Shown here: in pieces, positions 1 through 64,000 of the stretch | Numbering within the stretch: position 1 is the stretch's first letter | How the letters are laid out: every line of letters begins with the position of its first letter | Assembly: GCA_019058315.1 (NCBI GenBank) | Contig: JAHPZH010000002.1 | Location: 1,165,910 to 1,229,909 of the forward strand | Source of the DNA: Candidatus Helarchaeota archaeon | GTDB lineage: Archaea > Asgardarchaeota > Lokiarchaeia > Helarchaeales > RDOG01 | Direction: 5' to 3' | Length of the DNA stretch: 64,000 bases | Notes under the pieces: model-generated | What the model saw: only the letters and a program-made list of their open reading frames with translations | What the model was told of the DNA's origin: nothing | Database searches by the model: none | Position numbers and translations under genes: made by a program

Positions 1-136
1 GATTTATCGAATTAAAATAATTTTTATTAAAGTATAATTACTAAAAAAATATCTGCAATAAATTTATGAAGGATGAAAACACATACATAGAATTATTCAT
101 CAGAATTGCATAAAAATCTTTTAGAAAAAATTAGAG

Positions 137-976
137 GTGTTTTGGATGCGTTATAAAGGTTTTAAACTTCTCAAAATTCGTATTGATCGCGGAGTTGCGT
201 TTGTAACTATTGATAATCCACCGATTAATGTTCTAACTATGGATTTAGTAGCAGAACTCAGCCGTTTAGCAACAAAGGTCAAAAAAGACGATGATGTACG
301 TGTAATCGTTTTTGATAGCGCCAATCCGGACTTTTTTATAGCTCATTTTGATGTTAATTTTCTCGCCCAAGCACCAGATGAAGTCCCACCTAAACCTACT
401 CAACCTCATGTGCTTCATCAAGTGAATGAAGCATTTCGTACTATGCCAAAGGTCTCAATTGCTAAGATTGAAGGTATAAATCGTGGTGGTGGTAGTGAGT
501 TTGTATTGGCTCTAGATATGAGGTTCGGAGCCATTGGTAAGGCTGTTCTGGCCCAACCAGAAATCATGATAGGTATAATACCCGGTGGGGGTAGCACACA
601 AAGACTTCCACGTCTCTTGGGGCGTTCCCGAGCTCTAGAAGTCGTGCTTAGTGGTTTGGACCTTTCAGCTGAATTGGCTGAAAAGTATGGGTACATAAAC
701 CGTGCTCTTCCTCCAGATAAAATAACGTCAGTTGTTAATGCTCTAGCCTATCGAATTGCTTCCTTCCCAGCTGAGACAATCGCATTAGCTAAAAAAGCTG
801 TACTGGCAGCCGAGGAGTTGCCGCTCAAAGAAGGGTTACTCGAAGAAGAACATTTATTTAATCAATCATTAGCTCTACCAGCAGCTAAGGAACGAATGAA
901 AATGTTCCTCGAATTTGGTGGTCAAACACGCGAAACGGAACTTAATTTGTCTAATTTATTAGATAAAATTAGTTAA
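137..976 (+). CDS. Enoyl-CoA hydratase/isomerase (crotonase) family protein
   Basis: VTIDNPPINVL, FFIAHFDV, GGGSEF and QPE..IG.IPGGG crotonase motifs. Confidence 0.9.
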   Translation: MFWMRYKGFKLLKIRIDRGVAFVTIDNPPINVLTMDLVAELSRLATKVKKDDDVRVIVFDSANPDFFIAHFDVNFLAQAPDEVPPKPTQPHVLHQVNEAFRTMPKVSIAKIEGINRGGGSEFVLALDMRFGAIGKAVLAQPEIMIGIIPGGGSTQRLPRLLGRSRALEVVLSGLDLSAELAEKYGYINRALPPDKITSVVNALAYRIASFPAETIALAKKAVLAAEELPLKEGLLEEEHLFNQSLALPAAKERMKMFLEFGGQTRETELNLSNLLDKIS

Positions 977-1021
977 AATTGAGAGCAATAACAATCTCCT
1001 TATTTTTTTAACAATGAGTTT

Positions 1022-2758
1022 ATGAGTGAAATTGTTATGACTGAAAAGGATGAAGTAAAGGAAAAATTGGTAGACCCCGAGTCTATAAAGGAATTGGAAA
1101 AAGAAAAACGGAAAAAATCCAGAAAAAAAAGAAGAGAAGAAGAACAAAAAATAATGTTTCCTACAAAGATGACCAGATATATTTGGTTTGTTATCATTTT
1201 CGCTTCACTTGTCAATGGTTTTGATAGTTGGTGTTCAGTTGCACTCAACTTGGCTATGGGATCATTAGTTGAAAATTATGATATTTTAGGGAAATTAACA
1301 AACCCGAATCTATTTGTATACTTTGGTCTCGCAGGCAGTCCTGTTACGATGGGGGTTATACTTAGCATTGCGGGGACTGGAGTCATTGCTGCAACTTCAT
1401 TTAAATACTTGACTGATAAATATGGTCGAAGACCATTAACCCTTTTGACCGCTATTCTCTTTACAGCTTTTACTGTTTTAACAGCATTTGCACCAGCAAC
1501 TTCCGAAGGTTTGTTAATATTTCTTACTTTTAGAGTTTGCTCAAATTTCTTTCTTGCTGCTGATGTTGTAATAATAATCGTAGCCGAAGAAAGTCCCAAT
1601 CATTTACGAGGACGGTTAATTGGAATAGTGTTTGCATTAAGTGCACTTGGAGGAACGGCTTGTGGGCTGGTTCAATCAGCAGGAGTTAGAATTCCGATCC
1701 CTGGTCCTTGGGGATTTGGTGGATCTTGGTCAAGTCACATGACTGTTTGGCAAAGTATGTTCTTTCTATCCATAATTGGCTATTTATTTATTATTCCTCT
1801 GTTTTTCTTTCTTAAGGAGACCGGACCATTTAAAGTCATGAAAAAATATGAGGATTGGAGAAAGAAGAAGGGGTTAAAACCTAAAACTGGTTGGTTTACT
1901 CCTCTACAAAGAAAATATGCACGTGGTCTAACTGTTGGTTGTGTTATTGTATTTCTAGCTCAATTGATGTATTTTTCTCAAGGAACATTTTTTGCACTTT
2001 ATTATGCAAAAGAACTTAATGTAAGTACTGGACGTTTGGGAATTTTATCATTCCCGGTGTTAGTATCGGGAGGGCTTGGGCTTTTTATAGCTGGTTCAGT
2101 TATTGATAGATGGGGAAGATTACCGACTCTACACCGGGCTGGTATGGGAGCTATGATCACAGGCGCTTCATATGCTTGGCCGTCTATATTCATTGCTGGC
2201 GATATACCAAATTCTCTTATTACAGGTATTGTAGTATTAAGTTTATCATTATTTATTTTTTTTGTTACATTAATGCTTGTATGTGGTGCTTTGGCTGGGA
2301 TCGAAATGGTGCCAACCCATATTCGCTCGACTACCCAAGGATGGATAGGAGCTATTTCTCGAGCAGCTGTGATGGCGGTCCCAATAATGGTAATGTTCGG
2401 AGCGGAAGCTGTAGGTGGATTAGGGCTTTCATATCAATTTATTTTTGCATTAAATGTAATGCCTTTAACAACAATTATGTTTACAGTTTACGTTTTGGCT
2501 GTTGAAGGAAAAGGACGTCAAATCGATGAAATAGTAGCTACAGAAATTTACTCTAAAATGAAGAGGGTGAGCGATTATAATAAACCTTATTACTACTATT
2601 TTCTTACTATGACTGCACAATTTACTTGCCTAACGATATACGGTCTCACAACAAATGGAACTCTTTTAGGCATAATTATAATGGTCAGTATATATTTTAG
2701 TATATCAATTATATGTTTTATAATAATTATAATTGTCCGAGGATGGTTCACAGAATAG
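1022..2758 (+). CDS. MFS transporter, paralog 1 (12 TM core plus ~2 extra C-terminal TMs)
   Basis: Motif A twice (LTDKYGRR, VIDRWGRL), AEESP..LRG, P.HIRST. The true start may be ATG 1037. Confidence 0.9.
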   Translation: MSEIVMTEKDEVKEKLVDPESIKELEKEKRKKSRKKRREEEQKIMFPTKMTRYIWFVIIFASLVNGFDSWCSVALNLAMGSLVENYDILGKLTNPNLFVYFGLAGSPVTMGVILSIAGTGVIAATSFKYLTDKYGRRPLTLLTAILFTAFTVLTAFAPATSEGLLIFLTFRVCSNFFLAADVVIIIVAEESPNHLRGRLIGIVFALSALGGTACGLVQSAGVRIPIPGPWGFGGSWSSHMTVWQSMFFLSIIGYLFIIPLFFFLKETGPFKVMKKYEDWRKKKGLKPKTGWFTPLQRKYARGLTVGCVIVFLAQLMYFSQGTFFALYYAKELNVSTGRLGILSFPVLVSGGLGLFIAGSVIDRWGRLPTLHRAGMGAMITGASYAWPSIFIAGDIPNSLITGIVVLSLSLFIFFVTLMLVCGALAGIEMVPTHIRSTTQGWIGAISRAAVMAVPIMVMFGAEAVGGLGLSYQFIFALNVMPLTTIMFTVYVLAVEGKGRQIDEIVATEIYSKMKRVSDYNKPYYYYFLTMTAQFTCLTIYGLTTNGTLLGIIIMVSIYFSISIICFIIIIIVRGWFTE

Positions 2759-2830
2759 AAACTATATTCAAATACCTCTCTGACAAATTTAAGAGAAATT
2801 GAGTAATTAACAGTCCAAGAGGGATATTAT

Positions 2831-2962
2831 TTACCTCCCTAACCACTCCTGAAATGAAAATAGAGGATCTCCTTTAAAAAATTCTAGATATATTAATGTA
2901 ATAATGATAAAAAATATACATAAACCAATGGCTACAACAGTATAGATTTGATAATTTTCCAT
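2831..2962 (-). CDS. Unannotated 43-aa single-TM membrane microprotein, copy 1 (MENYQIYTVVAIGLCIFFIIITLIYLEFFKGDPLFSFQEWLGR)
   Basis: Hand translation. ATG start with AAGGT upstream. 24/43 aa identical to the same-length copy at 4910-5041. Confidence 0.8.
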   Translation of the reverse strand: MENYQIYTVVAIGLCIFFIIITLIYLEFFKGDPLFSFQEWLGR

Positions 2963-3099
2963 CTTGTTTACCTTTTGAATCCTATAATTTAAATATATAT
3001 TTGAATATGTAGTTGTTTACCAAATTATTAAATTCTTATAATTTAAATTTTGAATTTGGAAATAATAACAAAAACCCCATTATATTTGACAAGGAGATT

Positions 3100-4836
3100 A
3101 TGCGAGAGATTTGTATGACTGAGAAGGACGAAGTAAAGGAAATAATTGCAGATCCAGAGTCTGTAAAAAAATTAGAAAAAGAAGAACGCAAAAAATCCAG
3201 AAAAAAAAGACGAGAAGAAGAAGAAAAAATAATGTTTCCTACAAAGATGACCAGATATATTTGGTTTGTCATAATCTTCGCTTCAATTGTCAATGGATTC
3301 GACAGTTGGTGTACAGTAGCAATCACTTTAGCTATGGGATCACTGGTAGAAACATATGATATTTTGGGGAGTTTAACAAATCCTAATCTTTTTGTATATT
3401 TTGGTCTCGCAGGCAGTCCTGTTACGATGGGGGTTATACTTAGCATTGCGGGGACTGGAGTCATTGCTGCAACTTCATTTAAATATCTGGTTGATAAATA
3501 TGGTAGAAGACCATTAACTCTTTGGACTTGTATTCTATTTACAGCTTTTTCTGTTTTAACTGCGTTCGCACCAGCTACATCTACTGGATTGGTAATATTT
3601 TTAATATTTAGAGTTTGCTCAAATTACTTTCTTGCTGCTGATGTTGTAATAATAATCGTAGCCGAAGAAAGCCCAAACCACTTACGAGGACGATTAATTG
3701 GAATAGTTTTTGCATTAAGCGCATTTGGTGGAACAGCTTGTGGAATGGTCCAATCAGCAGGAGTTCGAATTCCGATTGCTGGACCTTGGGGATTTAATGG
3801 AGCTTGGTCAAGTCACATGACTGTTTGGCAAAGCATGTTCTTCCTATCCATAATTGGCTACTTATTTATTATTCCACTATTTTTATTTCTTAAGGAGACT
3901 GGACCATTTAAAGTAATGAAAAAATATGAGGATTGGAGAAAGAAGAAGGGGTTAAAGCCTAAAACTGGTTGGTTTACTCCTTTACAAAGAAAATATGCAC
4001 GGGGTATGGCAGCTGGTTGCGTTGTAGGGTTTTTAGCTCAATTAATGGCATATGCTCAAGGTACATTTTTTGCAATTTATTTTGCAAAAGAATTGAATTT
4101 AACTCCTGATGTGTTAGGAGTTTTAGCATTCCCTGTATTAATGGCTGGAGGAGTTGGACTTTTTATAGCTGGTCCAGTTATTGATAAATGGGGTAGACTA
4201 CCTACTATTCATAGATTCGGTGTTGGAGGTTTAATTGCATATGCATCATTCGTATGGCCTTCTGTTTTTATTGTTGGTGACTTACCCAATGCCCTTATTA
4301 CTGGTATAGTCACATTCAGCACCGCTTTGGGTGCCTTTTGTGTTACTATAATGGTTGTTTGTGGTGCACTTATTGGTATTGAATATTTTCCAACTCATAT
4401 CCGAAGTACTGCAGGGGGATGGATCGGTGCAATCTCAAGAGGAGCCGTTATGGCTGCCCCAATAATGGTGATGTTCGGGGCTGAAAGCATAGGTGGGTTA
4501 GGGTTATCATATCAGTATATATTCGCACTTATGGGAATGCCGTTGACGACTGTTATGTTTACCGCTTATGTATTGGGTGCTGAAGGGAAAGGTCGGGGAC
4601 TTGATGAGATAGTAGCTGCAGAAATCTATACTAAAATGAAGAAAGATAGGGAGTATAAGAGACCATATTATTACTATTTTATTTCTATGATTGTACAATT
4701 CGTTTCCCTTACAATATACGGTCTTTGTACTAGCGGAAGCATTTTTGGCATAATTTCAATGGTTAGTTTATATTTTATTTTATCAGTAATATGTTTCCTT
4801 ATAATAATGAAGGTTCGAGGAATGGTCACAGAGTAA
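3100..4836 (+). CDS. MFS transporter, paralog 2
   Basis: Colinear with 1022-2758. Start reassigned from TTG 3013 to ATG 3100 (or 3115) by alignment: MREICMTEKDEV vs MSEIVMTEKDEV. Confidence 0.9.
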   Translation: MREICMTEKDEVKEIIADPESVKKLEKEERKKSRKKRREEEEKIMFPTKMTRYIWFVIIFASIVNGFDSWCTVAITLAMGSLVETYDILGSLTNPNLFVYFGLAGSPVTMGVILSIAGTGVIAATSFKYLVDKYGRRPLTLWTCILFTAFSVLTAFAPATSTGLVIFLIFRVCSNYFLAADVVIIIVAEESPNHLRGRLIGIVFALSAFGGTACGMVQSAGVRIPIAGPWGFNGAWSSHMTVWQSMFFLSIIGYLFIIPLFLFLKETGPFKVMKKYEDWRKKKGLKPKTGWFTPLQRKYARGMAAGCVVGFLAQLMAYAQGTFFAIYFAKELNLTPDVLGVLAFPVLMAGGVGLFIAGPVIDKWGRLPTIHRFGVGGLIAYASFVWPSVFIVGDLPNALITGIVTFSTALGAFCVTIMVVCGALIGIEYFPTHIRSTAGGWIGAISRGAVMAAPIMVMFGAESIGGLGLSYQYIFALMGMPLTTVMFTAYVLGAEGKGRGLDEIVAAEIYTKMKKDREYKRPYYYYFISMIVQFVSLTIYGLCTSGSIFGIISMVSLYFILSVICFLIIMKVRGMVTE

Positions 4837-4909
4837 GGATTTATATTTAAATATGGTTTTAATCAAATTAAGAATGATCTACTCTCTATTAAAAAATAAG
4901 GGAAATCTT

Positions 4910-5041
4910 TTATCTCCCTAACCAATCCTGAAGTGCAAATAGAGGATCACTTTTAAAAAATACAAGATAGGTTATTGTAACAATTACAAAAATTAAACTT
5001 ACACCAATAACTGCAATAGTATAAACTTTATAATCTTCCAA
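4910..5041 (-). CDS. Unannotated 43-aa single-TM membrane microprotein, copy 2 (MEDYKVYTIAVIGVSLIFVIVTITYLVFFKSDPLFALQDWLGR)
   Basis: Hand translation. TTG start (alternative GTG at 5050). Conserved FFKxDPLFxxQxWLGR* tail shared with copy 1. Confidence 0.78.
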   Translation of the reverse strand: MEDYKVYTIAVIGVSLIFVIVTITYLVFFKSDPLFALQDWLGR

Positions 5042-5212
5042 TTTATTCACAGCTTCTTTTTTTTTCCTTTATTTTTCATATTAATACTTAATAATTTTTA
5101 TCTTAATTTTCTGTTTTGAAAGAAAATATGATAAATCTTCTTATAAATTGAACTTTATTTTTATTGGATAAAAAAAAATAGATTTCATACATTTTAAAAA
5201 GAAATTTCAGCA

Positions 5213-7012
5213 CTATAAGCTGAAATATCGCCTTTTTTGAGAATCATCCATACCCTTAATCCAAAAAAATGCGTCTTCTTTATTATCTACTAAATTATTT
5301 TTTCCTTTTAAAATACTGTTCCATGGAAAAGATTTTGGATCAAACAGACCTATTCCTGAATCTGTCCACCATTCAATGCGTTGTTTTATCATTTCAAGAG
5401 AACGATGGTCCCAAACTTGAAAAGAAGTATAACATTGGAATGTATCCATTTTTCTCATAGCTTGAAAAATTTTTTGAGTGATAATATTTTTTCGTCTTTT
5501 AGAATCAAGAGAATAATATTGAAAAAGTAGAATTAAAATTTCAGTCGCTTCCTGAATACTTTTCAATGGTTCTAGTACTTCTTTTTGTTGTTTAATTATC
5601 CTTTTTAAAATTTTGTTGCATTCTTTTAATTTATCACCGTCTAAAGTTCTCCAAAAATCCTCAAGTAATAAAATTGCATTTTTAACATCTTCTTTTTCGT
5701 TCATAGAAGATGAAAGCAAACCCGCAACTTCGCTGCTGATTTCATTACCTCCAATTTCAGGATTCCAAAGATATCTTCCGAAAACATAATCATCGATAAA
5801 ACGGGTTTTAGGTAATACCCTATACCCAACCATACCTTTCAAATTTGGACCTAATGCTTTTATTGAATCTGTTATTCTTTCTTTTAACAAATGTATATGA
5901 GGTCTTGGAAATATCAATTGGTTTTCCATACCAGCTTCTGGATCGATTAAAAATACAAAATCATATACCTCGTAACCTTGCTCTATAGCCATTTTTAGTG
6001 TTTTTTGGGTTATATCTAAAATCTTAATATCCTTTGGAAATTTCGAAAATAATTGATCTCGGAGCCCCTCGATAGGTGGAATTTCAAAATCTTCTTTAAT
6101 ATTCGCAAACCAGGTCATAAAGAAGAGCCGTTTCGAGTTTCCATTTTCTTTAATAAATTTCAGATGTTCAACAAGTAGATCGGCAATATTATTCCTACAA
6201 TATTCGCAATTACAACCTCCACCTTCAAAAGAAATCGAAGCATGACTAGGAACTGTATTAAATCTTTTAATTGTGTATTTAAGGAGTTTATCACCAATCG
6301 CTTTTCCTTTTTGGGTACAATGAGTAACTCCCTGATAAAGAAAGATTTCTGCTCTAATCTCTGGGAATTTAATCCATAATTCGGTAGGGATTTCATCAAA
6401 AACATATAATGAAATGATTTCAAGACCTATATCTGCGGCATATTTAAATACTTTATCTAAAACGTCATATCTCCATGCATTTTTTTCCAATTCTTCGTAA
6501 TCAGGATGATATAACATTACTGCATGCATTATAAACATAATTGAGTTGTAATTAAATGACCGAAGCCTATTGAAATATTCTTTCCACTGTGAGAACGTCC
6601 AATTTTCAGTCGAAAGATCCCCTAATCCATAAGGCATATTTACCATCATACAACGTGTTTCAAAGAATGGAGTTTCAAATATATTCCAATCAATTGAAAA
6701 AGGATCTTGTGTTTGCTGTTCCTTTAGCTTCATATGTAGATAATATATTCCATTTGCAAGACCTTGGTCCCCTATAGATGAAATAAAAATATCTTCATTT
6801 TTGCTATAAATTAGAAAATCATCAATTTTTTTCAGTTTATTTGCATTCTCTAAATTTAATTTTCGAATTTCTTCTGAATTATTTTGCAAAGTTAGAAAAG
6901 TAATAGTTCTAGTTGAATTTGAATCTGATTCTCCAATCCAACTTGCTAAAACCTTAATAGCTTGTTCAATTTGTTTGGTTTTATTATTATTATAACTTAT
7001 TTTATAAGTCAT
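5213..7012 (-). CDS. Uncharacterised ~600-aa glycoside-hydrolase-like (GH20/GH67-type N-domain + TIM barrel) protein, paralog 1
   Basis: IGDQGLANGIYYL and TPFFETR resemble hexosaminidase domain-2/barrel junction. FEGGGCNCEYCR and DPEAGME motifs. No signal peptide. Confidence 0.5.
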   Translation of the reverse strand: MTYKISYNNNKTKQIEQAIKVLASWIGESDSNSTRTITFLTLQNNSEEIRKLNLENANKLKKIDDFLIYSKNEDIFISSIGDQGLANGIYYLHMKLKEQQTQDPFSIDWNIFETPFFETRCMMVNMPYGLGDLSTENWTFSQWKEYFNRLRSFNYNSIMFIMHAVMLYHPDYEELEKNAWRYDVLDKVFKYAADIGLEIISLYVFDEIPTELWIKFPEIRAEIFLYQGVTHCTQKGKAIGDKLLKYTIKRFNTVPSHASISFEGGGCNCEYCRNNIADLLVEHLKFIKENGNSKRLFFMTWFANIKEDFEIPPIEGLRDQLFSKFPKDIKILDITQKTLKMAIEQGYEVYDFVFLIDPEAGMENQLIFPRPHIHLLKERITDSIKALGPNLKGMVGYRVLPKTRFIDDYVFGRYLWNPEIGGNEISSEVAGLLSSSMNEKEDVKNAILLLEDFWRTLDGDKLKECNKILKRIIKQQKEVLEPLKSIQEATEILILLFQYYSLDSKRRKNIITQKIFQAMRKMDTFQCYTSFQVWDHRSLEMIKQRIEWWTDSGIGLFDPKSFPWNSILKGKNNLVDNKEDAFFWIKGMDDSQKRRYFSL

Positions 7013-7154
7013 TTCTTTTCAACATATTTCCATTTGTAGAGTGTATGCAATTTTTATATTTTAATTATTTAACTTTTTCGCAAATTTAAATTTACAAATG
7101 TTCTAGATTTATTGACATTTGAAAGTAAAGATTTTTAGTTTTACATAAAATATG

Positions 7155-8963
7155 TTATCCCCAAAATTGCGGAATTCTCATACCTTTAATCCAAGGTTGA
7201 ACATCTTTTTTCTCATCAATTAAATGATATTTTGCTTTTAAAAGACAGTTCCATGGAAATGATTTTGGATTAAAAAGTCCACTTCCAGGATCTGTCCACC
7301 AACGAACTCGCTGTTTTATCATCTCAAGTGACACAGCATTCCAAGCTTGATATGAGGTATAGCACTGGAATGTGTCCATCTCCCTCATAAGTTGAAATAT
7401 TTTTTGAATAAGCCCCTGTCTTCGTCTTTGGGAGTCAATCGAATAATATCGAAAGAGCAATTCTAAAATTATAATCGCTTCTTGGATGCTTTTCAATGGT
7501 TCTGATATATTTTTATTTTTTTTATTAACCATTTTTAAAATATTCTTACATTCCTTTAATTTTTCACCGTCAAAAGTTCTCCAAAAATCCTCAAGTAATA
7601 GAATTGCATTGGTTACGTTTTCTTTTTCCTTTATAGAAGAAGATAGCAAACCCGCAACTTCGCTAATGATGTTATTAACTTCAATTCCAGGATTCCAAAG
7701 ATATCTGCCTAAAAGATAATCATTAATAAAACGCGTTTTAGGTATTAATCTATAACCAACCATTCCTTTAAGATTTGAACCTAATGCTTTTATTGAATCT
7801 GAGATTCGTTCTTTTAACAAATTTATATGAGGTTTAGGAAAAAGGGATTGATTTTCCATACCTTCTTCAGGATCTATGAAAAATATAAAATCATATATCT
7901 CATAACCTTGATTTGCTGCCATTTTTAACGTTTTTCTGTTCACATCTATAATTTTTACTTCCTTTGGAACCTTAGAAAACAATTTTTCACGAAGTCCTTC
8001 AATTGGGGGTGATTCAAAATGCTCTTTTACATTGGCAAACCAGGTGCAAAAAAATAAATGCTTTGGTTGTGCATTTTTATTAATAAAATCCAAATAATTT
8101 ATAATAAGATCGACAATGTTGTTCCTACAATATTCACAATTGCATACTCCTCCCTCAAATGCAAACAGAGCATGACCATCCACATTTTTAAATCTATTGA
8201 GGGTGTAACTAAAAAGTTTTTCTCCAAACTTTCTTCCTTTTTCGCTACAATATGAAATACCTTGATAACCAAAGACTTTCGCTCTGATTTCTTGATGTTT
8301 AATCCATAAATCTGTTGGAATTTGATTAAAAACATATATTAAAATGATTTCTAGACCTATATCCCTTGCATAAGTAAAAACTTCTTCAAATATATCATAT
8401 TTCCAAGAATTTTTTCTCAATTCTTTAAAATTAGGATTATATAGCATCGCTCCTCCAATTGTAAACACAATCGAAGTATAGTTAAAAGATCGAAGTCTAT
8501 TTAGATACTCTATCCACTGTGAAAAAGTCCAAGTTTCAGTAGATAGCCCCCCCAAACCCAATGGAAAATGTAAGGTCACCCCTCGAGTTTCAAAATGTGG
8601 TGTTTGAAAAAGATCCCAATTAATGGAGAATGGGTCTTGTTTTTGACATTCTCTTAATTTCATGTACAAATAATATATAGCATTTGCAAGCCCTCGGTCC
8701 CCAATGGACAAAATAAAAATCTTATTTTCTTTATCTTGATTGTTTTTATTGTCACTAGAAATTAAAAAATCATCTACTTTTTTTAGATTATTCACTTTCT
8801 CTAAATTTAATTTTTGAATTTCTTTTGAATTATTTTGAAGTGTAAGAAAATTAAAAGTGTTTTTAGCATTTGAATCAGGTTTTCCAGCCCAACTTGTAAA
8901 AACCTTAATAGCTTGTTCGATTTGTTTGTTCCTATTTTTATTAAAATATATTTTGTAGGTCAA
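7155..8963 (-). CDS. GH-like ~600-aa protein, paralog 2
   Basis: Colinear with 5213-7012. FEGGVCNCEYCR, DPEEGME. TTG start. Confidence 0.5.
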   Translation of the reverse strand: MTYKIYFNKNRNKQIEQAIKVFTSWAGKPDSNAKNTFNFLTLQNNSKEIQKLNLEKVNNLKKVDDFLISSDNKNNQDKENKIFILSIGDRGLANAIYYLYMKLRECQKQDPFSINWDLFQTPHFETRGVTLHFPLGLGGLSTETWTFSQWIEYLNRLRSFNYTSIVFTIGGAMLYNPNFKELRKNSWKYDIFEEVFTYARDIGLEIILIYVFNQIPTDLWIKHQEIRAKVFGYQGISYCSEKGRKFGEKLFSYTLNRFKNVDGHALFAFEGGVCNCEYCRNNIVDLIINYLDFINKNAQPKHLFFCTWFANVKEHFESPPIEGLREKLFSKVPKEVKIIDVNRKTLKMAANQGYEIYDFIFFIDPEEGMENQSLFPKPHINLLKERISDSIKALGSNLKGMVGYRLIPKTRFINDYLLGRYLWNPGIEVNNIISEVAGLLSSSIKEKENVTNAILLLEDFWRTFDGEKLKECKNILKMVNKKNKNISEPLKSIQEAIIILELLFRYYSIDSQRRRQGLIQKIFQLMREMDTFQCYTSYQAWNAVSLEMIKQRVRWWTDPGSGLFNPKSFPWNCLLKAKYHLIDEKKDVQPWIKGMRIPQFWG

Positions 8964-9144
8964 TTAAAATTCACTATTGTTTATAAATTGGGGATATTCT
9001 CCTTATAAATCAGTTTTATATAACAGTTCTGCAATTCTAGAGCATATTTAATTACTAGTTTAAGGATATTTAAACGTCATACAATAAATATTTAAATAAA
9101 TGTTATCTAGTTTAGGTCATTAATTTTGGTTTAAAAAGATTTAT

Positions 9145-9927
9145 TTGGTGAAAAAAATGACAGTAACATTGGAATATTACTTTCAATTTTATTCAAACAA
9201 GCTATTTGGTCGTTCAATTTTTTCAGACCCAATGGAACTATTTTTATTTACAATTTCCTTTTTAAGCTTATTGTTTTTAATTGGTATAATATGGACATTA
9301 TATAACGGTTATAAAGAAACTAGAGTTATTGAAACTTTATTATTTTTATTAAGTATGATCTCTTTTTTAATTGCTGGTGTACTTGGAAGCATAGAGAGAA
9401 TAAGTTATTCGACTTGGGGTTTACCTCAACTCGGAGATCTCCTACATATAATCGTTTTATTTCCTATGCAATTTTCATTTCTATGTGTTAATACCTTTGC
9501 AATACGGATTACATTTCCCGAAAAATTCAATATGATTATTTCTTTCTTAATCGTACTATCCACTATTTTGATAACTATTATAACCTGGGCAATGATTCAG
9601 GGACCTCCTTATGCGATCATAATTAATTTTGCTGTGGTTCATTCCAATGAGGTCGGGATAGTAGTTTTAGCAACCCTTGCACCAGTTGCTGTAATGCCAC
9701 TAGCTATTTTCTTTTATTCGGCTAAGAAAATTCGAGATGAAGATAGACCAAAAAGTAATCGTTCTTTCTGGTTTGGAATGGGATTTTTATTTTTTACTTT
9801 AGGTGCAGGTTTAACAACACCTACTACCCCATATTTTGCTGTTTTCAGCATTTTTGCTGCATTTACTCTCTATGTTTGCTTTAGAATGCCAAACTGGTTC
9901 AAACGACACATAGGATGGATTGAATAA
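9145..9927 (+). CDS. 7-TM membrane protein of unknown function, paralog 1
   Basis: Seven hydrophobic segments, C-terminal MPNWFKRHIGW. Likely start ATG 9157 after GGTGA. Confidence 0.7.
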   Translation: MVKKMTVTLEYYFQFYSNKLFGRSIFSDPMELFLFTISFLSLLFLIGIIWTLYNGYKETRVIETLLFLLSMISFLIAGVLGSIERISYSTWGLPQLGDLLHIIVLFPMQFSFLCVNTFAIRITFPEKFNMIISFLIVLSTILITIITWAMIQGPPYAIIINFAVVHSNEVGIVVLATLAPVAVMPLAIFFYSAKKIRDEDRPKSNRSFWFGMGFLFFTLGAGLTTPTTPYFAVFSIFAAFTLYVCFRMPNWFKRHIGWIE

Positions 9928-10134
9928 CTCATTTATATGTGCTCATAAATCACCAATGAGTCCTTTATTAAAGAACAAAGAACAATAATTAATAATCAAA
10001 TACACTTGTAGAACAATTTATGCTTTAGAAAACAACCAAAAAAAAATTAAATCCAAAGATTTTAAAATTAAGGATTTAATAAAACTTCTTGCAGTTATTA
10101 AAATTCAACTGAAAATCTAAAAAGGATGCAATGA

Positions 10135-10914
10135 GTGAAAAAAATGGCAGTTTCATGGGATTATTATTTTCAATTTTATACAAATCAGATATTTGGACGT
10201 TTTTTTTATGTACAACCACTAGAAATTTTGGTAATAATATTTGCGTTTATAGGATTATTATTTTTAATTGGTATTATGCGGGCTTTATATAGGAATTATA
10301 AGAAATCTAATGCTATTGAAACTTTATTATTTTTAATAAGTATGATCGCTTTTTTAGTGGGTGGTGTCCTTGGAGGGATAGAGAGATTCTGTTATTCAAC
10401 TTGGGGTTTGCCACAACTAGGAGATTTAATACGAATAACTGTAATATTTCCTGTTTATTTTTCATTTATAAGTGTTAATATATTTGCTTTGAAAACTACG
10501 TTTCCAGAAAAATTTAAGATCATTCTTCCTTTTTTATTGATATTAACTATTGTTAGTGCAGGAACTGTAATTTGGGCAGAATTGCAAGGTCCTCCATACG
10601 CTAGAATTATTAATTTCGCTGTGGCCTACTCTCTTGAGATTAATTTAATACGTCTCATAACTCTTTCACCACTTGCTGTAATTCCAACAACTCTTTTTTT
10701 CTATTATGCAATAAAAAATCGAATTGAAGATAAACCAAAAAGTAATCTCTCATTCTGGCTGGGAATGGGATTTTTATTTTTCACTGTAGGTTCTGCTTTA
10801 ACATCAGCTGGAACTGAATTCTTTGGGCTTCTATTTATTTTGTCAGCAGCTATTTTCTATGTGTGCTTTAAAATGCCAGGATGGTTTAAAAAGTGTATAG
10901 GATGGCCTGAATAA
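10135..10914 (+). CDS. 7-TM membrane protein of unknown function, paralog 2
   Basis: Colinear paralog sharing YSTWGLPQLGDL, QGPPYA, FWxGMGFLFFT and MPxWFK. Confidence 0.7.
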   Translation: MKKMAVSWDYYFQFYTNQIFGRFFYVQPLEILVIIFAFIGLLFLIGIMRALYRNYKKSNAIETLLFLISMIAFLVGGVLGGIERFCYSTWGLPQLGDLIRITVIFPVYFSFISVNIFALKTTFPEKFKIILPFLLILTIVSAGTVIWAELQGPPYARIINFAVAYSLEINLIRLITLSPLAVIPTTLFFYYAIKNRIEDKPKSNLSFWLGMGFLFFTVGSALTSAGTEFFGLLFILSAAIFYVCFKMPGWFKKCIGWPE

Positions 10915-10929
10915 CACTCCCATATAACA

Positions 10930-12747
10930 TTAAATCTCCCATAATTCTGAAATTTTCGTTTCTTTTATCCAAGGCAATACATCTTTTTTATCATTAATCA
11001 AGTGATATTTTGCTTTTAGAAGGCAGTTTGCTGGAAAAGACCTTGGATTAAAATTACCACTTTCAGGATCTGTCCACCAATGAACTCGCTGTTTTATTAC
11101 CTCAATTGACACGGCATTCCAAGCTTTATATGATGTATAGCAATGAAATGTTTCAGTATTTCGCATAACTTGCATAATTTTTTGAATAATTGCTCTTTTT
11201 CGTCTTTTAGAGTCATGTGTATAATATCGAAAGAGCAATTCTAAAACTATAATCGCTTCTTGGATGCTTTTCAATGGTTCTGACATATTTTTTTGTTCTT
11301 TAATGACCATATTTAAAATTTTCTTACATTCTTTTAATTTATTACCGTCTAAATTTATCCAAAAATCCTCAAGTAATTGAATTACTTTTATTACGTTTTC
11401 TTTTTCGTTTATAGAAGAAGATAGCAAACCCGCAACTTCACTAATAAGTTCATCAACTTCAATTTTAGGATTCCAAAAATATCTACCCTCAACATAATCA
11501 TTAATAAAACGCGTTTTAGGTATTAATCTATAACCAAACATTCCTTTTAGAGAGAGAGAGGGTAATGTTTGAATTGAATCTAATATTCGTTCCTTTGACA
11601 AATTTATAAGAGGTCTTGGAAAAAGAGATAGATCTTCCATTCCTGCTTCGGGATCCATAAAAAATATAAAATCAAATATTTCATAGCCTTGATCTGCAGC
11701 CATCTGTAAGGTTTTTCTGCATACGTCTATGATCTTTACATCTTTAGGAATCTTAGAAAATAATTTATTCCGAAGCCCTTTAATTGGAGGTGATTCAAAG
11801 TGCTCTTTTACATTAGCAAACCAAGTTATAAAGAAAAGTCGTTCTGGCTCTGCATTTTTTTTAATAAAATTCAGGTAATCAACAATAAGATCAACAATAT
11901 TGTTCCTACAATAATCACAATTACAACCGCCCCCCTCAAAGGCAAAAAGAGCATTACTTGGGACTGTTTTAAATCTATTAAGTGTGTATTTAAGAAGTTT
12001 TTCCCCAATTTCTTTTCCTTTTTCACTGCAATGGGTGATTCCTTGATAACCAAATATATGTCCCCTTATTTCTGGAAATTTAATCCATAATTCAGTTGGT
12101 ATATGATTAAAAACATAGATTAAAATGATTTCCAGACCTATATCCTTTGCATAATTAAATACATCTTCAAACATATCATATTTCCAGGAATTTTTTTTCA
12201 ATTCCTCAAAATCAGGGTGATATAGTGCCCATGTACTTATTAGAAATATAATCGATGTGTAATTAAATGACCGAAGTCTATCCAAATATTCTTTCCAATG
12301 TGGAAAATCCCATGTCTCAGTGGAAAGTCCCTCTAAACCAAGTTTAAGATTAAGAAGAACCATACCACGTGTTTCAAAGTAGGGGGTTTGAAAAATATCC
12401 CATTTAATAGAAAACGGGTCTTTTATTTGCTGTTCTCTTAATTTCATGTATAAATAGTATATAGCATTTGCTAGACCTCGCTCTCCTATCGATAAAATAA
12501 AAATATCATTTTCTTTACGTTGATTTTCATTCTTTTCGCTAAAAATTAGAAAATCGTCTATTTTTTTAAGTTTATTCGCTGTCTCTAAGCTTAATTTTTG
12601 AATTTCTTTGGAATTTTTTTCCAATGTGAAAAGAACAAATTCATTTGTTGAATTTGAATCTGATTCTCCAATCCAATTTGTTAAAACTTTAATAGCTTGT
12701 TCAATTTGCTTGCTTTTATTCTTATTGAACCTTATTTTGTATTTCAT
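10930..12747 (-). CDS. GH-like ~600-aa protein, paralog 3
   Basis: Colinear with paralogs 1 and 2. FEGGGCNCDYCR, DPEAGME. Confidence 0.5.
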   Translation of the reverse strand: MKYKIRFNKNKSKQIEQAIKVLTNWIGESDSNSTNEFVLFTLEKNSKEIQKLSLETANKLKKIDDFLIFSEKNENQRKENDIFILSIGERGLANAIYYLYMKLREQQIKDPFSIKWDIFQTPYFETRGMVLLNLKLGLEGLSTETWDFPHWKEYLDRLRSFNYTSIIFLISTWALYHPDFEELKKNSWKYDMFEDVFNYAKDIGLEIILIYVFNHIPTELWIKFPEIRGHIFGYQGITHCSEKGKEIGEKLLKYTLNRFKTVPSNALFAFEGGGCNCDYCRNNIVDLIVDYLNFIKKNAEPERLFFITWFANVKEHFESPPIKGLRNKLFSKIPKDVKIIDVCRKTLQMAADQGYEIFDFIFFMDPEAGMEDLSLFPRPLINLSKERILDSIQTLPSLSLKGMFGYRLIPKTRFINDYVEGRYFWNPKIEVDELISEVAGLLSSSINEKENVIKVIQLLEDFWINLDGNKLKECKKILNMVIKEQKNMSEPLKSIQEAIIVLELLFRYYTHDSKRRKRAIIQKIMQVMRNTETFHCYTSYKAWNAVSIEVIKQRVHWWTDPESGNFNPRSFPANCLLKAKYHLINDKKDVLPWIKETKISELWEI

Positions 12748-12819
12748 TTTTTATTCACTAAGAAATAAACTAATTTTTTTGACCTTAGATAAAAATCCTA
12801 AAAAATAAAATTTATATTT

Positions 12820-14403
12820 TTGAATTTAATAATATTATCTAAAATCATTATGGGGAATATTTTGGTTAAAAGTAAGGCTCTAATAGTTTTAATAGTATTA
12901 ATAATCCTACCATCTATTTCCTATAATCTTGACGCTTGCATTAAATCTCCAGTAATCCCTTTTAATTTTTTAAATAATATTAAAACACAAAAGGATCCTC
13001 AACTCTTCACCAAACATGCTGAGATGATATCAAATTCGTCTGAAGATAATTATAGACCAAAGATAGCTATTGATTCATCTAATGAAATTCATTCCGTTTG
13101 GTATTCTCGTGACTATCCGATAAATGATTCTATAATTTATTCTAACAGCACCGATAACTTTACAAATAAAATGAAGATCACAGAAAGCTATCCCAAAGAT
13201 ACTGATCCATGTATTGCTATAGATAATTCGGATACGATTCATATAGCTTGGATTAGAGATTCTGAACCAGGTTGGTTGACTGATCCAACTGAAGTATATT
13301 ATACGAATAGTTCTGTTAATTTTTCAACACATAAGCTTGTAGTAAATCAAACTGAAGTTGATTCACCACAAATAGGTTGTGATTCTTTTAATAATGTACA
13401 TATAGCATGGCTGGGGTACAAAGACTTCCAATGGAATGTTTTTTATTCAAATAGTACGGATTATTTTTCATCAATAAAATATGTATCTCAGGATAGTTTA
13501 AGGGATTATTCGATAAGTCTGTGTGTTAAGGATGATGTTGTTCATATAATTTGGCGAAAATATATTGCTTATAAAAAATATAGAATTGCATATGCAAATA
13601 GTTCTAACGATTTTACAGAAACCATAATTTCAAAAAATGATGCGTATTATGAAAGTCCAAAAATCAAAGTTGATGATTCGGGTAATATCCATATTATTTA
13701 TGTAGAACGTTATGAAAAAAAGGAAGAAGACCCAATCGATAAAGAAGTTTTTATCTCCTTTTTTATTTCTTATATTTATCTAGATTATTTCAATGATCAA
13801 CCTTTTGGATTTTTTAATTTTGATGTTATAATCGTTTACCTTGCCATATTTGATTGGATTCATGGTTCTAATTATAATTATGAATATTTCTCTAGAATTT
13901 ATTATTCAAATAGTAGTGATAATTTTAACTCACGGAGTAGTCTCTCAAATTTAACATCAACTTGTGTTTGGTATCCCGATATTGCTATTGATCAATATAA
14001 TACTTGCCATTTAATATGGCAAGGAGCAAATTACTATTATTCAAATATATATCGTATATTCTATACAAATAGCTCTAAAAAATTTCAAGAATTCTATATC
14101 TATAAATCAGAATATGCAATTGATCATTCTGATTTTGAGATTGATGGTAAAAATGAAACTCATTTTATATATTCCGCATATAGAAACATTTGGTATTTTA
14201 ATAGCTCTGAATTAGAATACTATCCAGTTTCCATTGATACTGATATTATTATAGATTTAATTAATCTCTATTTTTCTATTCCAAAAATGCCAGATTTAAC
14301 AAATTTAACTATAATTTCGATTTATTGTTTAGCTGCTTTTAATGTTATTGCTCTTTATCTTCCAAAAAAAAGAAGGGATGCTCAAAGTATGGGGGAATCA
14401 TAA
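12820..14403 (+). CDS. Secreted/membrane-anchored repeat (beta-propeller-like) surface protein
   Basis: N-terminal signal-like helix. About 6-7 repeats of PxIAIDxxxxIHIxW...YSNSxDxF. C-terminal TM followed by KKRR. Confidence 0.65.
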   Translation: MNLIILSKIIMGNILVKSKALIVLIVLIILPSISYNLDACIKSPVIPFNFLNNIKTQKDPQLFTKHAEMISNSSEDNYRPKIAIDSSNEIHSVWYSRDYPINDSIIYSNSTDNFTNKMKITESYPKDTDPCIAIDNSDTIHIAWIRDSEPGWLTDPTEVYYTNSSVNFSTHKLVVNQTEVDSPQIGCDSFNNVHIAWLGYKDFQWNVFYSNSTDYFSSIKYVSQDSLRDYSISLCVKDDVVHIIWRKYIAYKKYRIAYANSSNDFTETIISKNDAYYESPKIKVDDSGNIHIIYVERYEKKEEDPIDKEVFISFFISYIYLDYFNDQPFGFFNFDVIIVYLAIFDWIHGSNYNYEYFSRIYYSNSSDNFNSRSSLSNLTSTCVWYPDIAIDQYNTCHLIWQGANYYYSNIYRIFYTNSSKKFQEFYIYKSEYAIDHSDFEIDGKNETHFIYSAYRNIWYFNSSELEYYPVSIDTDIIIDLINLYFSIPKMPDLTNLTIISIYCLAAFNVIALYLPKKRRDAQSMGES

Positions 14404-14970
14404 ATGTCAAGCAACAATATACGTGTTTTACGTTTTTTTTATGATTCAATTATTATTTTCTTTATTTTAATACTCATTCTTCCTCTTAGGGTTGCATATG
14501 AAATTTCGCTTTCTATATATAATTTGATTTTTGTAGCTCATAATTTACCATTTATTATTTCCCGAGGATCAATTCTATTTATTCTTGCTTTGATAATTTT
14601 CATAATTAGTATATTTTTATTCCGGAAGTTCTATAAAACAGAAGATGGGAAATTTGCTAAATATGGATATATTGCAAGTTTGATCTCATGTTTATTTGCC
14701 GGACAGTCAATATTAATTAATTATATCATTTATTTTTATCGAATGATTAATATCGCTTCTATTTATATAGGAATCGTTCTGGTTCTTACAGAATTAAATA
14801 TTAGTACATTGATATTTTTAAGACGTAATGATTTAGAAGACGTAAAACAAAGCAAAAAGATAAAAAAACATACAAAGATTGATTGGTATTGTCCTAAATG
14901 TGGAACCAAGAGAGAAATTGAATATAAATTTTGTATAAACTGTGGATTTTCATTTAATAAATTAGATTAA
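14404..14970 (+). CDS. Membrane protein with C-terminal zinc ribbon
   Basis: About 4 TM segments, then WYCPKCG...FCINCG. Confidence 0.7.
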   Translation: MSSNNIRVLRFFYDSIIIFFILILILPLRVAYEISLSIYNLIFVAHNLPFIISRGSILFILALIIFIISIFLFRKFYKTEDGKFAKYGYIASLISCLFAGQSILINYIIYFYRMINIASIYIGIVLVLTELNISTLIFLRRNDLEDVKQSKKIKKHTKIDWYCPKCGTKREIEYKFCINCGFSFNKLD

Positions 14971-15050
14971 AATCTCTAAATTCGATTCATTATTCTTTAG
15001 GATTAAAATAAGGTCTAAACATTTAAGAATAAAAGGTACAATCTACAATT

Positions 15051-16193
15051 ATGACAGAAAATATTGAGATCCATGGTTATTGTGATGAACGTTTCACTAA
15101 AGTACGAGAAGCATTTGCAAAAAATTTTAAGCGTGGTCGAGAGGTTGGAGCTTCATTTGCAGCCACACTAAATGGGAAGTTTGTAATCGATATTTGGGCG
15201 GGGTATGCAGATGCTGCAAAAACTCGCCCTTGGGAAAAAGATACAATCGTTAATGTTTATTCAACTACAAAAATCATGACTGCTATTTGCACACTTATGC
15301 TTGTGGATCGTGGACTGCTAGACCTAGATGCCCCAGTGGCTAAATATTGGCCCGAATTCGCGCAAAATGGAAAGGAAGATCTTCCTGTTCGTTATCTTCT
15401 AAGCCATACAGCTGGTTTGTCTGGGTGGGAAGAAGCTATTCCGGTGGAGGCACTCTATGATTGGGATCGAGTTGTTAAACTTCTTGCTGCTCAGAAACCG
15501 TGGTGGAAACCTGGAACTAAGAGTGGATATCATTCTGTTACTTTTGGTTACCTATTAGGAGAATTACTTAGACGTATTACTGGTAAAACTCTTGGTACTT
15601 TTTTCCGAGATGAAGTGGCTAAACCTCTTAATGCAGATTTTTATATTGGTTTACCCGAGGAACACGATTCTCGTGTTGGTGAATTAATTCCCCCAAAAAT
15701 GCCTGATCTCAGCAATCTTGGAATAGATGAGAGTTCGATAGCTGTAAGAACATTAATGAATCCCCCATTAACTGCAATGCATTCTAGAGATAGGGCTTGG
15801 CGAGCTGCTGAAATACCCGCCGCAAATGGACATGGTAACGCTAGGTCTGTTGCACGAATAACTGCTGCAATTGCTTGCGGAGGTAAACTTGATAATGTAC
15901 GATTACTTTCTATGAGTACAATCGAAAAAGCTCTAGAAGAGCAGAGCTATACTCCTGACTTAGTCCTTGTTCTTCCAACACGATTTGGCTTGGGTTTAGG
16001 TATTACACATAAAGAAAGACCAATAAGTCCTAATCCACGTACTCTATATTGGGGCGGATGGGGAGGAAGTTTGGGTGTGATGGACCTTGATGCTAAGTTG
16101 AGTTTTTCCTACGTAATGAATAATATGATGATGGGTCTTGGCGGAGATCCTCGTACAGCTAAGCTAGCTAAAGCTATATATAAATCACTATAA
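15051..16193 (+). CDS. Serine hydrolase, beta-lactamase/EstA esterase family
   Basis: SxxK (YSTTK), LLSHTAG, GYHS, WGGWGG. Confidence 0.9.
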   Translation: MTENIEIHGYCDERFTKVREAFAKNFKRGREVGASFAATLNGKFVIDIWAGYADAAKTRPWEKDTIVNVYSTTKIMTAICTLMLVDRGLLDLDAPVAKYWPEFAQNGKEDLPVRYLLSHTAGLSGWEEAIPVEALYDWDRVVKLLAAQKPWWKPGTKSGYHSVTFGYLLGELLRRITGKTLGTFFRDEVAKPLNADFYIGLPEEHDSRVGELIPPKMPDLSNLGIDESSIAVRTLMNPPLTAMHSRDRAWRAAEIPAANGHGNARSVARITAAIACGGKLDNVRLLSMSTIEKALEEQSYTPDLVLVLPTRFGLGLGITHKERPISPNPRTLYWGGWGGSLGVMDLDAKLSFSYVMNNMMMGLGGDPRTAKLAKAIYKSL

Positions 16194-16210
16194 TATAAAC
16201 TCATTTTTTC

Positions 16211-17038
16211 TTATTTACCTTTGAATTTAGGAGGTCTCTTCTGCAAGAATGCAGTGATTCCCTCTGATACATCTTTTGATTGAGAATTTAGACTCCATCC
16301 TAGCTGTTCAAATTGCATACCAAATTCTAAGGGTACTTGAGTTCCGTAATTAATGCACTTTTTAATTACAAATAGGCTATTCGTAGCTGCATTTCCTACT
16401 AATGATGCTTTCTCATGTACAACATCCTCAAATTTATCATCATCAACTAAAAATGCCACTAATCCCCAATCATACATCTGTTCTGCGGTATAATGTTCAC
16501 CGAATATCATCATTTTTTTTGCTCTCATTAACCCTATACTTTTAATCATTCGTTGTGTTCCACCATCAGCAGGAAAAATGCCTCTCTTAATCTCAGGAAA
16601 TCCAAAAGTTGAACGTTTCGAAGCGATAACTAAATCACAAACTAAAACTAATTCGAGTCCACCACCCAAAGCAAATCCATCAACAGCAGCGATTATAATT
16701 TTTGGAAACTCTTCAATTAAATCATAAAACCTGTGTCGTCGATACTTATTATGGCTTTGATGCATTAAATTACGAAAATTTACATCTGGACTAAGCGGAG
16801 CTGAGAGATCAGCGCCAGCAGAAAAAGCAGGTTTTTTAGTAAAGTCCTTAGTTCCGCGTAGAACCACACATCTAACTTTCGGGTCTAATGCCATAGGTTC
16901 CAAAGCGTCTACTATTTCCTTAAGAGTTAAATCTTGAAGTGCATTTAATTTTTTTGGACGATTAATTGATATTATTGCATAGTTTCCATCTTCTATTTTC
17001 TCTACTTTTATATGTTTAAATTCATGTTCTTCAGACAT
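16211..17038 (-). CDS. Enoyl-CoA hydratase/isomerase
   Basis: FSAGADL, ALGGGLE, FPEIKRG. Confidence 0.9.
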   Translation of the reverse strand: MSEEHEFKHIKVEKIEDGNYAIISINRPKKLNALQDLTLKEIVDALEPMALDPKVRCVVLRGTKDFTKKPAFSAGADLSAPLSPDVNFRNLMHQSHNKYRRHRFYDLIEEFPKIIIAAVDGFALGGGLELVLVCDLVIASKRSTFGFPEIKRGIFPADGGTQRMIKSIGLMRAKKMMIFGEHYTAEQMYDWGLVAFLVDDDKFEDVVHEKASLVGNAATNSLFVIKKCINYGTQVPLEFGMQFEQLGWSLNSQSKDVSEGITAFLQKRPPKFKGK

Positions 17039-17167
17039 TTTACATAACCTTTTCTAATTTTATTTTTGTTTTTTTATCTAACTTCAATTTTTAATTAGTA
17101 GAATTAGATTTTAATTAACAAATCTTAATAATTTTTTATATTAAAAGAATTCAAAAAGTGATAAATT

Positions 17168-18445
17168 ATGCAAATGAAAGATGTGTGGATAGTTGATTAT
17201 GCACGATCGGCATTTTCGCGTTGCAGACCGAGAACACCTGAAAGGGATGTGTTTGGAGATAAAAGGGGCGATGAAATACTAGCGGATATATTGATAAAAT
17301 TTTTTGATGAAAAATTGGCTAAAAAAGGAATAGAAAGAAAAGATATTGAAGAAGTTTCTATAGGTGTAGCGGCAGGTGTGCTTGAAAGTTGGACATATGG
17401 TGGGCGGACTCCGCTATTTTTAGCTGGATTTCCAGTTTATGTTCCTTCATTTTCTTTAGACAGGCAATGTGCCTCGGCTGGAACAGGAATGAACCTCATA
17501 GCACTAAAAGTTATGGCTGGTATGGCTAAATGTGTCTTGGCATTAGGTTTTGAACATATGGGTCGAGGAAGGGGAGAAGGTACGAAACCAAACTTAAATT
17601 TGATTGTTAAAAAGAGTAAATATTACCGAGAAGATTTAGACATGACGACTGCCTTCAATATGCTTCAAACTGCCCAAAAACTCTATGAACAAGAAGTACC
17701 TACATTTACCAAAGAAGATTTAGATAAATTCGGCGTTCGAAGTCACAATTTAACAGTCAAATCACAAGAAGATGGATGGTTTAAGGGTGAAATCATACCT
17801 ATTGAGGGACATGTAGAAGGAAATGTAGAGGAAAAATGGATGGTTGATAAAGATATGAATGCTAGAAAATCAACATTAGAAAAGGTTTCTCAATTACCCC
17901 GAATATCGAGACCATTTTATTTAAAGAAAAATGGAGGTAGAAAAGGGTATACAGAAAGAGAAGGTACAAAAGATGGAGTTATAACAGTTGGAAATTCTTC
18001 ACCGTTAAACGCAGGAGCAACAGCAGCAGTCCTTATGGAAGCTGAGGAGGCTAAAAAAAGAGGCATAGAACCAATGGCAAAGATCATTTCGATAGGTTGG
18101 GCAGCAGTAGATCCTAGTGTGATGGGACGTGGACCCGTTCCAGCTAGTCGTAAAGCACTTGAATACGCTGGTTTAAAAGTTGAAGACATCGATTATTGGG
18201 AAATTAACGAAGCTTTTTGTATTGTAACCCTTAATTGTATGAACAAGTTGGGCATTCCAGAGGAGAAAGTAAATATTATGGGTGGCTCGACAGCAATTGG
18301 TCATCCATTAGGTGCAACATTAATAAGACTTACGGGCACTTTGGCCAGAATTCTAAAGGATAAAAAAGCAAAATACGGTTGTGCTAATGCTTGTGTTGGT
18401 GGCGGTCAAGGAGTTGCTACTATAATTGAAAATATCGACGCATGA
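17168..18445 (+). CDS. Acetyl-CoA C-acyltransferase (thiolase)
   Basis: RQCASA, EINEAF, GHPLGA, CVGGGQG catalytic motifs. Confidence 0.95.
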   Translation: MQMKDVWIVDYARSAFSRCRPRTPERDVFGDKRGDEILADILIKFFDEKLAKKGIERKDIEEVSIGVAAGVLESWTYGGRTPLFLAGFPVYVPSFSLDRQCASAGTGMNLIALKVMAGMAKCVLALGFEHMGRGRGEGTKPNLNLIVKKSKYYREDLDMTTAFNMLQTAQKLYEQEVPTFTKEDLDKFGVRSHNLTVKSQEDGWFKGEIIPIEGHVEGNVEEKWMVDKDMNARKSTLEKVSQLPRISRPFYLKKNGGRKGYTEREGTKDGVITVGNSSPLNAGATAAVLMEAEEAKKRGIEPMAKIISIGWAAVDPSVMGRGPVPASRKALEYAGLKVEDIDYWEINEAFCIVTLNCMNKLGIPEEKVNIMGGSTAIGHPLGATLIRLTGTLARILKDKKAKYGCANACVGGGQGVATIIENIDA

Positions 18446-18527
18446 GTCCATAGATCTATTTTAACCTCCCTATTTTTTTTAAATAAAATATATTTGAATC
18501 AAAAATTATCAATGTGAATTGGTTATT

Positions 18528-19211
18528 ATGGTAGAATTTATTGATCTTAGTCATGTTTTTGAAAATAACATGCCTGGATTCAAGTTAAAGAATGAAAATG
18601 GGTCATTTACTCAATTTACAGCAAAAATTAATCCATTTCTAACTCATGAACAAACAAAACCAAAATATCAAGGAAAATGTTCTTTTGAAATTACAGAAAT
18701 GACTTTCCAGACTTCTATAGGGACATATCTTGATTCTCCTTATCATCGTTATCCAAATGGAAGAGATATTAGCGAAATAAAAATCGAAGAAGTAATTCTC
18801 CCGGGAATTATTATTGATGTTAGGAATAAAGAAGCATTTAAACCTGTTAACGTAAATATTATATCAAAGGGCCTTGATTTAAGTGGTAAGGCTGTTTTAT
18901 TCAACTTTGGTTGGGATAGATTTTGGGGAACTGAAGAATATCACTTATATCCTTATATTTCAAAGGAAATTATTGAATTATTAATTGACTCACATGTCAA
19001 ATTAGTTGGTGTTGACACAATAAATATTGATAATTCAAAAGATTTAACACGACCAGCACATTCATTATTTCTTAAGAATGAGATCTTTATAGTCGAAAAT
19101 TTAAGAAATCTTGAAGTTTTATATAATAAGAATTTCAGATTTTTTGCAGTTCCATTGAAAGCTAAAAGAGTAGCCGCAATGCCAATACGAGCTTTTGCTG
19201 AGATTTTGTAG
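18528..19211 (+). CDS. Cyclase/kynurenine-formamidase family protein (variant motif)
   Basis: IDLSH, SIGTYLDSPYH, VGVDTINID, IVENL. Confidence 0.8.
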   Translation: MVEFIDLSHVFENNMPGFKLKNENGSFTQFTAKINPFLTHEQTKPKYQGKCSFEITEMTFQTSIGTYLDSPYHRYPNGRDISEIKIEEVILPGIIIDVRNKEAFKPVNVNIISKGLDLSGKAVLFNFGWDRFWGTEEYHLYPYISKEIIELLIDSHVKLVGVDTINIDNSKDLTRPAHSLFLKNEIFIVENLRNLEVLYNKNFRFFAVPLKAKRVAAMPIRAFAEIL

Positions 19212-19307
19212 AAGCAATAATAAGATGATTTTAAATATTTTTAAATTAGAAAATAAAATCATATATCAATTCTTCAATTATTATATAATTAAAAAAAAGG
19301 TGAATAA

Positions 19308-19775
19308 ATGGTAGAAAAGGTAAAGTACTCAGAAATAGAAAAATATGTAGGTCACGAATATGATTGGTCTGACTGGATGGAAGTAAAACAAGATAAGATA
19401 AATTTATTTGCTGATGCCACTGGGGATCACCAATGGATACATGTGGATATAGAAGCTGCTAAGAAAGGTCCCTTTGGCAGTACAATCGCACATGGTTATT
19501 GGACCTTATCCATTATTCCTGCAATATCGGTAAAAATAAGACAATATACAGGTATTGGTATGGCTGTTAATTATGGTTTAAATAAATTGCGATTTCCTGC
19601 TCCAGTTCATGTAGGTAAAAAAGTTCGGGCAAAAGCAACACTTAAATCTGTCAAACCAGTTGATAAACCAACCGCGGGAAAGCAGATAGAAGAAATATTC
19701 GAAATATGGGTTGAAGGTGACAAAAGACCAGCATGTGTGGCAGAAACAGTTACTCGTCTCTATCCAATGGGCTGA
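19308..19775 (+). CDS. MaoC-family (R)-specific enoyl-CoA hydratase/dehydratase
   Basis: FADATGDHQWIHVD, TIAHG, NYGLNKLRF. Confidence 0.92.
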   Translation: MVEKVKYSEIEKYVGHEYDWSDWMEVKQDKINLFADATGDHQWIHVDIEAAKKGPFGSTIAHGYWTLSIIPAISVKIRQYTGIGMAVNYGLNKLRFPAPVHVGKKVRAKATLKSVKPVDKPTAGKQIEEIFEIWVEGDKRPACVAETVTRLYPMG

Positions 19776-21252
19776 TATTTTTTAATTTCAGATATTTATT
19801 TCTTTGATACAACATCTTAAAAGTTCGTGCTATTCTTTGGAAAGAAGGCAGAACTATAATCCCTTCTTTTTTAAATATTTCTGCTGCTTCTCCCCTATCT
19901 TCTGATAACACAAAAATAGGTTTTTGATATTTCATAATTAATTTGCCAAAAGTTTTTGCTTGTTGTTTAAGATAGAGGTTAATAAAATCATCAAATTCCT
20001 TTCTAAAACTAAAATCAATATAATCTGCATTTTCTGTTATTCCAAAACCGAATAAAATAATAAGGGCATCAATATTATCTCCTGATAATAGAACTTGCGC
20101 ACTTTTATCTATAGATTGGGGATTATATGAGTCTGTTACATCCACAGGATTGCTATGTGACCAATATTTTACTTTTAAGATTCGATTTAATTTTTTAATT
20201 TGATCATCATATAATTTTGAGATTATTAATCCCTCTCTTTCCATACAATCCGACATCATAACACCCATAGAACCTCCTGGTGTCCAAATTCCAGCTCTTT
20301 CTCCTTGTGGAAGAGGTGATATTGATGAAGCATCTATAAAATCCATAAAATCTTCTATTCCATCCGCACTTATTACTTTTAATTGTTTTAATAATCCTTC
20401 AGAAATTTTAGAAGTGAATTCACCTGCAATTGCTCCGATATGAGATATAACGGCTCGCTCTCCAGACCTGCTTTTTCCAGATTTATAAAAAACTAGTGGT
20501 TTTTGAATATTTTTTATAATTTCTACAAAATTTTTTGGATCTTTTATACCCTCAGTGTATGCTCCGATAATCTTTGTGCCTTGATCATATTCAAAATAAT
20601 GAATAAAATCCTGAAGAGTAAGATCAGATTCATCTCCGATGCCAATATATTTATTAACGCCAATATTTTTTCTTGCTGCTGCTACGCTCAGTAAAATACC
20701 TGCAGTTCCTCCTCTGGTTACCATTGATAAATTACCTGGTGGTAATATAACTCTTGGACCTAGGGTAGCATTTAAAGAGCAATCCATACTATAAACTCCG
20801 TTACAATTAGGACCTATTAATCGTGTTTTTGATTTTTTCATTAATTTCTGAATTTTCTTTTGCAATTTAATTCCTGATTGATCATAGAGAATAGATTCAC
20901 TAAATCCTGCTGTGATAATTATGATTGCTTTCACATTAGTCTCTATACACTGTTCAATTACTTCTGGAACGACTGAAGCAGGCACAATAACTAAAACGAG
21001 GTCAATTTCGTGTTTTATATCAAAAATTGAATGATATACTTTTAAACCTTTAATAATCTCTTTTTCTGGCTTAATATCTACCAAATAAATGGAACCCGTA
21101 TATTTTTGAGCTAACATATTGCTTAAGATAATATTTGCTACTGTAAAGGGGTTAACTTTTCCTGCGCCGATAATAGCTATAGATTTTGGGTAAAAAAAAT
21201 ATCTAATTTGTTTAAATTTTTCAAGTTCTTTTTGATCCCAACTTTCAACCAA
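19750..21252 (-). CDS. Acyl-CoA synthetase (NDP-forming) alpha subunit
   Basis: PKSIAIIGA, GPNCNG, phospho-His SHIGA, NPVDV. Confidence 0.85.
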   Translation of the reverse strand: MVESWDQKELEKFKQIRYFFYPKSIAIIGAGKVNPFTVANIILSNMLAQKYTGSIYLVDIKPEKEIIKGLKVYHSIFDIKHEIDLVLVIVPASVVPEVIEQCIETNVKAIIIITAGFSESILYDQSGIKLQKKIQKLMKKSKTRLIGPNCNGVYSMDCSLNATLGPRVILPPGNLSMVTRGGTAGILLSVAAARKNIGVNKYIGIGDESDLTLQDFIHYFEYDQGTKIIGAYTEGIKDPKNFVEIIKNIQKPLVFYKSGKSRSGERAVISHIGAIAGEFTSKISEGLLKQLKVISADGIEDFMDFIDASSISPLPQGERAGIWTPGGSMGVMMSDCMEREGLIISKLYDDQIKKLNRILKVKYWSHSNPVDVTDSYNPQSIDKSAQVLLSGDNIDALIILFGFGITENADYIDFSFRKEFDDFINLYLKQQAKTFGKLIMKYQKPIFVLSEDRGEAAEIFKKEGIIVLPSFQRIARTFKMLYQRNKYLKLKNISPLDRDE

Positions 21253-21485
21253 CGTAATTTCACGTTTTTGTGTTGTATTTATTTTTTTTATCTTTATTTG
21301 AACTGATTAACAATAAATTAAATCAAATCTGTTTTCAAATTAATTAATAACTATTAATTTTAATTATTTTATTTAATTCTTTAACTTTACAATTCATTTA
21401 ATATTTTTCAATTCGCTTATTTACATGAATCGCATAAATTATAATTATTAAATTTTTATCAAAAAGGAGGTTTTTTAAAATCGAA

Positions 21486-22358
21486 ATGGCTTTCTTCATA
21501 GGCTGCACAATCCCAGGTACTGATATGGGTTATGAAGCTTCGGCGAGGAAAGTCTATAAAGCACTTGGCGTATTTTTAAAAGATGTAGAAGAATTTAGTT
21601 GTTGCGCACCTTCCCCCATAGCAACAATAGACCGTGATACAGCATTAGCTATATCCGCTAGAAACCTATGTATTGCAGAAAATTTAGGATTAGATATAAT
21701 TACATTTTGTAATGGATGTTTTGAAAATCTAAAACATAGTAATCAAATTCTTAAAAAAGATGACAATTTAAGGTCTAAAATAAATAAGATTTTATCCAAA
21801 ATTGGGTATGAGTTCAAAGGTAAAATCAAAGTTAAACATGGTTTACAAGTTCTCATAGAAGACATAACACTAGAAAAGGTAAAAGAAAAGATAAAAATTA
21901 ATTTAAATGGTTTTAGATTTGCCGCATTTTATGGTTGCCATGCTACAAGACCTTCAAATATAATTCAGTTTGATAATCCTGAAGATCCTTCATCATTAGA
22001 TGATCTAATTGAAGTATTAGGTGCTGAAAGTATAGATTATGAAGGTAAAAGAGTTTGTTGTGGAGGGTTTGTCAAAGGATTGGCTGAAGAAGTGGCATTA
22101 GATCTAATTCGTTCTAAATTAAAGGTTTTAAAGGAAATGAATGTTGATGCTGTAATTGTATCTTGTCCATTTTGTTTTTTTCAATTTGATTCCGGTCAAA
22201 AGGAGATTTTAAGAGATTTCAGTGAAAGATATGATATTCCCGTTTTAAATTTTACCGATTTATTAGGAATTGCTCTAGATTTGGATATAAAATCATTAGG
22301 TCTGAATACACATAGAGTTAAAGTTAAGCCGCTATTAAAAAAATTAGAAAGTCTGTGA
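21486..22358 (+). CDS. hdrB: Heterodisulfide reductase subunit B
   Basis: Two CCG-type domains (GC...SCC...CNGC; YGCH...CCG...CPFC). Confidence 0.92.
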   Translation: MAFFIGCTIPGTDMGYEASARKVYKALGVFLKDVEEFSCCAPSPIATIDRDTALAISARNLCIAENLGLDIITFCNGCFENLKHSNQILKKDDNLRSKINKILSKIGYEFKGKIKVKHGLQVLIEDITLEKVKEKIKINLNGFRFAAFYGCHATRPSNIIQFDNPEDPSSLDDLIEVLGAESIDYEGKRVCCGGFVKGLAEEVALDLIRSKLKVLKEMNVDAVIVSCPFCFFQFDSGQKEILRDFSERYDIPVLNFTDLLGIALDLDIKSLGLNTHRVKVKPLLKKLESL

Positions 22359-22363
22359 TTTGT

Positions 22364-22900
22364 ATGATAGAAGATTCAAAAACGGTAAACTTTGACGATT
22401 TAGATCCAGAATTTGCTCAAAAAGTTATGGAAGAAATGGGTGAAGATATCCTTGCATGTTTTAATTGCGGATGCTGTACCGGTGGATGCCCCATTGTTCC
22501 TTGGGAAATGAATATGCGAAAAATAATACAAAAGGTCATACTTGGATTTACAGAAGGTGTTCTTTCAAGTAAAATAATTTGGTTTTGCACAGAATGTAAA
22601 GTATGTGGAGAGAGATGTCCCCAGAAGGTTAAACCATTTGAAATAATAATAGCATTACGTCACTTGGCGATTGAAAAAGGAATAATTCCACTTGTTTATA
22701 GAGCTATGGCATTAAATTTAGAGAAATCAGGTAGAGTTGCAGAAATTTCGGAAGCAGTTGAATTAAGACGTGAACGTTTAAACATACCAGAAGCAGGTCT
22801 TACTTTACCAGAAAAAGTAATTAAAGAATTAAAAACAATTTTAACTGAGACATCATTTGATAGGATATTAAAGGAGAAAGATTATAAAGAGGAGGAATAA
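22364..22900 (+). CDS. hdrC: Heterodisulfide reductase subunit C
   Basis: CFNCGCCTGGCP and WFCTECKVCGERCP. Alternative GTG start at 22355. Confidence 0.9.
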   Translation: MIEDSKTVNFDDLDPEFAQKVMEEMGEDILACFNCGCCTGGCPIVPWEMNMRKIIQKVILGFTEGVLSSKIIWFCTECKVCGERCPQKVKPFEIIIALRHLAIEKGIIPLVYRAMALNLEKSGRVAEISEAVELRRERLNIPEAGLTLPEKVIKELKTILTETSFDRILKEKDYKEEE

Positions 22901-22903
22901 TTT

Positions 22904-24220
22904 ATAACAGAACCTGCTGTTTTGGTCATTGGTGGGGGTATTGCTGGAATTCAAGCAGCCCTAGATTTAGCTGGACAAAATATTAAGACTTATTTAGTTG
23001 AGAAAAAACCAAGTATAGGGGGACATATGGCTATGTTTGATAAGACTTTCCCGACTTTAGATTGTTCTGCATGCATTTTAACACCAAAAATGGTTGAAGT
23101 AGAAAAACACTCAAAAATACAGCTTCATACATATACTGAAGTAAAAAAAATTGAAGGATCGGTTGGAAATTTTAAAGTAGAATTGCTGAAAAAGCCAAGA
23201 TACGTTCAAGAAGAAATTTGCACTGGCTGTGGTGATTGTGTAGAAGTCTGTCCAGTTGAAGTTCAAAATGAGTTTGATAGAGGTTTTGGGGTAAGAAAAG
23301 CGATTTACATCCCATTTCCCCAAGCTATTCCTTTGAAATACATCATAGATAAAGAATCTTGCATCTCCTGTAAGTTATGTAATACAACATGCAAAGCCAA
23401 TGCGATAGATCATGAAGAAAAACCACAATATATTGAAATAAAAGTATCTGCAATTATAATTGCAACAGGTTACGAGTTATTTGACGCAGATTATAAAATA
23501 AACTATCCTAATTATGGTTATAAAAAATATCCTAATGTCCTCACAACCATAGATTTTGAAAGATTTTTAAATGGTAGTGGACCAACCCAAGGTCACCCTA
23601 TTCGATTATCAGATGGGAAAATTCCTAAAAGTATTGCCTTTATTCAATGCGTAGGCTCTCGCGATCCAAACCAAGGTGTAGCAAATTGTTCAAGAGTATG
23701 TTGCATGGTGTCAATTAAACAAGCAATTCTGGCAAAGGAGCATATTCCTAATTGTGAGATATCGATATTTTATATTGATATACGAGCATTTGGAAAGTAT
23801 TTTGAAGAATTTTATAATATGGCTAAAGAGAGATATAAAATAAAATTCATTAGGGGAAAAGTAGCTGAAATCAATGAAGATAATGAAACAAAAAATTTGA
23901 TTGTGAAAGTAGAAAATACTGAAACCGGTGAATTTCTCAATAAAGAGGTAGATCTCGCTATTTTATCTATAGGAAGCAAGATTTCGAAAGGTTCGGTCGA
24001 AATTAAAGATATATTAGAAAATAAATTCCATATTCCGTTTGTTCGTGATGATGGATTTTTCTTTCAAATAGATACAGAAATTTCTGCAGTAGATACAAAC
24101 ATTCCTGGAATTTATGTAACTGGATATGCAACTGGACCAAAAGATATTCCTGATTGTGTAGCTTATGGTAGTGCAGCTGCAACGAGAGCTGCATTAATTG
24201 CAAGAGAGGTGGAATTCTGA
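22904..24220 (+). CDS. hdrA: HdrA-like subunit lacking N-terminal and C-terminal domains (probable ATA start)
   Basis: GGGIAG, KTFPTLDCSAC, inserted 2x[4Fe-4S], CVGSR..CSRVCC. GGAGG lies 8 nt before an in-frame ATA at 22904. Confidence 0.85.
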   Translation: MTEPAVLVIGGGIAGIQAALDLAGQNIKTYLVEKKPSIGGHMAMFDKTFPTLDCSACILTPKMVEVEKHSKIQLHTYTEVKKIEGSVGNFKVELLKKPRYVQEEICTGCGDCVEVCPVEVQNEFDRGFGVRKAIYIPFPQAIPLKYIIDKESCISCKLCNTTCKANAIDHEEKPQYIEIKVSAIIIATGYELFDADYKINYPNYGYKKYPNVLTTIDFERFLNGSGPTQGHPIRLSDGKIPKSIAFIQCVGSRDPNQGVANCSRVCCMVSIKQAILAKEHIPNCEISIFYIDIRAFGKYFEEFYNMAKERYKIKFIRGKVAEINEDNETKNLIVKVENTETGEFLNKEVDLAILSIGSKISKGSVEIKDILENKFHIPFVRDDGFFFQIDTEISAVDTNIPGIYVTGYATGPKDIPDCVAYGSAAATRAALIAREVEF

Positions 24221-26190
24221 TGGTTGAAAATAAGGTCAGACTAGGTGTTTTTTTATGTAGTTGCGGCGTAAACATAGGTGGGATAATTAATATTCAAGAA
24301 TTAAACGAGTTTTGCAAAGGTTTAGATGATGTTATTTTCGTTGGTGAATCCGAATTTGTATGTTCTTCCATAGGGCAAAATTTAATAAAAGAAAATACTG
24401 AAAAATTCAACCTAAATCGAATTCTAATTGCTTCATGTAGTCCGAAAATGCATGAAGATACGTTTAGAAAATTATTAAATGAAATTAATATCAATCCATA
24501 TCTTCTTGAAATTGTAAATCTTCGAGAACAATGTAGTTGGTGTCATTCAGATGATCCTAAAGCAGCTACTGAAAAGGCAAAATCCTTAATTAAAATGGCT
24601 GTGGCTCGACTTAGAAATCTGGAACCACTACCAACAAAAGAAGTCGGCATAAACAAGACCACTTTGATAATCGGAGGAGGTGTAGCTGGAATGCGAGCTG
24701 CGCTTGACATAGCAGAAAGAGACTATCAAGTATTTTTACTAGAAAAAAAGTCATATCTTGGTGGCCATATTGTGCAACATAATGTCCTATTTCCTAATAA
24801 CAGTAATCCATTAGAAATTTATGAAAGATATATAAAAGAATTTGAATATCGAAAAATCAAAGTATTAACAAATTCTCAATTAGAAGATATTGATGGCTAT
24901 ATTGGTAATTTTACAGTTACAATAAAATCTAATCCAAATTTCGTGAATAGCTCTTGTAATTTATGTGGAGAATGTGAAAAAGTATGTCCAATTGAAGTTG
25001 AAAATGAGTTTAATCTTTCCTTAAATAAAAGAAAAGCAATATATCTACCTTTTTCAAATGCTTTTCCTAAAAAATTTACCATTGATAACACTTCCTGCAC
25101 GAAATGTGGAAAATGTGTTAAAGTATGTAAGCAAAGTGCAATTAATTTGAATGCTCATGAAGAAGTTCAAAGGATTAATGTCGGAACTATAATTGTTTCC
25201 ACTGGTTTTGATACTTATGAACCCATTGATGAGTATGGTTATGGGACTTCACCTAATATTTTAACTTTACTTCAGATGGAAAGAATATTAAGCAAAACTG
25301 GACCTACAAAGGGTAAGATTTTAAGAATATCTGATAAAAGGGTACCAAAAAGAATTGTCTTTATAGGTTGTGTAGGATCTCGGGAACCAACTCATGTAAA
25401 TACACCACGACATTATTGTTCACGAATTTGTTGCTCCTCAATTATGATGAATGCAATACATATAAAGGAAGAGGACCCCGATATTGATGTTGTAGTTTTA
25501 TATCGTGATATCCGAACTCATGCTAGAGGGAATGAAGATTTATATACCCGAGCAAGAAAAATTGGGGTAAAATTCATTAGATTTTCTATCGATAACAAAC
25601 CTAAAGTTATTATAGATTCAAATAAAGATTTGTTACTAGTCAAAGTTTATGATAATTCTCTTCAAATAAATTTTGATATCCCTTGTGGCTTAATTGTGTT
25701 AGCATCTGCTATAATTCCCCCTTCTAATATAGGAAATTTGACATCTATACTAAGATTAACAACTTCACAAGATGGATTCTTTCAAGAACTGCATCCGAAA
25801 TTGGCTCCATTAAATACAATTAATAAAGGAATTTATATTGCTGGAGCTGCCCAAGCACCAAAGGATGTTATTGATAGTATTTCCCAAGCTTCTGGAGCAG
25901 CAGCAAAAGCTTTAATTCCAATGGAACAAGGTTATATTCCAATTGAATCAGCCATAGCCCACATCGATGAAAGTCTGTGCAGTGGTTGTGGAGTGTGTAT
26001 AGAATCATGTGCATTTAATGCTATTGAATTGGAAGCAACACAAAATATAAAAACTGCTCAAATTATTGAAGCTGCCTGTAAAGGTTGTGGTGCATGTGGA
26101 GCAAGCTGTCCCTCTGGAGCTATAAAAATTTTACATTATACAGATAAACAGATATATTCAGCTTTAGAAGCACTTTTAAAATCAACTTAA
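24220..26190 (+). CDS. hdrA: HdrA-like subunit, full-length architecture
   Basis: CSCG/VCS/SCSP/EQCSWCH N-domain, GGGVAG, inserted and C-terminal ferredoxins, CSRICC. Confidence 0.92.
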   Translation: MVENKVRLGVFLCSCGVNIGGIINIQELNEFCKGLDDVIFVGESEFVCSSIGQNLIKENTEKFNLNRILIASCSPKMHEDTFRKLLNEININPYLLEIVNLREQCSWCHSDDPKAATEKAKSLIKMAVARLRNLEPLPTKEVGINKTTLIIGGGVAGMRAALDIAERDYQVFLLEKKSYLGGHIVQHNVLFPNNSNPLEIYERYIKEFEYRKIKVLTNSQLEDIDGYIGNFTVTIKSNPNFVNSSCNLCGECEKVCPIEVENEFNLSLNKRKAIYLPFSNAFPKKFTIDNTSCTKCGKCVKVCKQSAINLNAHEEVQRINVGTIIVSTGFDTYEPIDEYGYGTSPNILTLLQMERILSKTGPTKGKILRISDKRVPKRIVFIGCVGSREPTHVNTPRHYCSRICCSSIMMNAIHIKEEDPDIDVVVLYRDIRTHARGNEDLYTRARKIGVKFIRFSIDNKPKVIIDSNKDLLLVKVYDNSLQINFDIPCGLIVLASAIIPPSNIGNLTSILRLTTSQDGFFQELHPKLAPLNTINKGIYIAGAAQAPKDVIDSISQASGAAAKALIPMEQGYIPIESAIAHIDESLCSGCGVCIESCAFNAIELEATQNIKTAQIIEAACKGCGACGASCPSGAIKILHYTDKQIYSALEALLKST

Positions 26191-26198
26191 TTGGAGTA

Positions 26199-26636
26199 AT
26201 GAATTTGGATAATGAGTTTAATCCCCGAATTGTAGCATTTTGCTGTAATTGGTGTGCATATGCAGGTGCAGATCTAGCGGGAACCAGTAGGATGCATTAT
26301 CCTCCAAATATCCACATAATTCGAGTCATGTGCTCTGGCAGAATAGACCCTGAACTAATTTTAAATGCTCTCCGTTTAGGTGCAGATGGGGTTTTAATTG
26401 CGGGGTGCCATCCAGGGGATTGCCAGTATATATCTGGAAATGAAAAAACAATTAGACGTTTTAAGATATTAGAGAAATTATTAACGCAATTTGGTTTCAA
26501 TAAAGAACGTGTGCGATTAGAATGGATTTCTGCTTCTGAATCAACAAAATTTGTGGAAAAAGTCAAGGATATGGTTGCAAAAATAAAAAAAATAGGAAAA
26601 AATCCTTTATGTAAAAATTTAAAAAGTATTAAATAA
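26199..26636 (+). CDS. mvhD: [2Fe-2S] hydrogenase/Hdr connector subunit D (all-Cys form)
   Basis: FCCNWCAYAGAD, RVMCSGR, GCHPGDC, WISASE. Confidence 0.93.
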   Translation: MNLDNEFNPRIVAFCCNWCAYAGADLAGTSRMHYPPNIHIIRVMCSGRIDPELILNALRLGADGVLIAGCHPGDCQYISGNEKTIRRFKILEKLLTQFGFNKERVRLEWISASESTKFVEKVKDMVAKIKKIGKNPLCKNLKSIK

Positions 26637-26683
26637 CTATTTTTTTAATATTAAAGGTTTCAATTTACGAGAGGTCAATTGAA

Positions 26684-28714
26684 ATGATTTCGGATAATAC
26701 ACTTTTTTATGACTGGTTCAGCTTTATTTTTCGAATTATTGCGCTTTTAATTTTATATTCTTTCTTAACACTATCAAGTATTGCTACGCTAGATAAATAT
26801 CGAAGAATCGACAGAGAGGACTTCTCTAAACAAACTGGTGAATACCTTGGATTACCCGTACCAATTATTGTATTAAATTCATTAATATTGGGCATAATAG
26901 GAATCCTCATAGTATATCCAATTTCTTTTTCTCAAGAAATATATGCTATATACGAATTAGTATCGGGATCTGTTCTATGTATATTATTCGTTTGGTTGAT
27001 AATTGATATTACATATCATAGACCAAGTGAAAAGTCAAAGACAATAACGTTATTAATTTCATATGGTGGATTTATACTTCTCTTGCCATGTTTACTTTTT
27101 TCTGAAGGAATTATGTTGATATTTTTCACCCTATTTATCATTTATATAAATAGTGAATTGAATGGAGCAACTGTTTGGATTATTTGGGATATAGATCCCG
27201 AAAAAAACAAAAGTTTGATCTCCATTTCATTAATTTCCTTTATCATGGTACCCACTTTAACTATATTGTGCGCAATTTATCCCGATCCTGCAATACAAGC
27301 AGGTCTAGGAGTTTCCGCCATATGTAATGCATTAACTACATTATACTATTCAGAATTGATTCAAGGAAAGAAATTTTACTTAAATTTGGGAGGTTTGGTT
27401 TCCTTTGGGTCTACAATATTTATTTCTCTATTCCTTCCAACTCCCATTACTGGCAGTTCAATAAATTCATCATTGATTACTGCGCTTTTTATGAATGGTA
27501 TTTGCTTTGCATATCTATTAAATTTATTAATAAAGCGTAAATTTGATTTTGAAGAAAATAACAGATCTAAAACTCTACTTGGATCTTTAACTTTTACATT
27601 CGCTTTTTGGATTCTTTTTGTTTCAGTTAATTCAATTCTTAGTAACTCTACGGGAATAATTCCAATTCAGGGTAATTTTTGGAGTATAATAACCGTAATT
27701 CCCTTTGTGTTTTTAAGCTTCATGATTGCAATTTTCCAAACTATTATGTTATTTATTCTTACTTCAATAGCAGCATATGACCTTCAGTGGGTTCAAGATT
27801 TGGTTGAATGGTTAAAAAGACAAGAAGAATTCTTCTTATATTCAAGTATTGTTATTTTTATTACTTTAATTATCCCATTAATCGTTGGCGGAATTTGGCC
27901 TTCAAGTTGGAGTGTTTATCCTGAAATGTTGATGATAACGGTGATATTATGGGTAGCGGGATTGATATGCCTTTCTGCCACCTATTTTGGTTTTAATGAG
28001 AGAGTTTTTGAATCGATGATATGCTATATATGCTATATTGGACTTGGATTGGCTTACGGTATAGTTTTTGCTCCAATGGCACTTGGGACATTGGGACTTA
28101 TTGGCTTGGTTGTAATATCAACGATTTTATTGGGGCTTGCAATATTTGAAGAAGACCTCGATTTAGAGTATATACTACCTATAATAGTTGCAGTTTTTTC
28201 AATGATATTAGGAATCTTTTTGATGTACTTAAGACTTGATAATCAAATAACTAATCCTGATACAGCTAATTTAGCTGGAATGTTTGAGTGGTTTTTTGCA
28301 CTTTTATTTGCAGCTAATGCTGGTACGGTAGCTGCTTATTTTATTGTAGAAAAAAGGGAAAGAGTAATTGGTATTTTAATATTAGGAATTGTATTAATTT
28401 CTTTAACCCATTTAATTCTGTTTGTTTGGGATACTAGGCATTCAATGGCCTTATCTTATTGCTGGATTGCCACAGGTGTGATTTTAATAATACCATCACT
28501 ATTTGTTGTATTTAATTCCCTTTGGGATGCTTTACACGAGGATAAGTGGAGCTCAGTAATAATGTCAATTCTCTCAGCTATTATTATTATGTTTGCATCT
28601 GGAACTAAATTTACTCCAGGTCTAGGAGATTTTGGAAATTCAATTATTGCAATAATTCTAGCTATCAGTTTGGTCGTAGGATATTATATACTTACTAGAA
28701 GGCATGAGATATAA
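26684..28714 (+). CDS. Large polytopic membrane protein of unknown function
   Basis: Nearly continuous hydrophobic helices (roughly 20). GAGG SD. Confidence 0.65.
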   Translation: MISDNTLFYDWFSFIFRIIALLILYSFLTLSSIATLDKYRRIDREDFSKQTGEYLGLPVPIIVLNSLILGIIGILIVYPISFSQEIYAIYELVSGSVLCILFVWLIIDITYHRPSEKSKTITLLISYGGFILLLPCLLFSEGIMLIFFTLFIIYINSELNGATVWIIWDIDPEKNKSLISISLISFIMVPTLTILCAIYPDPAIQAGLGVSAICNALTTLYYSELIQGKKFYLNLGGLVSFGSTIFISLFLPTPITGSSINSSLITALFMNGICFAYLLNLLIKRKFDFEENNRSKTLLGSLTFTFAFWILFVSVNSILSNSTGIIPIQGNFWSIITVIPFVFLSFMIAIFQTIMLFILTSIAAYDLQWVQDLVEWLKRQEEFFLYSSIVIFITLIIPLIVGGIWPSSWSVYPEMLMITVILWVAGLICLSATYFGFNERVFESMICYICYIGLGLAYGIVFAPMALGTLGLIGLVVISTILLGLAIFEEDLDLEYILPIIVAVFSMILGIFLMYLRLDNQITNPDTANLAGMFEWFFALLFAANAGTVAAYFIVEKRERVIGILILGIVLISLTHLILFVWDTRHSMALSYCWIATGVILIIPSLFVVFNSLWDALHEDKWSSVIMSILSAIIIMFASGTKFTPGLGDFGNSIIAIILAISLVVGYYILTRRHEI

Positions 28715-28836
28715 CCAATATTTTATCCTGATACCTCTCCAGAAAAAGAAAAAGCAGAATCATAAGAACAATTAGTTATTTTTTGTAGATCTTGATTCAT
28801 TAAATTGTTGAAATAGATTAATGAGAGGAATATTAT

Positions 28837-30483
28837 ATGACTACTATTAAGATTAATGACGAGTGGCTCCTCTATGCGTTAAAGAATGAAGTTGGAAAAA
28901 CTTTAACAAAGAAAAAACTTGCTGATATCACATATTTAGATTGGAGCGAATATAGAGATGAAGCTGGGGAAACTTGGGAACCAATAGGTGACATTCAAGG
29001 GCTTGAATATTGTATTAATCTAGAGGTCTTATCATTTGACGGCAATTCAGTTACAGATCTTTCACCTTTAAGTGGTTTAAAAAAACTAAAAGAAATTTGG
29101 CTTGTGGGTAATTCCGTAGAAGATGTGAGTCCAATTAGCAAATTACCAAACCTTGAAAAGCTCGTTCTAGATCTAAATTCCAGCCTTAAAGATATAAGTC
29201 CACTATCAAGTCTCCCATCTATTAAATATATCAATATAAGTAGTACGAGTGTAAGAGATATTACCCCCCTACAAAATTTAAACACTCTTGAAGAATTAAG
29301 TTTATATATTGACAATTTAGACTTATCTCCAGGAAGTAAAAATCGCGAAGTTTTAATTAACCTTATAAATAAGGGAGTTAAGGTAAATAATAGAAAAATC
29401 GAAGAACTTACCAAAGAAGCAGCATCAAAAATCAAGTTAAAAAAATCAGCTTCCTTTGAAGATAAGCTAAGAGCTCAAGGGGCTTTTAACATTACTAAAA
29501 TAATTGTTAATAAAGGAATAAACGGAATTGATGGAGAAAGAGGTAATACTCCATTACATATGGCTTTAGAAAATTATTTTATCCTGAAAGAAAATCTAAT
29601 AGATCAAACCGCTGTTGTTCAATTACTTATAGAAAATAAAGCTGATTTGAATAGTAAGAATAAAAATGGACACACACCTCTAAGCTATTATTTAAATAAT
29701 AACAAGGATGCTGAATTAAAAATAGTGAAAATCCTAATAGATAATGGAGCAGATGTCAATTTATCTTATGGTTATACAAATCCTCCTATTTATTATGCAA
29801 TAAAGGAAAATAGGACTGATATCATAAATTTACTTATAGAATCTGGAGCATCAGTTAATGAACCTATAATTTTCAATGCTCTTTGTCAACATGGATATAT
29901 AGATATTGTTGAAAGGCTCTTAAAAGATGGGTATAAGACCAATCAAAAAGAAAAAAATTTTGGAAGAACACCACTTTTTTCTGGAGTTGAGGGAAATCAG
30001 ATTGAAGTAATACAAATTCTCCTAAATTATGATGCTGACGTGAATTTTAAAGATGAACTTGGAGCCACACCCTTACTTGTTGCTAATAACAAAGAAGTTC
30101 TTAAAATATTGCTTGAGAATGGTGCCGATATAGATGCAGTTGATGAATATGGTCAAAATGCTTTATTTGGTTTGTTAATAGGAGAAAGGTATGAATGTAT
30201 TAAGTATCTACTAGAAAAAGGGATTCAAGTAAATATTAAAGATAAATATGGAAATACTCCTTTACATAGAATTCATTATGACTCATATAACCCTCAAGAG
30301 TCTTTAGATATAATAAACCTCCTTGTGAAATATGGTGCTGATGTAAATGCCCGTAATAATGAAAACAAAACACCTTTAGATTTGTTGCAAAATCCAAGTA
30401 TGATAAAAAGACTAAATTTCTTAATGAAAAAGAAGAAAAAGCAGAAAAAGAAACAGAAAAAAACAAAAAAGAAAAAAAAGTAG
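28837..30483 (+). CDS. LRR + ankyrin-repeat protein with poly-Lys C-terminus
   Basis: Internalin-like LRRs (LSPLSGLKKLKEIWL), then multiple G.TPLH..ADVN ankyrin repeats. Confidence 0.88.
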   Translation: MTTIKINDEWLLYALKNEVGKTLTKKKLADITYLDWSEYRDEAGETWEPIGDIQGLEYCINLEVLSFDGNSVTDLSPLSGLKKLKEIWLVGNSVEDVSPISKLPNLEKLVLDLNSSLKDISPLSSLPSIKYINISSTSVRDITPLQNLNTLEELSLYIDNLDLSPGSKNREVLINLINKGVKVNNRKIEELTKEAASKIKLKKSASFEDKLRAQGAFNITKIIVNKGINGIDGERGNTPLHMALENYFILKENLIDQTAVVQLLIENKADLNSKNKNGHTPLSYYLNNNKDAELKIVKILIDNGADVNLSYGYTNPPIYYAIKENRTDIINLLIESGASVNEPIIFNALCQHGYIDIVERLLKDGYKTNQKEKNFGRTPLFSGVEGNQIEVIQILLNYDADVNFKDELGATPLLVANNKEVLKILLENGADIDAVDEYGQNALFGLLIGERYECIKYLLEKGIQVNIKDKYGNTPLHRIHYDSYNPQESLDIINLLVKYGADVNARNNENKTPLDLLQNPSMIKRLNFLMKKKKKQKKKQKKTKKKKK

Positions 30484-30522
30484 TGAATTTCTCAATAACA
30501 CATTCAATTTATTTGAATGTAA

Positions 30523-32310
30523 TTATTTAATAAGATTAATGAAATCTTTATCATCCTTAATAAATTCGAATGCTTCTTCTTCCTTAGCTTTGTTTTTAAA
30601 TTCTGAATCTATTTGGATAGCTATTTTAAGAGCCTCTAATGCTTTATCTTCATTTTTTAACAAAGCATAGGTATATGCCATTTTAAACCATCTTCCAGCA
30701 CCTTTAGTATGATCTTTTAAAATTTCATTATGGATTTCAATGGCTTTATTCAAATATTGTTTTGATTCTTCATTTCTTCCAAGTAACGTAAGCATGTGTC
30801 CTGCATCACACCAAATATCAGGATCTAATGCTATATCAGTCTCATACTTTAAAACTTTGGCATAAAATTTAAAAGCTTCCTCATATTTACCTTCTTTTTC
30901 GTAGTCAAAAGCCTTATTTGCCCATTTCTCGCATACCCTTTCAAGATATACCTCTTCAATTTCCTTTCTTACACTTTTAAACCCATCTTCAGAATAAAAT
31001 TTCCAATTTCTCTCTTTGATTAATTTTTCTTTTTCCTCACTATTCATTAATGTTATAAAGCCGCCCCACTCAACCATGTCATACGGATCATATAAGTCAA
31101 AAAAATAACCTGAGTCTTGAATAATTTTGTTAATTTGATTGATAAATGAATAATCAAAATAATCTCCAAAATAATCTTGAGAAATTGTATGAATTTTTCC
31201 TTTGTATTTAAATGAAACTTCGATTGGTCCTTCCTTACTAAGCCATATCTCTTTAATATTTTCAAATTTCACGATATTTCGACCAATAGGATTGAGATCT
31301 TGAACAAACTCCTTGTACCGCTTAGCTTTTTCAAAAACTGCATAATCCAAATTCGCATCTCCCATCATTGGACAATTATAAACCCGATCTTTATCTAGAA
31401 ATAGTAAAGGTAAATCAGCTTCATTTCTATTTGGTGAAAACATCCAAGGAGAATCCTCCATGAGTTTGTAAATTTTATTAATAAAATCTTTCTTGGAGAA
31501 ATGTTTGTATTTCTCAAAAAATCCCATCCCTCTGAAAAAATCTACAGCTTTAGATAACCATTCACCAATTGGATCTCCTTTTTGTTTTGCGGCTAATTCG
31601 CCCATGAAAATCTGAGTTCCAATATCAAATGCATTTTCTGCTGGAATATATCCATTTTCATTTTTAATATATAAATCAGCTCCATTTTGAACCAAAAACT
31701 CAATTGTTTTAAAATGTTCATCTGGTTTCTCTTTACGTTGTAAAGTCCCTGCTGCATGATGAAGAGGTGTTGATTTATAATCATCTTGAGCATTAATTAA
31801 AGCACCCGCTTCAATCAGGATCTTAATTACTTCAAGATTTAAATTTAAGGCTGCTAAATGCAAAGGAGTACTTTTATAATCAGTGAGGGCATTAACATCA
31901 AATCCTGATTTTAATAAATATCTCACAAGCCATTCTGATCCGCCAATACATGCAATATGAAGTGCATTTCTTCCATCTGGTTTTTGATTTATATCTACTC
32001 CTTTTTCAATTAATAATTTTGCAATTTCCGTATATCCTTTTCTTGCGGCTATCAGGAGTGGTGTATATTTTTTATATGGGCTCCCAAATGATTGTTCTTT
32101 TGCTTCAATATCTACACCATATTCTAGTAATAGTTTAACAGATCGGAGATCATCATTAAAAATCGCACAATGCAATGGATTTTGCCCATGTTTATCAAAA
32201 ATATCGTCTACTTTTAAGCCAGTTTTCAAAATCTCCTCAATTTGTTTGTATTTTCTACCTTTTATTGCTTTAAATATTTTATGGTCTTTCATTTTTAACC
32301 CAAAGGACAA
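30523..32310 (-). CDS. Ankyrin-repeat + unknown central domain + TPR protein
   Basis: N-terminal TPLH/ALH ankyrins. C-terminal TPRs ending ALEALKIAIQIDSEFKNKAKEEEAF. Confidence 0.85.
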   Translation of the reverse strand: MSFGLKMKDHKIFKAIKGRKYKQIEEILKTGLKVDDIFDKHGQNPLHCAIFNDDLRSVKLLLEYGVDIEAKEQSFGSPYKKYTPLLIAARKGYTEIAKLLIEKGVDINQKPDGRNALHIACIGGSEWLVRYLLKSGFDVNALTDYKSTPLHLAALNLNLEVIKILIEAGALINAQDDYKSTPLHHAAGTLQRKEKPDEHFKTIEFLVQNGADLYIKNENGYIPAENAFDIGTQIFMGELAAKQKGDPIGEWLSKAVDFFRGMGFFEKYKHFSKKDFINKIYKLMEDSPWMFSPNRNEADLPLLFLDKDRVYNCPMMGDANLDYAVFEKAKRYKEFVQDLNPIGRNIVKFENIKEIWLSKEGPIEVSFKYKGKIHTISQDYFGDYFDYSFINQINKIIQDSGYFFDLYDPYDMVEWGGFITLMNSEEKEKLIKERNWKFYSEDGFKSVRKEIEEVYLERVCEKWANKAFDYEKEGKYEEAFKFYAKVLKYETDIALDPDIWCDAGHMLTLLGRNEESKQYLNKAIEIHNEILKDHTKGAGRWFKMAYTYALLKNEDKALEALKIAIQIDSEFKNKAKEEEAFEFIKDDKDFINLIK

Positions 32311-32475
32311 TTTAATAATAAATCTGTTCTATTTCAATAAGAAGTTGGAGATTCTTTCACTTTTTTTTATCTTTTAGTAATTTCTTTAATAATTTTTTGA
32401 TAAATACATATAATTTAATATTATATTACAGACTTAATAGATTACAATCATAAAGAATAAGGAGTGAGATAATTA

Positions 32476-33135
32476 ATGGATACAAAACTTAATAAAGAAA
32501 TTACTAGAAAAATCGGTCCTCATGGTCGAGTAAGACTTTCTAAACCTCGAATTCCTCCTATGAGCGATGAGGAATATAATAAAAAGTTAGACAAGTTTGT
32601 AGATGAATCCGTATGGACTAAAGAAGTACAATTTGTAGTAGACAAATTTAATTCATATAAGGGAATAATTATCAACGCTTTCAAGGCATTTATGGAGCAT
32701 TCCGAATTCTATTTACGTAGTGCAATGTTAGGACATCATATTATATCTCAATCATCACTACCAGAGCGGGATCGGGAGATACTGATACTTCGAATAGGTT
32801 GGTTATGTGGTGCAGAATATGTTTGGGCTCAGCATAAAATGATTGGTGCCATGAGTGGTCTTAGAATGAAGGAGATTCGACGTATTACAAAGGGGGCAGA
32901 TGCTGAAGGTTGGGATCCATTCAATGCAACTTTAATCCGTGCAGTGGATGAATTTTATAGAGATTGTTTTATTAGTGAGACTACATGGAAGGCTCTTACA
33001 GAACATTATAATAAACAACAAATCATCGATTTAATTATCACTGTTGGATGGTATAACTCAATGTGTATGCTCCTTAATACGCTAGGAGTCCAGCTGGATG
33101 ACGGTTTTACGGGTTTTCCTAAGGAAAAAAAATAA
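32476..33135 (+). CDS. Carboxymuconolactone decarboxylase (AhpD-like) family protein
   Basis: LPERDREILILR...AEYVWAQH; DLIITVGWYN. Confidence 0.8.
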   Translation: MDTKLNKEITRKIGPHGRVRLSKPRIPPMSDEEYNKKLDKFVDESVWTKEVQFVVDKFNSYKGIIINAFKAFMEHSEFYLRSAMLGHHIISQSSLPERDREILILRIGWLCGAEYVWAQHKMIGAMSGLRMKEIRRITKGADAEGWDPFNATLIRAVDEFYRDCFISETTWKALTEHYNKQQIIDLIITVGWYNSMCMLLNTLGVQLDDGFTGFPKEKK

Positions 33136-33256
33136 ATCTCAAAATATTTAATTATTCCTCTCTTAACCTTTCTTATTGTCCTCGAGATCCTTTTTATGAC
33201 TTTTTCATAAAGCAAGACATAACAAAAGTGGAAATTAATACTAAATTCGTTTTTTA

Positions 33257-33991
33257 TCAATATGTAGGAGGAGTTTCTTTTATTTTTTTCATTTTACTAG
33301 TTATTTTCTTAATAACTTTTTCATGAGATAAGACATAACCATATAATAATCCAAATGATTTTAAAGCTGCTTCGTGAATTTCGGGGGTCCATGCTGCACA
33401 ACAATCTTCCACAATAATGACTTGAAATCCATAATCAGAAGCTTCTCTTGCAGTCGAATGTACACAAAAGTTTGTTACTACTCCTGTTACAATAACTGTT
33501 TTAATCCCCATATTAATCAAGAAGCTATCAAGTCTTGTTGAGATGAATGTTCCACTTGTATTTTTTTGAAGCACTAAATCCTGATCTTTTGGTTTTAATT
33601 CATCAATAATATCCGAGCTGGGATGTGAGATAGGAGGAAATGTAACATCCCCAATAAGCTGTTTTGTATATTCATTGACGTCTCTAACCATTTTTGAAAG
33701 ATCACTTCCATTATTCATAAAACTAGCAAATTTCGTATAAATTACGGGAATATTAACTTCATGACAAAAATTAATCAAATTTTTTAGATTTGGTGTAACT
33801 AATTTTTCTACTCTATCTACAAAATAATCTAATATTCCTGGTGTAATGGTATTCATAGCTTTATAAGTAGTCCAATCTTTTCTTACTTGGTATTTTTGCA
33901 TATCAATAACTATTAAAGCTGTTTCTTCTGGTCTTATTTTTTCCATTAGGGATTTGCGAAATTTAATGAATTTATTGATTTTTTCTTCCAT
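33257..33991 (-). CDS. Isochorismatase-family cysteine hydrolase
   Basis: IDMQ, K, GVVTNFCVHST triad. Confidence 0.9.
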   Translation of the reverse strand: MEEKINKFIKFRKSLMEKIRPEETALIVIDMQKYQVRKDWTTYKAMNTITPGILDYFVDRVEKLVTPNLKNLINFCHEVNIPVIYTKFASFMNNGSDLSKMVRDVNEYTKQLIGDVTFPPISHPSSDIIDELKPKDQDLVLQKNTSGTFISTRLDSFLINMGIKTVIVTGVVTNFCVHSTAREASDYGFQVIIVEDCCAAWTPEIHEAALKSFGLLYGYVLSHEKVIKKITSKMKKIKETPPTY

Positions 33992-34088
33992 ATAATCACA
34001 ATCTTTTAAACTTGTTTAGAAATAATTAATCTAATATTTATCTAATTTGTTTATTATTTTTCTAAAAAGAATTAAAGGAAAATATGAG

Positions 34089-34427
34089 ATGAATAAAAAG
34101 GATAAATTAAAATACGATTTAGAAGAAGAAATTTCAAATAGTAAGAGATTACGAGTTTTTCGTCGTAAGGGGAAGGAATTAGTTGAAAAAGGACTAATGA
34201 GTCAAGAAGAGTATCAAAAAAAATTAAATAATATATTGGTAGAAGAAGCAGAACGAAGAAAAATCCTCGAAATTCTAAAGGAGGGGCAATCTACAATTAG
34301 TAAAATTTCAGATATTACAGGAATCAACTCTCAAAGAATAGTACAACATATTATTGCATTAATGAAAAATAGAAAAATAATAATCGTAGATGATAATGAG
34401 GAAGAATATATATATGGAATAACTTAA
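34089..34427 (+). CDS. Small winged-helix (ArsR-like) domain protein
   Basis: ILEILKEGQSTISKISDITGI..IVQHIIALMK. Start reassigned to ATG 34089. Confidence 0.6.
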   Translation: MNKKDKLKYDLEEEISNSKRLRVFRRKGKELVEKGLMSQEEYQKKLNNILVEEAERRKILEILKEGQSTISKISDITGINSQRIVQHIIALMKNRKIIIVDDNEEEYIYGIT

Positions 34428-34565
34428 AAATAAAAAAATTATTAATTTTTAAACAGTTTAAACTTAAAATCACTTATTATTGTCTTTAATATTACTTTTT
34501 GAATTAATATTTTATACCTAATTCGTATTATAAATTTACTAAATACAGTATTAGAGGGATTTCTT

Positions 34566-35765
34566 TTGTATTTGCTAAATTACCGAATCACACATCATTC
34601 AGCCAAAATTAACGAATTAGAATGCACCAGATTCAATGATTTTGATGGATTTTATGACGCTTTTTATAAAAACTCAAACATTATAGAAAGTCTAATATTA
34701 CAAACATGCAATAGAAACGAATTTTATTTCATTGTAAAGGACCTATCTAAAGCTATATACCAAATAGATCAAAAAATTCAATTGGCTGACAAGTTTGAAA
34801 AAGATTCTGGACTTTCAGTTTTAGAACATCTTTTCCAGGTTGCCGCAGGAATTGATTCTTTAGTTATTGGAGAAGATCAAATATTAAGTCAAATTAAAGA
34901 TTCTTTTAAAATTGCTCAAGAAAAGCAAGCAGTTGGTCCAGTTTTAAGCCACATTTTTCAAAAAGCAATGTCAATTGGCAAAAAGGTTCGTCATCAAACC
35001 GAAATAAATAAGGGTGCAGTTTCAATTGGTTCAATTGCGGTAGATTATTGTAAAAAAATCTTCGGAACAATTCAGAACCAAGTTATAACTGTCATTGGTG
35101 CGGGTAAAATTGCGACTTTAGTAGCTAAATCTTTATTGAGGCATAAAATAAAAGCTACATTTGTTTCTAATAGAACTTACTCAAGAGCTATTAGGTTAGC
35201 GAAAGAACTGGGTGGTCAAGCATTAAGGCTTGATGAGTTAAATAAAGCACTTAAAATATCAGATATTGTTATTCTTGCAACTTCAGCTCCACACCCAATA
35301 TTAACAAAAATTAGACTGAAAAACATAATGAAAACACGCAATGGAAAAGAATTAGTGATAATTGATATTTCTGTTCCCCGTAATATTGAAAATGGTCTTG
35401 AGATTAAAAATCTAAAAGTATACGATATTGATGAACTTAAATCACTTTCTGAAATAAATCGTCAAAAACGTTTACAAGCAATAAATGAAGCAAAAGAAAT
35501 TATTAAAAATACTCTTGAAATCGAAGAACGTTATTTTAGGCAACAATTTATAAAACCTCTCATTGCTTCAATATATAGCAACGCTGAAGAAATTCGGAAA
35601 AAAGAACTTGAGAAATTAATTAAAATATTAAAGAATCCAAGCTCAAACGATATTCAGAACCTTGATAATTTTTCTCGTGCATTAGTGAATAAAATTTTTG
35701 CAGATTTTTCATCATCAATTAAAACAGCAGCAGAAAGTTCGTTAATCTCTTCATTCATTATATAA
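34566..35765 (+). CDS. hemA: Glutamyl-tRNA reductase
   Basis: QTCNRNE, AAGIDSLVIGEDQILSQ, GAGKIA, DISVPRN. Confidence 0.93.
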   Translation: MYLLNYRITHHSAKINELECTRFNDFDGFYDAFYKNSNIIESLILQTCNRNEFYFIVKDLSKAIYQIDQKIQLADKFEKDSGLSVLEHLFQVAAGIDSLVIGEDQILSQIKDSFKIAQEKQAVGPVLSHIFQKAMSIGKKVRHQTEINKGAVSIGSIAVDYCKKIFGTIQNQVITVIGAGKIATLVAKSLLRHKIKATFVSNRTYSRAIRLAKELGGQALRLDELNKALKISDIVILATSAPHPILTKIRLKNIMKTRNGKELVIIDISVPRNIENGLEIKNLKVYDIDELKSLSEINRQKRLQAINEAKEIIKNTLEIEERYFRQQFIKPLIASIYSNAEEIRKKELEKLIKILKNPSSNDIQNLDNFSRALVNKIFADFSSSIKTAAESSLISSFII

Positions 35766-35788
35766 CTCAAAATAGTGAATTCTTTTCT

Positions 35789-36208
35789 TTAACGCTTAAT
35801 TTCTTGAAAAATCCTTGTAACTTCATCTTTTAAAATCTCGATAAATTCCAAATTTAATCTTTGATCCTTATGTTTTTTATAAAAATCATCAATTTTTTGA
35901 AGAATTAAACCCTTATATATTTCAATTTCAATTGTAATATCCCATGTTGTACTGGCTAAAGTTTCTGTAATTAGAACTAATCTACTTATTATGTCTTTAT
36001 AACTTGAAGCGTGTTCTTCTCGAATTGTATTTATCAAATTTTCAATTTTTAAATTCGCTCTAGGTCTTGTTCCTGCCATATCTTCTTCAATTAATCGTCT
36101 AATTACTACTGATAGAGGTTCTCCGTATTTATTTTTTGCAAATTTTTGCCATCGTTCCCTTTCTTTTTCGTCTTTCATTTTCATTGTAAATAAAACTGGC
36201 TTTTTCAA
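35789..36208 (-). CDS. Hypothetical protein, possible N-terminal ribbon-helix-helix
   Basis: LFTMKM...WQKFAK..LSVVIRRLI pattern. Confidence 0.45.
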   Translation of the reverse strand: MKKPVLFTMKMKDEKERERWQKFAKNKYGEPLSVVIRRLIEEDMAGTRPRANLKIENLINTIREEHASSYKDIISRLVLITETLASTTWDITIEIEIYKGLILQKIDDFYKKHKDQRLNLEFIEILKDEVTRIFQEIKR

Positions 36209-36353
36209 TTAAATACGCCTGAATTTTAAAGTTATATGTAATAAAATTTTAAAATATTTTAATTTATTCAAAATCCTCTATATCTATTAGAATTTAATTC
36301 TAATTAATAAAAGAATAAATAAGATAAAAAAAGTAAAAAAAATAAAAGAGCTA

Positions 36354-36851
36354 TTATTTGATTTCTATTTTAGGTTTAATTGGTGTAGCGCCGCCCATAT
36401 TTGTTATTATTGGACAGTGAGAAAGGACTTTCTCCATCATTTCTTCGACCTTTTCTTTTGGTGCATCTGCCTTGATTCTTATTATAGGTTCAAGTTTATC
36501 ATATCCTGGAAGCATATTTTCGTCAATACCAAAAATAGCCCCAAGATTTATATGTCCTCTAGAGTAGACAGTCAATTTTTCGATTTTAATATCCATAATT
36601 TTCGCCCAAAATTTAGTCACCGCGACTATACATGCACCAACAGCTGTGAGAATTATTAACAATGGGGAAGGTCCTTCATTAGTTCCGTCCAATCCTGGAG
36701 GAGCATCAATTAATACTTTAAAGGGCTTTGCTCCCATTGTACATTCCACTTGCATACCCTCAGGTAGCATTTCACAGACGACATTGAAATTTTTTTCACC
36801 ATTATTAATGTCTGCCTTAATAGCATCATATGTTTCTTTAAAACCTGGCAT
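36354..36851 (-). CDS. OsmC/Ohr-family protein
   Basis: DAPPGLDGTNEGPSP..GAC...HCP. Start reassigned to ATG 36851. Confidence 0.88.
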   Translation of the reverse strand: MPGFKETYDAIKADINNGEKNFNVVCEMLPEGMQVECTMGAKPFKVLIDAPPGLDGTNEGPSPLLIILTAVGACIVAVTKFWAKIMDIKIEKLTVYSRGHINLGAIFGIDENMLPGYDKLEPIIRIKADAPKEKVEEMMEKVLSHCPIITNMGGATPIKPKIEIK

Positions 36852-37109
36852 TTTAATCACTGAAATTTTTTTTATTGAGATAAGAAACATTGATGTAAAT
36901 TATTTAAAAAGATTACATTTTGAAACTATTATATAACTTTTTATTTATATTTTCAAATAAAAATTAAAATTAAGTTTTAAGTTCGAACCGTTTTAATTAA
37001 TTTTTATTTTGAATAAAATGTGGAAAAATTTAGGGGTAAGAGATATAAATTAAATTATTTTATATTATTGAAAATTATTTAGCAAATTGAGAGTATATGA
37101 GGATTAAAT

Positions 37110-38234
37110 ATGGTAAAAAATTGGAGACTGCTTGATCTTGGTGATATAGACTCACTGGATAGCCAAACTGTTTATGAAGCTGTAGCTATCGCTCGAAGCA
37201 AAGATTTAATTCCAGATACAATAATTTTTTGTAGCCCAAATTCACCAATTGTCTGTATAGGGTACCATCAAGAATTAGAAAAAGAAGTCAATTTAAAATA
37301 TTGCTTAAAAAATAATATTCCTGTCGTTCGCAGAATTCTAGGAGGTGGAGCTGTTTATCTAGATTCAAATCAACTTTTTTATCAGATTATTGTAAGTGAA
37401 AAAAATAAACAAATTCCAATAGGTATTAACAATTTATTTTTAACTTTATTAAAAGCTCCAATTCAAACTTACAATGATATTGGAATTCCTGCAGTTTTTA
37501 AGCCAATTAATGACATCGAAGTTCAGTCTAAAAAAATAAGTGGAAATGGGGCAGGTAAATTAGAAAATGTAAGTATTTTGACCGGAAATTTGATATTAGA
37601 TTTTAATTTTGATGAAATGGTTAAAATATTAAATGTCCCCAATGAAAAATTTAGAGATAAATTAGCTCAAAGTCTTAAAGAGAGATTAACAACTATAAAA
37701 AATGAAATTAAAACGATCCCAACTAAAAAAGTATTAAAAAAATCACTTAAAACTAATTTTGAAAAGAAGTTAGATATTATACTAGAGCCTGGAGAACTAA
37801 CGGATACAGAAAAACAATATATGAGAAATTTAAGAGAAAAATATACTTCAGAAAAATGGTTATATGGTCCTAAACTTCGTCATGCAGGTTTATTAGAAAA
37901 TTTCAATAAATTTACAAAAATTGAAAGAACAGTAAAAATTTCAAGCTCTGTGTACTTAGGTGAGGCGGTTTATAAATCTTCAGGCGGATTAATAAGAGTT
38001 ACCTTAGAAATTGAAAATGATTTCATTAAAGATATTCTAATATCTGGAGATTTTTGGTTATTTCCTACTTCAAAATTGTTTGATTTAGAGAAAGAATTAA
38101 TAGGAGTAAGAATTCGCAAAGAAGATCTAAAAGAGGTTTTAAATTCATTTTTCAAGCAAAATAAAATTCAATCTCCTGGAACAACAGTTGAGGACTTTGT
38201 TAAAACAATAATAATGGTTAAAGAAAACATATAA
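37110..38234 (+). CDS. lplA: Lipoate-protein ligase A
   Basis: RRILGGGAVY, NDIEV..KKISGNG, C-terminal ISGDF domain. Confidence 0.88.
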   Translation: MVKNWRLLDLGDIDSLDSQTVYEAVAIARSKDLIPDTIIFCSPNSPIVCIGYHQELEKEVNLKYCLKNNIPVVRRILGGGAVYLDSNQLFYQIIVSEKNKQIPIGINNLFLTLLKAPIQTYNDIGIPAVFKPINDIEVQSKKISGNGAGKLENVSILTGNLILDFNFDEMVKILNVPNEKFRDKLAQSLKERLTTIKNEIKTIPTKKVLKKSLKTNFEKKLDIILEPGELTDTEKQYMRNLREKYTSEKWLYGPKLRHAGLLENFNKFTKIERTVKISSSVYLGEAVYKSSGGLIRVTLEIENDFIKDILISGDFWLFPTSKLFDLEKELIGVRIRKEDLKEVLNSFFKQNKIQSPGTTVEDFVKTIIMVKENI

Positions 38235-38400
38235 TCAAACTTTTCATGTAAAAAAATAAATTATATTTCTATTAGTTATTATTTTCTTTTTAATCAATGT
38301 CAGAATTCAATTCTTTAAAGGTTAATAAAATACCTCAATAAACATTTAAGTCATTAAAATAGTGGTTAAATAGTGGAAATTAGTTTTGAGTTGATTTTAT

Positions 38401-38802
38401 ATGAGTGGCTTCTATTATAAAGTGGCTGCAAGAATTATGATGGCAATTATGGCATATGCTACTGAAGAAATTGCCAATGTAGATTCAGATTTTCAAAATT
38501 TGATCAAAAATGAAAATCTAATTGTTCAATGGGCGGTAAATAAAGATGGACCTGCTTCTTATTTCCAAATTGAAAATGGTAAATTTAATGCTATTCGTGA
38601 TCAAAGGCATCCTAAACCAGATATTACGATTTTAATCAAGGATGGAAAAACTGCAATAAAAGTCTTAAGAGGGTCTCCTGAAATTTTACAGGAACAAGTA
38701 GATGCAGGTAATGTAACAGTGAACGGAGATGAAGAAAAAATTGAACAATTAAAACCTATTTTAAACATTATACAAGAATATTTAAAGGATTTGAGGGAAT
38801 AA
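38401..38802 (+). CDS. SCP2 (sterol carrier/lipid-binding) domain protein
   Basis: QIENGKF..PDITI..GNVTVNGD SCP2 pattern. Confidence 0.7.
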   Translation: MSGFYYKVAARIMMAIMAYATEEIANVDSDFQNLIKNENLIVQWAVNKDGPASYFQIENGKFNAIRDQRHPKPDITILIKDGKTAIKVLRGSPEILQEQVDAGNVTVNGDEEKIEQLKPILNIIQEYLKDLRE

Positions 38803-38803
38803 T

Positions 38804-39208
38804 ATGAGCGAAATATCAAAAAAAGATTTAATACAAGTGAAAACTTTATTATATTCCACTATTGTTTCTCTCGAGATCATTTCAGAAGAAGACGAAATGG
38901 TTCAAGGAGAATTCGGGGACATAGAAGCGGTTATACAATGGAAAATCGGAGATGTGGCTGCAGGATATATGGAAGTAAAGGATTCCAAAGTTAAAGCTCA
39001 TATGGATAAAGTTCACCCTGATCCTACAGTAATTATTACATTCACAGATCCTATAACTGCAAGAACTATTTTAAATGGCAGAGCTGATGCAACAAAGATG
39101 TTCATGAAAGGAAAATTATTAGTTGAAGGAGATACTAAAAAAGCAATGAAACTTTTGTCAGTAAATGAGCTTGTTGAAGATTACATTATGATTTTAACAA
39201 AAAAATAA
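38804..39208 (+). CDS. SCP2 domain protein
   Basis: LNGRADATKMFMKGKLLVEGD..AMKL. Confidence 0.8.
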   Translation: MSEISKKDLIQVKTLLYSTIVSLEIISEEDEMVQGEFGDIEAVIQWKIGDVAAGYMEVKDSKVKAHMDKVHPDPTVIITFTDPITARTILNGRADATKMFMKGKLLVEGDTKKAMKLLSVNELVEDYIMILTKK

Positions 39209-39229
39209 ATTAATTTTAAGAAATAGGTT

Positions 39230-39973
39230 TTAAGGCACGTTATAATAGGGTGCTTTTTTCATAAATCCAAGAACCATAATTGAAAAACCTGCCAACCAAA
39301 TTATCATAGCTGGCCAAGTCGCATCTGTATAAATTCCAGCTAGTCTAGTGCCCATTTGCCCGAGAAATGAGTGAATAAAATGTGCTATTAGAATTGTTGC
39401 CATACCCAAGCCAATTAGTAGAGGGTATATGTTTGGAAGTCTCTTATGGTAATGACAAAAGAAAAACGTAACAACGAACAAAAGATACATTGGTAGACCG
39501 ATAATGACTAGTAATATGTCCATTAACACGATATTAATAAATGCTGCTATAAGAATTGCAATTTCAGTGAAAACAATCCACCCTAAAACACTGAAAAAAA
39601 TCCCTTTTTTATGGGTTGGAAACCAAACAGCAAGTAGTATTGCAAAATTTAAACCATAAACTACCGTATTCAAATTTAAATCTATTAAATACGCAATTTG
39701 TCCGATAGGACTTTCAATTGACACAGCAGGATAAAATGCTACAAAAAATAATTCAATTGGCGTATAAACACACATTATAATCAATACGAGGGCAAAAATA
39801 AATGGCAAATCGGTATAATATTTTACTTTACCTTTAAACCATTGTCGAAGAAGTATAATTGCACCTATTGGATATAATATTAACCTTCCTATCAATAATA
39901 AAGTTACGAGAAATTGTCCAGTGCTTATCATGAAATCCCACATTTGAATTTTAATGGATCTTTTCAATTTCAA
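39230..39973 (-). CDS. 7-TM membrane protein of unknown function
   Basis: Seven hydrophobic segments. Confidence 0.6.
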   Translation of the reverse strand: MKLKRSIKIQMWDFMISTGQFLVTLLLIGRLILYPIGAIILLRQWFKGKVKYYTDLPFIFALVLIIMCVYTPIELFFVAFYPAVSIESPIGQIAYLIDLNLNTVVYGLNFAILLAVWFPTHKKGIFFSVLGWIVFTEIAILIAAFINIVLMDILLVIIGLPMYLLFVVTFFFCHYHKRLPNIYPLLIGLGMATILIAHFIHSFLGQMGTRLAGIYTDATWPAMIIWLAGFSIMVLGFMKKAPYYNVP

Positions 39974-40245
39974 TATTTAAAGTAATCAAATTAACGAAAA
40001 ATAAAATTAATATATACCAATTTCATTTTAGAATTTTAATAATATTAGCGTAATAGTAAAAATATCTTGGAATTTATAATAAAAAAATGATAAAAATATT
40101 AATCTATGATTCTAAAATCTAAAAATTCGAAATAATTGATGAATATGGAAATTAAAAAAAACAAGTATATACTAATCTAAAAATTTAAATTTGTATCTTT
40201 TATCGTATAGATAAGTTAAACTAATACCAATAAGATGAGAAAAAA

Positions 40246-41562
40246 ATGTCAAGAGAAATTAAAATTGAACCAGTTACCCGTTTGGAAGGTCACGGAAACG
40301 TTACACTTAAACTCGGACCTGGTGATAAAGTTGAAGACGTTCAATTTAATATCACATCAACAAGATTCTTTGAAAAATTCTTAGAAGGCCGACCCGCTGA
40401 ACATGCTCCTCGAATTGTTCCTCGAATTTGTGGTATTTGTCCAATTCCACACCATCTTTCGAGTGTAAAGGCAGTAGAAGCAGCATGGGGTATCACTCCT
40501 CCAAGACCTGCGGATAAATTAAGAGAACTCGAGATCAATGGTAAACAACTTTCAAGTCACGTTCTTCATATAGCTGCATTACAACTACCAGACTTACTTG
40601 CAGGACCGTTAGCTCCTCCCGAAAAAAGAAATGTCGTTGCTGTTATCAATGCTCTACCAGATATAGGAAAGGCAGTTTTAAGAGCAATGAGATATGGTCA
40701 AGATATTTGCGCAATTGTGGGAGGAAAATCAGTTCATCCTGTAACTGGAATTCCTGGAGGTATGACAAAGCCTTTAGCAGAAGATGACAGACAAAAACTA
40801 TTAAAGCAACTCCCAGAGATTGTAGAGATCGGTAAAACCTTAGTTGAGGTTGGAAGCAAACTTGTTAACGACTATATGCTGGTTATAAAGAATTTTGCAG
40901 TCACCCCAACATATTATATCGGAACTGTTAAACCTGATGGTGGTTTAACTATTTGGGACGGAAACATTCGCATAATGGACAAGGAAGGAAAGATTGCAGC
41001 AGAATTTCCAGCGAAAGATTATTTAAATTATTTTGGAGAATATGTTGCTCCTCATTCTATGGCTACACACATGTATCTTAAACAGGCGGGATATCCTGAA
41101 GGAATTTGGCGAGCTAATACTTTAGCACGAGTTAATGTGGCAGATAAAATGCAAACTCCATGGGCACAAGAGCTTTTTGAAGCTTTTAGAAGTACAGTTG
41201 GGCGACCTTGTCATATGACATTTGCTTATATCTGGGCAAGACTTATTGAGACTATCCAAGCTGTGGAAAAGATAAAAACATTGTTGGAAGATCCTGAGAT
41301 TGTATCAACAGATGTAAAATTAGCAGATGTTGAACCGAAAGCTGGTAATGGTGTAGGACAAACAGAAGCTCCAAGAGGTAATCTAATACACAATTATTGG
41401 ACAGATGATAACGGAATTATAACTAAAGCAAACCTTGTAGTGGCAACAAACAATAACATTGGTGGCATTGAATTAACCATAAAAACTGCAGCAAAGCAAA
41501 TTTTCGAAGATAAAATTGTTGAGTCAATAGCTGACAAATTACCCGAACCAATGATTAAGTAA
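40246..41562 (+). CDS. vhuA: Group 3c [NiFe(Se)] hydrogenase large subunit lacking the C-terminal L2 motif
   Basis: IEPVTRLEGHG, L1 RICGICPIPH, EAPRG. No DPCxxC before the stop. Confidence 0.92.
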   Translation: MSREIKIEPVTRLEGHGNVTLKLGPGDKVEDVQFNITSTRFFEKFLEGRPAEHAPRIVPRICGICPIPHHLSSVKAVEAAWGITPPRPADKLRELEINGKQLSSHVLHIAALQLPDLLAGPLAPPEKRNVVAVINALPDIGKAVLRAMRYGQDICAIVGGKSVHPVTGIPGGMTKPLAEDDRQKLLKQLPEIVEIGKTLVEVGSKLVNDYMLVIKNFAVTPTYYIGTVKPDGGLTIWDGNIRIMDKEGKIAAEFPAKDYLNYFGEYVAPHSMATHMYLKQAGYPEGIWRANTLARVNVADKMQTPWAQELFEAFRSTVGRPCHMTFAYIWARLIETIQAVEKIKTLLEDPEIVSTDVKLADVEPKAGNGVGQTEAPRGNLIHNYWTDDNGIITKANLVVATNNNIGGIELTIKTAAKQIFEDKIVESIADKLPEPMIK

Positions 41563-41574
41563 AAGGTGTAAATC

Positions 41575-41730
41575 ATGAATGAAGAAGAATTAATGGAAAG
41601 AAAATTAAACTTAATCGAAATGGTCATCCGCAATTTCGATTGCTGACTTTCGTGCGCTGCACATTTGATCGTCAAAAATGAGAAGGATGAAATAATTTTC
41701 GAGAAAGAGATTGTAATTGGTTCTGGGTGA
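41575..41730 (+). CDS. vhuU: Selenoprotein hydrogenase subunit U, 51 aa (MNEEELMERKLNLIEMVIRNFDCULSCAAHLIVKNEKDEIIFEKEIVIGSG)
   Basis: AGGTG SD. In-frame TGA at 41644-41646 falls in the L2 motif DxUxSCAAH that vhuA lacks. SECIS-like hairpin at the 3' end. Confidence 0.93.
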
Positions 41731-41785
41731 AGTGTTGGCAAAAAACTGAAGTCAACACAGACAGACCCCGCAAGGGTCGAACCAA
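41717..41785 (+). promoter_or_regulatory. Eukaryote-like (K-turn) SECIS element
   Basis: GUGAA (41727-31) and AGAC (41759-62) give tandem G.A pairs. 8-bp stem GUGUUGGC/GUCAACAC with A-rich loop. Outer helix UUGGUUC/GAACCAA. Confidence 0.82.
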
Positions 41786-41796
41786 CTCTTTTTTTT
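41786..41796 (+). terminator. Oligo-T archaeal terminator after vhuU/SECIS
   Basis: CTCTTTTTTTT directly after the structured element. Confidence 0.55.
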
Positions 41797-41837
41797 ATTA
41801 AAAATTATTGTTGAAATTGAATTAAATCGAAATAATT

Positions 41838-42725
41838 TTATGAATTCGTCTTTATTTTAAATAGTTCACAAGCTGTAGTGCCCATTAAAAAAATTCTATC
41901 CTCTTTAGTTATATTATCCCCACTAAAAAATCTAGTTATAGAAGGAAGTTTTATTTTTTTACATAGATTAGTCCATTCTTTAACTCTATTAATTGTGAAA
42001 GGCCAATAAGATCCAAACATTATACGTTTACGATTTCCGATCATAAATTTAATATGTAAAATATTCTGGGCAATTCCCAACTCTGGAATATCCATATTCA
42101 TCGGGGCATAATCTGTATATACGTTTTCATACTTGCGCATTATTGCTATTAATTCATACATAAATGGATAACCGAGTTGAGTGCATAAATTTACTTTCAG
42201 ATCCTGGAATTTATCAAGAACTTTTTCAATAAAATAAGGGTTCGAATTTTGAATTAAACATGGACTTGCAGTGAAACCAGTATGAATAGAGACTGGAATT
42301 TCGTTTTCTTCAGCTATTTTATAAAGAGGAAAGCAAATTTCCTCATCAGGTCGAAAGCCATTTCCTGGATATAATTTTAAGCCACACAGACCTGCATTTA
42401 ATCCTTTTTGAAATATATCAGATGCATTTTTATGACGGGGATCAACACCACATTGCCCTAAAAAAAGATCTGGATATTCGCTTATACATTTTGATACATA
42501 ATCATTATATTTTACTTGAGAAATCGAGGAACCATAAGAAAAATCATTAGTGGATATTATTGCTTTGTCTATTTCTGCTTGTTCCATTTCAACAATGTAT
42601 TCTTTTGGTGTTGCGTTATAAATTGGTTCAATATTATATATTTTACACATATTTTTTATAAAATTACGAGCATTTTGGGAAAGAAACTTTTTCATCCAAA
42701 AATTTATTTGTGCGTCTACAATCAA
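41838..42725 (-). CDS. Amidohydrolase_2 family protein with degenerate metal ligands
   Basis: Fold motifs GLKLYP, VSIHTG, NVYTD, but DAQIN in place of DxHxH and GSYWP in place of GSDxP. Confidence 0.78.
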   Translation of the reverse strand: MIVDAQINFWMKKFLSQNARNFIKNMCKIYNIEPIYNATPKEYIVEMEQAEIDKAIISTNDFSYGSSISQVKYNDYVSKCISEYPDLFLGQCGVDPRHKNASDIFQKGLNAGLCGLKLYPGNGFRPDEEICFPLYKIAEENEIPVSIHTGFTASPCLIQNSNPYFIEKVLDKFQDLKVNLCTQLGYPFMYELIAIMRKYENVYTDYAPMNMDIPELGIAQNILHIKFMIGNRKRIMFGSYWPFTINRVKEWTNLCKKIKLPSITRFFSGDNITKEDRIFLMGTTACELFKIKTNS

Positions 42726-42820
42726 ATTTTACACCATCTTATTCCAAAATCAAAAAAAATATGATTAATTTATTTTTAAATAAGTAAGTAATTTTTTAAA
42801 CATGCAAATTTACTTTTCAC

Positions 42821-43642
42821 TTGCAGAAACCCAATGAGATGTTTAATTTGTTAAGAGCTTGTGCAATTCAGTTCGAACCTCGGTTAAACGATTTAGTAGG
42901 AAACAGAAAAAAAGTGGAAAATTTATTAAGAAATTCAATTAAAAAAACAAACTCTAAATTATATGTTCTTCCAGAACTTGCTTTTTCGGGTTATAATTTT
43001 CGAAATTTAGACGAGGTTGAGGAGACAAGTGAAATTATAAATAAATCAGAAAGTTGTGCAATGTTAAAAGAGATAGCTAATCAGTTTGATATCTCGATTG
43101 TAACCGGAATAAATGAACGAGAAAAAAATAGGTATTTCAATTCAGCAGTAGCTATAAATAAGAACGGAATTATTATGGTCTATCGTAAACTTCAATTATA
43201 TGCGAAAGAAAAAGAATTTTTTACTCCTGGAAATAAACCATTACAAATTTTTAGTATTGATAATGTTAAAATTGGAATTATGATTTGTTTTGATTGGTTC
43301 TTTCCCGAAATACCCCGCACATTGGCATTAAAAGGTGCACACGTTATATGTCATCCGATGAACGCAGTTATACCTGATGGAGCTTACATTGGAGATAATT
43401 TCCACTCAAAATGGAACAGAGTGTACATAATTTTAGCTAATAGAATTGGCGTAGAGGGAGATCTGACCTTTATCGGAAAAAGCAGGATTTCTGATCCCAC
43501 AGGAAATGTAATCGCGCAAGCAAATTCAGATACTGAAGAAATTATATGTGCTAATATTAATCCTAAATTAGCGGAAAACAAAAAATTAAACAAGTATAAT
43601 CATTTGATTAATGATCGTCGTACCGATTTTTATTTTAAATAA
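42821..43642 (+). CDS. Carbon-nitrogen hydrolase (nitrilase superfamily)
   Basis: E-K-C triad: LPEL, YRK, ICFDWFFPE. Confidence 0.9.
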   Translation: MQKPNEMFNLLRACAIQFEPRLNDLVGNRKKVENLLRNSIKKTNSKLYVLPELAFSGYNFRNLDEVEETSEIINKSESCAMLKEIANQFDISIVTGINEREKNRYFNSAVAINKNGIIMVYRKLQLYAKEKEFFTPGNKPLQIFSIDNVKIGIMICFDWFFPEIPRTLALKGAHVICHPMNAVIPDGAYIGDNFHSKWNRVYIILANRIGVEGDLTFIGKSRISDPTGNVIAQANSDTEEIICANINPKLAENKKLNKYNHLINDRRTDFYFK

Positions 43643-43712
43643 TCAGATTTTAAACATAAAACTTATTTATTTAAATAAATAATCAGAGAATATAATTTAT
43701 GGGTGATTTTAT

Positions 43713-44372
43713 CTGAGCCAACTAGACAATAAAGATAAAAAACAGAAGCAATCTACAGATGAGCCAGGAATTATAGAAGAAATTCCTACTAAGACCTTTA
43801 TTATTCTTACAATTAATATGATCTTTTTAATTTTCGGTACTTTGTTGGCTGTATTTAGTTCTTATATCACCCAAACATTTGCAGATGCTTATCAATTTAT
43901 GAATGCATTAAGAAATATCTTTAATGTTATTTCTAGTAATATGCTCTCATATTATGGCACATTGCTTAATGAACTAACTCTGAAATCTTTAATTGATTTT
44001 TATTATGAATTAGCATCAAATCTATACAATATAGCTGTTTTCAACTATTTATATACTTATTTTTTATTAGTTGGTAACCCATCTTTTTTAACTACAATAT
44101 TTAACCTCCCTCCGAATGCCGCTATACCTGATGTAATTCTTGGTTTCAGTTTGACATTTTATTGTTCACTAAATTTAATTCAGACCATATTTAAAATATT
44201 TCCAAAAATTTCCAAACCATTTGTTCTTCAGATTCTATTTATAATAAATTCTATTTGTTTTGGAGTAATAATTGTTGGGATTATATTTTTGAATATTGTT
44301 ATAATAGCAATACCCGCTCTAATTATAATATTAACTTTTGCTTATGTTGCTCTGTGGTTACCAATTAAATAA
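43713..44372 (+). CDS. Membrane protein of unknown function (probable CTG start)
   Basis: The frame is open from CTG 43713, 6 nt after GGTGA, to the called ATG 43818. Several TM segments. Confidence 0.6.
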   Translation: MSQLDNKDKKQKQSTDEPGIIEEIPTKTFIILTINMIFLIFGTLLAVFSSYITQTFADAYQFMNALRNIFNVISSNMLSYYGTLLNELTLKSLIDFYYELASNLYNIAVFNYLYTYFLLVGNPSFLTTIFNLPPNAAIPDVILGFSLTFYCSLNLIQTIFKIFPKISKPFVLQILFIINSICFGVIIVGIIFLNIVIIAIPALIIILTFAYVALWLPIK

Positions 44373-44415
44373 AATACATTCTATTTTTTAAGAATTTATC
44401 AGTTCCTTTTAAATT

Positions 44416-44946
44416 TCATTCATATAATAGTTCTGTAAAAACTTCTGTTAATTTATTTATAGCTATCTTAACTATATCAGAAATTCCTTTTTCATTAAAG
44501 ATATGTTCTGCTTGAATCCCAATTATAACTATTTCTAATTCTAGTAGAGAAGCATAAAGAAAATCCAGAAGAAGATTTTTTGACATAGAATGGGAAGAAA
44601 TTGAATACAAATGCATTTCTTCTTTTAGGATAAATTCAATAGTTCCTGGAGCTTTTTTAAGATCTGCAGCATCAAGTAAAATTAAATGCGTTGGGCTCCA
44701 TTCAAATATTTCATTGATGAATGTATGAGGCGCAGTTTCCCCCTCAACTAAAAAAACATCAAATTTTGATTTAAGATTTTTCGATATTTTCTTCAAATTC
44801 CGAACAACTTGTAATCCTGCGATATCATCATAGCGAAACTCGTTTCCTACCCCTACTATCGCGATACGTGAATTTGAATTGAATTTTTTATTTAATTCAT
44901 TTTGAATTATTTCACAATTTTCATCGATATGTCTATATTTCTCCAT
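44416..44946 (-). CDS. Hydrogenase maturation endopeptidase (HycI-like)
   Basis: GVGNEFRYDDIAG, LLDAA, SSH. Confidence 0.9.
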   Translation of the reverse strand: MEKYRHIDENCEIIQNELNKKFNSNSRIAIVGVGNEFRYDDIAGLQVVRNLKKISKNLKSKFDVFLVEGETAPHTFINEIFEWSPTHLILLDAADLKKAPGTIEFILKEEMHLYSISSHSMSKNLLLDFLYASLLELEIVIIGIQAEHIFNEKGISDIVKIAINKLTEVFTELLYE

Positions 44947-45055
44947 TTTGTAGTTCTCCAGTTCTGAGAAACAATGGTTTTAATAATTTTATTTTATTTA
45001 CTATTTGACAAATATTCTTTATGTTTTATTGATTAATTGAGATTCTGGTGATTTC

Positions 45056-46138
45056 TTGAACTTTAGAGACCCTCAAACTGCTAAAAAAATATCTGGTCAT
45101 ATAAAAAAAATTGCTCCAAATGATTACGAAATTAAATTTATGCATGTTTGTGGGACTCATGAACAAGTTGTTAGTCAGTATGGGTTGCGTTCTTTATTAC
45201 CCGAAAATGTGGAAATTATTGCAGGACCCGGTTGCCCAGTATGTGTTGTTCCTTCTCAAGAAATCGATGAAGCTATCTATTTAGCAAGAGAAGGTAAAAT
45301 ATTAACAACCTTCGGAGATATGAGTCGAGTACCTGGTACTGATTTATCATTACATGATTGTAGAAGTGAAGGCCACGATATTAGAATTGTTTATAGTCCT
45401 GAAGATGCAACTCAACTAGCTCGAGAAAATCCGGACAAGGAAATTGTATTTTTTGCTATAGGATTTGAAACAACCGCTGCTATCGTTGCAGCAGAAATAT
45501 TACGAAATCCCCCGAAAAACTTTTCTATAATTTGTGCACATAAAACCATTCCCGCAGCAATGCATTTGTTAATAGGATCGGGCGAGCTTCAGATTGATGG
45601 ATTCATACTACCCGGTCATGTTTCAACAATCATCGGTGCTATTCCCTTCGAAATTTTTCCTAGGGCTTTCAGAATGCCAGTTGTAATAGCAGGGTTTGAA
45701 CCAGTTGATGTTCTTATGTCAATAGCTTTGTTATTAGAACAAATTCGTGATAAAACGCCTAAAGTAGATAATGAATATTCAAGAGTTGTAAATTATGAGG
45801 GAAATATAAAAGCTCAAAAGATGATTAATGAAGTTTTTGAAATAGCAACTGTAAATTGGCGAGGTATTGGTCGAGTAGCTGAAGGTGGCTATATTTTACG
45901 AAATAAATTTGAAAAATATGATGCTAGAAAGAAATTTAATGTAAAAATTGAGAAATCAAGAGATATCCATCCTGGTTGTTCATGCCATCTAATAATGGTA
46001 GGTAAACTTACCCCAGATAAGTGTAAATTATTTGGAAATGAATGCACACCTAATCATCCTTACGGACCTTGTATGGTTAGTCATGAAGGTACGTGTAATA
46101 TATGGTTAAAATTCGGCGGTAAATTAAGATTTACTTAA
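45056..46138 (+). CDS. hypD: Hydrogenase maturation protein HypD
   Basis: HVCGTHE, GPGCPVC, GFETT, PGHV, GPCMVSHEGTC. Confidence 0.97.
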   Translation: MNFRDPQTAKKISGHIKKIAPNDYEIKFMHVCGTHEQVVSQYGLRSLLPENVEIIAGPGCPVCVVPSQEIDEAIYLAREGKILTTFGDMSRVPGTDLSLHDCRSEGHDIRIVYSPEDATQLARENPDKEIVFFAIGFETTAAIVAAEILRNPPKNFSIICAHKTIPAAMHLLIGSGELQIDGFILPGHVSTIIGAIPFEIFPRAFRMPVVIAGFEPVDVLMSIALLLEQIRDKTPKVDNEYSRVVNYEGNIKAQKMINEVFEIATVNWRGIGRVAEGGYILRNKFEKYDARKKFNVKIEKSRDIHPGCSCHLIMVGKLTPDKCKLFGNECTPNHPYGPCMVSHEGTCNIWLKFGGKLRFT

Positions 46139-46320
46139 TTCTAATTAAGTTATCAAATATTTGACCAAAACTTAATATATAATCGAATAAAAAAAAGAAA
46201 TAGATTGAAATAATTATTTCAAAGTAAGTTCACAAAATTTTATTAAATCCACAAATTGTCATTTAATAAGAATAAATAAAAAATTATTTTTTAGATTAGA
46301 GAATTTTACTAGGGTTATCC

Positions 46321-46938
46321 ATGTTCAAAGCAAAAACTCAAGATGAAACTGAGTTAATTACTGAAATTACTAAAGAAGTATCACAAATATTTCTTGATAC
46401 TATTAATATTAGACAAATTCTAATTTTTCATAGAATAACAGGTACAACCCTTGTATCTAAAAGTTTTGTAGAAGCTGAAACTGACCCTGATCTAATAAGT
46501 GGATTTATAACTGCAATTTCGGCATTTGAGAAAGAATTGGTAGGAATTGCAGGAGGTTTAGAGGAATTAAAATATAAATTTATTAGATTTTTGTTAGATA
46601 TCCGGGAGTTATCTACTGCTTGCATTCTAGTATCTGGGGATTATAACCCCTCCATAAAATTAAGAAAAAATTTTAGTGAATTTCATGAAAGATTTGAGTT
46701 GGAATTTCGATCAGATTTAGAAAATTTCGATGGGTATGTAAAACCTTATAGAAATATTGCTCATCTTTTAGAAGATCATTTTGAAATCTCCTTATTTAGT
46801 CCACATAGACTACTTTCAAAAAAATATCATTCTAATTTGATTAAAATCATTCCTATACCCAAAGAACAGATAAATGAAATACGTAAATTACCAAATAATC
46901 AAATAGAAAAAGAAATTGACAATATAATAAAAAAATAG
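46321..46938 (+). CDS. Longin-like domain protein
   Basis: ILIFHRITG.TL..PDLISGFITAISAFEKEL..FHERFE. Confidence 0.65.
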   Translation: MFKAKTQDETELITEITKEVSQIFLDTINIRQILIFHRITGTTLVSKSFVEAETDPDLISGFITAISAFEKELVGIAGGLEELKYKFIRFLLDIRELSTACILVSGDYNPSIKLRKNFSEFHERFELEFRSDLENFDGYVKPYRNIAHLLEDHFEISLFSPHRLLSKKYHSNLIKIIPIPKEQINEIRKLPNNQIEKEIDNIIKK

Positions 46939-46964
46939 CAAATCAATAAACAGAGAATATTAAT

Positions 46965-48086
46965 ATGGATGAAACTGACGTTAAACCGGAAGAAAATAAC
47001 GTAGTTGATATTTTAAATACTGCATATGAATCAATGAATCAAAAACAATTTAATAAAGCACTCACATTTTTCAATTTAGCCATTAAAAAATTAGAAGGTT
47101 TTTCAAAACAAAGCTCTTATTATGCTGAAAGACTGAATGAAGTAAATTTGATGGCGAAGAATTGTAAGACTGAAATTCGAAATGATTTGCTTGAAAAAGT
47201 AAAGATTTTAGTTGAAAAAAACAAAGTTCCTCTTATTCTTGAACATTATGAAATGATCATATTACTCACAAAAGAAATTGGTGATATTGAAAATTTAGAA
47301 AAATTTGAAAAAATTTATAATTCATATAAGCAAACATTCCAGGAAAAAGAAACCACTGAAATTAAAGAAATGATGGAAATCGCAAGTAATCTTAAAAATA
47401 AGGGTAAATTCGAAAAATCTCTAGAAATTTATAGAGATACTTTAGCAAAAGCTAAAATGATTGAGAATACAGATCTAGTTAAGTCATTAGAAAACCAATT
47501 AACTTTAATCCCTATTATCAAGCAAAGGGAAAGAAGAAAACTGACTTTGGAACAGGCAACAAAAGCTCTTGAAGAAGGAAGATACCGTGTTGCCATTAGT
47601 CATTACAAATTAGCTTCCAAGTATAGTGCTGAATTGGGGGAACATGATAAAGAAAAAGAATTTTTAGCAGAAGCGAAGAAAGTTGAAAAACTTAAGGGTA
47701 AATTAGAAAAACAAAGAAAAAAGGAAGATAGTAAAATAGAAGAAATTAATATAAAGGCAGACGTTTGTATAGACGAAGGTAATTATATTGAAGCAATTAA
47801 ACTATATCAAGAAGTAAGGGCTATCAGAGATTCAGTCGGAGAATTTGACGAACAATTAAATTCCATTATTAATACGATAAAGCTAAATTTTATAGAATAT
47901 TTCCTTGTAAAAAAAATTCCTGAACAAATCAGGGATATTTTAAAACTAGTGAATGAAATGATTGATGAGAATGGAAATTTTTCTCTAACTACATTATATA
48001 ATCGAGCTTCAAAGACTTTATTGATTCCTAAGGATGAAATAGCGTTAACAATATATATTCTACATAAATTACTAGTCTTTATATAA
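46965..48086 (+). CDS. Helical TPR-like/coiled-coil protein
   Basis: Repeated GxYxxAIxxY helices, charged coiled segments, possible C-terminal wHTH. Confidence 0.6.
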   Translation: MDETDVKPEENNVVDILNTAYESMNQKQFNKALTFFNLAIKKLEGFSKQSSYYAERLNEVNLMAKNCKTEIRNDLLEKVKILVEKNKVPLILEHYEMIILLTKEIGDIENLEKFEKIYNSYKQTFQEKETTEIKEMMEIASNLKNKGKFEKSLEIYRDTLAKAKMIENTDLVKSLENQLTLIPIIKQRERRKLTLEQATKALEEGRYRVAISHYKLASKYSAELGEHDKEKEFLAEAKKVEKLKGKLEKQRKKEDSKIEEINIKADVCIDEGNYIEAIKLYQEVRAIRDSVGEFDEQLNSIINTIKLNFIEYFLVKKIPEQIRDILKLVNEMIDENGNFSLTTLYNRASKTLLIPKDEIALTIYILHKLLVFI

Positions 48087-48142
48087 AAATTTATGAAATT
48101 AAGAAAAAACTGAATAACTTTTCAGCAAGTTTGGATTTTTGA

Positions 48143-50461
48143 ATGAAATGCACAATTCATGTTAGCGGAATTGTCCAAGGTGTGGGGTTTAGACCTTTTA
48201 TTTATCGTCATGCTACTTTATTAAACCTATTAGGTTATGTATTAAATCTGGGAAATAGGGGAGTAAAGATTGAAGTTGAGGGGTCTAAAGAAAAAATAGA
48301 ACAATTTATAAAAGAAATAAAAGAAAATCATCCTCCAATAAGTAGAATCGATGATATAGAAATTCAATGGATAAAAGAAGAATCGGGATATAAAGAATTT
48401 AAAATACTAAAAAGTTTAAAATCATCTGGAGATTCGATTGTTTTACCACCAGATATTTCAATCTGTGATGATTGTTTAAATGACTTTAAAAATGAAAAAA
48501 ATTCTCGTTATTATCGATATCCTTTCATTGCATGTTCTATTTGTGGTCCAAGATATACAACAGTGACTGATTTACCATATGATCGACCATTTACTACAAT
48601 GATTGAATTTCCCTTCTGTAAAGATTGTAATATTGAGTATACCGACCCTAAATATCGGCGATACCACGCACAAACCTTTGCTTGCAATGTTTGTGGGCCT
48701 CATTTTAAACTTTACGATAAAAGTGGAACTATTATAGATGAAAAAGACCCATTTAAGAGAGTTGTAAATTTATTAAAAGAAAATTGTATTGTTGCACTAA
48801 TGGGAATTGGAGGAGTTCATTTAGTATCAAGAGCCATAGACGAAACTATATCAGAATTAAGGAGGAGAAAGAGAAAAAGAAAATATAAACCATTTGCTGT
48901 AATGTCCCCATCAATAGAAACCATTAAGACATTTGCATTAGTATCCCCCAAAGAAGAAGAATTATTAACCTCCTTTAGGAGACCAATCATTTTATTAGAA
49001 AAAAGCCCTAATTATTATTTATCACAAGAAATTTCCCCAGGTTTGACTAATATTGGGGTTTTTTTACCTTATTCTGGTATGCACTATCTTTTATTCGAAA
49101 ATAATGATTTCCCAGCTCTTATAATGACTAGTGGAAATATTTCTAATTTGCCGATGGCGACTGACCGTTTTAATGTATTGGAAGAATTGAAAGATATTGC
49201 TGATTATTTTTTATTGCATAATCGTAAGATTCATCAAAGAAGTGATGATTCAGTACTATTTGTACTAAATAATAAGGCAACGATTATTCGAAGATCCCGT
49301 GGTTTTGTACCCGAGCACATCGAACTTCCATTCTCTGCAGATGATATTAATCTCGTTGCTGTAGGACCAGAACTACATTCTACTGCATCGGTCTTAAAGA
49401 AGAACCGAATATATCCTTCACAACATATTGGAGATGTTAATAGTCTTGAAATTCTAGATTTTCTAGATGAATCAATCATACACTTAACTAATTTATTAAA
49501 AATGCAAAATATAGATGCATTTGTTTGTGATTATAACCCAGTCTTTCTATCCACTAAATTAGCACAAAAAAAAGCTAAAGAATATAGCGCCAGACTAATT
49601 CAAGTGCAACATCATCATGCTCACGCTGCTGCAATAATGGCGGAATATAAAATTAAACCTGACAATCAAATAATCGGAATGATTCTTGATGGAGTAGGGT
49701 ATGGAAAAGATGGAAAGGCATGGGGTGGCGAAATCTTTTTATCTAATTATGAAAATTTTGAGAGAATGGCTTATCTCGAATATCATCCAATGCCAGCCGG
49801 AGATCGATGTGTATATTATCCAGTTCGTATGTTATCTTCCATTTTATCTGAAAAATTAAGCACAGTAGAGATAAAAAATATAATTGAGAAAGAATATCTA
49901 GAAGGGCTACCCCATGGTAAAAATGAACTTGAGCTTTTATTGAAACAGATTAAATCAAAAACAAATCTAGCTTATACTTCAGGAACTGGCAGGATCCTTG
50001 ATGCTCTTGCCGCGTTATTAAAAATTTGTTTTGAACGAACTTATGAGGGCGAACCAGCTATAAGATTAGAACATTTTGCTAAATCAGGCAATCCAAAAGC
50101 GATTAAATTCAAAATCCCACTAAAAAATAATAAAGAAACAATTATTGAAACTTCAGATTTGATTTTACAAGCATTGGAGCATTATAAAAATGGGATTAAG
50201 CCTCAAGATATTGCCGCCTCTGCTCAATACTGCCTATCAAGCAAAATTGCTGAAATTGCAGTTAATTTGGCCAAAAAAGAACATATTAAACATGTTGGAT
50301 TAAGTGGAGGAGTAGCTTATAACAAAGCAATGACTGTTAATTTCAAAAAACGTATAGAGGAGCAAAATCTAGCTTTCTTACAACATGAGTTAATCCCGCC
50401 TGGGGATCCGGGGGTTAGTATCGGTCAAGCTATTATTGGAGCTCGCCTTTTAAAGATATAA
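48143..50461 (+). CDS. hypF: Carbamoyltransferase HypF
   Basis: GIVQGVGFRPF, Zn fingers, QHHHAH, DGVGYG, PPGD. Confidence 0.97.
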   Translation: MKCTIHVSGIVQGVGFRPFIYRHATLLNLLGYVLNLGNRGVKIEVEGSKEKIEQFIKEIKENHPPISRIDDIEIQWIKEESGYKEFKILKSLKSSGDSIVLPPDISICDDCLNDFKNEKNSRYYRYPFIACSICGPRYTTVTDLPYDRPFTTMIEFPFCKDCNIEYTDPKYRRYHAQTFACNVCGPHFKLYDKSGTIIDEKDPFKRVVNLLKENCIVALMGIGGVHLVSRAIDETISELRRRKRKRKYKPFAVMSPSIETIKTFALVSPKEEELLTSFRRPIILLEKSPNYYLSQEISPGLTNIGVFLPYSGMHYLLFENNDFPALIMTSGNISNLPMATDRFNVLEELKDIADYFLLHNRKIHQRSDDSVLFVLNNKATIIRRSRGFVPEHIELPFSADDINLVAVGPELHSTASVLKKNRIYPSQHIGDVNSLEILDFLDESIIHLTNLLKMQNIDAFVCDYNPVFLSTKLAQKKAKEYSARLIQVQHHHAHAAAIMAEYKIKPDNQIIGMILDGVGYGKDGKAWGGEIFLSNYENFERMAYLEYHPMPAGDRCVYYPVRMLSSILSEKLSTVEIKNIIEKEYLEGLPHGKNELELLLKQIKSKTNLAYTSGTGRILDALAALLKICFERTYEGEPAIRLEHFAKSGNPKAIKFKIPLKNNKETIIETSDLILQALEHYKNGIKPQDIAASAQYCLSSKIAEIAVNLAKKEHIKHVGLSGGVAYNKAMTVNFKKRIEEQNLAFLQHELIPPGDPGVSIGQAIIGARLLKI

Positions 50462-50462
50462 T

Positions 50463-51500
50463 TCAACATACTCGAGGTATTGGTTCACCATATGGAACAT
50501 CTATAATTCGATGTCCACCAACTTCAGTTTTTAAAATCACATTTCCTGGTCGTTCTGCTTTTACTTCACCTATTATCGCCGCATTTTTTCCATATTTTGT
50601 GTTTTTAATTGCATTAAGTACTTTCTGTGCGTCTTCCGATGCGACTCCAATAAGGGCCTTTCCTTCACTTGTAATCTCGAAAGGATCCATTCCAAACATT
50701 TCACAAGCTGCGATAACTTCCTTTCTTATCGGTATTTTTTCCTCTTCTAGCCAAATACTCACTCTAGATTTCTTCGCAAATTCATTCATTGCTGCAGCAA
50801 CACCTCCTCTGGTAGGATCTTTCATAGCTGTGATTTTTCCTGCATTTATGGCTGCAGTGATGGTTTCTACTAAGGGTGCAGTATCTGATTTTAATGGAGT
50901 TTCAAATTTCATCCCTTCTCGTTTTGCTAGAATTGCGATACCATGATCGCCAATCGTTCCAGTTACGATTATTTTATTGCCTGGGCGGAGTCCTGAATCT
51001 AAAATTAATTTGTTTTTTTCAATAATACCCAGACCTGTAGTCGAGATTAATATTTGATCCAAATTTCCATGAGGAACTACCTTAACATCTCCAGCTATAA
51101 TCTTAACATTAGCCTCTTTTGCAGTTTCATTCATGGATTCTAAAACTTTTTTTAATTTTGATACTTCAAACCCTTCTTCCATTACTATTGTATCCGTTAT
51201 GGCTAAAGGACGTCCACCCATTACCAATACATCATTAACTGTACCCGAAATTGACAAACGACCTATATCACCACCTGGGTAGAATATTGGAGAAACTGCA
51301 TGAGCATCTGTAGTTAAGATTATTTCATAATCCTTCATTGGAATGGTTCCAGCATCATCTAATTCTTTAAGACCAATTCCATCTGGAACGTTTTTCTCTG
51401 TTATAATACCTGTAATGAATTCTATTAACTCTCCCATCACGGATCCTCCTGCACCGTGAGAAAGAGTAATTCTTTTATCCAATGGCATAGTAAAATTCAC
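50463..51500 (-). CDS. hypE: Carbamoyl dehydratase HypE
   Basis: HGAGG, DPTRGG, C-terminal PRVC. Confidence 0.97.
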   Translation of the reverse strand: MNFTMPLDKRITLSHGAGGSVMGELIEFITGIITEKNVPDGIGLKELDDAGTIPMKDYEIILTTDAHAVSPIFYPGGDIGRLSISGTVNDVLVMGGRPLAITDTIVMEEGFEVSKLKKVLESMNETAKEANVKIIAGDVKVVPHGNLDQILISTTGLGIIEKNKLILDSGLRPGNKIIVTGTIGDHGIAILAKREGMKFETPLKSDTAPLVETITAAINAGKITAMKDPTRGGVAAAMNEFAKKSRVSIWLEEEKIPIRKEVIAACEMFGMDPFEITSEGKALIGVASEDAQKVLNAIKNTKYGKNAAIIGEVKAERPGNVILKTEVGGHRIIDVPYGEPIPRVC

Positions 51501-51545
51501 CTATTAATCTTCAAACCTCTAATCAATACATAAGTCAAATATTAT

Positions 51546-51854
51546 TTATATCAATTGAGAGGATTTTGAAAATACGAGATAAAAAAACCAAATTTGCGTA
51601 ATTGTAAAGAAAATAGCCCCGATTAAATTTAATGTATTTTCTTCTTGAACTTTTGATGGCATAAGTTTAAAGATTGATATATCTCTTGTTTCAGCCAAAA
51701 TATCATCAATTAGAAGAAAGATACCAATACCAAGGTATATAAAGGGCCATATTGGGATATCACGGTCAAATAAAAATAGAGATTCAATAATCAAAATCAC
51801 TCCTATCCAGAAGTGATGCAGAATATATTTTTTAAAGAAATTGATAATTGACAT
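51546..51854 (-). CDS. Small membrane protein
   Basis: 3 TM segments, HHFWIG..LLIDD. Confidence 0.55.
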   Translation of the reverse strand: MSIINFFKKYILHHFWIGVILIIESLFLFDRDIPIWPFIYLGIGIFLLIDDILAETRDISIFKLMPSKVQEENTLNLIGAIFFTITQIWFFYLVFSKSSQLI

Positions 51855-51890
51855 TAAAATTAAATCTATGTAAATTAAAAAAATAAGAAA

Positions 51891-53660
51891 TTAAAGCCAT
51901 TCAGGTTTATCTAGATCAAGTTTCGAAAGTAATCTGTCCGTAGGAATTCCATCTATACTCCAGTTTCGACGCCTATAGTATGCTTCTAACTCCTCATCAA
52001 AATTTTTATTTTTTTCTAAAAATCTAGGCTGAATTGCATCATCTTTTCTTGATAATCCCGCCTCACGAATGCCATATAGTCTTTGGAGTGTAAATATTTT
52101 CTCACCAAGCATCCTAATTTCAATTGCTGAAAAATCCCATCCAGTTATTGCATTTAATATATCAATGATATCAGTAACGGTCATAAATCCTTGTGGCGCA
52201 ACACCAAATTTACATAATATTAAAGAATCGACAATAACGTTCCAATCTTGGTGTGTTTTTATAACATGTGCTTTGCTAGTTGTAATTTCTTGACCAAATT
52301 CTTTTATTGGCATAAATCTCGTAAAATGTGGTTGTCCTTGAAGGTGGTCCGCACCTCTTGAGCTTGTTGCATAAGCAAGATCCATTCCTAATCTCGGATC
52401 ATGTTGTGGAAGTTCTAATCCCTTTACATTCATTGCAAAATCTTTTGCTTTTCCTCCAATTTTTTCTGCTGCCTCTCTAATACCATTTGCTAAAGTGTCT
52501 CCTAATCCTTGCTTTTGAGCTATTTGCTTAAGTAAAGCAATTGCTTTTTTAGAGTCGCCCCATTTGAGTTCTTCAGAAATTAAACCCTCTTGATAGCATT
52601 CCATTGCAAAAGCTATAAGTCCTCCGCTTGAAATTGTATCTATTCCATAATCATTACATAACCAGTTTAACTCAATTAAATCTTCTAGATTTGAATTTAA
52701 TAGCATAGTACCTAGTGCACACATAGTTTCATATTCCGGACCGTGAACTAGTTCATCCCCTTTTCTTATAGTCCTCCCACATCCTATAATGCATCTATGA
52801 CAATAATATTGTTTTTCAAAATATTTTTTCCGCATCTCTTGAGCACTAATTTTTACATGATCTGCCCACCATCTGCTTTGCCAGTTTTGTATTCCTATAT
52901 TCATCATTAAGTGGGCTATCCCAAACATAGCACCAGTACCAAATTTCTTATAATTATCTATTAATATTTGATTGATGAAATCCTTGGATCTATCTGATGT
53001 TCTTTTAGTAAGCTCTTTAAGCTTTTCTGGATCATTTACTTCTGTTTTTTTATCTCCCTTTACCGTGATGATCTTCAGTTTTTTGGAGCCCATAACCGCT
53101 CCCATACCGGTCCGTCCCGCACTTCGTTCATCATTATCTATTATACTTGCAACTTTTACTAGATTTTCGCCAGCAGGTCCGATGGCGACAAATCTCTTGT
53201 CAATGTTCTTTTTTAAATGATAAATACCCTTACCCCAGTAATCTGAAGCATTGAGTAATTCAATATTTTCATTTTCAATTTTTATGTGTGTAGGTTTTTT
53301 CGCAATTCCTGAAATAATAATTCCATCAAAACCTGCTTTTTTTAATTCTGAACCCCAAAAACCGCCACAGCTAGCGAATCCCATTATTCCAGTTGCTGGC
53401 GATTTGGAAATAACTTCATAACGACCACTCATTACGGTATTTCCTGTAAGAGGACCTGTCATAAAAACTATTATGTTATCTGGACCTAAAGCATCACAAT
53501 TTCGAGGAGTTGAATCATATAGAATTTTTGTACCGACCCCTAATCCACCGATATAAGACTTTAAATCCTCTGATAATGCTTCCTGTTTTATTGATTCTTC
53601 GCTTAGGTTAATCCTTATTATTTTTCCTGCATAACCGTCCGACTTGCTCATTTCAATCAC
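51891..53660 (-). CDS. aor: Tungsten-containing aldehyde:ferredoxin oxidoreductase family
   Basis: GRTGMGAVMGSKKLK, CHRCIIGC, EYET, DTISSG, DSLILC. Confidence 0.92.
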   Translation of the reverse strand: MIEMSKSDGYAGKIIRINLSEESIKQEALSEDLKSYIGGLGVGTKILYDSTPRNCDALGPDNIIVFMTGPLTGNTVMSGRYEVISKSPATGIMGFASCGGFWGSELKKAGFDGIIISGIAKKPTHIKIENENIELLNASDYWGKGIYHLKKNIDKRFVAIGPAGENLVKVASIIDNDERSAGRTGMGAVMGSKKLKIITVKGDKKTEVNDPEKLKELTKRTSDRSKDFINQILIDNYKKFGTGAMFGIAHLMMNIGIQNWQSRWWADHVKISAQEMRKKYFEKQYYCHRCIIGCGRTIRKGDELVHGPEYETMCALGTMLLNSNLEDLIELNWLCNDYGIDTISSGGLIAFAMECYQEGLISEELKWGDSKKAIALLKQIAQKQGLGDTLANGIREAAEKIGGKAKDFAMNVKGLELPQHDPRLGMDLAYATSSRGADHLQGQPHFTRFMPIKEFGQEITTSKAHVIKTHQDWNVIVDSLILCKFGVAPQGFMTVTDIIDILNAITGWDFSAIEIRMLGEKIFTLQRLYGIREAGLSRKDDAIQPRFLEKNKNFDEELEAYYRRRNWSIDGIPTDRLLSKLDLDKPEWL

Positions 53661-53666
53661 ATGGAA

Positions 53667-54818
53667 CTAAAAGAGTCCAGATAAATAATCATATAAGAAT
53701 TCCATTATATCGGGAAGCTCATATTTCTTCTTAATTATTCCGTTTTCTATCCAATACTTGATTACTTTAGGTATTTCAAAGAAAGGATTTATTTCTGGAT
53801 ACCAACCATTTGGGAAATAGGTGGTTGATTTTTCCAAGATTCGCCACTGATTTGCGTTTTTCTTTGTAATTTCTTTAGCTTTTTGGTTCGAAAAACGATG
53901 ATGAGTCATCATATAAGAAGGATCCATTGGCATTTCAAATCCGCCCATCTCAATTCCCATTTCCTCCATCATAGTACCCACTGGTTCCATTCCTTCTAAT
54001 GATGGCATATTTTCCATAAGTCTGTCAACTTGTCTCATCATATTCTTTATAAAATCTTTACCTATTGAACGCTTAGGATTATAGAATCTACCATGAGTTT
54101 CTTGAGCGGTTAAATCTGCCAGATCACGCATTGTAACAGGATAATCATCAGATACAATGTATGATTGCCCAAATTCTCCACGTTCCATTAATAATAATGT
54201 TGCAGGCGCAATATCGAGAGGATGGACCAAATTTAATTTAAAAGATCCCTTCTCAACTTGAACAAATAGAATACCCATCGCCGCTATCTCGACAATTTCT
54301 TTGAACATATATCGATTTCTCTCATCATAAATTAAAGCGGGTTCTATAATTATCGATTTATTTGGAAGTTTTTTTAATGTTAAGTCAAATTCTTCTGCTT
54401 TAGTTCTAGTATAAGAATCTTCAAGAACTCGGGGTTTTTCTTCAGTTATTGCAACATCATCTTCCGTTCCACCATGAAGTGCAGCTGTTGCGATAGTAAC
54501 CCAAACCTTGACTTTATCTCCTAATAAATTAATTAGATTTTCAGTTCCTTCTATATGAACTTTCTTATGAAGTTCTGTTGCAGTTATGTCTATAACACCA
54601 GCACAATGAATAACTCCATCAAGATCAATTTCTCCTAATGGTTTAATGGATTCCTTATCTGAAATATCTGCCTTTATGAATTTTTTATCTGGATAATCTG
54701 GCTCACGAATATCTGTATGATATACATCATAACCCCATTCACGTCCAATTTTTACAAGTGCCGCACCAAACGAACCTGCGCTACCAGTTACCAATATAGT
54801 TTTTCCCAATAATATCAT
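53667..54818 (-). CDS. NAD-dependent epimerase/dehydratase (extended SDR)
   Basis: TGSAGSFG, HCAG, YTRTK. Confidence 0.85.
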   Translation of the reverse strand: MILLGKTILVTGSAGSFGAALVKIGREWGYDVYHTDIREPDYPDKKFIKADISDKESIKPLGEIDLDGVIHCAGVIDITATELHKKVHIEGTENLINLLGDKVKVWVTIATAALHGGTEDDVAITEEKPRVLEDSYTRTKAEEFDLTLKKLPNKSIIIEPALIYDERNRYMFKEIVEIAAMGILFVQVEKGSFKLNLVHPLDIAPATLLLMERGEFGQSYIVSDDYPVTMRDLADLTAQETHGRFYNPKRSIGKDFIKNMMRQVDRLMENMPSLEGMEPVGTMMEEMGIEMGGFEMPMDPSYMMTHHRFSNQKAKEITKKNANQWRILEKSTTYFPNGWYPEINPFFEIPKVIKYWIENGIIKKKYELPDIMEFLYDYLSGLF

Positions 54819-55094
54819 CTCACTTTAAATTTCTAAATATTCTATTATTTCTTTAAAATCAAATTAAATTTCATTAGAATTAGTATAAAAACTATTATTA
54901 TATTATATTTTACAAATAAAAATTATTTTATAAATTAAAAATATTTGTGAATCATTTTTCTAACTGTGTGAAGAATAAGTATCTTTTTACAAGAAAATTC
55001 TGATTTTTAATAAAAAAAGGAAAAAATAAATTATTGTGCTTCTTTCTTCTTATATTGACTATGTATGTTGCATTTACCTTTATTATTTCACTTA

Positions 55095-56723
55095 TTACCC
55101 CATGATAATTAATAGCAATATTAATAATAGTATAAAATTCCAATCTATTCCATCATCAGAAGGAACCGTATTATCAAATGTAACCTGTGAAGTAGAATTG
55201 TAAAAATTCGGACAGCCAGCATATGATACTTTGATTGGTATTAATGTATTGGGTAATGATGTTAAGTTATAGCTAATATAAGCCATTCCGTTAATGTCAG
55301 TATTATTGGACCCTAATGGATTCCAAGCTCCTCCGTAATATGCCTCAAATTGCAAAGTAACATTATATAGACTCCAATCATCTTGTTCTTTTATTTCTGC
55401 CATTATAGTCTCATTAGCTGTGGGATTTATTCCAAGAGGCAAGATGGTTATATTCGTAGGCTCCCTACAATTTTGTAGTGTAGGATCTCCAAATAGATTC
55501 GTTCCTTCGGTATAATTTTCCCATTGTTGCATCCAATTATTTCCCATCCACTGCCAATATGTTGGAAAAGGTTCTCTAAAACCTGTCGGATAGTTACTGG
55601 TTTTATAGCCTCTTAAATGCATTTCTCTCCATGCATCACCAATTGAATCTCCGCCCGAAAGATCCAAATAGAAGTCGTGTGTTCCATACCAAAATCCTCC
55701 TTCTCTTGCACATGAAATCGAAACTTGTCCATTTGTATTGCCGAATATGTACCATCCCCCAAGATAATTTAGGTAAGTAAAATTTCCAGCCTTGCAATTG
55801 TAAAGATTGAAAAATTCCGCATTTTTTTGAGTATTATTTATCTCCGACCAAGTAATCGTGAGTAGAGAAGGCTTAATTTGATGTGCATCTGGCCAACTAT
55901 GCACACAACCCCAAAACCATTCATAATCTAAAGTGAGGTTTGCAAGGTAGTTAGGTTTATCAGTTAGCGGAGGGATTATAGTATTGTTAAATAGAGTGCG
56001 ATTTGCAATAGGATATAACTCACCAAGGCAAGCATCAAGTTGAAATGAATAAGGAAATACTGCCCAATCATCATCCATCCATAAAAGTCCTCTTTGAGCT
56101 CCTCTAGAACCCACATTTCTTATTAAATGATTTCTGGCAAAATAATCTATATATAAGTTAACTTCATTTACTAATTTACTTGCATCTATCCTAGAAACCC
56201 AAATTTCGGGTCCCTTATTACTTGCCGTCGTATTTAAAGTATCTGCTGTGTTATTTCCGTCGAGATCTTGGAAATCACCGTCTAGATCCATATAATAATA
56301 ATCCCATGGGAATCTAAACCATTTTGGACCTGGACATAGATATACATGCTCATAGAAAAATGCCGGTACACTTCCAACTAAAATTGCACCTCTAAGTCCG
56401 ATATTTTGATAAGTATTATTGAGAAAATTTCGGACTTGAGAATGATTCCAGGAATTGGGAAATACTTTTAAAGACACGTTGCATTTAAGACCCGTTTTTA
56501 TGTCTTGCATAAATGTTAATAATTCGTTATAAATTGAATTATTTAATGTTGTATTTACTAGAATCATCACAGTATTGTCAGATATACCACCTTGACTCGT
56601 AGTTAAGTCTGAATTATCGTTTGTTTTTGGAATAGAGGAATATAATTGTATACTTTCTATATTCAACAGTGGAAGTAAAGTCATTGAAATCAGTAAGAAC
56701 GAAATGAGATATTTTCTATTCAT
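55095..56723 (-). CDS. Secreted peptidase C25 (gingipain-like) protein
   Basis: Signal peptide, ILVGSVP, DYYYMDLDG, PEIWVSRI, His (CVHS) and Cys (YNCKAG) dyad, LFGDP. Confidence 0.7.
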   Translation of the reverse strand: MNRKYLISFLLISMTLLPLLNIESIQLYSSIPKTNDNSDLTTSQGGISDNTVMILVNTTLNNSIYNELLTFMQDIKTGLKCNVSLKVFPNSWNHSQVRNFLNNTYQNIGLRGAILVGSVPAFFYEHVYLCPGPKWFRFPWDYYYMDLDGDFQDLDGNNTADTLNTTASNKGPEIWVSRIDASKLVNEVNLYIDYFARNHLIRNVGSRGAQRGLLWMDDDWAVFPYSFQLDACLGELYPIANRTLFNNTIIPPLTDKPNYLANLTLDYEWFWGCVHSWPDAHQIKPSLLTITWSEINNTQKNAEFFNLYNCKAGNFTYLNYLGGWYIFGNTNGQVSISCAREGGFWYGTHDFYLDLSGGDSIGDAWREMHLRGYKTSNYPTGFREPFPTYWQWMGNNWMQQWENYTEGTNLFGDPTLQNCREPTNITILPLGINPTANETIMAEIKEQDDWSLYNVTLQFEAYYGGAWNPLGSNNTDINGMAYISYNLTSLPNTLIPIKVSYAGCPNFYNSTSQVTFDNTVPSDDGIDWNFILLLILLLIIMG

Positions 56724-56905
56724 AGATTTGTCTCCAAACTATTTAGAATACAATATATAATCGGTAGCTATATTAATGTTTCAATAGTTAAAAAATCTTC
56801 AAAGAAATAAAGTCTTAGAGAAAAATATAATGCCTTTTTAAAAATAGAAACAAAATATAATTGCAGAAAAACTAATTAAAATAAATTTGGCTAAAAATAA
56901 GATAA

Positions 56906-58048
56906 TTATCTTGTTATTATTAGGTTATCTAATTCTTCTAACATTTTTTTTATTTTAGGTTTTTCAAAATGTTTTCTGGCTGGCTCTAGAAGTGCGATTA
57001 ATTTATTTACGACTGCATTTTTTAAATCCATAGGATGTAATTGTTTCTCTAGAAACGCTTTTTCCAATTCGTCATAAGAATAATAAGTTATATCTCCACC
57101 AAATTTTTCAGGTCTTTCAATTAAAAGTTCTGATTTTTTCTCTCTGAAAATCAAGCGTTTAACCCAATCTAAAATTGGATTAAATTCTATTTCACCTTCT
57201 GGACAAAATGCGTTTTTGATTTTCCTTTTTATTTCTTTTGGTGAATCGTGTATAAATATACATGTATCGGGTTTAGATTTGCTCATTTTTAAAGAAGACC
57301 ATAATTCTTGTACCTGATCTTTGGGTATAGGCCAGATAGGTGGTTTTCCAAGACCAAGTATTAAAGGATGATGAACCGCTATAGGTTTTATTTTATTACC
57401 TTCCTCATCCATAAGTGGTTTTAATTTTAATTTTAAGGCTACCTCTCTAGCAATAACTTGTGCTTTTCTTTGGTCCGAACCAGCGTGAGGTAAAGAAACT
57501 CCTTGAATAAAAATGTCGGCTACTTGCATGGGTGGATAAAGTAATTTGGCGAAATCTAAAGAACCTCCTTCCTTTCTACCCATGATTGTAATAGATCTTT
57601 TAATCCTTGCAAGGGTTGTATTTTTACTAATTTCAATCATAGTTGCCCAAAAATCATCATTATTATGATATAATTCGGATCCTAATACAAATTTTAATTT
57701 ATCAGGATTTCCGCCTAAACATTCTAAGCTGGCTTTCATTCCCTCTTTAAAATAACCAACCCCGACTCTCTTTATTGTTTCCATATCTCCTCCAAGTTTA
57801 TCATTAATCCAACTATGCCAGTCTGCAAGAAAAATAGATACATCTACACCTGCATCCATAAAATCTTTAATTTTGTTCATACACATTATTCCAGTCCCTA
57901 AATGTATTTTTCCAGAGATTTCAAAGCCAATATAATGTTTAAAATGATGACCGGCATCTAAGAGAATTTTTAAATCTTTTTCAGTCAAAACTTCTTCAGT
58001 ATTCCTCGTAATTAGATCAAATTTTTTTTGCACATCCAATTTTATCAT
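56906..58048 (-). CDS. tyrS: Tyrosine--tRNA ligase (archaeal type)
   Basis: YIGFEISGKIHLG, YPPMQVAD, DQRKA, KMSKS. Confidence 0.96.
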   Translation of the reverse strand: MIKLDVQKKFDLITRNTEEVLTEKDLKILLDAGHHFKHYIGFEISGKIHLGTGIMCMNKIKDFMDAGVDVSIFLADWHSWINDKLGGDMETIKRVGVGYFKEGMKASLECLGGNPDKLKFVLGSELYHNNDDFWATMIEISKNTTLARIKRSITIMGRKEGGSLDFAKLLYPPMQVADIFIQGVSLPHAGSDQRKAQVIAREVALKLKLKPLMDEEGNKIKPIAVHHPLILGLGKPPIWPIPKDQVQELWSSLKMSKSKPDTCIFIHDSPKEIKRKIKNAFCPEGEIEFNPILDWVKRLIFREKKSELLIERPEKFGGDITYYSYDELEKAFLEKQLHPMDLKNAVVNKLIALLEPARKHFEKPKIKKMLEELDNLIITR

Positions 58049-58133
58049 CCCTTATAGCTTTATGAAATACAAAATTTATTCCTAGTATTATATTTCCAAT
58101 TTTCTAGGATATAATATAAGTATTTATAGAAGA

Positions 58134-58319
58134 TTAAATAATTGTATAAAAATCTGGCTTATCATGAGATATTTCCCATTCATATCCACAATATGCACAT
58201 TGAATTCTTCTTTTTTGTTGATTTTGCTCTAAGATTATTAAATTAGGTGGAGTTAAATATTTTGCACAATTAGGACATTGAACTGGTCCTCTTTCAATTG
58301 GAAAAATTACTCGTGCCAT
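58134..58319 (-). CDS. Small zinc-ribbon protein
   Basis: CPNC...CAYCGYEW. GTGA SD-like upstream. Confidence 0.7.
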   Translation of the reverse strand: MARVIFPIERGPVQCPNCAKYLTPPNLIILEQNQQKRRIQCAYCGYEWEISHDKPDFYTII

Positions 58320-58373
58320 AATATCACTTAAAAAAATAATAGTTAAAAGTTTTGGAAAAATTAAAAATAGATA

Positions 58374-58964
58374 TTATTCTTCTATCTTTTCTTTTATTTC
58401 ATATCGTTTTCTGTTTGTAAAAACTTGCATAATATCCCGATAGGATTGAACAGTTTTTTCTCTTAAATCCTTTGTTCTATCAACAAGATTATAGAAAACG
58501 AGTTCAGGTCGTCTTATATATTTTATAAAACTATTAAGTGGATCGAATGAAATCTCACTTTTCTTAGTTTCTGGGGTTACTAAACCATATTGGTTTCCAA
58601 TAATCTCATCTATTGGAAAATCATCAAAGTCAGAAATTTTCCCTGAAAAATATTTCAACTGTGTTTTATATTTTTCAATAAATTGTTCTCCAATAATTTT
58701 AAGAACATTTCGTGTTAATTCGCTGTCATCAGTTTTTGGGGTTATTCCTACCACAATAATTGGTGGGATTTTATAAAAAATAATCTTTGATTCATTAAGA
58801 ATTATTTCCTGGATTGATTCATTTTTAGTTTCTTGACTTAAATCTTCCATAGCTTTTAAAAAACCAACAAATATAATATCCTCTTTGACGGGGATTGAAG
58901 TATATTTCCTAATGAATAAGCTAATTCCCGAATCGTTATTAATAATGTGTATGCTCTCTAACAT
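58374..58964 (-). CDS. Longin-like domain protein
   Basis: IHIINNDSGISLF..GFLKAM..IGEQFIEKY. Confidence 0.7.
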   Translation of the reverse strand: MLESIHIINNDSGISLFIRKYTSIPVKEDIIFVGFLKAMEDLSQETKNESIQEIILNESKIIFYKIPPIIVVGITPKTDDSELTRNVLKIIGEQFIEKYKTQLKYFSGKISDFDDFPIDEIIGNQYGLVTPETKKSEISFDPLNSFIKYIRRPELVFYNLVDRTKDLREKTVQSYRDIMQVFTNRKRYEIKEKIEE

Positions 58965-59332
58965 GTTGTACCAAAACTTTAGAATTACTTTTTTATATTT
59001 TTATTTTCAAGATTTTTTGTTTTCTGTTAAAAATCTAGATTAATTTTTATAAAAAAAAGAAAAAGTTTATTACTTAAATATATTCTTATCGGTAAAACAG
59101 TTAATTCAAATAAGAAATCCACTATAAATTCATTTTTCTTTTGAGAATTTCATAAAAATATTTTTATTTTTCTCCATTTTTTTAGCGATACTTAAAATAT
59201 ACTGATAAAAATCAGAAGAAATTTTATACTCAATTGAAATTTACTTAATTTTTTCCGACATTTTTAAATAATTCAAAACATCTAATAATTATTTAATAAC
59301 AATTCTTGAAATAAATTTGAAAGTGCTCTCCT

Positions 59333-60088
59333 TTGTATTACGATATTTACATCTTAGAAAGTAAAGGCACTTGCGTTTATCACCAACAATTCTCCGAATT
59401 AAAAGACCGGAGGGTAGGTCCGGATTTAATTTCGGGATTTTTTTCTGCTATGTGCTTATTCTCAAAGGAATTAATTAATAAAAAGCCTGAAATAATGGAA
59501 ATTGAAGATGTAAGATTAGTTTTTAATGAATATAAAGATCATATTTTTGTAGCAATTATTGATGAAAATGAAAGCATCGCCCAAGTTCAAGAACTCCTTA
59601 GTAAAATAAGTCAAAAATTTTTTCAAAATTATGGTACTTACTTAGAAAAGTGGGATAGAGACGTTGAACTTTTTAGAGGTTTTGAAAAACAAGTTGAATT
59701 GATTATAATTAAAGCAGACATTGACAGGATAATGCTAATTGAAAAATTAGAGAATTTATTAGACTTAAAAGATGAAAAAATTGACGGAATATTAATCCTA
59801 ACGTCTAGAGGCGATGCAATGCTTTCAAGTATTACAAATGAAAAAATTAAACAATATATAGTAAAACTTATAGAAAATAATTGGAGATCGGGAATTCTTT
59901 CTGGCCAAATGATTATTAGAATGAATGATCAATATGTTCTTATTGAACAACTCTCTGATTTCCTTATGGGTGCTATATTGATGCAAAATCATATTTCGAT
60001 TGATCGTTCTAGAGAAATTTGTAAAGTATTATTTATAAATTTAAAAGAACAAGTAAAGAAAAAAATTGAGAGCGTATCTGAAATTTAA
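59333..60088 (+). CDS. Longin + roadblock/profilin-like two-domain protein
   Basis: N-domain PDLISGFFSAM..KFFQNY; C-domain IDGILILTSRGDAMLS. Confidence 0.65.
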   Translation: MYYDIYILESKGTCVYHQQFSELKDRRVGPDLISGFFSAMCLFSKELINKKPEIMEIEDVRLVFNEYKDHIFVAIIDENESIAQVQELLSKISQKFFQNYGTYLEKWDRDVELFRGFEKQVELIIIKADIDRIMLIEKLENLLDLKDEKIDGILILTSRGDAMLSSITNEKIKQYIVKLIENNWRSGILSGQMIIRMNDQYVLIEQLSDFLMGAILMQNHISIDRSREICKVLFINLKEQVKKKIESVSEI

Positions 60089-60118
60089 TTTTGAAGTTTA
60101 TTTTAATTAATTTTGATT

Positions 60119-61243
60119 TTACAATTTTTTAATTACTTTTTTTCCTTTTTCTAACTCAATCACACCAGAATTTCTTATAATTTTTGCGTTTTCTCGTCTT
60201 TCCTCTTCAGTTTCCCAACAAACTAATTGACAAAAACCACAAGTTACTCGAAATTCTTCAGCAGGTTTTACTTCCTTAGAAAAACCCAATTGTGTATCTG
60301 TGGCAAGTCGCAGGACATTTTGAGCTTTTTCTCCTCCTGCTAATATATAGTTGACAAATGTTTGCTGCACTATCTTTTCGGCCTCTTTATCATCGTCAGG
60401 GATTTCAATCCTCCATGGAGACCATGTCGACCAACTCTTAAACTTAGATTGACCCGTAAATGCACCACAAGAAAGAATACATTTAGCTAAAGTATGTTTT
60501 TTACCAATAGTTTCTTCAATATCCCCAATTTTTACAGTTTGGGTTTCACTACTATCAAAAAATTGCGCTTGACATGCCGAAACACAGACCTTACATTTAC
60601 TACATGGATTAGTCTCTAAATAAGGATCAGGCTTTAACTTGGCATTTGTAACAACAGATCCGAGATATATTCTGGCTCCGTATTTTGGTGTCATTAAGTT
60701 TCCACTCCATCCCAACCTACCAAGACCACATGCAACACCTACATATCGATGAGATATTTTAGGAGTCAAATCCAAATTAAAAACTTTCATACCACCCCGC
60801 TTCATGGCTTGAATCATAGGATTTTCTGGTTCATTTTGTGCTAATTTAATCAATTGCTCTAATTGTTTGATTTGTTTCTTACCCCTTCTTTTAATCTTGC
60901 GATAATCCATATTAACTTCACAATTAACTGCTTCGTAACCTTTTGACTCCAAAAAATCCTTTATAGCATTTCCAATGTCTTCAATTTTATGGTATGTCTC
61001 TCCTTCAGTCAGACTCATCGCTTTTTGTGCTGAAAAGTCAGTTTTTTGTAAAAAATTACGAATTATTTTCTTATCTATTGGAACAATAAATCCGATTACT
61101 GATTCAGCATTCGGTAGTATATATGTAGGGTCAGAACAGTCTATTAACCTTTCTTTCGAAGTTATACCAACTGCTGCAGCTCCAGCTTTTTTTGCTACTT
61201 CTTTTATTTCATCTTCTAAACTTGTCTGTTTAAGTTCAGTCAA
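60119..61243 (-). CDS. Epoxyqueuosine reductase/reductive-dehalogenase-like cobalamin Fe-S protein
   Basis: GAAAVGI, SHR..VACGLGRLGWSGNLMTPKYG, CSKCKVCVSAC, CGFCQLVC. Confidence 0.8.
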   Translation of the reverse strand: MTELKQTSLEDEIKEVAKKAGAAAVGITSKERLIDCSDPTYILPNAESVIGFIVPIDKKIIRNFLQKTDFSAQKAMSLTEGETYHKIEDIGNAIKDFLESKGYEAVNCEVNMDYRKIKRRGKKQIKQLEQLIKLAQNEPENPMIQAMKRGGMKVFNLDLTPKISHRYVGVACGLGRLGWSGNLMTPKYGARIYLGSVVTNAKLKPDPYLETNPCSKCKVCVSACQAQFFDSSETQTVKIGDIEETIGKKHTLAKCILSCGAFTGQSKFKSWSTWSPWRIEIPDDDKEAEKIVQQTFVNYILAGGEKAQNVLRLATDTQLGFSKEVKPAEEFRVTCGFCQLVCWETEEERRENAKIIRNSGVIELEKGKKVIKKL

Positions 61244-61381
61244 ATTAAATCTCCTACTATTAAATTTTTAAGGAAAAATGAGTCTTAATGGTAAAATTGA
61301 TTTTAAATATAATAATATTTCATAGGAATTCTAATAAGTAAAAAGAAATTAGAAAAATAAAAAAAAAGGAAGGGGTTAAGT

Positions 61382-61603
61382 TTAAATGCTTTGTAATGCG
61401 ATTTTAATATCTTCTTTAGAAACAGTTTTTCTTTTTGCATGTTTTGTTAGTTCAAGTGCTTTTTTAGTAATGGTAATGGCTGTATCTTGTAGCCAATCCA
61501 TCAAAGCTGTGATAGCATCTGCGCTTACAATGTTTGCATCAGCTTCTACTTTCATTAATCTTCTTAAAGCAGTTTTGGTTATAACTTTAGCTTTTTTTGC
61601 CAT
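61382..61603 (-). CDS. Archaeal histone
   Basis: Histone fold: ALRRLMK..VSADA..HAKRKTVSKEDI. Confidence 0.92.
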   Translation of the reverse strand: MAKKAKVITKTALRRLMKVEADANIVSADAITALMDWLQDTAITITKKALELTKHAKRKTVSKEDIKIALQSI

Positions 61604-61789
61604 ATTTCAAACCTCAAAAAAATTATTTTTAATCAAAAATTATGGATTTTTTTAAGTCCAAAATTTTTTTAGTACAAAATCTTTTGTATAAGATTTGTCT
61701 AATGAGAAAAAAAGGCTAAACTCATATATAAATCATTCGATCTCAATTTTAGAATTTGGATTTCCGACAAATTTTTTAATGATATTTTT

Positions 61790-61909
61790 TTAGATGAAAT
61801 GATTTTTGTCGGTTTCTTCCTCATGAAACGCGGTTAAAAATATTATACCTAATATGACTAAAGTGATTCCCAATATTTGAAAAATTATTAATTTTTCATC
61901 AAATAACAA
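61790..61909 (-). pseudogene. Remnant of a DMT/EamA transporter C-terminal helix (LLFDEKLIIFQILGITLVILGIIFLTAFHEEETDKNHFI)
   Basis: Matches the lf.E.l...qilGi.lvi.Gi pattern. In-frame stop lies 4 codons upstream (61919-61921). Confidence 0.55.
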
Positions 61910-61994
61910 ATTTATCCCTTAAAGAACTAATATCATCTAAATCAATAAACAATAATTGTTTAAAAATATGAAAGCTGTAATGTAAAATTTTAAA

Positions 61995-63128
61995 CTAATT
62001 TTCATTATTTTTTGGGGTTTGAAAGACTAAACAATAATGATGATGAACATTAGACACATAAACGCTGGGATATCCCCAAATTCCCATAAATTTTTGATCT
62101 TGACACCATATAAATTCTTGGCGAAGTTGTAGAAACTCAGTTAGTTTATATGCAATATCCCAAGCTATTGGTAGCATAATTCCATCCTTAGGGCGAACAT
62201 TTTGAATGATAATCATAATATATCCTTCAGGAACCATTAATTTAACAATTTGCTTAAAAATGCCCGATATTTCATCTAAATATCGATCATATTTTTCAAT
62301 ATTCCCCAAATCTCTTCTATCCTCGCTATATTTCTCATCAAATCCTTGACTAACTCTTTGTTTTAAAGTAGATTTTACACCACCTCTTGATTGTCCCAAT
62401 ATATTCCAATATGGGGGTGAGGTAATTACAAATTTTACCTTGGGATATTTCATCTCTTCCCAAACTCTAAAACATTCTCTACTATCCGAATTAAATATTT
62501 TATATACTCTTTTAACCTTTTTATCTTCTATAAATTTATCTAATGTTTGTGTACTTGAAATTGTCCTTTTTTGAGTGTATTCTGCATACTTTGGATTTAA
62601 TTCAATTCCCCAGCAGTTTCGTTTTAATTCCATACAAGCGACAAGAGTACTTCCAATCCCCATAAATGGATCAAATACCCAATCACCTTTTTTTGTAAAG
62701 AATTCAATAAAGTGCTTTGCAAGATCTGGGGGATAACTTGCTGGATGATCTTTTATTTCATCCGGAATATCTGATGGCTTACCATCTACAACCAACCAAC
62801 TCTTTGTATGTCTCAACCATTCCTTTCCAGTTAGATCATTCAACTTATTCTTTTTATTATAATCTCCCTTTACTTCACAATCAAATTCTATTTGTCTAGT
62901 GACTTTAGCCAATTGACGAAATACTTTAGCAGTATTAATAAAATTCCCATTCTGGTAAAATTCCTTAGCTTTTTGAATTAATTTTTGAACTTCAGGAATA
63001 TTTCTCTTTATAATTTCTGGTGAACCTTTTTTATAATTCGAATTATTATCAAAATTTTGTAAAACTTCGGGATCAATGTTCCAATTGGAAATTTTTTTCG
63101 AAATATCCCTTGATTTTAATTTTGTCAT
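61995..63128 (-). CDS. Amino-DNA methyltransferase (N4-C/N6-A, SPPY type)
   Basis: HPASYP; motif I FDPFMGIGST precedes motif IV TSPPY. Confidence 0.85.
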   Translation of the reverse strand: MTKLKSRDISKKISNWNIDPEVLQNFDNNSNYKKGSPEIIKRNIPEVQKLIQKAKEFYQNGNFINTAKVFRQLAKVTRQIEFDCEVKGDYNKKNKLNDLTGKEWLRHTKSWLVVDGKPSDIPDEIKDHPASYPPDLAKHFIEFFTKKGDWVFDPFMGIGSTLVACMELKRNCWGIELNPKYAEYTQKRTISSTQTLDKFIEDKKVKRVYKIFNSDSRECFRVWEEMKYPKVKFVITSPPYWNILGQSRGGVKSTLKQRVSQGFDEKYSEDRRDLGNIEKYDRYLDEISGIFKQIVKLMVPEGYIMIIIQNVRPKDGIMLPIAWDIAYKLTEFLQLRQEFIWCQDQKFMGIWGYPSVYVSNVHHHYCLVFQTPKNNEN

Positions 63129-63245
63129 ATTGAAACGCCCTATAACGGATGAAAATCCATTAAATATACATATTTTTTTGAGAATTTTAATTTAAATATT
63201 TTAAAAATTTAATCAAAACAGAATAAGTTGATAAGGAATATTTAA

Positions 63246-64000
63246 ATGAAAAATGTCGCTATCCCTGAAAAAAATCTAACATCGAAAAAAATGGCATTTT
63301 GGATGGCGCATTTAACCAAAGAAATCAAAGAAAAAGTAATATTTCTTTTCAAAAAGGAAAATGAATCTGACTATCTCCATAAAATTTTCTTTCTATTACA
63401 AAGAAGGTTAATTAAGGACTTGAGCACAGACAAGTTCGCTGATATTTATGCCCAAGCTATAGTTTATGGTTTATTTTCAACTAGAGTGGCGCAAAGATAT
63501 GGTTTTTCAATAGAAAATGTATTTAAGATAATTCCAGAAACTGATCTGATATTAAAAAATCTCTTTCAGGATTTAACCAGAATTGGAGAAAATCAATCTT
63601 TAAGTCCGATTTTGGGTTTGCCTAATATAAAAAACTTGAGTAAATTATTAAATAAACAGAATATTGACGTTGTGATAGAAGAGTTTAGAAAAAATAGAAA
63701 TATAGAAGATCCAATAATTCATTTTTACGAATTATTTCTAAAAGAATACGCCCCTAAACAAAGATTTGGGAAAGGTGTTTTCTACACACCAGAACCAATT
63801 GTATCATTTATTGTTCGATCAGTTGATTACTTACTTAAAACTGAATTAGGTTGCCCAGATGGTTTATCTGATATAAAAATAAAATCCTATCAATTCGAAA
63901 AAAATACTAAAAGAGTTCCTAAGATTAAGATTCTTGATCCTGCAACAGGAACGGGAACATTTTTAAAAGGTGTAATTGAAGAAATTAAAAAAATGTTTGA
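63246..64000 (+). CDS. N6-adenine DNA methyltransferase, type ISP/IIG-like (partial, runs off window)
   Basis: Hand translation from ATG 63246: FADIYAQAIVYGLF, DPIIHFYELFLKEY, GVFYTPEPIV, ILDPATGTGTFL. Confidence 0.85.
   Translation, partial: MKNVAIPEKNLTSKKMAFWMAHLTKEIKEKVIFLFKKENESDYLHKIFFLLQRRLIKDLSTDKFADIYAQAIVYGLFSTRVAQRYGFSIENVFKIIPETDLILKNLFQDLTRIGENQSLSPILGLPNIKNLSKLLNKQNIDVVIEEFRKNRNIEDPIIHFYELFLKEYAPKQRFGKGVFYTPEPIVSFIVRSVDYLLKTELGCPDGLSDIKIKSYQFEKNTKRVPKIKILDPATGTGTFLKGVIEEIKKMF

Follow-up and report, generated by a model that had tools for sequence, protein, structure and literature searches.

In the window, i.e., the whole 64,000-nucleotide stretch of Candidatus Helarchaeota archaeon DNA that was analysed, two genes for transporters of the major facilitator superfamily (MFS) lie in tandem. 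Each is followed by a short open reading frame on the opposite strand, and we refer to the two small products as microproteins A and B. The features, with the basis of each in brackets, are:

1022..2758, plus strand: MFS1, a sugar-porter-like MFS transporter (Pfam, AlphaFold2 model)
2759..2830, no strand: spacer of 72 nt between the convergent stops of MFS1 and microprotein A (sequence)
2831..2962, minus strand: microprotein A, 43 codons, ATG start, TAA stop (open reading frame list, paralogues, orthologue)
2963..3099, no strand: divergent intergenic region between microprotein A and MFS2 (sequence)
3100..4836, plus strand: MFS2, a paralogue of MFS1 (sequence comparison, Pfam)
4837..4909, no strand: spacer of 73 nt between the convergent stops of MFS2 and microprotein B (sequence)
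4910..5050, minus strand: microprotein B, 43 codons from TTG at 5041 or 46 from GTG at 5050 (open reading frame list, paralogues, orthologue)

The genes adjoining the microproteins belong to the major facilitator superfamily and are sugar-porter-like. MFS1 matches the Pfam models MFS_1 (E=3.6e-19) and Sugar_tr (E=2.8e-15), both over the gathering score, and the neighbouring MFS genes reach 69-87 bits against MFS_1/Sugar_tr, for which the cut-off is 33.4. Its nearest solved relative by sequence is GlcP (4LDS; profile match, E=9e-11). From the ATG at 1022 the protein is 578 aa long, the assembly's own call being 573 aa from 1037. Its N-terminus is extended by a K/E-rich stretch, and in the AlphaFold2 model the 12 core TM helices are followed by an additional C-terminal hairpin made up of helices 516-542 and 548-577. 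MFS2 is 79% identical to MFS1 in residues, with a dN/dS of 0.20. A sister MAG (GCA_048940975.1) has one unit of MFS gene and convergent microprotein gene, and its single MFS is the positional orthologue of MFS2, with 87% identity to MFS2 versus 75% to MFS1. GH-like enzymes are also encoded at the locus.

The microprotein gene has been duplicated in tandem along with its convergent MFS neighbour. The duplicated unit, which the first-pass annotation had drawn as an MFS gene facing a microprotein gene, is recovered as one blastn HSP (79.6%) that aligns 987-2961 with 3064-5040 and stops at the microprotein start codon. Identity between the units is 81% for the MFS CDS, 53% for the spacer, 80% for the microprotein gene and 35% for the region upstream of it. 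Since, across the 5.8-Mb genome, a tblastn query with A recovers B at E=1e-14, the resemblance of A and B is not a matter of chance.

Both convergent minus-strand frames that had been reported after the MFS genes are present, though B has 43 codons only when read from the TTG at 5041 and 46 when read from the GTG. In an alignment, this TTG takes the position that the ATG start codon has in A and in two orthologues. The reported identity of 24/43 residues is obtained when the TTG initiator is counted as Met, and is otherwise 23/43; 105 of the 132 bases are the same. The two proteins share one anatomy, in which an acidic N-terminus leads into a single TM helix and a conserved FFK-x-D-P hinge connects this to an amphipathic helix. 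In A, the N-terminus is short and acidic, the TM helix takes up roughly residues 6-29, and a G-D-P break comes before the short amphipathic helix (DPLFSFQEWLGR); the architecture of B is the same. As the first-pass annotation had described, each has a single TM segment, seen as one strongly hydrophobic 19-mer (Kyte-Doolittle mean 2.7-2.9), and the tail FFKxDPLFxxQxWLGR, with DPLFxFQxWLG, is common to both. AlphaFold2 gives a helix at 2-29, a G/S-D-P break and a helix at 35-42, with a mean pLDDT of 81. The short amphipathic helix probably lies at the membrane interface.

A and B are part of a larger family. The genome carries five paralogues (A-E), and relatives have intact orthologues. That of A (ENA contig L024:1070-1201) is intact, 84% identical in residues and convergent with an MFS1-like C-terminus. 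That of B (L056:3047-3178, 43 aa) was deposited as hypothetical protein MFX1452462.1 and lies between an MFS gene and a GH-like gene, which is B's own position. The description of the genes as unannotated holds for A and B, whose exact sequences are absent from a collection of 15 billion proteins. It does not hold for the paralogues C, D and E, which come from this assembly too and are present there, nor for the deposited orthologue. An exhaustive HMMER search over 1.84 billion protein representatives gave nine 50%-identity clusters, all of 43-62 aa, and because no cluster is longer than this, the frames are not fragments of a larger protein.

Judged by these and the following searches, the A/B family is previously undescribed, as had been proposed, and its distribution is limited to a single narrow clade of Asgard archaea. 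The microproteins match no Pfam family at E<=0.01 and no NCBIfam family at E<=0.1. At E<=1, Pfam yields only sub-threshold matches to the TM part (DAD, DUF2754, PDR_CDR, DUF5803 and Synaptobrevin), each in 1-2 of 15 members. In other genomes of the class, searches with a single protein (40 genomes) and with a five-row profile (160 genomes) returned only TM-noise, with E >8e-4 per genome. Look-alikes in the ESM Atlas were set aside, as their top score of 0.80 is within reach of shuffled sequences. Full-text literature searches found no description of the family or of an MFS-bound prokaryotic microprotein.

We consider it very probable, from the comparative evidence, that A and B are genuine protein-coding genes. 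A codon model fitted to 14 genes of the family gives an omega of 0.187 (2dlnL 89.4 versus omega=1), and the seven A-D-type genes give 0.19 (2dlnL 53 versus omega=1). D differs from its own orthologue by 13 synonymous and four replacement changes (dN/dS 0.04, Fisher p=3e-8), and comparisons of A or B with C give 0.10-0.25 (p 1e-3 to 1e-5). The family omega of 0.19, the D-orthologue ratio, the paralogues and the intact orthologues together argue that A and B are real protein genes. The A-B pair alone, in an underpowered comparison, has a dN/dS of 0.79, which is indistinguishable from 1 (Fisher p=0.46); its synonymous divergence (pS 0.24) is below the 0.44 of the adjacent MFS pair. Thus the purifying selection that the first-pass annotation had read from the conservation of the two proteins is borne out by the family and not by the ratio between the two copies. 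Counted by codon position (1/2/3), the differences between A and B number 15/4/8 (chi-square p=0.03). When the same 26 substitutions were placed randomly, an open frame and the observed BLOSUM62 score occurred jointly in 0.24% of trials, so the replacements are unusually conservative. In a neutral simulation of A to the A-B divergence, the frame stayed open in 18% of trials. Stops in the orthologous regions were looked for and every homologue is open: all 14 distinct genes, from at least six assemblies or contigs, have an open frame of 43-62 codons with an aligned start and no frameshift, and these frames persist despite saturated synonymous sites in a host genome of 30% G+C. Protein-level purifying selection on the A/B frames is therefore supported by paralogues, orthologues and the conservative-replacement simulation.

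Coding on the plus strand over the same region was considered, since an antisense frame could in principle produce the unusual 15/4/8 distribution, and was rejected, as the codon-aligned plus frame has stops (TTA becoming TAA), and no plus-strand frame of at least 30 aa spans it. Putative signals for expression are found upstream of the microprotein genes. Sequence inspection places a TATA-like AT-rich block (TTTAAATTATA) about 20-38 nt 5' of the start codon of A, with a purine-rich AAGGT closer to it, at 9-13 nt. The A orthologue retains the two, and we infer a promoter function for them. The upstream regions of A-D have weaker purine-rich motifs with TATA-like blocks, and the E-type genes have a conserved GGAG 7-12 nt 5' of the ATG.

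The genomic association of the microproteins with MFS genes is conserved for the A/B, C and D types, and it is not universal. In three of the four locus types, the neighbour is an MFS gene from a single expanded subfamily of paralogues. MFS1, MFS2 and MFS4 each face a convergent microprotein gene (A, B and D, respectively) at a distance of 45-73 nt, and the gene for C diverges from MFS3. The linkage also holds in other genomes: the A/B-type arrangement is seen again in relatives L024 and L056, the D type in L025, L026 and L059 (where the MFS is 59% identical to MFS4), and the C type in L058, next to a K/E-rich MFS N-terminus. At the three old paralogous loci, identity between the MFS proteins has fallen to only about 50%, and the spacer DNA has been randomised. 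All four partnered MFS genes are inside one nine-member clade of 15 paralogues. Pairing with each MFS transporter, as first claimed, is true of the two in the window and does not extend to the subfamily, as 11 of the 15 paralogues have neither a microprotein nor a relic of one by protein HMM over all 25-150-aa frames and by nhmmer on DNA. Two frames near unpartnered MFS genes, a 43-aa F/L-rich one (C5:1250770-1250901) and a 68-aa one (C7:101136-101342), were rejected, with no homology to the microproteins. The E type, which is the best-conserved branch, has, in all genomes examined, a DUF7064 gene on one side and a PEP-utilizer/PPDK_N gene on the other, and no MFS is near its locus in any of them. 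Since the microprotein gene is convergent or divergent and never co-oriented with the MFS gene, it is not co-transcribed with the transporter.

In our reading, A and B are very probably genuine, translated microproteins of 43-46 aa that cross the membrane once, and each would be expressed from its own promoter and not from a transporter operon. The TM helix would pack on the lipid-facing surface of the adjoining MFS, and the microprotein would act as a private ancillary or regulatory subunit for the stability, activity or specificity of the transporter, by a logic like that of AcrZ, KdpF, MgtS or MttS. Complex prediction of MFS1 (44-578) with A gave an ipSAE of 0.59 (0.57/0.59/0.59), where the best of three controls, which are not stated to be hydrophobic helices, gave 0.00. 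The runs have at least 93% of contacts in common and a partner pLDDT of at least 70. The prediction tool grades this result as weak support. Of 80 solved complexes, 58 attained the mark for such predictions, as did 2 of 110 mismatches; scores of 0.60 or less include only seven of the 80 solved complexes, plus both mismatches above the mark. The score for MFS1 and A falls in a band that the tool itself describes as more often wrong than right. We give almost an even chance to the whole statement, binding included, that A and B are real members of the family acting as accessory subunits of the MFS. The broader form, in which several paralogous Asgard MFS transporters would each have their own one-helix microprotein, encoded tail to tail, co-duplicating, co-diverging and setting stability or specificity, we hold tentatively and with a slight leaning towards doubt. 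The accessory subunit of the first-pass annotation is still a proposal, to be read beside the unpartnered paralogues, the lack of co-orientation and a most conserved branch that lies away from MFS genes.

These same observations speak for a real membrane microprotein that is independent of the MFS, with its own role or another membrane partner, and that has been a passenger of segmental duplications, never separated from its neighbour since. Most of the MFS paralogues manage without it, the E branch keeps a different conserved neighbourhood, a convergent or divergent gene is outside the transporter operon, and C-type genes are oriented differently towards the MFS from those of the A, B and D types. 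Adjacency could indeed persist because segmental duplications carry neighbours along. However, it has outlasted the divergence of the MFS proteins and the randomisation of the spacers at three old paralogous loci, it is also kept by more distant relatives, and the MFS neighbour is retained in two different arrangements. The contrast of the complex prediction with its zero-scoring controls also points, weakly, away from independence. We regard an MFS-independent microprotein as a substantial possibility, if one that we doubt.

The two other explanations are far less probable. A type-I-toxin-like or otherwise membrane-active peptide, repressed by antisense transcription from the convergent MFS gene, would fit the layout, in that the peptides are small and hydrophobic with a single TM, their intergenic genes occur in several copies and were mostly left uncalled, and convergent stops 45-73 nt apart would permit transcript overlap. 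It is very improbable, given that convergence with an MFS gene is missing in the C and E types, that no repeat or antisense-RNA signature and no Rfam match was found, and that the syntenic positions are stable across genomes, unlike those of patchy addiction modules. We know of no described archaeal type I toxin system with this layout. It is more improbable still that the conserved block is untranslated, i.e., a non-coding element of the MFS unit (3' regulatory element, terminator or antisense RNA) that is open in one frame by chance. The A-B dN/dS and the low A-B pS relative to the MFS pair would agree with this, as would a hairpin with a T-run (minus strand 4919-4899; a terminator-like match to consensus only) that overlaps the stop codon of B. 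C, D and the orthologues do not retain this hairpin, however, and a search of Rfam at E<=1 over 2600-5300 returned only a sub-threshold snoRNA-like match inside the 3' end of MFS1, which was rejected. The period-3 substitutions, the likelihood-ratio support for the family omega, the D-orthologue ratio and the frames that are open in every homologue, against 18% in the simulation, all argue for translation.

The proposed subunit role has parallels in transporters that work with small or single-pass partners. In eukaryotes, basigin and embigin are single-pass ancillary proteins of the SLC16 monocarboxylate transporters, which have the MFS fold; they are large Ig-domain glycoproteins with a mainly trafficking role. 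The likeness, an MFS-fold partner with one extra TM helix from a separate protein, is a functional parallel only, with no homology suggested and with the interaction in the present case proposed. In E. coli, AcrZ (49 aa) is a small TM protein that binds the RND pump AcrB and tunes its activity or specificity (PMC12648545). A and B resemble it in having a single TM and fewer than 50 aa, and in the proposed packing of the helix against the lipid-exposed face of a secondary transporter. The Pfam searches show no sequence relationship, the putative partner is an MFS and not an RND pump, the host is archaeal, and the microprotein gene adjoins and co-duplicates with the transporter gene, binding here being only proposed. 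The bacterial small membrane proteins KdpF (29 aa) and MgtS/MgtR (about 30 aa) act on K+ and Mg2+ transporters and are likewise tiny hydrophobic helices, which stabilise a transporter complex or control turnover (PMC12648545). They differ in having P-type ATPase partners, KdpF being co-transcribed in kdpFABC, and in having no sequence similarity to the microproteins; no such genes lie nearby. In the archaeon Methanosarcina mazei, MttS and MttQ are small subunits of the MttP transporter, and MttS, a 49-aa protein encoded beside the transporter gene, forms a stable membrane complex and governs transport specificity (bioRxiv 10.64898/2025.12.02.691841). MttP is a DME-family transporter with the small ORFs inside its operon, whereas here an MFS gene has a convergent or divergent neighbour with what we take to be its own promoter; the comparison is by description and not by sequence. 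An Ost4-like protein finds no match, as no family member meets the Ost4 Pfam model even at E<=1 and the neighbours are MFS or DUF7064/PEP-utilizer genes and not AglB/STT3. The SgrT-like logic of the first-pass annotation did not stand, since no Rfam family, and hence no SgrS host sRNA, is over threshold in 2600-5300 and the neighbour is an MFS and not a PTS permease.

Gene callers routinely overlook small membrane proteins, and a candidate partner can be named for few of them. In the present case, comparative evidence shows two uncalled genes to be very probably real, and these define a family that has no curated model, and the genome context points to a concrete candidate partner, i.e., a lineage-expanded MFS subfamily. 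The reach is limited, as the family is restricted to one narrow clade and offers no experimental system. If the interaction is false, the locus is a clean example of pairwise dN/dS being unreliable on a 43-codon TM peptide. If it is true, an archaeal transporter would be co-evolving with a dedicated one-helix subunit through repeated co-duplication, and the pairs A/MFS1, B/MFS2, C/MFS3 and D/MFS4 would be a natural series on how helices gain specificity. To our knowledge, such a private-subunit system would be the first known prokaryotic ancillary single-TM partner of an MFS carrier. It would also provide a functional parallel to the eukaryotic pairs of MFS and single-pass proteins such as MCT-basigin.

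Two short reading frames, A and B, each lie 72-73 nt past the end of a sugar-porter-like MFS gene and convergent with it. Together with C, D and E elsewhere in the genome, they are its five paralogues of one family.

Microprotein genes and the MFS genes of the window (bare coordinates are window positions; C3, C5 and C9 are contigs of this genome)
1022-2758: MFS1, 578 aa, convergent with A; Pfam MFS_1 and Sugar_tr above the gathering score
2831-2962, minus strand: microprotein A, 43 codons, ATG start
3100-4836: MFS2, 578 aa, convergent with B; Pfam MFS_1 and Sugar_tr above the gathering score
4910-5041, minus strand: microprotein B, 43 codons, TTG start aligned with the ATG of A
C5:1241324-1241464: microprotein C, about 11 kb outside the window
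C9:50062-50199: microprotein D
C3:552608-552772 (L023:1209-1373): microprotein E

The first-pass annotation placed A and B correctly, with 43 codons each if the TTG of B is used; an in-frame GTG at 5050 would lengthen B to 46 codons. The two share 105 of 132 bases and 23 of 43 residues, and the 24 identities reported earlier are obtained when the TTG initiator is read as Met. Each peptide has one strongly hydrophobic stretch. The AlphaFold2 model (mean pLDDT 81) has helices at residues 2-29 and 35-42 on either side of a conserved D-P break. At 4899-4919 (minus strand), a hairpin and T-run (AGGGAGA...TCCCT, then TATTTTTT) overlap the stop codon of B; the hairpin is weaker at A, and none is present at C or D.

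A single blastn alignment pairs 987-2961 with 3064-5040 at 79.6% and ends at the microprotein start codon. Identity between the units is 81% in the MFS coding sequence, 53% in the spacer, 80% in the microprotein and 35% in the DNA upstream of it. Thus, a unit of facing MFS and microprotein genes was duplicated as first proposed, and the small ORF has been conserved to the same degree as the transporter, in contrast to its decayed flanks. The sister MAG GCA_048940975.1 (contig L056) has one unit, in the order enoyl-CoA hydratase, MFS, 43-aa gene and GH-like gene, and its 43-aa gene was called and deposited as MFX1452462.1, hypothetical protein. Since the MFS there shares 87% identity with MFS2 and 75% with MFS1, we take MFS2-B as the positional orthologue and MFS1-A as the extra copy. 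On the ENA contig L024, an A-type orthologue with 84% residue identity converges on an MFS1-like C-terminus. In the compared stretch, L024:1-1619, the next gene on its other side is the orthologue of window gene 15051-16193, with 88% DNA identity. Therefore, the 12-kb block at about 3003-15041, which holds MFS2, B, three putative GH-like genes, two 7TM genes and two further ORFs, is absent or elsewhere there. The candidate GH-like genes (5213-7012, 7155-8963, 10930-12747 (minus)) encode paralogous proteins of ~600 aa, for which there was no Pfam or NCBIfam match; the protein at 5213-7012 is syntenic with the unit in GCA_048940975.1. Assemblies closely syntenic with this genome bear three phylum-level source labels, Helarchaeota, Promethearchaeota and Hodarchaeota, all of them Asgard archaea (GCA_013375355.1, L025/L029; GCA_048940975.1, L027/L056; GCA_048887025.1, L028).

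Purifying selection had been proposed from the two copies, and their pairwise dN/dS is the weakest of the coding tests. With 6.5 silent and 19.5 replacement changes (NG86), it is 0.79 (Fisher p=0.46); for MFS1 versus MFS2 it is 0.20. The differences are nevertheless non-random: codon positions 1, 2 and 3 carry 15, 4 and 8 of them (p=0.03), the pattern typical of exchanges among I, V, L and F in NTN codons. Random scattering of these 26 substitutions left the frame open in only 18% of trials, and only 1.3% of these reached the observed BLOSUM62 score (joint 0.24%). It is in the relatives that purifying selection is seen. In two large protein searches, sister assemblies and metagenome contigs yielded intact orthologues. 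Between D and its orthologue, 13 changes are silent and 4 are replacements (dN/dS 0.04, p=3e-8), and dN/dS is 0.17-0.35 among E-type orthologues and 0.10-0.25 for A/B versus C. Codon models give omega 0.19 for seven A-D-type genes (2dlnL 53) and 0.187 for fourteen genes (2dlnL 89.4 relative to omega=1, tree unchanged). The A/B branch is faster (0.4-0.8) than the others. E-type genes have a conserved GGAG 7-12 nt 5' of the ATG; farther upstream, an AT-rich block is conserved as well. From these sequence comparisons we conclude that A and B are real genes; a non-coding element is very improbable.

The family is undescribed, as had been suggested: no Pfam or NCBIfam model matches it. Nine clusters, every one of 43-62 aa, came out of an exhaustive HMMER search of 1.84 billion representatives. 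A profile search of 160 further genomes in the class, among them the only other same-family genome, gave nothing credible. The description "unannotated" suits A and B, which are absent from a 15-billion-protein collection, and not C, D and E of the same assembly, which are present there. The E-type gene is flanked by a divergent DUF7064 gene on one side and by split PEP-utilizer and PPDK_N genes on the other. This slot is strictly kept in every genome examined, including this one (L023) and L027, L028, L029 and L057, and none has an MFS gene at the locus. The E-type N-terminus and TM helix are near-invariant across assemblies with ~50% silent-site difference. In more distant contigs the E-locus members are 46 aa long with a C-type tail, which makes this one family, not two.

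MFS1, MFS2 and MFS4 face A, B and D, respectively, in convergent orientation, and C lies 186 nt upstream of MFS3, divergent from it. The proposed linkage to this MFS subfamily extends to other genomes. For example, the D-type layout recurs in L025 and L026, L059 has a 54-aa D-type homologue facing an MFS just 59% identical to MFS4, and L058 has a 62-aa C-type homologue divergent from a K/E-rich N-terminus of the kind that characterizes these transporters. The subfamily is as narrow as the microprotein family (38 of 5.8 billion proteins, without exception from this clade) and has 15 paralogues here, on contigs C2, C3, C5, C7 and C9; four stand in tandem at C2:203739-210996. The structure nearest in sequence to the window MFS is the glucose transporter GlcP (4LDS). 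In the model, a core of 12 helices is accompanied by the K/E-rich N-terminal helix and the additional C-terminal TM hairpin that mark the subfamily. The paralogue tree has a 9-member and a 6-member clade, and all four partnered MFS belong to the larger. Five of the nine are without a partner, and no microprotein relics were found beside them. A 43-aa F/L-rich ORF at C5:1250770-1250901 (minus), convergent with the MFS at C5:1248950-1250647, and a 68-aa two-helix ORF at C7:101136-101342 (minus), divergent from the MFS at C7:101718-103397, have no match to the family HMM; they probably arose by chance in AT-rich DNA or are small genes unrelated to the family.

In the best-supported reading, the microprotein would cross the membrane once and touch another membrane protein with its TM helix and interfacial tail; for the A-D types, the obvious candidate partner is the adjacent MFS. 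Small membrane proteins that act on transporters include AcrZ, KdpF and MgtS/MgtR (PMC12648545), and there is an archaeal precedent in MttS/MttQ on MttP (bioRxiv 10.64898/2025.12.02.691841). Complex prediction for MFS1 (residues 44-578) with A, each entered as an alignment, gave an ipSAE of 0.59 (runs 0.57, 0.59, 0.59), rated "weak support", with at least 93% of contacts in common between runs and a partner pLDDT of at least 70. None of the three controls scored above 0.00, though these are not described as hydrophobic helices. Of 80 solved complexes 58 passed the mark, as did 2 of 110 mismatches, counts that hold only roughly here since the alignments were self-made; scores of 0.60 or less include only 7 of the 80 solved complexes, yet both passing mismatches. 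Several points speak against binding: transporter and microprotein are not co-transcribed, the majority of the MFS paralogues do without a microprotein, and different genes flank the E branch. On balance, that the microprotein binds its neighbouring MFS has close to an even chance, falling a little short of it.

Alternatively, the peptide could have a membrane role independent of the MFS, which we consider possible though doubtful, while a toxin-like peptide is highly unlikely. Where the two genes are transcribed towards each other, their expression could be coupled negatively. The earlier interpretation holds in part: purifying selection, a duplicated unit and linkage in other genomes characterize an undescribed family, for which the role of transporter accessory subunit is a reasonable, weakly supported hypothesis.

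Follow-up and report, generated by a model that had tools for sequence, protein, structure and literature searches.

VhuU, together with a SECIS element that overlaps its stop codon, has already been described in Lokiarchaeota (Mariotti et al. 2016, PMC4989117). In that description, the lokiSECIS opens with AUGA, followed by a stem of 9 bp whose loop of 11 nt starts with As, and by GA (AA in VhuU) behind the stem; in the VhuU element the AUGA takes in the stop codon. A later survey of Asgard archaea (Huang et al. 2024, PMC11227280) counts VhuU under FrhA/MvhA/VhuU, a family of hydrogenase alpha subunits that was found in 68% of the Sec-using Asgard archaea, and mentions for frhA-type genes a lower stem of the form [U/C]GG_C[C/U][A/G]. 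In M. voltae, the VhuU peptide that was detected is about 26 aa long (PMC9929600).

We analysed a stretch of 64,000 nucleotides from a Candidatus Helarchaeota archaeon (hereafter the window), which contains a vhuA gene and, directly behind it, a small gene with an in-frame TGA. The product of this gene is a selenoprotein already known from Lokiarchaeota and Asgard archaea, for which a curated NCBI model exists too, and the biology of the locus confirms published work without extending it. On the sequence evidence presented below, we hold it to be very probable that vhuA and vhuU encode the split large subunit of a group 3c-like [NiFeSe] hydrogenase, in which UGA is read as selenocysteine under the direction of a lokiSECIS and the C-terminal tail is cleaved.

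The vhuA and vhuU genes

The vhuA gene (40246-41562, forward strand) encodes a group-3c-like [NiFe(Se)] hydrogenase large subunit of 438 aa (PF00374, E 1.8e-25). Its translation holds the N-terminal ligand motif RICGICPIPHH, which satisfies the L1 pattern RxCGxCxxxH, and terminates in ...KLPEPMIK-TAA. DPCxxCxxH is absent from the translated 438 residues, which bears out the initial annotation, where vhuA had been said to lack the C-terminal Ni-binding L2 motif. The best PDB matches of VhuA are 9sfi_g, 5odc_F and 9sw2_F. The first of these (418 aa) gave an E value of 7.8e-126 and was covered over its full length, and the unsplit MvhA 5odc_F (473 aa) was aligned over residues 4-417 only. The NCBIfam VhuA model NF041785 aligned over positions 3-417 of 418, with a score of 462 bits as compared to an equivalog cut-off of 800.

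The ATG of vhuU, at 41575, lies 12 nt past the vhuA stop and is preceded at a distance of 6 nt by a ribosome-binding site, AGGTG (41564-41568, forward strand), read from the sequence. The open reading frame (41575-41730, forward strand) comprises 51 codons including that of Sec and ends with a UGA stop at 41728-41730; with the internal TGA as U, the translation is MNEEELMERKLNLIEMVIRNFDCULSCAAHLIVKNEKDEIIFEKEIVIGSG. The nickel-ligand motif L2, D-C-U-L-S-C-A-A-H, is encoded at 41638-41664, the TGA for Sec occupying 41644-41646; the motif contains U24, C27 and H30, the His codon ending at 41664. It is followed by a C-terminal extension of 21 codons (41665-41727), which is presumed to be cleaved behind the His. 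Sequence and translation thus agree with the initial annotation, which had described an unannotated frame 12 nt behind vhuA, with an AGGTG Shine-Dalgarno sequence and a TGA-LSCAAH reading; its placement of the TGA at 41644 and its counts of 30 residues ending with the His and 21 in the tail are all right. As for the motif, the TGA followed by LSCAAH is present as claimed, whereas the Sec is preceded by DC and not by the DP of the DPU form that had been quoted as known.

With C substituted for U, the peptide matched positions 4-41 of 45 of the NCBIfam VhuU model NF041786 (E 7.8e-19) with 67.2 bits, the cut-off being 70. Considering that both this score and that of VhuA fall below their cut-offs, the two proteins are diverged orthologues. 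VhuU residues 8-31 align to the 27-residue VhuU chain 9sfi_M, where the window side reads ERKLNLIEMVIRNFDC-U-LSCAAHL and the TGA at 41644 stands opposite the X (Sec) of the structure. Further alignments of VhuU were obtained with residues 424-453 of the unsplit MvhA 5odc_F and with FrhA 9r51_A, in the latter case over the C-terminal end and its extension, which the VhuU tail resembles (HMIIKDYDDKIIGEK vs HLIVKNEKDEIIFEK). This homology to solved and curated chains indicates that the large subunit is split in the same way as in Methanococcales.

Conservation across the in-frame UGA

If the TGA at 41644 were an ordinary stop, vhuA would be a truncated, inactive remnant and the frame downstream would be untranslated. 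In fact, under table 11 the frame ends after 23 codons, the list of open reading frames lacks vhuU, and TGA serves as a normal stop elsewhere in the genome (hdrA, hdrC and vhuU itself). Comparison with relatives speaks against this explanation, to which we attach very little credence. Of 40 related genomes, 36 have the read-through peptide with its in-frame TGA (E<1e-5). The DNA pattern for DCUxxCAAH was matched in 140 out of 400 genomes from the phylum, as against 0 matches for the reversed control pattern; this recurrence is beyond chance. The motif DCULSCAAH is invariant in the 20 loci that were fetched, all of which have a tail of 21 residues and a gene end of the form G-(S/L)-G-TGA. Across the same loci, the six LSCAAH codons past the TGA show 526 synonymous vs 0 non-synonymous pairwise differences; the variation per codon position is 0/0/0.32, confined to third positions, and a three-base periodicity is seen in the VhuU tail as well. 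Neither an ordinary stop nor a sequencing error can account for these findings. The existence of a SECIS and of a Sec machinery (see below) likewise argues against an ordinary stop, as does the fact that a profile search of the genome found a single PF00374 large subunit, namely vhuA, and no Cys-type back-up. The genome is 94% complete, so that counts of one, for the large subunit as for the protease described below, are provisional.

The initial annotation had named TGC or TGT at 41644 in reads as grounds against Sec; the likely source run, which is not independent of the assembly, is identical to the sequence analysed here and shows TGA with no variant. Contigs of relatives from an independent sediment study cover 41467-41733, and no change at 41644-41646 is among the differences listed for them, which is a weak indication in the same direction.

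A third possibility is that the real gene lies on the minus strand, where 41394-41741 is open under table 11 for 115 codons, and that the plus-strand peptide is a by-product. A gene caller could choose this frame over vhuU. It runs antisense to the 3' end of vhuA, which it overlaps by 169 nt, and to vhuU, and it has no Pfam match, while the plus frame shows three-base periodicity and matches both the VhuU model and the VhuU structure. The minus-strand frame is most likely spurious, and its being the real gene has a practically negligible probability.

The SECIS element

A SECIS of the lokiSECIS type was located at 41717-41785 of the forward strand by single-sequence folding, a covariance model and compensatory changes. 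The lower stem pairs 41717-41723 with 41779-41785 (UUGGYU with ARCCAA). The core GUGA occupies 41727-41730, its UGA being the stop codon of vhuU, and the upper stem, which pairs 41732-41739 with 41751-41758 and encloses an A-rich loop of 11 nt, is followed by GA at 41760-41761. On the 3' side, between lower and upper stems, an extra GC hairpin is formed by 41764-41768 and 41774-41778; the portions of PMC4989117 and PMC11227280 used here make no mention of it. A run of eight T directly behind the element (41789-41796, forward strand) is likely to be an archaeal transcription stop. The element of the window reads GUGA / AGUGUUGGC / AAAAAACUGAA / GUCAACACA / GA and has one A-A mismatch, at position one of the upper stem, beside eight pairs of the Watson-Crick or GU type. 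The elements of relatives read AUGA / AUAUCCAAU / AAAAAUAAUAG / AUUGGAUAU / AA and fit the lokiSECIS exactly (9 bp, 11 nt).

When each sequence was folded alone, the three helices recurred in 19-20 of the 20 loci, and the SECIS was found at a constant 84 nt downstream of the Sec UGA in all fetched loci. In every locus, the upper stem goes with a K-turn-like core. Since the MAFFT alignment had the lower stem out of register on its 3' strand, a covariance model (R1) and a re-alignment were used. R1 found all 20 loci, with 54-98 bits. In its alignment, which is fitted to the model and therefore biased towards the structure, 78.7% of the cells are paired as compared to at most 52.9% with slid partners; six to seven rows are misregistered in helix 1, which lowers the paired percentage of that helix. 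Eleven pairs change on both sides, including all nine of the upper stem, and 0 of 500 shuffles reached the observed values.

A scan of the window against Rfam at gathering thresholds found nothing. This result is no argument against the SECIS, considering that Rfam is without a lokiSECIS family. The scan of the whole genome with R1 gave only weak further matches (at most 23 bits), and the model is too specific for listing the selenoproteome. In one related genome (G006, L020:1922-1999), a degenerate second vhuU 3' end with a SECIS is present about 290 nt past the first SECIS. This copy reads ...AEIQTGSG-TGA... and scores 35.6 bits to R1; because no intact frame lies upstream of it, it looks like the remnant of a duplication.

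Selenocysteine machinery and the identity of the inserted residue

The initial annotation had proposed a search of the genome for tRNA-Sec, SelD, PSTK, SecS and EFSec, and all of these are present. A tRNA-Sec with the anticodon tca (C5:127141, 63.5 bits) is adjoined by SepSecS, found at 482 bits by profile search, and by EFSec, whose score of 287 bits is above its cut-off. The match of the PSTK-like gene, 170 bits, is below the curated cut-off of 290. SelD, which has an in-frame TGA of its own, is encoded at C11:696903-697751. The Sec cluster spans C5:124363-128115 in the order EFSec, SepSecS, tRNA-Sec (tca), and then an AIR-synthase/SelD-like frame (46 bits), which is not the true SelD, the latter being that on C11.

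The UGA might also be read through by near-cognate decoding as Cys or Trp, so that the centre would be [NiFe] and not [NiFeSe]. Cys-type paralogues with DPCISCATH do occur in relatives. Such decoding would nonetheless leave a dedicated SECIS at a constant distance in all loci to be explained, along with the clustering of the genes for tRNA-Sec, EFSec and SepSecS. Moreover, the solved VhuU has Sec at the equivalent position, and TGA is conserved throughout although a Cys codon is a single mutation away. We regard read-through as Cys or Trp as very improbable. The assignment of TGA 41644 to Sec, as first put forward, is instead supported by the alignment to 9sfi_M, the match to the NCBIfam VhuU model and the coding signature past the TGA, and further by the SECIS at the expected place and the Sec machinery in the genome.

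Maturation of VhuU

The minus-strand frame at 44416-44946, which had been called a HycI-like protease, was confirmed as a HycI-family hydrogenase maturation endopeptidase by PF01750 (E 1.9e-13; 50.8 bits vs a cut-off of 23) and TIGR00072 (76.7 bits vs 47.45). Divergent from it lies hypD (45056-46138, forward strand; PF01924, E 1.5e-142; TIGR00075, 459 bits), which acts in maturation of the [NiFe] centre. The candidate enzyme for removal of the VhuU tail is most likely this endopeptidase, the only PF01750 member found in the 94% complete genome; the pairing of a single such protease with a single PF00374 large subunit lends the assignment support short of proof. We infer that mature VhuU has about 30 aa, possibly less Met1. 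In the solved structure, chain 9sfi_M extends one residue past the His, and the exact cleavage site is therefore uncertain.

Partner genes and genome context

A cluster of hdrB-hdrC-hdrA-hdrA-mvhD lies at 21486-26636 on the forward strand (Pfam CCG, Fer4 and FAD/Fer4; FlpD, E 1.5e-55) and is likely, on the evidence of these domains, to be the electron-bifurcating partner module. Its two adjacent hdrA genes encode 432 and 656 aa. No in-frame UGA was found before the natural stops of the five genes, all of which are Cys-type; the cluster has Cys where some Loki HdrA/VhuD genes have Sec. Candidate Sec codons in the first hdrA copy, in hdrC and beyond mvhD, obtained by forcing read-through of TGA, turned out on inspection to be ordinary stops. 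Just downstream of the cluster, 28837-30483 encodes a protein of 548 aa with leucine-rich repeats and many ankyrin repeats.

The neighbours of vhuA-vhuU in this genome encode a membrane protein on one side and an amidohydrolase on the other. The small subunit VhuG (NF045875, 245 bits) is encoded some 60 kb upstream of vhuAU, contiguous with hdrC and hdrB (C5:1145676-1148472; L036:6677-9473); at 473 aa it is long, and only its first approximately 200 residues match VhuG models. A relative that belongs to another family has the arrangement vhuG-vhuA-vhuU-hdrC-hdrB (L039:4946-9260), and in a relative from the same family (G001) vhuAU stands alone too. The difference between the order in the other family and the split layout observed here indicates that vhuAU moved out of the cluster in the family of this genome. 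Wetland metatranscriptome contigs, about 90% alike, span the gap between the two genes, from vhuA to the start of a relative's vhuU, and give a weak hint that vhuA and vhuU are co-transcribed.

Proposed mechanism and implications

In the mechanism that we propose, VhuA and VhuU together would form the large subunit of a cytoplasmic hydrogenase of the Mvh/Vhu type (group 3c-like, [NiFeSe]), to which VhuA would contribute the N-terminal pair of nickel ligands and VhuU the C-terminal pair, Sec24 (UGA 41644) and Cys27. EFSec and Sec-tRNA(Sec) would recode UGA 41644 as selenocysteine, under the direction of the eukaryote-like lokiSECIS, which lies 84 nt downstream and has vhuU's own UGA stop in its core. 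Insertion of the metal would come first. The 21-residue tail behind His30 would then be cut, most likely by the protease encoded at 44416-44946, and a VhuU peptide of about 30 residues would remain lodged in VhuA. Probable partners of the enzyme are MvhD, HdrABC and the VhuG encoded 60 kb upstream.

All 20 fetched VhuU loci have Cys directly before Sec. The paralogous large subunits of Cys type in relatives have the canonical DPC(I/L)SCATH and mostly end right behind the His. The Cys of DCU might be more than a neutral replacement of the conserved Pro: joined to the Ni-ligating Sec by a reversible selenenylsulfide, like the CU pair of thioredoxin reductase, it could serve the Vhu hydrogenases of Asgard archaea as an internal switch for redox or oxygen protection, or alter maturation. 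We consider this unlikely; the DNU of a same-order relative, which has DNULSCSAH at the motif, counts against the selenenylsulfide switch.

Standard gene callers miss vhuU, and the only group-3 [NiFe] hydrogenase of the genome would consequently look broken; recognition of the small gene would restore a functional H2-activating enzyme. This has a bearing on metabolic models of Asgard archaea that involve H2-dependent or H2-evolving syntrophy with HdrABC-MvhD. Since the genome search found no Cys-type back-up large subunit, the hydrogenase is probably selenium-dependent. The departures from the textbook VhuU are small: the DCU motif, the GUGA_GA core, the third hairpin of the SECIS, the detached vhuAU and the lack of a detectable Cys-type back-up.

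Comparison with known systems

The locus is closest to the VhuU of Lokiarchaeota and other Asgard archaea, as described in the two studies cited above. It shares with them a peptide of some 50 residues that contains one Sec and is encoded immediately behind vhuA, a lokiSECIS with a stem of nine positions, an 11-nt loop starting from AAAAA and a core whose UGA is the stop codon, and a lower stem of the type reported for frhA-type genes. It differs from the published forms in the core, which is GUGA_GA instead of AUGA_AA, in the unpaired A-A with which the upper stem begins, and in the detachment of vhuAU from vhuG-hdrCB.

With respect to the VhuU and VhuA of Methanococcales (NF041786 and NF041785; chains M and g of 9sfi), the site of the split, the position of the Sec ligand and the xSCAAH sequence are the same, and the precursor carries a C-terminal extension in both cases. 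However, the motif is DPU in Methanococcales and DCU here, the tail encoded here is longer (21 aa), and the SECIS is of the GAA_A type there and eukaryote-like here. A Cys-type back-up large subunit such as the Vhc of Methanococcales was not found in this genome. As regards the unsplit MvhA (5odc_F, group 3c), VhuA (residues 4-417) and VhuU (residues 424-453) together cover the whole large subunit; what is in MvhA one polypeptide with Cys (DPCLSCATH) is here encoded by two genes, with Sec.

Follow-up and report, generated by a model that had tools for sequence, protein, structure and literature searches.

The DNA analysed here, referred to as the window, is a stretch of 64,000 nt from Candidatus Helarchaeota archaeon, an Asgard archaeon of the order Helarchaeales (class Lokiarchaeia in GTDB). 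The element of interest lies at the end of a pair of hydrogenase genes:

40246..41562, + strand: vhuA-like gene for the large subunit of a [NiFeSe] hydrogenase (translation; Pfam NiFeSe_Hases, E 1.8e-25)
41575..41730, + strand: vhuU, a selenopeptide gene of 51 codons (translation with TGA=U; 65 distinct orthologues of the same layout)

The translated product of the vhuA-like gene ends before the C-terminal Ni-binding motif, which is absent. Orthologues of VhuA were recovered at E <= 1e-40 from 303 of the 400 Asgard genomes searched. The vhuU gene follows after a gap of twelve bases and is preceded by an AGGTG ribosome-binding site. Its selenocysteine (Sec) UGA, at 41644-46, is codon 24 and lies within the motif D-C-U-L-S-C-A-A-H; with TGA read as U, the translation of VhuU runs ...FDCULSCAAH, followed by a 21-residue tail that ends in IGSG. 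A second UGA, at 41728-30, closes the frame at a distance of exactly 84 nt from the first. An earlier note on this DNA, made from the sequence only, had claimed that the gene's own stop codon doubles as the UGA of a SECIS core and that a single mRNA uses UGA both for Sec and for termination. The translation and the coordinates bear out the former, and the vhuU frame together with those of the 65 orthologues the latter.

Decoding of Sec is available in the host genome, because it contains a tRNA-Sec with anticodon tca (C5:127141-127232, on the same contig as vhuU), a selD gene that carries an in-frame TGA and three vhuD paralogues that do so as well, the latter four having been identified in Pfam and NCBIfam family searches.

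When the region 41710-41800 was folded with RNAfold, the minimum free energy structure contained three helices, 41717-23/41779-85, 41732-39/41751-58 and 41764-68/41774-78. These are exactly the helices drawn in the earlier note, whose coordinates all agree with the sequence, including the placement of the 5' strand of the lower helix within the I-G-S-G codons and the presence of a U-tract behind the element. The features that can be discerned around the end of vhuU are:

41701..41709, + strand: additional outer helix, 5' strand; its partner is 41786-94 in the U-tract (RNAfold of 41690-41800; this sequence only)
41717..41723, + strand: 5' strand of the lower helix, UUGGUUC, within the last vhuU codons (I-G-S-G) (fold and alignments)
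41724..41731, + strand: bulged strand of the kink-turn-type core (column counts, 88 sequences)
41732..41758, + strand: upper SECIS stem, 41732-39/41751-58, with the A-rich apical loop, 41740-50 (fold, alignment)
41759..41763, + strand: non-bulged strand of the core (column counts, 88 sequences)
41764..41778, + strand: third helix, a side hairpin in the non-bulged strand, GACCC-CGCAA-GGGUC (fold, alignments)
41779..41785, + strand: 3' strand of the lower helix, GAACCAA (RNAfold; covariance-model alignment)
41789..41796, + strand: T8 tract, likely an archaeal transcription termination signal (sequence)

With residues numbered by the last two digits of their coordinates, the bulged strand consists of U24, G25 (-1b), the bulge G26 G27 U28 (L1-L3), G29 A30 and A31 (3b); by pattern, G29 and A30 form sheared pairs, and U28-A30 is the vhuU stop codon. 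The opposite, non-bulged strand reads A59 (3n), G60 (2n), A61 (1n), C62 (-1n) and A63. The pattern of a kink-turn, i.e. the pair G25-C62, the bulge G26 G27 U28 and the tandem pairs G29.A61 and A30.G60, is thus present, and it is near-invariant among the 88 sequences described below. The upper stem comprises 9 positions, an A.A and 8 Watson-Crick pairs, and is closed by an apical loop of 11 nt, AAAAAACUGAA, with five A at its start and ...UGAA at its end. The T8 tract starts 3 nt past the lower helix.

Relative to shuffled sequences, the fold of 41710-41800 is only weakly better (z -1.95, with 10 of 200 shuffles equally stable), and adding 20 bases on the 5' side brings the z-score to -2.8. Given that the stability of the single-sequence fold is only marginal, the case for the element rests on the comparison with relatives. 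The outer helix, formed by GAGAAAGAG and the U-tract, was rejected as a general feature: the corresponding positions are paired for 51% in the alignment, and a search per sequence yielded 4.4 bp as compared to 3.9 bp in shuffles.

Among the first 30 VhuA loci, a split vhuU gene follows in 17 cases and the complete element in 16. All of these split genes end in ...GG(N)UGA, after which the same three-helix layout is found, with helix sequences that vary between lineages. The 16 orthologous 3' ends were aligned with MAFFT on basis of sequence only, w/o any structural information; a second MAFFT alignment, made of trimmed elements, was misaligned at the 3' side and was left out. From the 16-sequence alignment RNAalifold returned the same three helices, with compensatory changes in 14 of the 18 pairs. 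Pairing amounted to 95.4% in this alignment; column shuffles gave 76.2%, and sliding the partners left no more than 45%. A covariance model was then built from the 16 sequences, against which the element of the window itself scores 83.5 bits (E 2e-20). Within the class, 102 of 151 genomes had a match to the model, and so had 50 of 151 genomes sampled across the phylum; the matches were located in families f1, f2, f4-f7, f9, f20, f21 and f31, and matches were absent from 17 other families of the phylum-wide sample. Although built from vhuU, the model also finds the SECIS elements of VhuD, PrxL and HdrA in other genomes.

A larger alignment was composed of 90 covariance-model matches (88 distinct rows), drawn from the Helarchaeales and other Lokiarchaeia as well as from no fewer than four further Asgard families. 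The rows of this set were fitted to the model, and the MAFFT-only alignment serves as the counterweight. In the 88 distinct rows, 94.9% of the pair cells are standard as compared to 64.6% in shuffles, none of the 500 shuffles reached as high a value, and the slid controls stayed at or below 49%. Compensatory changes were observed in all 18 pairs. The six pairs of the lower helix (91.7% paired) and the eight pairs of the upper stem (95.7%) each show such changes, and the side hairpin (97.7%) has two nearly invariant C-G pairs between covarying ones. The earlier note had named covariation among orthologues as the check on its fold, and a lack of structural conservation as the outcome that would speak against it; the check came out in favour of the fold in both the 16-sequence and the 88-row alignment, and this includes the three-way layout with its extra GC hairpin, which is conserved and covarying in either. 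Judged by these comparisons, the fold is a real and conserved predicted selenocysteine-insertion signal, far beyond what chance would produce.

The column counts of the 88 sequences specify which parts of the element are held constant. On the bulged strand, -1b is G in 87 sequences, L3 is U in 88, 1b is G in 87 and 2b is A in 88, while on the non-bulged strand 2n is G in 81 and A in 7, 1n is A in 88 and -1n is C in 87. As a consequence the tandem pairs are of the type GA_GA in 80 sequences and GA_AA in 7, and the pair equivalent to G25-C62 is G-C in 86 of 87. The bulge position L1 is G in 75 and A in 12 sequences. The kink-turn-type NUGA/GA core with apical adenines that the earlier note had put forward is therefore recovered both as a sequence pattern and as a set of near-invariant columns. 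The more specific RUGA notation applies in part only: the NUGA/GA pattern is conserved, but its first base (L2) is not confined to a purine, being A in 76-77 sequences, U in 8 and C in 2, with G only in this window. Directly above the tandem pairs, 3b.3n is mostly A.G in the relatives and A.A here. The apical loops mostly measure 10-13 nt and are A-rich at the start; their last two bases are AG in 26 relatives, GG in 25 and AA in 10. The loop of the side hairpin has 5 nt in 75 of the 88 sequences, with YGCNN as the consensus (CGCAA occurs 24 times and UGCAA 9 times). The note had further described a 'perfect' three-way junction w/o unpaired linkers. This turned out to be peculiar to the sequence at hand, as most relatives have linkers of 1-2 nt: usually 2 nt between the lower helix and the G, 1-2 nt between the C and the side hairpin and 1 nt between the side hairpin and the lower helix. 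Roughly half of the relatives lack the pair U24-A63 and the seventh pair of the lower helix, C23-G79.

All of the 65 distinct vhuU elements terminate on the core UGA. Sec codon and stop are 84 nt apart in 62 of these elements and 96 nt apart in the other 3, although this fixed spacing may stem from the length of the peptide tail and not from a requirement of the RNA. The last residue of VhuU is almost always Gly, and its codon GGN gives the conserved G (-1b), L1 and the freely varying L2, where the variation is synonymous. The codons that overlap with the element encode the C-terminal tail beyond the His of the UxxCxxH motif. In the maturation of [NiFe] hydrogenases, the reported processing of the VhuU of Methanococcus voltae included, the C-terminal tail after the His is removed. 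A propeptide that is cleaved off in this way would be tolerant of change, and the overlapped coding sequence could bear constraints at the level of the RNA. The overlap as such has been described before. According to the main text of Mariotti et al. (2016, PMC4989117), the AUGA motif of the lokiSECIS of VhuU.1 doubles as the UGA stop, and the closeness of the SECIS was argued to preclude recoding of the terminal UGA; the main text of Huang et al. (2024, PMC11227280) likewise reports that UGA stops often overlap the AUGA motif in Asgard selenoprotein genes. The stop codon within the core and the type of SECIS were thus published previously and are not new here.

The third arm is near-universal in the aligned set and is not confined to vhuU. 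In the host genome, a side hairpin follows all seven genes that were checked, namely vhuU, three copies of vhuD, hdrA, a DsbA-like gene with a UPWC motif and selD. Each of the seven shows a lower helix, an upper hairpin and a side hairpin on the 3' side, with a GCAA side loop in 6 of 7. As vhuU, one vhuD copy, hdrA and the DsbA-like gene had been located with a strict descriptor that requires the side hairpin, which is circular, selenoprotein genes were also sought through Pfam and NCBIfam; selD and the three vhuD paralogues with an in-frame TGA were found independently in this way. A loose descriptor, limited to core plus stem, gave 666 matches in the AT-rich host genome and offered no discrimination. 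The strict motif NCCN-YGCNN-NGGN occurs 12 times in this genome and only the vhuU copy is situated at a SECIS; the other elements are missed because the stems of the side hairpins differ from gene to gene. In other genomes, the same three-helix layout was found behind PrxL, VhuD and HdrA genes. All SECIS elements surveyed are placed at the end of genes and operons.

Taken together, the element is very probably the SECIS of vhuU, a member of the lokiSECIS or type I eukaryote-like family that, going by fold and alignments, has the shape of a three-way junction. At the 3' end of the vhuA-vhuU mRNA, the folded element would present a kink-turn-type core and an A-rich apical loop and would lead the Sec-specific elongation factor to decode the UGA located 84 nt upstream as selenocysteine, which in turn would supply the Ni-ligating residue of the hydrogenase. 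The different fate of the two UGA codons could follow from the position of the ribosome. With the Sec UGA in the A site, the lower helix would start 73 nt downstream, leaving the SECIS intact. Once the core UGA occupies the A site, the ribosome would already have taken in the bulged strand and the lower helix's 5' strand. The mRNA entry channel covers the next roughly 10-12 nt, and this stretch would then be the 5' strand of the upper stem. The SECIS would be absent at that moment and the codon would consequently be read as a stop. The earlier note went further and suggested that a terminating ribosome, which melts the SECIS, gates in this way the insertion of Sec by the ribosomes that trail it. 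The geometry permits such putative gating, which makes it possible: a leading ribosome would start to unwind the lower helix with its A site about 61 nt past the Sec codon, so that a trailing ribosome could be at the Sec codon.

As for the third arm, a GC hairpin with a YGCNN loop that is inserted in the non-bulged strand 1-2 nt past the core would constitute the topology of a k-junction. We infer the kink-turn and k-junction geometry from the sequence pattern and the secondary structure only, and in the C helix a single conserved pair precedes the junction. As to its role, the arm may bind a protein, make a tertiary contact or hold the kink in place. That the Asgard SECIS is a k-junction in which the third arm with its YGCNN loop is an essential determinant, thus far unmodelled, is a tentative proposal that we rate as somewhat doubtful. 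The arm could for instance be the site where an archaeal SECIS-binding factor docks, or it could act as a strut and hold the kink w/o SBP2. If true, the loss of the third arm would have been a step toward the eukaryotic SECIS.

Several other explanations of the fold were considered. The idea that it is a by-product of coding constraints and chance draws on the single-sequence z of only -1.95 and on the location of the lower helix's 5' strand within codons, but it has practically no probability left: the 18 out of 18 pairs with compensatory changes include non-coding 3' strands, other selenoprotein genes show this layout in what is purely 3' UTR, and the covariation counts rule it out. It is also highly improbable that the core UGA itself is decoded as Sec or read through, which would lengthen VhuU. 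There are 27 codons past the core UGA w/o an in-frame stop, and an ORF in another Asgard genome (L060) ends in U. However, the T-tract about 60 nt further on is the probable end of the transcript, and the frame ends on the core UGA in each of the 65 orthologues; moreover, the downstream sequence is constrained as RNA helices and not as codons, and a ribosome must unwind the SECIS to reach this UGA.

The two remaining alternatives assign the third arm another origin or role. One could envisage that the actual SECIS is restricted to the core, the upper stem and the apical loop, and that the lower helix, the side hairpin and the U-tract make up a module for termination or for protection against 3' exonucleases that has no role in recoding. 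The proximity of the T8 tract, 3 nt beyond the lower helix, agrees with such a division of labour, as do the composition of the downstream 30 nt in the relatives (on average 65% pyrimidine, with a T-run of >=4 in 50 out of 84), the potential of the U-tract to pair with upstream purines in this sequence and the location of all SECIS elements at gene and operon ends. Archaeal termination requires oligo-T and no hairpin, though, and the side hairpin does not adjoin the T-tract, while a T-run of >=5 is found in only 30 of the 84 relatives. The 97.7% pairing, the YGCNN loop and the two invariant C-G pairs represent more constraint than stability needs, and the position of the hairpin is fixed at 1-2 nt past the invariant GAC of the core. 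Considering these constraints, we regard a separate 3'-end module as unlikely. Less likely still, and in our view improbable, is a composite element in which the side hairpin and the lower helix are the relic or the equivalent of a euryarchaeal SECIS to which a kink-turn arm was added on the 5' side. The three consecutive C-G pairs of the side hairpin are reminiscent of the GC-rich upper stem of the euryarchaeal element, and the main text of Huang et al. (PMC11227280) mentions that 3.4% of the Asgard selenoprotein genes have a euryarchaeal-like structure right behind the eukaryote-like one. Yet these authors judged such structures to be probably non-functional, the defining GAA_A bulge is absent here (the strands at the junction are GACA and nothing), and in the VhuD elements of Methanococcales, as described in the main text of PMC4989117, AUGA and GAC flank the main archaeal stem, so that this stem corresponds to the upper stem of the present element and not to its side hairpin. 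The structures found in 3.4% of the genes may in fact be occasional sightings of the side hairpin.

The reading as a vhuU SECIS with three arms thus remains the preferred one, and it is partly new at most. The SECIS type, the kink-turn reading, the overlap with the stop and the existence of a lower stem are all published already. The locus is a Helarchaeales example of the published vhuU SECIS with the stop in its core, and its headline is confirmatory; the interpretation given in the earlier note is partly supported, as it is right in its main lines and was largely published beforehand. The family-level third arm, with the k-junction reading that the sequences suggest, is apparently unreported and constitutes a modest refinement. 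The main texts of PMC4989117 and PMC11227280 do not mention a third helix, although their figures might show it; a full-text literature search for SECIS with 'three-way junction' or 'k-junction' returned nothing relevant, and the side hairpin of Asgard SECIS elements is unmentioned in a 2026 review. At the level of the family, the gain lies in a closer description of the conserved unit: it is a three-way junction whose core, G-C / NNU / GA...GAC, is invariant and whose third hairpin carries a conserved loop, and it is present behind vhuU, vhuD, hdrA, PrxL, DsbA-like and selD genes. Since the current tools and Rfam miss the Asgard elements, a three-arm model improves the models for searching, and the third arm provides a concrete target for work on binding and structure. 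The Asgard SECIS elements have been proposed to link archaeal and eukaryotic selenocysteine decoding, and the three-arm picture makes it clearer which changes must separate the eukaryotic SECIS from the Asgard one.

With respect to known systems, the Rfam SECIS families gave no match at gathering score in the window, nor at E <= 10 in 41500-41900. Over the whole window nothing in Rfam reached the gathering thresholds, and at E <= 10 only chance matches to unrelated families were found near the element. The closest resemblance is to the lokiSECIS, which the main text of Mariotti et al. (2016, PMC4989117) defines by an AUGA motif, a stem of 9 bp, an A-rich loop of 11 nt and a GA. In the main text of Huang, Xiao and Zhang (2024, PMC11227280), this type I eukaryote-like form is extended over more than 400 Asgard genomes as [A/G]UGA_[G/A]A with a stem of 7-15 bp and an apical loop of 8-20 nt, together with a lower stem [U/C]GG_C[C/U][A/G] that is specific for frhA. 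The element shares with the lokiSECIS the gene family (VhuU/FrhA), the site at the end of the coding sequence (it starts inside the last 4 codons), the NUGA...GA core, the stem of 9 positions and the 11-nt loop with five leading A, and the core UGA is the stop codon as for VhuU.1. In addition, UUGGUUC/GAACCAA fits the UGG/CCA lower stem of frhA. It differs in having GUGA where Mariotti et al. state 'always AUGA', a deviation that is allowed by the [A/G]UGA of Huang et al., in having GA where AA was reported for the Loki VhuU, and in an A at the last loop position, where Mariotti et al. describe an ultraconserved G that is usually preceded by an A. Neither main text mentions the side hairpin that is conserved here between GAC and lower stem.

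The eukaryotic SECIS (RF00031) has in common with the element the A/GUGA...GA quartet of the kink-turn type, the unpaired apical adenines, the lower helix and the action at a distance on an upstream UGA. In contrast to the 12-15 pairs of the eukaryotic upper stem, there are about 9 here; the element overlaps with the coding sequence, and a third helix is present in the 3' strand of what would be the 'internal loop'. Also, SBP2 is reported to be absent from Asgard archaea (Mariotti 2016, PMC4989117, and Sun 2021), and in the host genome only two genes of the L7Ae family were recovered (C5:287009-287287 and C10:156062-156328). With the euryarchaeal SECIS of Methanococcales and Methanopyrus, the element shares the location in the 3' UTR close to the stop and the association with the VhuU, VhuD and HdrA families, of which the VhuD versions carry AUGA and GAC/AAC motifs (main text of PMC4989117). 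The recognition core is different in that it is of the tandem G.A kink-turn type here; the GAA_A bulge is absent beside either hairpin in 41717-41785. The element does not resemble an intrinsic terminator, as the side hairpin lies 10 nt from the T8 tract and a consensus scan recovered no site on the + strand. Finally, the third arm compares to the k-junction as defined by Wang, Daldrop, Huang and Lilley (2014, PMC4005666), with the TPP riboswitch as the reference. Their topology is matched by the side hairpin, which begins 1-2 nt past the -1n C in 87 of the 88 sequences, and the NC helix, after the tandem G.A pairs, is retained. Unlike in that reference, the third helix is set off from the core by a single conserved G-C pair plus 1-2 linker bases, and the predicted role of the element is in recoding, whereas that of the TPP riboswitch is in the binding of a ligand.

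Alignment A4 (the aligned covariance-model matches) contains 65 distinct vhuU genes, drawn from several Asgard classes. The distance between the Sec UGA and the stop UGA was exactly 84 nt in 62 of these genes; the remaining three had a spacing of 96 nt. This fixed 84-nt spacing may reflect a constraint on the length of the encoded peptide or a constraint on distance within the RNA.

Two further selenoprotein genes belong to the window's own genome but are located outside the window. The coding sequence of an hdrA gene (locus at C3:41494-41576, minus strand) ends in …SIKRE, directly followed by a stop codon that is the UGA of its own SECIS core. Therefore, the use of the core UGA as the stop codon is not limited to vhuU in this genome. 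The other gene, a paralogue of vhuD, contains two in-frame UGA codons, and its 3' element has retained the three-helix layout:

C11:387936-388006, minus strand: 3' element of the vhuD paralogue, with an ACCC/GGGU lower helix, a 9-bp stem with an A-rich loop, and a side hairpin with an AAUGCAA loop

The UGA...GA kink-turn core was absent from this element.

In genome G123, of the same order as the window's, a second copy of the entire SECIS element was recovered around 200 nt 3' of the vhuU SECIS (L004:3268-3363 and also L036:1790-1885), with a weaker covariance-model score (43.9 bits). It is preceded by just 15 open codons, which are similar to the vhuU tail (…EIQTGSG). Judged from its sequence, the copy looks like a tandem duplicate of the vhuU tail and SECIS, minus the Sec-bearing part.

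SECIS-like elements with all three helices were also observed in five loci of family f31 (L089, L093, L094, L095 and L096), 28-53 nt 3' of a gene with the C-terminus …ADTKDGPTWKM, which we take to be CysRS-like. No in-frame UGA was present across at least the last 420 codons of the upstream gene in four of these loci (L089 and L094-L096); in L093 the upstream open frame spans only 75 codons and contains one in-frame UGA.

Within the large sister family f6, SECIS elements were found behind very small hydrophobic ORFs:

L103:442-495, SECIS element
L104:1301-1354, SECIS element
L109:1301-1367, SECIS element

These ORFs contain GGGU-P..C or GGGUGC and, on the basis of sequence, are candidates for small membrane selenoproteins. 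The SECIS at L060:1501-1587 (genome G261) lies 3' of a small zinc-ribbon-like ORF (CQTCG…CNNCEK…), whose frame closes with UGA, immediately followed by TAA.

The arrangement of vhuA and vhuU varied as well. In several f6 genomes (L038, L041 and L044, from genomes G269, G154 and G150, respectively) vhuU and its SECIS do not adjoin vhuA but lie around 1.6 kb 3' of it, with other sequence encoded in between. Neither vhuG nor vhuD adjoins vhuA-vhuU in the window (39233-41562), the upstream neighbour being an unrelated ORF on the minus strand. The Ni-binding motif in the window (41638-41664) reads D-C-U, not D-P-U, a form that is common to most of the vhuU orthologues compared.
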